Shown here piece by piece: positions 1-12,958 of a DNA stretch of 12,958 nucleotides (the stretch's first letter is position 1; each line of letters starts with the position of its first letter). The notes under the pieces were generated by a model, which saw nothing but the letters and a program-made list of their open reading frames with translations, ran no database searches and was not told where the DNA came from. This DNA is from Armatimonadia bacterium. GTDB lineage: Bacteria > Armatimonadota > Zipacnadia > Zipacnadales > UBA11051. Made by a program: the position numbers and the translations under genes. The stretch spans positions 1 through 12,958 of the forward strand of contig JBDKRC010000291.1 of NCBI GenBank assembly GCA_039683575.1, read 5' to 3'.

Positions 1-131
1 TCAACGATCAACGATCAACGATCAACGATCAACGATCAACGATCAACGATCAACGATCAACGATCAACGATCAACGATCAACGATCAACGATCAACGATC
101 AACGATCAACGATCAACGATCAACGATCAAC
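1..131. repeat. Perfect heptamer tandem repeat (TCAACGA)n, 18 full copies plus TCAAC, truncated by the window edge
   Basis: Read directly: the unit TCAACGA repeats without mismatch from 1 to 126, then TCAAC at 127-131, abutting the stop codon of the lipoprotein gene. Confidence 0.98.
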
Positions 132-625
132 TAACTCTTCGACGTCTTGGCCAGCGTTATCACCGTCTGCTTCGCCTTCATATCCTGGCGTACCACGATG
201 GTGTAGTTGCCATGGGCGTCCTGCCAGTTCAGGGCCGTTGACTGCTCCTGCTCGGCCTTGTGTACCAGTTCCTTGGGCTGCTTGCTCTGGTACTTCAGGC
301 GGTAGAAGTTGACCACGTCCACATACCCGTCGTGGGTGACCAACTCGGCGCCGCTGATGAAGCCCTTCTTGTCGCGCAGGTAACTGCTCTGGTTTACCGT
401 GGCACCGGGATAGAAGGCCAGGCCCACCTCTGCCTCGGTGGCACCCTCCTTGGTCTCCACGGGTGTAACCCTGGAGGTGCGTGAGGGCTTTGAGGGGGTG
501 ATCTTGATGTGTGACGAGGGAGCCTTCTCAGGCTCCACGGCAGGCTTGCAGGCGGGCAGCAGAACCGTCAGAACCGCGACCAGCATCGCGGTTCCGACCT
601 TTTCTCGTAAAGACAATGCTCTCAC
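131..625 (-). CDS. Putative lipoprotein of unknown function (about 164 aa)
   Basis: Probable GTG start at 625, just after the SOD stop at 636, with AGGA upstream. A basic N-region and hydrophobic stretch end in a lipobox-like LLPAC, followed by a Pro/Ser/Thr/Lys-rich linker and a globular domain (FYPGA...VVNFYR). The ORF-track start at 742 overlaps the SOD gene. Confidence 0.7.
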   Translation of the reverse strand: MRALSLREKVGTAMLVAVLTVLLPACKPAVEPEKAPSSHIKITPSKPSRTSRVTPVETKEGATEAEVGLAFYPGATVNQSSYLRDKKGFISGAELVTHDGYVDVVNFYRLKYQSKQPKELVHKAEQEQSTALNWQDAHGNYTIVVRQDMKAKQTVITLAKTSKS

Positions 626-635
626 TCTGTCCGTC

Positions 636-1370
636 CTAAGGCGCGCCTCCGGTAGCCTTGAGGTACGCCTGGTTGATCCGGCCCCAATGCAGGTTCTGGA
701 AGAACGCGTCGAAATACTTGCCCTTGTCGGGGCCGTAGTCATGATAGTACGCGTGCTCCCAGGCGTCCAGCGAAACTATGGACACCGCACCCCACACCGC
801 GCCAAACTGATGAAGCTCCACCAGGAAGTTGATGATCCGGCCGCTGCTTGGATCATAGCACGTCACGCCCCAGCCGATACCAGCCGCCGTCGCCGTCGCC
901 AGCAGGTCGGCCTGCCAGGCCTGTTGCGTGCCGAAGTCGCGGCCAATCGCCGCCGCAACGGGGCTGTCGGCGGCCATCTGCCCGTCGCCGCCGAGCACGC
1001 TGAAGTAGTTCTCGTGCAGGATCTGCCCGCAGGCATTGAAGGTCTCCTGGCGCTTCAGCCCGGCGAACTTCTTCGCGTCAAAGCCTTCCGCTCCCGGCTT
1101 CATCGCCGCCAGGTCCTTCTCAACGGCGTTGCGGTTTGCGATATAGCCGGAGTAATGGCGCGAGTAGTGTAGAGTGATCTGCTCTTCGGATATGCCCTTG
1201 AGCGCTCCAGCCTCGAAGGGGAGCGGTATCTGTTTGTGCCCACCCACGGGCACAACGCCGCGCGGAGTGGCAGCCGGCTGTGCCTGGACCACCGAGTTCA
1301 ACCCCAGGAGCCCCGCCCCGCCCGCCATTGCCGCACTGGCAAGGAACTGCCGCCGCGTCATCTGTTCCAC
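636..1370 (-). CDS. Fe/Mn superoxide dismutase with twin-arginine (Tat) signal peptide
   Basis: Metal-ligand motifs LHYSRHYSGY, QILHENYF and the signature DAWEHAYY. N-terminal TRRQFL plus a hydrophobic region ending VQA. GGAGGT RBS lies 5 nt before GTG 1370; ATG 1361 is an alternative start. Confidence 0.93.
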   Translation of the reverse strand: MEQMTRRQFLASAAMAGGAGLLGLNSVVQAQPAATPRGVVPVGGHKQIPLPFEAGALKGISEEQITLHYSRHYSGYIANRNAVEKDLAAMKPGAEGFDAKKFAGLKRQETFNACGQILHENYFSVLGGDGQMAADSPVAAAIGRDFGTQQAWQADLLATATAAGIGWGVTCYDPSSGRIINFLVELHQFGAVWGAVSIVSLDAWEHAYYHDYGPDKGKYFDAFFQNLHWGRINQAYLKATGGAP

Positions 1371-1446
1371 TTCACACCTCCGCCACAAGGGGTGGCATTC
1401 CAATGACGCGGAAGGCGCAAAGACTGTTCGGCGGCTCTACGCCCGG

Positions 1447-4086
1447 CTAACGACCGCCCTCCTCAGTCTCGCCGGCCACGGCAAACATCCTGGTCTCGCC
1501 CTTATCCATCATAATCCCGATCTCTTTGCCGCCTCGGGGCGACTGCTGCTCATCAACCAGGTCCTTCAGCTTCACCGAACGCCGGAAGTGCAAGGTCTTC
1601 TGCCCCGCCGCCGTGGCATGGATCGAGATGAAGCCCCGGCAGGCGCTGATGACATCATTGCTGTCGCAGTAAATGTGCACTCCCGCCTCCCGCGCCAGCC
1701 CCCGCAGCACCTCAGGGCTTGGCAGCAGCCCGCCACAGAAGACCGTGGTGCCCAGCGATGATTGTTTGGAGGCCAGGGCCACCTGCTGGGTGCCCTCGTA
1801 GTGTCCAAGCGCGGTCACGCCCTCCTGTGTCGGGACGTGCAGGCGTGGCGTGGGGTTGCGGTCATCACCAAAAACATGCCCTCCCGGTACCCCCGGCAGC
1901 CTCTCCAGCACCGCGATCTTCGTGCTCCCGCCGGGTAGCTCCTCGACCTTGAACCCAAGCAGCTCCGACACATTCGCCACTCCGGCCGTCTCCTTCACGA
2001 ACCCCGGCGCATAGAGCCACACCGTCATCTTCCCGGCCTGCTCGAACTGCTCGCGCAGTTGCCGCCGCTGTTCGTCAGTAAGTCGGAAGGCGTTGGTGAA
2101 TACATACATCCTCACACTCGAGGGCAGCTTGCCCTCCAGCACATCGTCCAGCAGGTACAGCCCCACCGTGCAGCCGATGCGGTTGAATTGCCGCCGCATC
2201 TCGCTGACGGTGAAGGCCGTGATCTCATTGGAGTTGCGCAGGTAGAAGTTGCTGTCTTCATCGTTGATGATGGCAACCTGCGGCCTGAACTCGCCTCTCG
2301 CCGGCATCTGCTGCCAGATGTCCCGCTCACGCGCAAAGTTGTCAAAGATCGTCGCGTCGGCCATCCAGCCGGTCCCAAAGTCCATCCACCACGTTCCGCA
2401 GCGCCGCTCAAACTGGTGCCCGAAGTTGCGCCGGTAGACTCCCAGCGTTTCGACCATATTGCTCGTGCGGCCATAGCCCGAGTCCGCCGGTGACAGATGC
2501 GTTCGCGTGTCGTCCTCGTTGATCCACAGCTTGCCATGAAGCTGAATCGAGTCCGCCGGTGACATGAATGACCCCTGGCCGCCCGCCTGCCGGTCGCCGT
2601 AGGAGATCGGTGATACCAGGCAGTCGACATCCGGCGAATGCAGCACCTGATGCAGCCGGAAGTGCCCGGTGACATGGGGGCCGTACGTGAAGCCGGACAG
2701 TTCGTGGTGGTAGCCGTAGAAGAACACGGTCAGCTTCTTGCCCTGGGTCTCTTCCTTGACCACTCGGGCCATCTGCAGCAGATCATCCGCGAGGCACACC
2801 TGCATGTATTCTGAGAAGTCAATGCAGAAGCGCTGCTCCACCGGGTCCCTGAACGCACCCAGTTTGCCCTCGACGCGCTCTTCGAGCGTTGGCACGCGGA
2901 TCGTCTCGAAGGTGACGTCCGGTTGCCGCCACGCAGCCCGCAGCGCCTCCACGGTGCCATACTTCGCCTTGGCCCATTGCGCAAACGCGGCGCGGAAGGG
3001 CTCTTCGAAGCACGGCATGATCTTCTCCCAGGTGTGATCATAGAACCACTCCCCGGCGCTCTGGGCGCAGGGGTGGTAGCCGAGCATGTTATTGCCGAAG
3101 CTCTCCTCCAGGTGCCGAACGGTCTGCCGCAGTGCCGCCGCCGCGTCCGCCCGCCAAAGCTCTGAAGCTGGCGAGGCCATCACCTTCGCCCCGCCATCGT
3201 AGACCTGAATGTGGTCCGGGTGCGCCTGTTTCCACCATTGCGGGGCGTCCAGATTGAGCCGCGGGATGATCAGGGCCTGCGGGTCCACGTTCAGGATGTG
3301 GTTGACTGCCTCATCCAGGCCACTGAAGTCCGGCTCCTTGCCCGGCTCGGTCCAGACGACGGGCAGCGGCGGGTTGCCGATATGCAGCCCTCTCTCGGCC
3401 CCGAGCTTGAGGAGCTCGTCCGACTTGCCCATGCCTCCGCCATATATCGTCCACGGCGGCCCCTGGTGCAGCGAGTTTATCTCCACCTCGCGCGGCTCAT
3501 CCGACCGCAGCCACGCCGAGAAGGTGTAGGTCTTGCCCTTCTGGATAGCGAAGCGCTGGTACATGTGAATCTGGTAGCTGATGGTGCCGGGGCTCGTGAT
3601 CCGCACCCGCAGGCACTTCTGGCCCTGTTTGGGGTTGTCAGGCACCAGAGCCCACTCCACGGCCGCCCCCGTGGAGTTGTTGAGGAAGTAGTTCCAGTCC
3701 TTCGGGGGCTCTTCGCCCTCAAAGTCCCCGCCTTTAAGCAGGTTGGCCGACGCGGGCTTCTCCAGTGTCCCCTCCACCAGCCGCACATCATCCACGAACC
3801 AGTCCCCCACCGGCATGATGTTGCGCAGGTGGCAGCCGACGTTATCGTCATCCACCGGCGCCCGGAAGGTGTAGCTGAACTGCTGCCACTCGGGCGTAAC
3901 CTTGCACACCAGCGGGGTCGCCCCGCCGCCGGCGGTGTGAAACAGCATCATGGGCGGCACCGGCCGGCCATCCACCAGCAGCGTCGGCACTCCCTGGCGC
4001 ACGACCACCCGTCCCTCCAGGGCCAGCGCCGGAGCACCCGCCAGTAGCGTCACCACGAGCATCAAGGCCATCATCACAGCAGGCAT
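1447..4086 (-). CDS. Secreted GH42-like (clan GH-A, beta-galactosidase-like) glycoside hydrolase with inserted CBM4/9-like domain
   Basis: 879 aa. Sec signal (APALA). GEW acid/base-like and WINEDD nucleophile-like motifs, a KYGTVEALRAAW GH42-type segment, and a C-terminal trimerisation-like region. CBM motifs NLLKGGDFE, TYTFSAW and DDVRL. AAGGGG RBS. Substrate not assignable. Confidence 0.8.
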   Translation of the reverse strand: MPAVMMALMLVVTLLAGAPALALEGRVVVRQGVPTLLVDGRPVPPMMLFHTAGGGATPLVCKVTPEWQQFSYTFRAPVDDDNVGCHLRNIMPVGDWFVDDVRLVEGTLEKPASANLLKGGDFEGEEPPKDWNYFLNNSTGAAVEWALVPDNPKQGQKCLRVRITSPGTISYQIHMYQRFAIQKGKTYTFSAWLRSDEPREVEINSLHQGPPWTIYGGGMGKSDELLKLGAERGLHIGNPPLPVVWTEPGKEPDFSGLDEAVNHILNVDPQALIIPRLNLDAPQWWKQAHPDHIQVYDGGAKVMASPASELWRADAAAALRQTVRHLEESFGNNMLGYHPCAQSAGEWFYDHTWEKIMPCFEEPFRAAFAQWAKAKYGTVEALRAAWRQPDVTFETIRVPTLEERVEGKLGAFRDPVEQRFCIDFSEYMQVCLADDLLQMARVVKEETQGKKLTVFFYGYHHELSGFTYGPHVTGHFRLHQVLHSPDVDCLVSPISYGDRQAGGQGSFMSPADSIQLHGKLWINEDDTRTHLSPADSGYGRTSNMVETLGVYRRNFGHQFERRCGTWWMDFGTGWMADATIFDNFARERDIWQQMPARGEFRPQVAIINDEDSNFYLRNSNEITAFTVSEMRRQFNRIGCTVGLYLLDDVLEGKLPSSVRMYVFTNAFRLTDEQRRQLREQFEQAGKMTVWLYAPGFVKETAGVANVSELLGFKVEELPGGSTKIAVLERLPGVPGGHVFGDDRNPTPRLHVPTQEGVTALGHYEGTQQVALASKQSSLGTTVFCGGLLPSPEVLRGLAREAGVHIYCDSNDVISACRGFISIHATAAGQKTLHFRRSVKLKDLVDEQQSPRGGKEIGIMMDKGETRMFAVAGETEEGGR

Positions 4087-4210
4087 TCGCTAACGCCCCT
4101 TTGTTGACACAGGTTACCAGGGAGGTTCGTGGCACCTCCTCAGTCACCTGCTCTATGAGCGGCAACTCGCGATTTCCGAGATGCCGCCCCAGAAAATCCC
4201 CTATTCGTTG

Positions 4211-4219
4211 ATTATAACA
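4211..4219 (-). promoter_or_regulatory. Extended -10 sigma70-type promoter element (TGTTATAAT) for the glycoside hydrolase gene
   Basis: Perfect TGnTATAAT on the minus strand in an AT-rich patch about 125 nt upstream of the ATG at 4086. No good -35 element. Confidence 0.6.
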
Positions 4220-4417
4220 TAACAATCTTCCGGAACTTGTACGGGGGGTCAGGTGCTCAAATACACGGTGCGAAGTGCCGAGAAGGATCAAGTGCACGCC
4301 GTGCCGGTTGGTGGCCACACCGGCATTTGCTCCGGTCTGGCCTGACCTGCGCGTGCTCCTCGTCTCAAGACCCATTGCATCGCCATCACCGGCCTCGGAG
4401 GCCGTTCAGGGAACTGC

Positions 4418-5641
4418 ATGCCAAAGTCGCTATTGCCAAGAGGGCCCATGTCCCCTCTTCTGGCTTGCCTGCTGGGCAGCCCAGACGAGCTTCACGAATC
4501 GCTTGCGCTCGCCAGCGACCTGCCGCTGCTCGCCTTGAGGCATGGGGTAGTGACGCTACTTTACCAACAACTGCGCCAGCATGATCTCCTGTCGCGGCTT
4601 CCGGATGATCAGCGCGCGCAACTCAAGTCCCTGCACCTCATGGCCATGGAGCGCCGCCTGCGCCGTCTGGACGCGGCCGCAGAGCTCTCGCAGGCTCTGG
4701 CGCAAGCCCACTTCACCCGCTATCTTCCTCTCAAGGGATGGGCGGTCCTGGCCTCTGGCGGCTCTTCACCGCTCCTGCGGGAGATGATCGACCTCGATCT
4801 TCTGGTCTCGCCTGCGGATGCGCAGGAGGTCTATGATCTCCTGCAGCAAGCCGGCTGCCGGGTGGCTGACATGCCTTGGATCCCAACTCCCTGGGAGTAC
4901 CACCTTCCCCGGCTTGAATTGCGCTCAGTCCCCATTGAGCTCCACTGGCGCCTTTGGCCGCATTCGCCGCTGCAGCCTTTTGCCCTGCCTGACTTTGAGG
5001 CCTTGTACTCGCGGGCCATTGCGGGGCGTCTGGAAGGGCAGAACTTCATGGTGCCCTCGGTTGAGGACCAGTTCCTCATACAGGCGGCGGGGCTGGCCGA
5101 AGACGGGTTCACCACCTGCCTGCGCGGCTGGGCTGACCTGTACTGGCTCCTCCAGCTACTGCCGGCCGACGGTGGCCAGCTTTGGAACCTCGCTGTTGCC
5201 GCCCGGATGCACGGGTACGCGCTGGTCATGCTGTCGCTCCTGCACGAGCTTTTGCAGTGTGACCTTCCCGTCCAATCACATCTGCCGGCGGAACTGCACC
5301 CGATCAGCAACGCTCTTGGCGAGATCGCCTGGCGGCGCCTGTGGATGGCGGACATGAAGCGAGCCTCAACCTGGATGCTGACGGGGATCTACAGGCTGAG
5401 ACATCGCAGGCGTTGGTACGCCAGTAGTTGGGGGAAGGAACTGCCCGAGTGGTTGCAGTCTGAAGTGCGGGGTGGCCCGGCAGGCTGGGCCGTGCTGCAT
5501 GCCGGCGGCGCGGTTGCGGCGGGCCTGAAGGTCGCTGCTCGCCTCGGCCGCCTCGCCGTTGTGCCCTCTGAGCGCCGTGCCGTGCGCGAGGACCTTCGTC
5601 TGGTTCACCTGCTCCACGGCCTCGCTAACAAGGTTGGGTAG
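4418..5641 (+). CDS. Nucleotidyltransferase family protein (NTP_transf_5-like, RiPP-cluster associated)
   Basis: 407 aa. Motifs LALRHGV, LPLKG, REMIDLDLLV (DxD), IELHWRL and WADL, typical of the nucleotidyltransferases found in lasso/RiPP clusters. AGGGA RBS. Confidence 0.85.
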   Translation: MPKSLLPRGPMSPLLACLLGSPDELHESLALASDLPLLALRHGVVTLLYQQLRQHDLLSRLPDDQRAQLKSLHLMAMERRLRRLDAAAELSQALAQAHFTRYLPLKGWAVLASGGSSPLLREMIDLDLLVSPADAQEVYDLLQQAGCRVADMPWIPTPWEYHLPRLELRSVPIELHWRLWPHSPLQPFALPDFEALYSRAIAGRLEGQNFMVPSVEDQFLIQAAGLAEDGFTTCLRGWADLYWLLQLLPADGGQLWNLAVAARMHGYALVMLSLLHELLQCDLPVQSHLPAELHPISNALGEIAWRRLWMADMKRASTWMLTGIYRLRHRRRWYASSWGKELPEWLQSEVRGGPAGWAVLHAGGAVAAGLKVAARLGRLAVVPSERRAVREDLRLVHLLHGLANKVG

Positions 5642-5646
5642 ACTCT

Positions 5647-6030
5647 CTACTTCGTACGCCACCACGCCCTGAGACCTCTCCACCACAGCCGCACCGCGCC
5701 CAGCGCCTTCACTCCCTCCACCACACCGAGAACCCGGTTGACCGGCACGGGTGCATCCGGTCTGTCCGCCGTGTCCCCCCAGGTCTGCATGAACCTCTGC
5801 TTCTCCTGCCACCACAGCCGCACCAGGCGGTGGCAGGTCAGGTTGCCATCGGCGTCCTCGTACAGCACCACGTCGCCCCGCGCGACCTGCTGTACGGGAT
5901 GCACCCGGACCTCGGCCCCGTCGGGTATCGTGCCACCCATGCTCAGCCCCGTAGCGAGGAAGGTCACCGGCCGCCCGTCGGCCAGCAGCCCGCGCACGAG
6001 TTCGCGGTACTCCTCCGCCGGGATCTTCAT
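5647..6030 (-). CDS. S24/S26-family peptidase, soluble, Ser/His type
   Basis: 127 aa. GLSMGGTI (catalytic Ser box), RGDVVLY, CHRL and TWGD...D boxes of signal-peptidase-like proteins. No transmembrane helix. ATGA overlap with the upstream kinase-like gene at 6027-6030. Confidence 0.85.
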   Translation of the reverse strand: MKIPAEEYRELVRGLLADGRPVTFLATGLSMGGTIPDGAEVRVHPVQQVARGDVVLYEDADGNLTCHRLVRLWWQEKQRFMQTWGDTADRPDAPVPVNRVLGVVEGVKALGAVRLWWRGLRAWWRTK

Positions 6031-6818
6031 AGCAGCGTCTCCAGGGCCGTGACTGCCGTCGCGTCGGGCACGAAGGCGTACTCATAGACTGGAGCGCAGG
6101 CGGCCAGATCCCCGAGCACTTCCATCGTTAGCGGCATGCTGCGCGGGGACCACGAGAAGAAGCGGGTGGTCTGGATCAGCCGCCGGATGGTCTCATTGGT
6201 GTTCAGAGCAGCGAACTCGTTGCGCCGGCCGTGCTTGAGGAAGCATATGACAGCGGGTGGCCCGCCGGCCGTGGCATGGGCGAAGCCGGGCCAGGGACTG
6301 CCGTAGACGCTCAGACCCTCAGGCCCGCGCGCAGTGAAAGGGTACTCATCAGTAACGATCCTGCCGCCGTGTCTCCCGATCAGACGCGCGAGGGTGCTCT
6401 TGCCGCGCTGCTGCTGCCCCAGTAGCAGCACGAGCTTGCCTTTGAGCAAACATAGCGCCCCGTGCAAGAAGGCTCCCTCATGATGCGCCAGGTGCCCCCA
6501 CAGCGCCAGCATCAGCCATGGCCTGCCGTCAAACGGCCTGCGCTGCTCGCGCGGCAATACTACCTCGAAATTCCGGAAGTCCGCAGCCGCGTCGAGGATA
6601 CCCCGCGGGCGCGCAAAGCGCAGCCCCGCCGCGACTTCCTCGACGTGCATATCCGCGCGCGGCAGGCCTCGCAGCGGGTGATGACTGATGTTCAGTGTGA
6701 AATCCGGCTCAATAGGAGGGGGTGTAACAAAGGGGAGTAGATTGCGCGCCAACCGCAGGCCCAAGTGGCCCTGCAGCAGACATGACCGACCGGTGAGAAC
6801 AAGGCCGCAGGTGACCAT
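6027..6818 (-). CDS. HprK-related P-loop kinase-like protein (RiPP-cluster associated)
   Basis: FLHGA, Walker A GQQQRGKST, IVTDE (Walker B-like) and VYGSPWPG. Start reassigned to ATG 6818 because the ORF-track start at 6905 lies inside precursor gene A2. Confidence 0.8.
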   Translation of the reverse strand: MVTCGLVLTGRSCLLQGHLGLRLARNLLPFVTPPPIEPDFTLNISHHPLRGLPRADMHVEEVAAGLRFARPRGILDAAADFRNFEVVLPREQRRPFDGRPWLMLALWGHLAHHEGAFLHGALCLLKGKLVLLLGQQQRGKSTLARLIGRHGGRIVTDEYPFTARGPEGLSVYGSPWPGFAHATAGGPPAVICFLKHGRRNEFAALNTNETIRRLIQTTRFFSWSPRSMPLTMEVLGDLAACAPVYEYAFVPDATAVTALETLL

Positions 6819-6841
6819 ACACGCAGCCGCCTGTTCAGCGT

Positions 6842-6988
6842 CTACCGGGCGCAGCGGGCACTTCCGCAAGTTCCGGACTGCTTGGTGTTTGATGAGGCCC
6901 AGCAAGCCGCCAGGACATCGACCTCGTTCTCCAGCGATACTTCCTCAACCTCGGGCCTATGCCACTGCTTCCGCTGCTTCTCTGCCAT
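6842..6988 (-). CDS. RiPP precursor peptide A2, 48 aa: MAEKQRKQWHRPEVEEVSLENEVDVLAACWASSNTKQSGTCGSARCAR
   Basis: ATG 6988 with AAGGGG RBS, TAG at 6842. WxxP leader motif and three-Cys core. 25/48 identical, ungapped, to the adjacent A1. Confidence 0.9.
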   Translation of the reverse strand: MAEKQRKQWHRPEVEEVSLENEVDVLAACWASSNTKQSGTCGSARCAR

Positions 6989-7065
6989 GGAAATCCCCTT
7001 GTCGGTCCCATGGAGCGTCGGTGAGAGCCCGCTCGCGAGGAAGTGAGGTTCCGCGACGCCCGGGC

Positions 7066-7212
7066 CTAGCTGGCGCAGGCGGAGTGCCCACACATCGGCC
7101 GGCCCTTTGATTGTGATGCTGACCAACAGGCCCGCAGCACGTCCGCTTCATTTTCCAGCGCGATTTCTTCGACTTCCGGCTTCCGCCATTGCTTCTGATC
7201 ATGCTGTGACAT
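7066..7212 (-). CDS. RiPP precursor peptide A1, 48 aa: MSQHDQKQWRKPEVEEIALENEADVLRACWSASQSKGRPMCGHSACAS
   Basis: Manually translated; absent from the ORF track. ATG 7212, TAG 7066. Same length, leader and Cys spacing as A2. Lies directly downstream of the radical SAM gene. Confidence 0.9.
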   Translation of the reverse strand: MSQHDQKQWRKPEVEEIALENEADVLRACWSASQSKGRPMCGHSACAS

Positions 7213-7241
7213 ATAGGTTCACTCAACAGGGTCTACGATGA

Positions 7242-7270
7242 AGGATATACATCCATGCTGCTTCGGTCAA
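7242..7270 (-). promoter_or_regulatory. Putative sigma70-type internal promoter for the precursor genes (TTGACC-N17-TATCCT)
   Basis: -35 TTGACC at 7270-7265, an exact 17-nt spacer, and -10 TATCCT at 7247-7242, in the 85-nt gap between the rSAM stop and the A1 start. Confidence 0.55.
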
Positions 7271-7297
7271 GAGACTGCGTTCGGCGGCTTAGCTTCA

Positions 7298-8371
7298 CTA
7301 GTCGGGCACTGTCTTGTGCAATCCGTACGCGATCGCCCGCAAGTGCCCCAGTTCACACAGAAACGGGGCAGGCGCCCCGGCGTCTTCACCAGCTAACAGC
7401 GCGTGCGCGGGGCAGGTGCGGCAGAGTTGCGGCCAGTTGCAGCCGCGACACCGGTCACTGTGGGCGTCGATGCCCGCCAGCAACTCCGGCAACCGCGCCC
7501 AGCCTTCCTTAACGCTTCCCTTACGCAAGTCGTATCCGGGTTCAGCCAGCATCAAACACGGCCGCAGCATTCCATACGGGTCCACATGGAAGTCGCGTTC
7601 TCCCACGCGGCACCGGAAGATCCGGTGGTCATCCGGCTCAGGCGCCCGGAAATGCTCGAGCAGTCGCCTCCACTCCGCCACTCGCACCGGGTCAGCCAGC
7701 TCCAACTGCAGCACGTCCGCCGGCGTCAGACGCTCCGCCTCAGGGTTGCCTCCGCTCTCGGGCAGACACCCCGTCAGTTCCGCATCCCACTTGAATATAG
7801 CTTGGTAGCGACCAGACTGTGCTCTCAAGGCCGCGAGTTCGTGTACATTGCGTCGCGTGATGACCGTCTTGACCTCAACCTTGACACCGGCGGCGACAAG
7901 CAGGTCCACTCCCGCCAGAACCCGGGCGTGTAGCCCCTCGCGCCCTGTCATTAGCCGGTAGGTCTCCTCGCTGGCGCCATACAGGGTTATCGAGACCTGC
8001 CGCGGCGTCCACTCCGCCAGGAAGGCGACAGTCTCCTCGTCAAGCAGGAAGGCGTTGGTGAAAAGCTCCGGCAGTATGCCGCGCTGGACCGCCGCCAGCC
8101 AAATGCCCCGGAAATCGGGTCTCAGCAGGGGCTCGCCACCAGTCAGCGTCAGGAAGAGCACCCCTTCATCCGCCGCCTGGCCCAGGATCCTGTCCCACTC
8201 CTGCAGCGTCAACTCCGGCCGGGGCGTCGGGCCACCCTCGGGCAGCCGGCAAAAGCAGTGGGCGCATCCGAAGTTGCAGCGGTAGGTCAACTCGGCACTC
8301 ATCGTCAGCGGATGCCGCCTACCGTCAGCCTCCAGGCGCTCAAACAGGTCGTCAACCGTCATGGTCCTCAC
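7298..8371 (-). CDS. Radical SAM/SPASM domain peptide maturase
   Basis: CNFGCAHC (CxxxCxxC), TGGEP and ELFTNA. SPASM cysteines C-x12-G-x4-C and C-x2-C-x5-C-x2-C-x18-C. GTG start overlaps the PqqD stop (GTGA); ATG 8362 is an alternative start. Confidence 0.95.
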   Translation of the reverse strand: MRTMTVDDLFERLEADGRRHPLTMSAELTYRCNFGCAHCFCRLPEGGPTPRPELTLQEWDRILGQAADEGVLFLTLTGGEPLLRPDFRGIWLAAVQRGILPELFTNAFLLDEETVAFLAEWTPRQVSITLYGASEETYRLMTGREGLHARVLAGVDLLVAAGVKVEVKTVITRRNVHELAALRAQSGRYQAIFKWDAELTGCLPESGGNPEAERLTPADVLQLELADPVRVAEWRRLLEHFRAPEPDDHRIFRCRVGERDFHVDPYGMLRPCLMLAEPGYDLRKGSVKEGWARLPELLAGIDAHSDRCRGCNWPQLCRTCPAHALLAGEDAGAPAPFLCELGHLRAIAYGLHKTVPD

Positions 8372-8682
8372 GGCTGAACCACCAGACCGCGTTGGACGAG
8401 ATCATCCAGAAGTTCCTGAACGTCCTTCCGCAGGTCCTCTTCGTCCACCTCATACTCCTCGGCCAGCGCCGCCACCAGGGCGTCCAGGTCTCGGGCCTGC
8501 GCCAGGAGTTCCCACACCGCCTGGGCGGTCTCGTTGAGCAGATAGACCTTCTGCAGGTCCACACCGGTTTGGTGCAGCGGCATCAGAAGGTGCTCTCCAG
8601 CTACCTCCCTCGCGACGACGCCCGCAGCTTGCTTGTATATTATCACTTCAATCGCCCGCCCCTGCCGTGCTCGTGATCTCAT
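8368..8682 (-). CDS. PqqD family protein (stand-alone RiPP recognition element)
   Basis: VVAREVAGEHLLMP, YLLNETAQAVWELL, LAEEYEVD and DVQELLDDLVQRGLV match the PqqD/RRE pattern. Start is ATG 8682 or GTG 8646. Confidence 0.93.
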   Translation of the reverse strand: MRSRARQGRAIEVIIYKQAAGVVAREVAGEHLLMPLHQTGVDLQKVYLLNETAQAVWELLAQARDLDALVAALAEEYEVDEEDLRKDVQELLDDLVQRGLVVQP

Positions 8683-8764
8683 CGTCCCCCGATTACCCCC
8701 CGAACTCTAGCCGCCCTGATCGCGTCATGAAGATGTAGAAAACCGACGATTGCAGGGAGGCATC

Positions 8765-9001
8765 ATGAGTCAGCAAACTATTCAACTGCAGATTAGCGGT
8801 ATGACCTGCCAGCACTGCGCGGACACTGTTCAGCGAGCTCTGCTTAGCCATGACGGTGTCTTCAGCGCCGCCATTAACATGCGCGAGGCCCGTGCCACGG
8901 TGAGCTATGATACAGAACTGACCAACCCGCAGGACCTGCTCACGGCAGTCCAGGGGGAAGGCTACGACGCGAAGGTCGCTGAGCCTGCCTCAGCCCGCTA
9001 A
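8765..9001 (+). CDS. copZ: Heavy-metal-associated (HMA) domain protein, CopZ-like metallochaperone
   Basis: GMTCQHC metal-binding motif in a 78-aa single domain. GGGAGG RBS before ATG 8765. Confidence 0.88.
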   Translation: MSQQTIQLQISGMTCQHCADTVQRALLSHDGVFSAAINMREARATVSYDTELTNPQDLLTAVQGEGYDAKVAEPASAR

Positions 9002-9107
9002 GGTCATCGTGGCCAGCCCGCTATCACCCCGGTCAGAGGCAGGAGCCCGTGCGCCTGCGTGAGGTGAGGCGGGTGCCCTCGTCCTGCAGCCTCAAGCACC
9101 GTTTACC

Positions 9108-9139
9108 AGGTACGTCCGGCACCAGTGCCGGGCGTACCT
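9108..9139. terminator. Long inverted repeat between convergent genes (possible bidirectional terminator or REP-like hairpin)
   Basis: AGGTACGTCCGGCAC-CA-GTGCCGGGCGTACCT: 15-nt arms with one mismatch (G-U pair on the plus strand). No clear poly-U tract. Confidence 0.45.
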
Positions 9140-9176
9140 AGCAGTCAAACAACTAACGGCCGCCCCCAGGTCCCTC

Positions 9177-10124
9177 TCAACTCGTCTTCTGGTCACCCTC
9201 CAGCGGCAAACTCGTCTGGCCTTCCTTGAAGGCATCGCCGATGGCCGCCACCGCCCCTAGTACGCCTACTGACTCAAGCGGTAGGAACACCTTCGTCGCC
9301 TTCCCGTTGGCGATCCGGCTCAGTGCCTCGAGGTACTTGATCGCCAGCAGGTCCGGCGTCGGCTGCCCGTCGTGGATGGCCTGGAACACGCTCCGGATGG
9401 CCTGCGCCTCACCTTCGGCCACGGTCCGCTCGCGGAATTGCTCAGCTTCTGCAACCTTGCGGATGGCCTCCGCCTCACCCTCTGCGCGGTTGATCCGTGA
9501 CTGCCGCTCACCCTCAGCCGCGAGGATCTGGGACTGCTTGATACCCTCGGCTTCGAGGATGGCCGCGCGCTTGTCACGCTCGGCCTTCATCTGCCTGCTC
9601 ATGGCCTCGGTGATGTCCCGCGGCGGCTCGATGCTCTGCAATTCCACCCGCGTCACGCGCACGCCCCACTTGTCGGTGGCGTCATCCATGATCTGACGCA
9701 GTTGCGCGTTGATGCGTTCCCGCGAAACCAGCGCCTCATCAATCTGCATCTCGCCGATGATGTTGCGCAGGTTCGTCTGGGCCAGCTTGATCGCGGCGAG
9801 CCGGAAGTCCGTCACGTTATAGATGTTCCGGAAGGGATCGGTGACCTCGAAGTAGATGACGGCGTCCACCGTCAGCGTCGCATTGTCCGAGGTAATAACC
9901 GTCTGCGGCGCCACATCCAGCACCGTCTCACGCATGTCCACATAGATGATGGACTGCACAAAGGGGAACACCAATGTCAGGCCGGGCTCGGCCACCCGCG
10001 TAAACTTCCCGAAAGTGGCCACAACGCCGCGCTGGTACTGACGGATCACGTACACCGACTTGGCGATCACGATTACGACCAGTATGGCCAGTACAATGGT
10101 TGCGAAAGTCTGTCCCTCAGACAT
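9177..10124 (-). CDS. SPFH/band 7 (stomatin-like, QmcA-type) membrane protein
   Basis: N-terminal TM helix, QTVITSDNA, LRNIIGEM, WGVRVTRVE, AMSRQMKAERDKRA and AEGE coiled-coil repeats. AAGGAGG RBS. Confidence 0.95.
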   Translation of the reverse strand: MSEGQTFATIVLAILVVIVIAKSVYVIRQYQRGVVATFGKFTRVAEPGLTLVFPFVQSIIYVDMRETVLDVAPQTVITSDNATLTVDAVIYFEVTDPFRNIYNVTDFRLAAIKLAQTNLRNIIGEMQIDEALVSRERINAQLRQIMDDATDKWGVRVTRVELQSIEPPRDITEAMSRQMKAERDKRAAILEAEGIKQSQILAAEGERQSRINRAEGEAEAIRKVAEAEQFRERTVAEGEAQAIRSVFQAIHDGQPTPDLLAIKYLEALSRIANGKATKVFLPLESVGVLGAVAAIGDAFKEGQTSLPLEGDQKTS

Positions 10125-10141
10125 CTCGGCCTCCTTGTCGG

Positions 10142-10588
10142 CTAGCTTTCAAGCGGCTTTACCAGGAGTGTCGTTCCCTCGACGCCGGTAATGATGACCC
10201 GGGAATCTACCTGAATCACACTGTCACTGCGCGCCCGCCATTCATCAGACCGCATTCGCACCCGGCCCGTGTTGGCCTGGTTATCAACGACCTCCAGCAC
10301 CACGGCCTGCTGCCCGATCAGGCTGTCAACGTTGGAGGGCACCGTTACGCGCCCATGGATGCTGCGCGCAAGGGGCCGGCTCACGGCCAGCAGGATAGCC
10401 GAGACAACCGCGAAGACCAGCCACTGCACCCACGCCTGGCCGAAAAGCAGCGCCGCCAGCGCCGTCAGGAGCGCACCGGCGCCGATCCACATCAGGAAGA
10501 AGCTGCCGATGAAGACCTCCAGGATCAGCAACACCAGTCCGGCAATCATCCACGCAAGTGCAGGGCTCATGACAGTCGCCTCCGGCAT
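10142..10588 (-). CDS. NfeD family protein (YbbJ-type partner of SPFH protein)
   Basis: Hydrophobic N-terminal helices (W...GLVLLILE) and a C-terminal OB-fold (LIGQQAVV, GRVRMRSDEWRA, VEGTTLLV). Canonical nfeD-SPFH gene pair. AGGAG RBS. Confidence 0.93.
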   Translation of the reverse strand: MPEATVMSPALAWMIAGLVLLILEVFIGSFFLMWIGAGALLTALAALLFGQAWVQWLVFAVVSAILLAVSRPLARSIHGRVTVPSNVDSLIGQQAVVLEVVDNQANTGRVRMRSDEWRARSDSVIQVDSRVIITGVEGTTLLVKPLES

Positions 10589-10693
10589 AACGAGATGCTC
10601 CTGACCCGCCCCCCAACTCCATCGATATTCTACATTCTACATCCGCGCCCGCCCAAATACCACACGGTTCACTCGGAAATGGCAGGGCACCAC

Positions 10694-11482
10694 TCATTCG
10701 AGACCAAGAGCCTCGGCTACATTGGTCCACGATATGCGCCTTTGTACCTCTTCTGGAACGTTGTTCTCGTCCAGCATGTTCCGGTAAGCATCGATAAGCG
10801 GCGCGAAGCCCTCCGGGCTGCCCTCGCTGCCAAAGACGAGCTTGCCGAAGTGGTTCTCGCCCCCGTAGAACATCTCTCCAAAGCTGCAGATGGTGCTCCA
10901 GCGCTTTCCTGAGACATCTATCCCACAGAGGTCGAAGTGAACGTGGGGGTGGACGCGCGTCAGCATGGCTGCATGCCAGGTGTCCGGCACGCCGAGGTGG
11001 GCTGCCCAGATCGTGAGCGTGGGGAAGACGCGGGCGATCCGGTCGAGCGTCAGCGGCATCATGTACCTGCTGGAGCTGTTCCAGTGGTCATGGTTGGGGA
11101 AACGGGCGCTGATGCCGCAGTGGAACAGAATCGGCATCCGGCATTCCTCCGCGGCGGCATACACCGGGAAGAAGGCCTCATCGTCGTAGTTCGCTGTGGG
11201 ACACTGGGTCTTGAGGGCCCGGAACCCGGCCCGGTACCAGGCGTAGACTTGGGCGGCGGTATCCTCGCCGAGGTTGCAGAAGGCCACGGGGACGATCGTA
11301 CCGGGATGGGCTTCAGCGGCCGTCAGAACGTCGTTATTGTCATGTTGGCGCCAGCGAGGCCCGCCGCCGTTGAGGCAAAAGTGACTGACCCCGGCGGCCT
11401 GGCCCTGCTCGAGCATCTGGTCGAGGAAGCCCTCTGTTAGTTGATAGTGACAGTGGTTGTCGATGATGGGAAAGGGAGCCAT
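10694..11482 (-). CDS. Amidohydrolase family protein (Amidohydro_2-like metal-dependent TIM barrel)
   Basis: IIDNHCH (DxHxH), GFRALK, PILFHCG, AHLG and LVFGSE motifs. ATG 11482 taken as start. Confidence 0.88.
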   Translation of the reverse strand: MAPFPIIDNHCHYQLTEGFLDQMLEQGQAAGVSHFCLNGGGPRWRQHDNNDVLTAAEAHPGTIVPVAFCNLGEDTAAQVYAWYRAGFRALKTQCPTANYDDEAFFPVYAAAEECRMPILFHCGISARFPNHDHWNSSSRYMMPLTLDRIARVFPTLTIWAAHLGVPDTWHAAMLTRVHPHVHFDLCGIDVSGKRWSTICSFGEMFYGGENHFGKLVFGSEGSPEGFAPLIDAYRNMLDENNVPEEVQRRISWTNVAEALGLE

Positions 11483-11622
11483 GTAGCATCGATTCGCGAG
11501 GCCGGTCATTGAAACCTGCCTTGCGGGAAGGAATTGGTGCGGGTCTAAGGGAAATACCTAGTTTAGCGCGTACTGATATTCGCCGCCGGGCCGCCGGCGG
11601 TTACTGTTCCCGGGAGTGGCTC

Positions 11623-12546
11623 ATGCGTATCATTGTAACTGGCGGAGCGGGGTTTATTGGTTCAAACATAGTTAACCGATGTAACGATTTGGGGCATGAA
11701 ACGGCCATCATTGATAACTTCGTTACGGGCCGGAGGGCCAACCTCGACCCGCGGGCGAAGTTGTATGAGGTGGACATCACCGACCGGCAGGCCCTGCAGC
11801 AGGTATTCGAAGACTTCCGGCCGCAGATCGTGGACCACCATGCGGCGCAGATTGACGTCCGCAAGGCCGTGGCAGACCCGGCCTTTGATGCGGGTGTCAA
11901 CGTGCTCGGCGGCCTGAACGTGGTCCAGGCGGCCATGAGCGTGGGGATCGAGAAGTTCATCTACGCCTCCACCGGCGGGGCGGTGTATGGCAATCCGGAG
12001 GTCATCCCGTGCGCGGAGGACCATCCGATCCGGCCGATTTCGCCATACGGGGTCTCCAAGCACGTCCTGGAGCACTATCTGGAACTCTACCGCATCCTTG
12101 ACGGGCTAACCTACACCGTATTGCGGTATGCGAACGTGTTCGGGCCGCGCCAGGACCCCAAGGGCGAAGCCGGTGTCAACGCCATCTTCACCGGGATGAT
12201 GCTGGCGGGAGAAAGGCCCACGATCTTCGGCAAGGGTGACAAGACCCGGGACTATGTCTACGTCGGGGACATCGTGGAGGCCAATATGCTGGCCCTGGAG
12301 CGCGGCGCTGGCGAGATTGTGAATATCGGCACCGGCGTTCAGACCACCGATCAGGAAGTCTACGATGCCATTGCCGCCGCCGTGGGCTACACCGAGCCAC
12401 CCCTCTACACCGAGGAGCGCAAGGGAGAGGTCCGGCACATAGCCCTCGACGCCGGCAAGGCCAAGCGCGTGCTCGGCTGGGAGCCAAAGGTGAGCTTCCG
12501 CGAGGGGGCGCGGTTGACGGTGGAGTACAACAGAACGCAAGTCTAG
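11623..12546 (+). CDS. NAD-dependent epimerase/dehydratase (UDP-glucose 4-epimerase-like extended SDR)
   Basis: TGGAGFIGS, HHAAQ, ASTGGAVYG, YGVSK (YxxxK), LRYANVFGPRQ and RDYVYVGD. GGGAG RBS before ATG 11623. Confidence 0.95.
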   Translation: MRIIVTGGAGFIGSNIVNRCNDLGHETAIIDNFVTGRRANLDPRAKLYEVDITDRQALQQVFEDFRPQIVDHHAAQIDVRKAVADPAFDAGVNVLGGLNVVQAAMSVGIEKFIYASTGGAVYGNPEVIPCAEDHPIRPISPYGVSKHVLEHYLELYRILDGLTYTVLRYANVFGPRQDPKGEAGVNAIFTGMMLAGERPTIFGKGDKTRDYVYVGDIVEANMLALERGAGEIVNIGTGVQTTDQEVYDAIAAAVGYTEPPLYTEERKGEVRHIALDAGKAKRVLGWEPKVSFREGARLTVEYNRTQV

Positions 12547-12559
12547 GCATATACCTCTC

Positions 12560-12625
12560 CGCGTAGGCGGGTTCGTCTCGAACCCGCGCCGGTGGTTGTG
12601 GGTGCGAGACGCACCCACCTACGCG
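12560..12625. repeat. GTAG-family REP doublet (REPIN-like): two inverted palindromic units with a 10-nt spacer
   Basis: GTAG-GCGGGTTCG-TCT-CGAACCCGC (12563-12587, plus strand) and GTAG-GTGGGTGCG-TCT-CGCACCCAC (12622-12598, minus strand). Each is a perfect 9-bp stem. Confidence 0.75.
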
Positions 12626-12648
12626 TGATCAGGTTAGGATATCTCGCG

Positions 12649-12958
12649 ATGGCCGAGCAGACCGTGAAGGCGATGGTGCTGGAGCAAGTGGGGCAGCCGC
12701 TGGTGCTGCGGGAATTTCCCGTGCCTGCGGTAGAGCCCGGCGCGGTGCTGATGCGGGTGCTGGCCGCCGGTATCTGCGGCTCGGACTTGGATATCACCTC
12801 CGGCAAGGACCCGCGGGTGGCCCTGCCGATGATCCTGGGGCATGAGGGCATAGGGGAGATTGTGGCCGTTGGCGGAGAGTAGCGGGACCTGTTTGGGCGG
12901 CCTGTTCTGCTGGGTGATATGATTGCGTTCGACAGGGGGCTGACGTGCGGTAAGTGCG
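12649..12958 (+). pseudogene. Zinc-dependent alcohol dehydrogenase (MDR family), interrupted by in-frame TAG at 12880-12882, running off the window end
   Basis: GICGSD and ILGHEGIGEI motifs. After the TAG the same frame continues RDLFGRPVLLGDMIAFDRGLTCGKC, with the expected GD and structural-zinc CGxC motifs. Could be a true nonsense allele or a sequence error. Confidence 0.7.

Follow-up and report, generated by a model that had tools for sequence, protein, structure and literature searches.

The gene cluster at positions 4418-8682 of a contig from an Armatimonadia bacterium very probably produces small modified peptides that contain cysteine, and joins a radical SAM (rSAM) enzyme to an accessory set of the linear polyphosphorylated peptide (LPP) type. 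The analysed stretch, called the window, comprises positions 1 to 12,958 on the forward strand of contig JBDKRC010000291.1 (assembly GCA_039683575.1). The original prediction had placed PqqD, rSAM, two precursor, kinase and peptidase genes on the minus strand and an NTP_transf_5 gene on the plus strand, and all seven were found at their predicted places. They are listed here together with a promoter-like site:

8368..8682, minus strand: discrete PqqD-family RRE protein, 104 aa (PF05402)
7298..8371, minus strand: radical SAM/SPASM peptide maturase, 357 aa from GTG 8371 (PF04055)
7242..7270, minus strand: promoter-like site TTGACC-17-TATCCT, directly upstream of A1 (consensus scan)
7066..7212, minus strand: precursor A1, 48 aa (translation and precursor alignment)
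6842..6988, minus strand: precursor A2, 48 aa (translation and 52% identity to A1)
6027..6818, minus strand: HprK/PEPCK-fold P-loop kinase, 263 aa from ATG 6818 (homologs, profile, AF2/Foldseek)
5647..6030, minus strand: soluble signal-peptidase-I-like (S24/S26 clan) peptidase, 127 aa (TIGR02228, PF00717, AF2/Foldseek)
4418..5641, plus strand: PF14907 (NTP_transf_5) nucleotidyltransferase, 407 aa, convergent (PF14907)

The predicted 4-nt overlaps were present as GTGA between the PqqD and rSAM genes and as ATGA between the kinase and peptidase genes, and the nucleotidyltransferase indeed converges with the peptidase, their stops lying 5 nt apart. The database copy of the rSAM protein (P0001) starts at an ATG three codons downstream of the GTG; this start (ATG 8362, 354 aa) would leave a short gap to PqqD and not an overlap. 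The longest kinase reading frame starts at TTG 6905, but it would overlap A2 and the start at ATG 6818 is therefore likelier. The promoter-like site was the single one in the scan, compared with a shuffle mean of 0.5, and speaks by its position only. The ATG of A2 is preceded at 6 nt by AAGGGGA. An HMA-domain metal-binding gene adjoins PqqD divergently. Contigs from the RNA library of one sample cover parts of every cluster gene, including 7007-7180 over A1 and 6724-6950 over A2, which is a weak hint of expression since such libraries can contain DNA. An exporter and a GNAT gene are both absent from the window contig, though many relatives have both, and this was counted against the favoured explanation.

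The discrete RRE protein clearly matched PF05402 (E 5.3e-20), and its best NCBIfam matches were lasso PqqD chaperones, all under the cut-off. Residues R25, P35 and W57 are invariant among 20 homologs. A1 carries the leader motif WRKP, then VLRA followed by Cys29, and has further cysteines at 40 and 46 and a C-terminal Ser. A2 has WHRP, VLAA and Cys29, with cysteines at 41 and 46 and a C-terminal Arg. When 29 precursors (A1 and 28 others) were aligned, P12, L26, C29 and C46 were invariant, so that two cysteines of the core are fixed, and no aromatic or Lys position of the core was. The family motif is W/YxxP, 20-22 residues and then VLxxC; 44 distinct matches were collected, of which 42 have this aromatic-to-Cys spacing and are taken as candidates, the remaining 2 being judged false. 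Four cysteines are found in 29/42 candidates and a C-terminal Ser likewise in 29/42. The C-terminal Arg of A2 and the Val and Pro that end the precursors of the nearest relatives, L105 and L106, were counted against a C-terminal Ser rule. Cys29 is followed by Lys in 35/44 motif matches and by Trp in the window. A six-frame search of the complete 6.23-Mb genome gave 9 occurrences of the motif; two are A1 and A2, next to the rSAM gene, and no other precursor-like reading frame stood out among the 7 background matches. With the recurrence of the gene set in many other loci, this makes the cluster more than chance.

A model of the RRE-precursor complex reached an ipSAE of 0.57 against 0.01 for the best control, which the tool rates as weak support. 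Its mark was reached by 58/80 solved complexes and 2/110 mismatched pairs. Passes with scores of 0.60 or less came from only 7 of the 80 solved complexes and from both passing mismatches. At least 77% of the contacts agreed between runs and the partner pLDDT was at least 55. The pass may merely reflect likeness, since RRE-leader complexes have already been solved.

The rSAM protein matched PF04055 with an E value of 1.9e-23 and has no fused RRE. The Pfam SPASM model stayed sub-threshold (E 0.021, 15.5 against 21.5 bits), which was counted against the favoured explanation, whereas the three cluster cysteines of CxxxCxxC and all seven SPASM cysteines were invariant in 24 homologs. Among solved structures, the best relatives by sequence were SkfB (9.8e-12) and PqqE (4.9e-11). 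The top NCBIfam matches were the mycofactocin and PQQ maturases, and the scores against all named maturase models, these two included, were far under the cut-off. At E<=1e-30 there are 702 cluster representatives. In the rSAM tree, the window enzyme forms a clade with those of L105 and L106 with a support of 100.

The kinase by itself gave weak family matches (E 0.017-0.07), but its homologs L008, L004 and L005 matched Hpr_kinase_C or HprK-related models at 1e-6 to 4e-9, and a kinase profile aligned with HprK/P 1ko7 over 89 positions (E 2.4e-6). In Foldseek, the AF2 model (pLDDT 89.4) found PEP carboxykinases at 5.6e-7 and HprK/P chains at 3e-5 to 3e-4. H119 and the P-loop residues G134, G139, K140 and T142 are invariant, and with the fold they bear out the predicted HprK-like kinase. 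The peptidase came close to the cut-off of Peptidase_S24 (PF00717, E 6.2e-5, 23.1 against 23.3 bits) and stayed under that of the archaeal-type signal peptidase I (TIGR02228, E 1.4e-8, 34.7 against 51.85 bits), which its homolog in L004 exceeded with 64.1 bits. In Foldseek, its AF2 model (pLDDT 90.0) found C-domains of LexA/UmuD as well as signal peptidases, human SEC11 chains among them. Four residues, S30, M31, H67 and R68, are invariant, and G85-D86 almost so. The clan SF fold and S30/H67/D86 support the S26-type assignment. That the window kinase and peptidase alone fall under every curated family cut-off was counted against the favoured explanation. The nucleotidyltransferase clearly matched PF14907 (E 1e-36) across 238/249 profile positions.

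The conservation of the cassette was followed in loci 7 kb or longer, using HMMs built from the window's own relatives, comparing close rSAM enzymes (at least 100 bits to the window rSAM, n=27) with weaker ones (n=20). The set includes near-duplicates; L023 and L024 are identical at the rSAM gene and L034 and L035 nearly so. The close-rSAM loci had PqqD in 24/27, kinase in 23/27, peptidase in 19/27, transferase in 10/27 and precursor in 16/27, whereas the weaker-rSAM loci had them in 2/20, 2/20, 0/20, 0/20 and 1/20. Three or more of the four accessory genes were present in 18/27 compared with 0/20 loci, and all four in 8/27 close-rSAM loci. The co-occurrence that the original prediction had made its test was thus observed for the tailoring genes and for the precursor. 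L105, from the same taxonomic order as the window (rSAM 53%), and L106, from the same genus (rSAM 49%), have retained the gene order of the window, and the transferase of L105 is convergent there too. Of the 49 cassette-linked rows in the rSAM tree, all except 3 fall into one 64-row clade (SH-aLRT 96), and a 35-row group contains none. In seven loci the kinase is fused with an rSAM paralog in a single reading frame of 650-690 aa. The carriers come from seven or more named phyla, with methanogenic archaea among them.

The original prediction of a hybrid RiPP pathway, in which RRE, rSAM/SPASM enzyme, kinase, peptidase and NTP_transf_5 act on two peptides, is supported by the co-occurrence, the precursor family, the folds of kinase and peptidase and what has been published on paeninodin/pseudomycoidin tailoring. 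We consider it rather probable that this is one RiPP cluster whose two modules share a single leader-recognition protein, and we infer the chemical steps, their order, the modified residues, the cleavage site and the biological role as follows. The RRE protein would bind A1 and A2 via the W-x-x-P-x-V leader motif and hand them to the rSAM/SPASM enzyme, which itself lacks an RRE. This enzyme would most likely form thioethers of the sacti- or ranthipeptide type from the three core cysteines, as is suggested by the invariant cysteines, by SkfB as the best solved relative and by the sub-threshold precursor matches to sactipeptide models. The kinase would then phosphorylate Ser, possibly several times; the likeliest site is the C-terminal Ser48 of A1, by analogy with paeninodin and pseudomycoidin, or else a Ser close to the core start, as in LPP. 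The transferase may attach a sugar or a nucleotide-derived group to the phosphate. Finally, the soluble Ser/His/Asp signal-peptidase-like enzyme would cut off the leader in an RRE-dependent manner, probably right before the invariant Cys29, with the hydrophobic Leu at -3.

A less likely reading, to which we give a minor share, keeps the cluster and its substrates but lets the rSAM enzyme make a C-C or C-O cross-link (for example at Trp30 or Lys), an epimerisation or a Cys conversion, the conserved cysteines then being disulfides or metal ligands. PqqE, a C-C bond former, scored almost as high as SkfB, which was counted against thioethers, and the mycofactocin and PQQ maturases lead the NCBIfam matches. 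The divergent HMA gene would also fit metal ligands, but it was not seen next to the cassette in L105 or L106. The fixed cysteine pair in 29 precursors, whose cores hold no invariant aromatic or Lys, counts against this reading, and the position after Cys29, mostly Lys, is Trp in the window.

It is very improbable that PqqD, rSAM and the peptides form one module and the LPP-like kinase, peptidase and transferase another with its precursor elsewhere. LPP clusters do function without any rSAM enzyme (PMC13381572, available in part) and the transferase lies on the opposite strand, but the precursors sit between rSAM and kinase, the 4-nt overlaps, the co-occurrence and the kinase-rSAM paralog fusions link the two halves, and the genome offers no further precursor-like frame above background. 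The cluster has a single RRE gene, and only one other PqqD-domain reading frame, a weaker one, was found genome-wide. The slightest chance was given to membership in the SynChlorMet cassette (NCBIfam TIGR04248-TIGR04251), to which the original prediction had drawn a parallel. The models are related, as all four match window proteins or homologs; the architecture of PqqD relative, rSAM/SPASM enzymes and P-loop ScmC-like protein is alike, as is the patchy distribution among anaerobic bacteria and methanogens. However, the window missed every curated cut-off by a wide margin (ScmE 75.1/400, ScmF 57.8/400, ScmD 17.3/100 and ScmC 12.4/125 bits), and the 29 relatives' proteins that were scanned also stayed under the cut-offs; membership was therefore rejected. 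In our literature search the SynChlorMet name was not found in any paper.

With the sactipeptide and ranthipeptide systems (SkfB, AlbA, StsB, PapB), the favoured hybrid pathway shares a radical SAM/SPASM maturase with two sets of auxiliary-cluster cysteines, and cysteine-containing cores that are modified after a PqqD-like domain has recognised the leader. SkfB is the best solved relative of the enzyme, and precursor matches to StsA-type models are weak (A1 against an StsA-related model, E 0.0044, under the cut-off). In the window, however, the RRE is a separate protein and the named maturase models are missed. Sactipeptide and ranthipeptide pathways are not known to include a kinase, a nucleotidyltransferase or a signal-peptidase-like protease.

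Tailoring in the paeninodin and pseudomycoidin lasso clusters likewise falls to an HprK-like kinase and a nucleotidyltransferase of the PsmN type, and these clusters also share the discrete RRE and the W/YxxP motif in the leader. According to the available part of PMC6993621, PsmK phosphorylates the C-terminal Ser and PsmN, of an uncharacterised nucleotidyltransferase family, attaches a hexose to the phosphate, in keeping with the tailoring genes that the original prediction had named for such clusters. The phosphosite there is the C-terminal Ser, with which A1 also ends. In contrast, the window lacks both a lasso cyclase and a B2 cysteine protease; PF13471 stayed under the cut-off throughout the genome, the leader would be removed by a serine peptidase and the main modifier is a radical SAM enzyme.

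Of the characterised systems, the nearest is the LPP pathway of Bacillota (LppA, LppK, LppB, LppS, LppD, LppN; Popov et al., Nat Commun 2026, PMC13381572, available in part). Its core of SpI peptidase, RRE, HprK kinase, NTP transferase and MsbA-like pump, published in May 2026, removes the novelty first claimed for the accessory set, and the claim stands only for the combination with an rSAM enzyme and cysteine-containing cores. We found no paper on this combination, which is without a characterised product, and the terms "radical", "rSAM" and "SPASM" do not occur in the available main text of the LPP paper. There, polyphosphorylation of Ser and cleavage of the leader were demonstrated. LppS has the catalytic residues S29, H68 and D93, at nearly the same positions as S30, H67 and D86 in the window, and its cleavage requires its RRE, giving this peptidase type a tested role as an RRE-dependent leader peptidase. 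Deletion of the transferase caused no change, so its role is unproven even in LPP. Both systems share RRE, kinase, peptidase, transferase and an aromatic-x-x-P motif in the leader, and MsbA-like pumps occur in relatives of the window cassette (L015, L031, L040), whereas the window contig has none. The leaders differ, WxxPxV...VLxxC in the window compared with YxxPxVLxHQxIxFETxxS in LPP, and the window adds the radical SAM/SPASM enzyme and cores with invariant cysteines. LPPs were described as Bacillota-restricted, whereas carriers of the window type lie beyond Bacillota and represent seven or more named phyla, archaea included.

The window is the entire contig C291 of a genome of 6.23 Mb in 352 contigs (96% complete), and seven genes were counted in its cassette at 4418-8682. 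All the components of the original prediction were present, namely the RRE protein, the radical SAM protein (rSAM), the twin precursors, the kinase, the peptidase and the transferase:

8368-8682, minus strand, PqqD-family protein (PF05402, E 5.3e-20)
7298-8371, minus strand, radical SAM protein (PF04055, E 1.9e-23)
7066-7212, minus strand, candidate precursor A1 (48-codon ORF)
6842-6988, minus strand, candidate precursor A2 (48-codon ORF)
6027-6818, minus strand, P-loop kinase-like protein (HprK homology)
5647-6030, minus strand, S24/S26-clan peptidase, 127 aa (TIGR02228 and S24 matches below cut-off)
4418-5641, plus strand, PF14907 nucleotidyltransferase (E 1e-36), convergent with the minus-strand genes

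The PqqD and rSAM genes were joined by a GTGA overlap and the kinase and peptidase genes by an ATGA overlap, and 5 bases separated the stops of the convergent transferase and the peptidase. Both 4-nt overlaps and the convergent nucleotidyltransferase had been noted in the original prediction, and that layout stood; the starts of the kinase and of the rSAM differed in detail. For the kinase, the ATG at 6818, directly after the A2 stop, is more plausible than the longest ORF from the TTG at 6905, because the latter would engulf A2 and the former fits the 267-285-aa homologs. For the rSAM, the database copy has a start codon (ATG) that lies three codons later. The 6.23-Mb genome contained one copy of the cassette. 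A terminator scan gave 2 sites versus 2.6 expected and carries no information.

Divergent from the PqqD gene, a heavy-metal-associated (HMA) domain protein is encoded at 8750-9001 (plus strand), with an RNA-library contig over 8762-8924. A metal-binding role hinted at by this neighbour was dropped, since the HMA gene was not seen adjoining the cassette in L105 or L106, the loci of the nearest relatives of the window rSAM. Elsewhere in the window were found the paired genes of an SPFH/Band-7 and an NfeD protein (9177-10588, minus strand), a protein of 879 aa that weakly matches glycoside hydrolase 42 and CBM_4_9 (1447-4086, minus strand) and, adjoining it, an Fe/Mn superoxide dismutase (636-1403). 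The very start of the contig (1-131) is a perfect 7-nt tandem repeat of TCAACGA in 18.7 copies, possibly the reason why the assembly broke there. On contig C306 of the same genome (2452-3198, minus strand), a second PqqD-domain ORF (E 2.3e-10 against the PqqD HMM of the cassette) sits inside a longer open frame and may belong to another RiPP system.

Two RNA libraries from a single sample gave contigs over parts of every cassette gene, and the piece over A1 (7007-7180) had the top word depth, 27.2. This cover is a weak hint of expression, since such libraries may contain DNA and depth cannot rank genes; window parts without it were not taken as silent. DNA contigs 95-99% alike, from two runs of one study, spanned the whole window and are not independent support, because the source sample may be part of that study. 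Sludge and digester runs X4 and X6-X13, with shares below 0.2, did not enter the analysis.

The rSAM has 357 aa and no RRE domain of its own; its cluster motif begins near residue 32. Its Pfam SPASM match was below threshold (E 0.021), and in an alignment of 24 homologs the CxxxCxxC cysteines and seven further cysteines in the SPASM pattern were invariant. The best solved relatives were SkfB (9.8e-12) and PqqE (4.9e-11).

The identity of the kinase was argued from homologs, profile and fold because direct family matches were weak (E 0.017-0.07 to HprK-related models, no curated family cut-off reached). It was homologous to proteins of related loci with E down to 1.9e-56, and its homologs matched Hpr_kinase_C or HprK-related models at 1e-6 to 4e-9. 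A profile of 16 sequences aligned to HprK/P 1ko7 over 89 positions (E 2.4e-6), and its further PDB matches covered the P-loop only. The AlphaFold2 model (pLDDT 89.4) matched ATP-dependent PEP carboxykinases (5.6e-7) and HprK/P chains (3e-5 to 3e-4), which have one common kinase fold. His119 and the GK(S)T loop were invariant in the homologs, and an acidic pair follows where the essential D158/D159 of PsmK, a tailoring kinase of phosphorylated lasso peptides, are expected; this equivalence is one of expected position, not of direct alignment.

The peptidase matched TIGR02228 best (E 1.4e-8; 34.7 versus a cut-off of 51.85 bits) and scored slightly under the cut-offs of both this model and the Pfam S24 model. 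Its homolog in the related locus L004 reached 64.1 bits, over the TIGR02228 cut-off. Residues S30, M31, H67 and R68 were invariant and G85-D86 nearly so. The model (pLDDT 90.0) matched the fold of LexA/UmuD C-domains and of signal peptidases including human SEC11, and predicts an N-terminal helix (residues 5-17) in place of a membrane anchor.

Identity between the precursors A1 and A2 is 52%, with 17/28 positions shared in the leader and 8/20 in the core. A motif search over all loci gave 44 distinct matches, two of which (L018:2432 and L109:518) were judged false. In the 42 retained precursors, 20-22 residues lead from the aromatic residue of W/YxxP (Trp in 37, Tyr in 5) to the Cys of VLxxC. 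Four Cys were found in 29 of the 42 and three in each window peptide. The C-terminal residue was Ser in 29/42, A1 included, and Ser or Thr in 32/42; A2 and the precursors of L105 and L106 do not end in Ser. P12, L26, C29 and C46 were invariant in an alignment of 29 sequences. The motif adjoined the rSAM in 23/50 loci, which chance does not explain, since only 7 other matches occurred when all 6.23 Mb of the genome were read in six frames. None of the NCBIfam models run against A1, A2 and the precursors of 15 relatives reached its cut-off. In the metagenomic locus L031 (258-7548), at least 8 precursor genes of the A1/A2 family lie around two rSAM genes.

Binding of A1 by PqqD received weak support from a predicted complex (alignments of 20 and 29 rows), in which the ipSAE was 0.57 and that of the best control 0.01, with a contact agreement of at least 77% between runs and a partner pLDDT of at least 55. 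The ipSAE mark was passed by 58/80 solved complexes and 2/110 mismatched pairs, and at values up to 0.60 only 7/80 solved complexes reached it, along with both passing mismatches. Because RRE-leader complexes are already solved, the pass is a likeness at most.

Among 8000 candidates scored, 259 proteins were related to the rSAM at E<=1e-10, and 702 representatives of 50%-identity clusters in 1.84 billion were found at E<=1e-30. The best non-self match was 63% identical; the names given were only 'radical SAM protein'. The nearest named homolog (51% identity) came from an Armatimonadota MAG. Loci were fetched from species genomes (16), metagenomes (80) and relatives of the window genome (5) and scanned with the window proteins and with HMMs made from the first matches, so that these HMMs derive from the family itself. 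The main counts refer to loci of at least 7 kb, 27 with an rSAM of at least 100 bits and 20 with a weaker one, near-duplicates included (L023/L024 identical at the rSAM, L034/L035 nearly identical). The four accessory genes counted are those for PqqD, kinase, peptidase and transferase.

Table. Cassette genes in loci of at least 7 kb, given as loci with an rSAM of at least 100 bits; loci with a weaker rSAM
PqqD: 24/27; 2/20
Kinase: 23/27; 2/20
Peptidase: 19/27; 0/20
Transferase: 10/27; 0/20
Motif-bearing precursor: 16/27; 1/20
At least three of the four accessory genes: 18/27; 0/20
All four accessory genes: 8/27; 0/20

When loci of any length were counted (91 loci), at least three accessory genes were present in 22/50 versus 0/41. 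When 106 rSAM rows were placed in a maximum-likelihood tree, a clade of 64 rows (SH-aLRT 96) contained the window, each of the 7 kinase-fused rows and 46 of the 49 rows linked to a cassette; in the other group, of 35 rows, the cassette was found in none. Among the single-rSAM lineages, L105 and L106 grouped with the window at a support of 100, and the window's gene order is kept in these two closest relatives. A subclade of 39 rows held three paralog groups belonging to 'triple-rSAM' cassettes. Named carriers were Desantisbacteria, Acidobacteriota, Nitrospirota, Myxococcota, Thermodesulfobacteriota (Smithella) and Lentisphaerota among the bacteria and Methanomicrobiales among the archaea. Within the order of the window genome the distribution is patchy, with the rSAM at E<=1e-30 in 6/41 genomes, the window's own included. 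The predicted hybrid RiPP pathway was supported by the conserved gene set (18/27 versus 0/20), the precursor family and the folds of kinase and peptidase.

Seven triple-rSAM cassettes had the kinase fused to one rSAM paralog in a single ORF of 650-690 aa:

L007:4127-6208, kinase-rSAM fusion ORF
L010:259-2322, kinase-rSAM fusion ORF
L013:1636-3588, kinase-rSAM fusion ORF
L015:1848-3797, kinase-rSAM fusion ORF
L030:145-2175, kinase-rSAM fusion ORF
L032:7498-9453, kinase-rSAM fusion ORF
L048:178-2139, kinase-rSAM fusion ORF

Relatives also had extra genes that are absent from the window, for GNAT domains, ABC pumps (L004, L015, L020, L031 and L040, those of L015, L031 and L040 being MsbA-like) and a PRMT-like methyltransferase (L004). 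The GNAT domain was fused to the signal-peptidase-like protease in L010:4956-5987, L020:6430-7341 and L108:8133-9239 and adjacent to it, not fused, in L109:10761-11309. This link suggests that the N-terminus exposed by leader removal is acetylated. Peptidase_C25 (gingipain-type) proteins were found inside or beside the cassette in L008:4662-5582 and L024:6155-9757, one of the two having 1200 aa with cadherin and Ig-like domains.

How the components might act together can be proposed as follows. A single RRE would be shared by rSAM and peptidase and may be used by the kinase as well; we infer this sharing from an rSAM without its own RRE, the overlap of the PqqD and rSAM genes and the kinase-rSAM fusions in seven loci. 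The rSAM may cross-link the core Cys as thioethers, a guess that draws on the invariance of the Cys, on weak precursor matches to StsA-type sactipeptide models and on the top rank of SkfB among solved relatives, where PqqE follows closely. The leader would be cut directly before Cys29, a site proposed because Leu is invariant at -3, position -1 often has a small residue and the spacing is fixed, by analogy with the LppA leader of the linear polyphosphorylated peptide (LPP) pathway, whose Phe at -3 occupies a hydrophobic cleft according to the main text of PMC13381572.

Several known systems share parts of this set. A likeness to the SynChlorMet cassette (PqqD + rSAM + ScmC) had been pointed out in the original prediction, and its models do match the window proteins, but membership was rejected because the curated cut-offs were missed by ScmC (12.4 versus 125 bits), ScmD (17.3 versus 100), ScmE (75.1 versus 400) and ScmF (57.8 versus 400). 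PQQ biosynthesis was rejected as well, with 85.3 versus 381 bits for PqqE and 32 versus 46 bits for PqqD; PqqA matches had an E of 0.1-0.23, and PqqB and PqqC were not among the window ORFs scanned. The tailoring enzymes recall the phosphorylated lasso peptides, for which PMC6993621 describes PsmK and PadeK as adding phosphate more than once to the C-terminal Ser side chain and PsmN, of an uncharacterised nucleotidyltransferase family, as adding a hexose to the phosphorylated peptide. A lasso cluster was rejected since neither a cyclase nor a B2 transglutaminase-like protease domain was found among the window ORFs scanned and the best PF13471 (B2 protease) match genome-wide had 22.7 bits, under the 26-bit cut-off. 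With sacti- and ranthipeptides the cassette has in common an rSAM with a SPASM domain, whose seven SPASM Cys are invariant here, and Cys in the core peptide; each window core has three, and two of these do not vary in the family.

We give an even chance to the proposal that the cassette and several hundred relatives form a distinct RiPP class that spans bacteria and methanogenic archaea. Its members would couple an LPP/lasso-type module of leader recognition, kinase, transferase and signal peptidase to one to three rSAM/SPASM proteins, and the products would be Cys-cross-linked, carry a Ser (poly)phosphate or phosphoglycosyl group and have the invariant Cys as N-terminus after leader removal. 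The predicted scaffold, a peptide cross-linked and phosphorylated at once, is one for which no description, with phosphate or phosphoglycosyl on Ser, was found in the open literature searched. The window is a compact single-rSAM version, with four enzymes, one RRE and two 48-aa substrates, and simpler to reconstitute than the triple-rSAM versions; A1 and A2 are a natural pair, one Ser-ending and one not, for probing the kinase site.

The LPP set was presented in 2026 as a route to linear phosphopeptides, and the main text calls LPPs Bacillota-restricted (Popov et al., Nat Commun 2026, PMC13381572); here it occurs with radical SAM proteins in many phyla including archaea. [quoted passage not shown] In heterologous expression, up to four phosphates were placed on core Ser3 in a kinase-dependent manner, leader cleavage depended on LppS, which requires the RRE and has the catalytic residues S29, H68 and D93, and deletion of the transferase had no visible effect (PMC13381572). 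The words 'radical', 'rSAM' and 'SPASM' have no occurrence in that main text. No description of an LPP-type module combined with radical SAM was found in the open-access and bioRxiv literature apart from supplements, where some papers were judged by title or start of the abstract; the peptidase network and domain co-occurrence in Supplementary Data 1 and 2 of PMC13381572 could list rSAM-linked clusters.

Measured against the LPP core as described in that main text, the window has an SpI-like peptidase, with S30 and H67 invariant and D86 nearly so as a Ser/His/Asp triad, a discrete PqqD-like RRE, a kinase that is HprK-like by profile and AlphaFold2 fold, and a PF14907 transferase matched to LppN by description only. 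It departs from LPPs in three respects, leader consensus, linearity and pump. The LPP leader consensus is YxxPxVLxHQxIxFETxxS (PMC13381572), whereas the A1/A2 leader reads W-x-x-P-E-V-E-E...VLxxC, the common part being only aromatic-x-x-P-x-V. The LPP product is linear and made without a further core-modifying enzyme, whereas in the window an rSAM/SPASM gene overlaps the RRE gene, a pairing that is conserved in the family. A transporter was absent among the window ORFs scanned, on a contig of only 12,958 bases. The window therefore joins four of the five LPP core functions to an RRE-dependent rSAM/SPASM protein and Cys-bearing cores. In conclusion, the cassette is best read as a module of LPP type joined to a radical SAM maturase.

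Follow-up and report, generated by a model that had tools for sequence, protein, structure and literature searches.

A widely conserved gene cluster with twin precursor peptides, a radical SAM/SPASM enzyme and an HprK-like protein in an Armatimonadia bacterium

What kind of peptide is made by a compact set of seven genes in an Armatimonadia bacterium, and does the set belong to a system that has already been catalogued? The genes lie on a DNA stretch of 12,958 nucleotides, here called the window. A sequence-only reading had seen in them a hybrid RiPP pathway with no characterised product. The gene cluster is real, widely conserved and has never been characterised; a full-text literature search found no description of the system or its product, in line with that reading. 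Most likely, it makes natural products from two small Cys-containing peptides, which would be cross-linked and possibly also phosphorylated.

The genes and their products

Re-reading the window confirmed seven genes at 4418-8682. Six are co-oriented on the minus strand, and a gene for a nucleotidyltransferase converges on them. This layout had been described before, including two overlaps of 4 nt, and is borne out by the coordinates; the earlier gene assignments all hold, that of the HprK-like protein by family profile and fold comparison.

A PqqD-family leader-binding protein (RiPP recognition element, RRE) of 104 residues is encoded at 8368-8682, minus strand. It passes the gathering score of PF05402 with 72 bits (E 5e-20, cut-off 23.4); its best NCBIfam matches are two lasso PqqD models with 42.9 and 39.1 bits, both below cut-off. 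At 8368-8371 its gene overlaps by 4 nt with that of a radical SAM/SPASM peptide maturase (7298-8371, minus strand, 357 residues, PF04055 with 83.9 bits). The latter is called from a GTG, and its database entry begins three codons downstream of it.

Two precursor genes were read directly from the sequence, A1 at 7066-7212 and A2 at 6842-6988, each on the minus strand and 48 codons for amino acids long. A2 starts with the ATG at 6988, with AAGGGGA just ahead. A promoter-like site (TTGACC-17-TATCCT, 7242-7270, minus strand) lies 30 nt upstream of A1; it is a weak lead, as the consensus scan yielded one site against 0.5 expected from shuffles.

The next product is an HprK/PEPCK-fold P-loop protein, placed in the Pfam ScmC family through its homologues and a putative peptide Ser kinase (6027-6818, minus strand). 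Its length of 263 residues is that of database entry P0121. The longest open reading frame of this gene begins at a TTG at 6905 and would run into A2. The gene shares 4 nt (6027-6030) with that of a Sec11/SipW-type (S26B-like) serine peptidase, a putative leader peptidase of 127 residues (5647-6030, minus strand). Convergent with the peptidase gene is that of an enzyme with NTP_transf_5 nucleotidyltransferase fold (4418-5641, plus strand, 407 residues, PF14907).

Every gene, A1 included (7007-7180), is partly covered by contigs that come from a single sample's two RNA libraries; they are a weak hint of expression, as DNA may be present in such libraries. The contig encodes no exporter or immunity gene. 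The window quite probably holds a complete RiPP biosynthetic gene cluster.

Recurrence and relatives of the cluster

The gene arrangement is beyond chance, because the same set is found again in distant genomes. Around 24 radical SAM homologues within the phylum, PqqD is present in 22 loci, a precursor and the peptidase in 20 each, the kinase-like gene and the nucleotidyltransferase in 17 each, and all six parts in 11. With a precursor beside the radical SAM gene in most loci, the earlier RiPP reading holds; it had named such co-occurrence as a point to check. The set also recurs in other bacterial phyla and methanogens; radical SAM enzyme, PqqD, kinase and peptidase stand together in 10 of 15 loci from other phyla. 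The sample contains many truncated contigs and some duplicates (L001/L069/L072, L004/L076, L011/L092, L086/L087, L093-L095). Radical SAM-kinase fusions of about 650 residues (L005-L012, L058, L067 and many metagenome loci) and peptidase-nucleotidyltransferase fusions (L057, L060) argue that the parts belong together. Rather than being add-ons, the kinase, peptidase and nucleotidyltransferase are constant members of an architecture that is both old and widespread.

The SynChlorMet cassette (TIGR04248-04251: ScmD, ScmC, ScmE, ScmF; PF27840 for ScmC) was defined bioinformatically, and we know of no product. Like the window, it unites PqqD, radical SAM/SPASM, an ScmC-type P-loop protein, an S24/S26-like peptidase and NTP_transf_5 in one operon. 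Among eight true loci, six have PqqD, two radical SAM genes, ScmC and the S24-like peptidase, and five of these six the nucleotidyltransferase too. With the same set in true cassettes, and with the fusions just mentioned, the notion of a hybrid pathway is not supported.

Is the window simply a member of this cassette? The common accessory set speaks for it, as do the homologues of the kinase-like protein: leaving out the protein itself, 15 of 17 (38-46% identity) bear the precomputed Pfam annotation PF27840, for which the atlas gives the family name ScmC. All four Scm models, however, remain far below cut-off. The kinase-like protein reaches 12.2 bits with ScmC (TIGR04249; E 0.084, cut-off 125), whereas true members in other genomes score 132-314 bits; the radical SAM enzyme reaches 75.1 bits with ScmE and 57.8 with ScmF (cut-off 400 each), and PqqD 17.3 bits with ScmD (TIGR04248, cut-off 100). 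The window also has one radical SAM enzyme in place of two, and in a quick tree the group to which the window's clade belongs is set apart from the ScmE and ScmF clades (support 94). Candidate SynChlorMet precursors have a leader similar to that in the window, with a Y-x-E/K-P-x-L/V motif, but their cores, with repeated C[KR]TGT motifs and a C-terminal Arg, are unlike those of the window. Membership is thus very unlikely. Since the true cassettes share the accessory genes and carry two different radical SAM clades, the window is, as judged from its sequence, a SynChlorMet sibling and part of a large uncharacterised family. The link that had been drawn to SynChlorMet stands, on the strength of the PF27840 annotations.

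Paeninodin/pseudomycoidin-type lasso clusters (PadeK, ThcoK, SyanK, PsmK; PsmN) resemble the window in their PqqD-type leader binder and, compared by published motif and fold, in an HprK-like protein, which in the window is a putative kinase. PadeK, ThcoK and SyanK have a His-Lys-Asp-Asp motif in common and act on the precursor's C-terminal Ser, which they phosphorylate (PMC9266682). Such a Ser is also common to A1 and most of the family. PsmN puts a hexose on phospho-Ser and was paired by Phyre2 with the ANT(2'') entries 5cfs and 4xje (PMC6993621). Both entries are also among the best, albeit weak, folds of the window's nucleotidyltransferase (E about 1e-3); compared by fold, the two enzymes are alike in being uncharacterised, with ANT(2'') as the nearest known fold. 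The proposed analogy to lasso-type tailoring by kinase and nucleotidyltransferase holds. A lasso cyclase (asparagine synthetase homologue) and a B2 transglutaminase-like protease are absent from the scanned open reading frames of the contig; the window has the radical SAM/SPASM enzyme and the Sec11-type peptidase in their place.

Sactipeptide and ranthipeptide maturases (AlbA, SkfB, StsB, PapB) and PqqE/MftC share with the window SPASM, RRE dependence and Cys cores. They differ in that these systems lack kinase, nucleotidyltransferase and S26B peptidase, all three present in the window, and in that its RRE is a stand-alone protein and no fused domain. The maturase models stay far below cut-off (AlbA 46 vs 850, StsB 58 vs 625, PapB E 0.13, SkfB likewise), as do the equivalogs MftC (88.9 vs 265) and PqqE (85.3 vs 381). 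Matches to PqqA reach E 0.23 and 0.096 only, along the W-x-K-P stretch.

The leader is PqqA-like, the radical SAM enzyme PqqE/MftC-like, and a PqqD is present; with neither an exporter nor an immunity gene on the contig, the product might be a cofactor made from a peptide, like PQQ or mycofactocin, instead of a secreted natural product. A patchy distribution argues against it (24 of the phylum's 401 genomes, one of three other genomes of the same genus). So do cores that vary in length and sequence, the two divergent precursors in one cluster, and a neighbourhood in which no dependent dehydrogenase was found. We consider a cofactor highly improbable.

Precursors and proposed cross-linking

The pathway that we propose for a secreted natural product, each step of it read from the families of the proteins, is reasonably probable as a whole. 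It would begin with the translation of A1 and A2. The two are 52% identical, match the precursor profile with E-values of 5.6e-18 and 2.2e-17, respectively, and are the only precursors found in a search of the whole genome. The A1 leader holds W9-R-K-P-E-V. The A1 core is CWSASQSKGRPMCGHSACAS, with three Cys and a C-terminal Ser; that of A2 is CWASSNTKQSGTCGSARCAR, with three Cys and a C-terminal Arg. Family precursors have a [YW]xKPx[IV] leader in common and a core with 2-5 Cys, which is hypervariable in both length and sequence. The PqqD protein would grip the leader via W-x-K/R-P-E-V, a PqqA-like and lasso-like motif, and hand the core over to the radical SAM/SPASM enzyme, which has three predicted [4Fe-4S] sites and would cross-link it.

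In this enzyme, CX3CX2C is present as C32/C36/C39, and the 7-Cys SPASM motif is complete (C254-x12-G267-x4-C272; C308-x2-C311-x5-C317-x2-C320; C339); among 24 homologues, the conservation of both is complete or at least 90%. Among the family models that had been singled out earlier, PF05402 and PF14907 are matched and the Scm models are not; the SPASM half falls slightly short (TIGR04085 24.5 vs 27; likewise PF13186 17.2 vs 21.5). The enzyme does not attain the cut-off of any NCBIfam family; MftC, which comes closest, covers residues 17-273 and is the sole match that extends beyond the radical SAM core. Among solved structures, SkfB and PqqE are nearest (E about 1e-11), and they match the N-terminal half only.

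Cys are the sole core residues kept in all clades, the window's included, and a thioether derived from them is therefore the most likely link. As the enzyme fits no characterised maturase family, the conserved Cys are the one basis for this reading. The chemistry could be another: a C-C or C-O cross-link, an epimerisation, or a reaction at the C-terminus as in MftC, which acts on the C-terminal residue. That MftC is the best match points this way, and the C-terminal Ser conserved in the family could be the target. A conserved Cys-Lys pair, with Lys at +1 in 64 and at +2 in 31 of 99 database precursors, is without explanation. The MftC score is, however, far from its cut-off, and the window's clade has neither the pair nor, for the most part, the Ser. 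Such chemistry appears unlikely, and a thioether is the preferred reading.

Proposed phosphorylation, leader removal and decoration

The HprK-fold ScmC-type protein would then transfer phosphate from ATP to a Ser, which for most family members would be the C-terminal one. Ser ends 33 and Thr 4 of 46 unique locus-derived precursors; the background is 10.4% for Ser among 10,376 random open reading frames of the same loci. In the database search, 91 of 99 matches end in Ser and 5 in Thr. The Ser counts are somewhat circular, as the sequences that went into the precursor profile mostly end in Ser. In the window the target would be Ser48 of A1; A2 has no such Ser. It is largely lost in the window's clade, where one of seven precursors has it (A2 R; L044 C; L045 V; L046 P; L068 L and T), and P0139, an A1 variant at 96% identity, ends in K. 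In L051 and L059 the Ser, nucleotidyltransferase and peptidase are retained and the kinase is missing.

Only with a family profile and fold comparison does the HprK-like identity become visible; the single sequence matches Hpr_kinase_C with E 0.1. The best PDB match of the profile is HprK/P of L. casei (E 4.5e-7), with H, GKS and DD aligned. The AF2 model (pLDDT 93.6) matches PEPCK with Z 12.7 and four HprK/P entries with Z 10.0-10.6 (rmsd 2.6-3.1 Å over 114-119 residues), and Foldseek concurs. H119, G139-K140-(S)-T142, D157 and P175-W176 are invariant. H119, K140 and D157 supply three residues of the His-Lys-Asp-Asp motif, with Glu (TDEY) as its fourth in the window's clade; distant members have Asp there.

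This Glu, the many fusions to the radical SAM enzyme and the absence of a C-terminal Ser from window-clade and true SynChlorMet precursors, which are rich in Ser/Thr beside Cys (CWSAS, CSTTS, CKTGT), could mean that the protein is no kinase of the terminal Ser. It might serve the radical SAM enzyme as an ATP-dependent partner or scaffold, or phosphorylate internal Ser/Thr for elimination, in a lanthionine-like manner. Yet there is little or no variation in the catalytic His, the Walker A Lys and the first Asp, a lyase or cyclase homologue is absent from the cluster, and the C-terminal Ser signature, strong in the wider family, agrees with the known lasso kinases (PMC9266682). We regard this alternative as quite unlikely and keep to a peptide Ser kinase.

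The peptidase would cut off the leader directly ahead of the first Cys and behind a small residue, as in LRA|C and LAA|C; of 99 database precursors, 76 have N, S, G or A directly ahead of that Cys. Its single-sequence scores are below cut-off (S24, PF00717, 23.1 vs 23.3; TIGR02228 34.7 vs 51.85). The GxSMxP, HR[ILV] and GD motifs of Sec11/SipW-type (S26B) signal peptidases are present, and in the PDB the profile best matches the human proteins SEC11C and SEC11A, with E-values of 9e-11 and 9e-10, respectively, and with GSM, HRV and GD aligned. S30-M31, H67-R68 and D86 do not vary among 16 homologues, and conservation of D92 is at least 90%; from work on Sec11 we take the Ser, His and Asp of these motifs to be catalytic.

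Prior to leader removal, the NTP_transf_5 enzyme may decorate the phosphate or the Ser, comparable to PsmN in pseudomycoidin. It passes the gathering score of PF14907 (127.2 bits, E 1e-36, cut-off 31.2). K106-G107, R121, D125-x-D127 and D240 are invariant in 13 homologues, and the DxD metal site is thus present. The best folds of its model (pLDDT 75.7), all of them weak matches, are, besides the ANT(2'')-Ia entries mentioned above, those of MenT1.

Gene content, limits and transcription of the cluster

The seven genes that the sequence-only reading had claimed at 4418-8682 were all found in place, and so were its two 4-nt overlaps. The minus strand encodes a PqqD protein (8368-8682; PF05402, 72 bits), a radical SAM enzyme (rSAM; 7298-8371; PF04055, 83.9 bits), the twin candidate precursor peptides A1 (7066-7212) and A2 (6842-6988), a kinase-like P-loop protein (6027-6818; 263 aa according to the database gene call) and a small peptidase (5647-6030). 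The precursors were recognized by direct reading of the sequence; A2 has a good ribosome-binding site. A convergent gene on the plus strand (4418-5641) encodes an NTP_transf_5 protein (NTase; PF14907, E 1e-36). We take PsmN, the NTP transferase of the pseudomycoidin cluster, to be a member of the same family.

The window is one entire contig of a 6.2-Mb genome, which contains a single cluster of this kind, a single kinase-like gene and no precursors besides A1 and A2. The names given to homologous proteins point to the phylum Armatimonadota. The flanking genes code for a TAT-signal superoxide dismutase, for GH42-like, HMA, SPFH and NfeD proteins, and for an amidohydrolase, an epimerase and an alcohol dehydrogenase. 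Since neither a transporter nor a lasso cyclase or B2 protease is among them, the cluster limits stay at 4418-8682, as first noted. A promoter-like site is seen inside the operon, directly upstream of A1 (7242-7270, minus strand). A terminator scan yielded nothing convincing (2 sites versus 2.7 expected), and RNA folding revealed no unusual structure in the A1-A2 spacer and the A2-kinase junction (z -0.05, 0.36). The first bases of the contig (1-131) are a perfect tandem repeat of the 7-bp unit TCAACGA in 18.7 copies, which may have caused the assembly break.

Every gene is partly covered by metatranscriptome contigs, which come from two libraries of a single sample. The contig over A1 (7007-7180) has the highest depth among those on the cluster, yet such contigs are unable to rank genes and the libraries may contain DNA. 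The parts left uncovered are uninformative either way. We regard these contigs as a weak hint that the cluster is transcribed.

The enzymes

Across 24 homologues, the CX3CX2C motif of the rSAM and its 7-Cys SPASM motif, which is complete, are invariant or nearly so. The enzyme reached none of the curated families: the top model was that of MftC, with 88.9 bits versus a cut-off of 265, and the PqqE, ScmE and ScmF models scored below it. Among proteins of solved structure, SkfB and PqqE are closest in sequence, with an E of only about 1e-11.

The kinase-like protein went unrecognized in a single-sequence scan (Hpr_kinase_C, E 0.1) and required a family profile of 23 sequences. The top PDB match of this profile is HprK/P of L. 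casei (E 4.5e-7), and the catalytic His, the GKS of the Walker A motif and the DD pair all lie within the alignment. The structural model, a confident one (pLDDT 93.6), matches PEPCK with Z 12.7 and four HprK/P entries with Z 10.0-10.6 (rmsd 2.6-3.1 A, 114-119 residues). The next match reaches only Z 6.7, and Foldseek agrees on the HprK/PEPCK fold. Pfam PF27840, named ScmC in the atlas, is found on 15 of 17 non-self homologues. At E <= 1e-30, this large family of kinase-like proteins counts 2,965 representatives of 50%-identity clusters.

The small peptidase is predicted to be a signal-peptidase-like enzyme of the Sec11/SipW type, because Ser30, His67 and Asp86 are invariant and its profile matches human SEC11C (E 9e-11) and SEC11A (E 9e-10); Asp92 is conserved to at least 90%. 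A LexA-type identity was rejected on account of the same Ser/His/Asp pattern and profile matches. In the NTase, the pattern KG...R...DxD...D is invariant. The top folds for its model are weak (E about 1e-3) and belong to MenT1 and ANT(2'')-Ia, entries 4xje and 5cfs included; Foldseek found no match in the PDB at E <= 0.001.

Conservation of the gene set and the precursor family

A close rSAM homologue occurs in 24 of the 401 genomes of the phylum. Around 24 such homologues, PqqD is found at 22 loci, a precursor and the peptidase at 20 each, the kinase-like gene and the NTase at 17 each. All six parts are present at 11 of the 24, with several incomplete loci cut by contig ends. In other phyla, rSAM, PqqD, kinase and peptidase stand together in 10 of 15 loci; Desantisbacteria, Nitrospirota, Acidobacteriota, Myxococcota, Lentisphaerota, Thermodesulfobacteriota and Methanomicrobiales are among the groups represented. 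In metagenomes, the kinase-like gene adjoins the rSAM gene at 27 of 37 loci. Some of the loci counted duplicate one another.

Gene fusions tie the parts together. An rSAM-kinase fusion of ~650 aa with a C-terminal ScmC/HprK-like domain is seen in methanogen-type and related loci (e.g., L011:1848-3797). Loci L005-L012, L058, L067 and L078-L098 have three rSAM paralogues, one of them kinase-fused, and cores with 3-4 Cys and a terminal Ser. Peptidase and NTase are joined in one ORF of 554-562 aa at L057:1-1686 and L060:7993-9657, as judged from S24/S26-like peptidase and NTP_transf_5 profiles. A sub-type without any ScmC-type gene (L051, L059 and the truncated L050) consists of PqqD, rSAM, peptidase and NTase; its precursors keep the terminal Ser, ending in ...TPKLS, which speaks against the kinase reading. 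In L060 (G043:C189), the rSAM homologue is split into two ORFs by an in-frame TAG, which may reflect a pseudogene or a sequencing error. Two Planctomycetia contigs (L015, L100) carry 5-7 tandem rSAM paralogues of ~340 aa without other parts of the system.

Small ORFs adjoining the rSAM genes provided the precursor profile, and 46 unique candidates were found in the loci. An alignment-based database search added 99 precursors, all annotated as 'hypothetical' and devoid of a Pfam domain. They share the leader [YWF]-x-[KR]-P-x-[ILV]...L-x-P-E-E-x-[VL]-[LM] and contain 2-5 Cys. In 76 of the 99, a small residue (N, S, G or A) stands before the first Cys, and Lys follows this Cys at +1 in 64 and at +2 in 31. 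The family is marked most sharply by its C-terminal residue: 33 of the 46 locus precursors end in Ser and 4 in Thr, and among the 99 from the database these numbers are 91 and 5, versus Ser in 10.4% of random ORFs from the same loci. The Ser counts are partly circular, as the training set mostly ended in Ser; most of the score comes from the leader. At L049, L053, L057 and L063 the profile search found no precursor. A1 and A2 matched the StsA-related sactipeptide model weakly (E 0.004 and 0.018; 15-17 bits versus a cut-off of 75), too weakly to be counted as members.

The clade of the window has largely dropped the hallmarks of this family. The last residue is Ser in A1 and Arg in A2; in the precursors of close relatives it is C, V, P, L or T, and a variant 96% identical to A1 has Lys there. 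The core starts with CW(S/A)(A/S)S, versus CK in the family.

Relation to the SynChlorMet cassette and to lasso peptides

The SynChlorMet (SCM) cassette is one of the nearest described relatives. The order PqqD, rSAM, rSAM, ScmC, S24-like peptidase is found in 6 of 8 SCM loci, 5 of these 6 having the NTase too; the window and the cassette therefore agree in their accessory genes. In the phylum to which locus L009 belongs, 17 of 401 genomes have an ScmC gene that scores above cut-off. To our knowledge, the precursor of the cassette is listed as unidentified. Candidates are L121:9730-9948, L122:5771-6046 and L125:6422-6610; their leader, EYxEPKLVxL, resembles that of the window's family, and their 4-Cys cores show repeated C[KR]TGT and end in TGTGR, thus in Arg. 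Membership of the window in the cassette was nevertheless rejected: its proteins score far under every Scm cut-off, it has one rSAM where SCM loci have two, and a quick tree separates them. In this quick tree only, the window forms a clade with L044, L045 and L046 (support 100), within a group that also holds the other single-rSAM loci and the three rSAM paralogues of the methanogen-type loci, and the ScmE and ScmF clades stand apart from that group (support 94). On these comparisons the window is not itself an SCM cassette but a sibling of it.

The cluster also resembles certain lasso clusters. According to a review (PMC9266682), the HprK-like kinases PadeK, ThcoK and SyanK have a His-Lys-Asp-Asp motif in common and place a phosphate on the side chain of a Ser that is conserved at the precursor's C-terminus. 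According to PMC6993621, the terminal Ser of pseudomycoidin is phosphorylated by PsmK, and PsmN, an 'uncharacterized NTP transferase', is required for addition of hexose to the phosphate; Phyre2 gave as its sole structural relatives the ANT(2'') entries 5cfs and 4xje. Three elements of these clusters recur in the window's family: PqqD, a kinase of HprK fold that has H, K and D(D/E), and an NTase whose closest fold is ANT(2'') (a weak match for the window). The terminal Ser is likewise common to both kinds of precursor. The positions of lasso cyclase and protease are filled by rSAM/SPASM and a Sec11-type peptidase.

Full-text searches found no paper on an rSAM with an HprK-type kinase and no mention of SynChlorMet; subscription journals and supplements lie mostly outside what was searched, so a prior description is possible. 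The names ScmC, ScmE, ScmF and ScmD turned up as unrelated acronyms only, and in the passages searched of PMC10288494, PMC7470986, PMC12710340 and PMC10352776 neither a kinase nor an NTase or signal peptidase is mentioned in connection with an rSAM.

The cluster is a real, well-defined, widespread and uncharacterised RiPP type, and its sibling cassette is known only from bioinformatics. The roles of its enzymes are plausible. Taken as a whole, the following reading is possible rather than probable. PqqD, HprK-fold kinase and NTP_transf_5 would constitute a portable tailoring module for the precursor's C-terminal Ser, which lasso peptides would share with a very large class of RiPPs based on rSAM/SPASM and Sec11-type peptidase. 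This uncharacterised class would span bacteria and methanogenic archaea and include the SynChlorMet cassette. The window would be a derived branch that kept the kinase but lost the terminal Ser as well as the Cys-Lys pair; the kinase would now have a new target, e.g., the Ser residues of the CWSAS motif, or a new role.

If true, C-terminal Ser phosphorylation and decoration, so far seen only in lasso peptides, would be a reusable module, a RiPP class of thousands of members would be without a known product, and an rSAM clade outside all curated families would have its first substrate. The precursors can now be named by their [YW]xKPx[IV] leader, by a core that begins with Cys(-Lys) and contains 2-5 Cys, and by the terminal Ser, which opens the five enzymes to joint testing. 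In the window's clade, the kinase was retained after loss of its presumed target residue, which amounts to a natural experiment. The motif of this kinase reads TDEY, versus SDDR elsewhere; the kinase of locus L002 likewise has D-E, yet the precursor there retains the terminal Ser.
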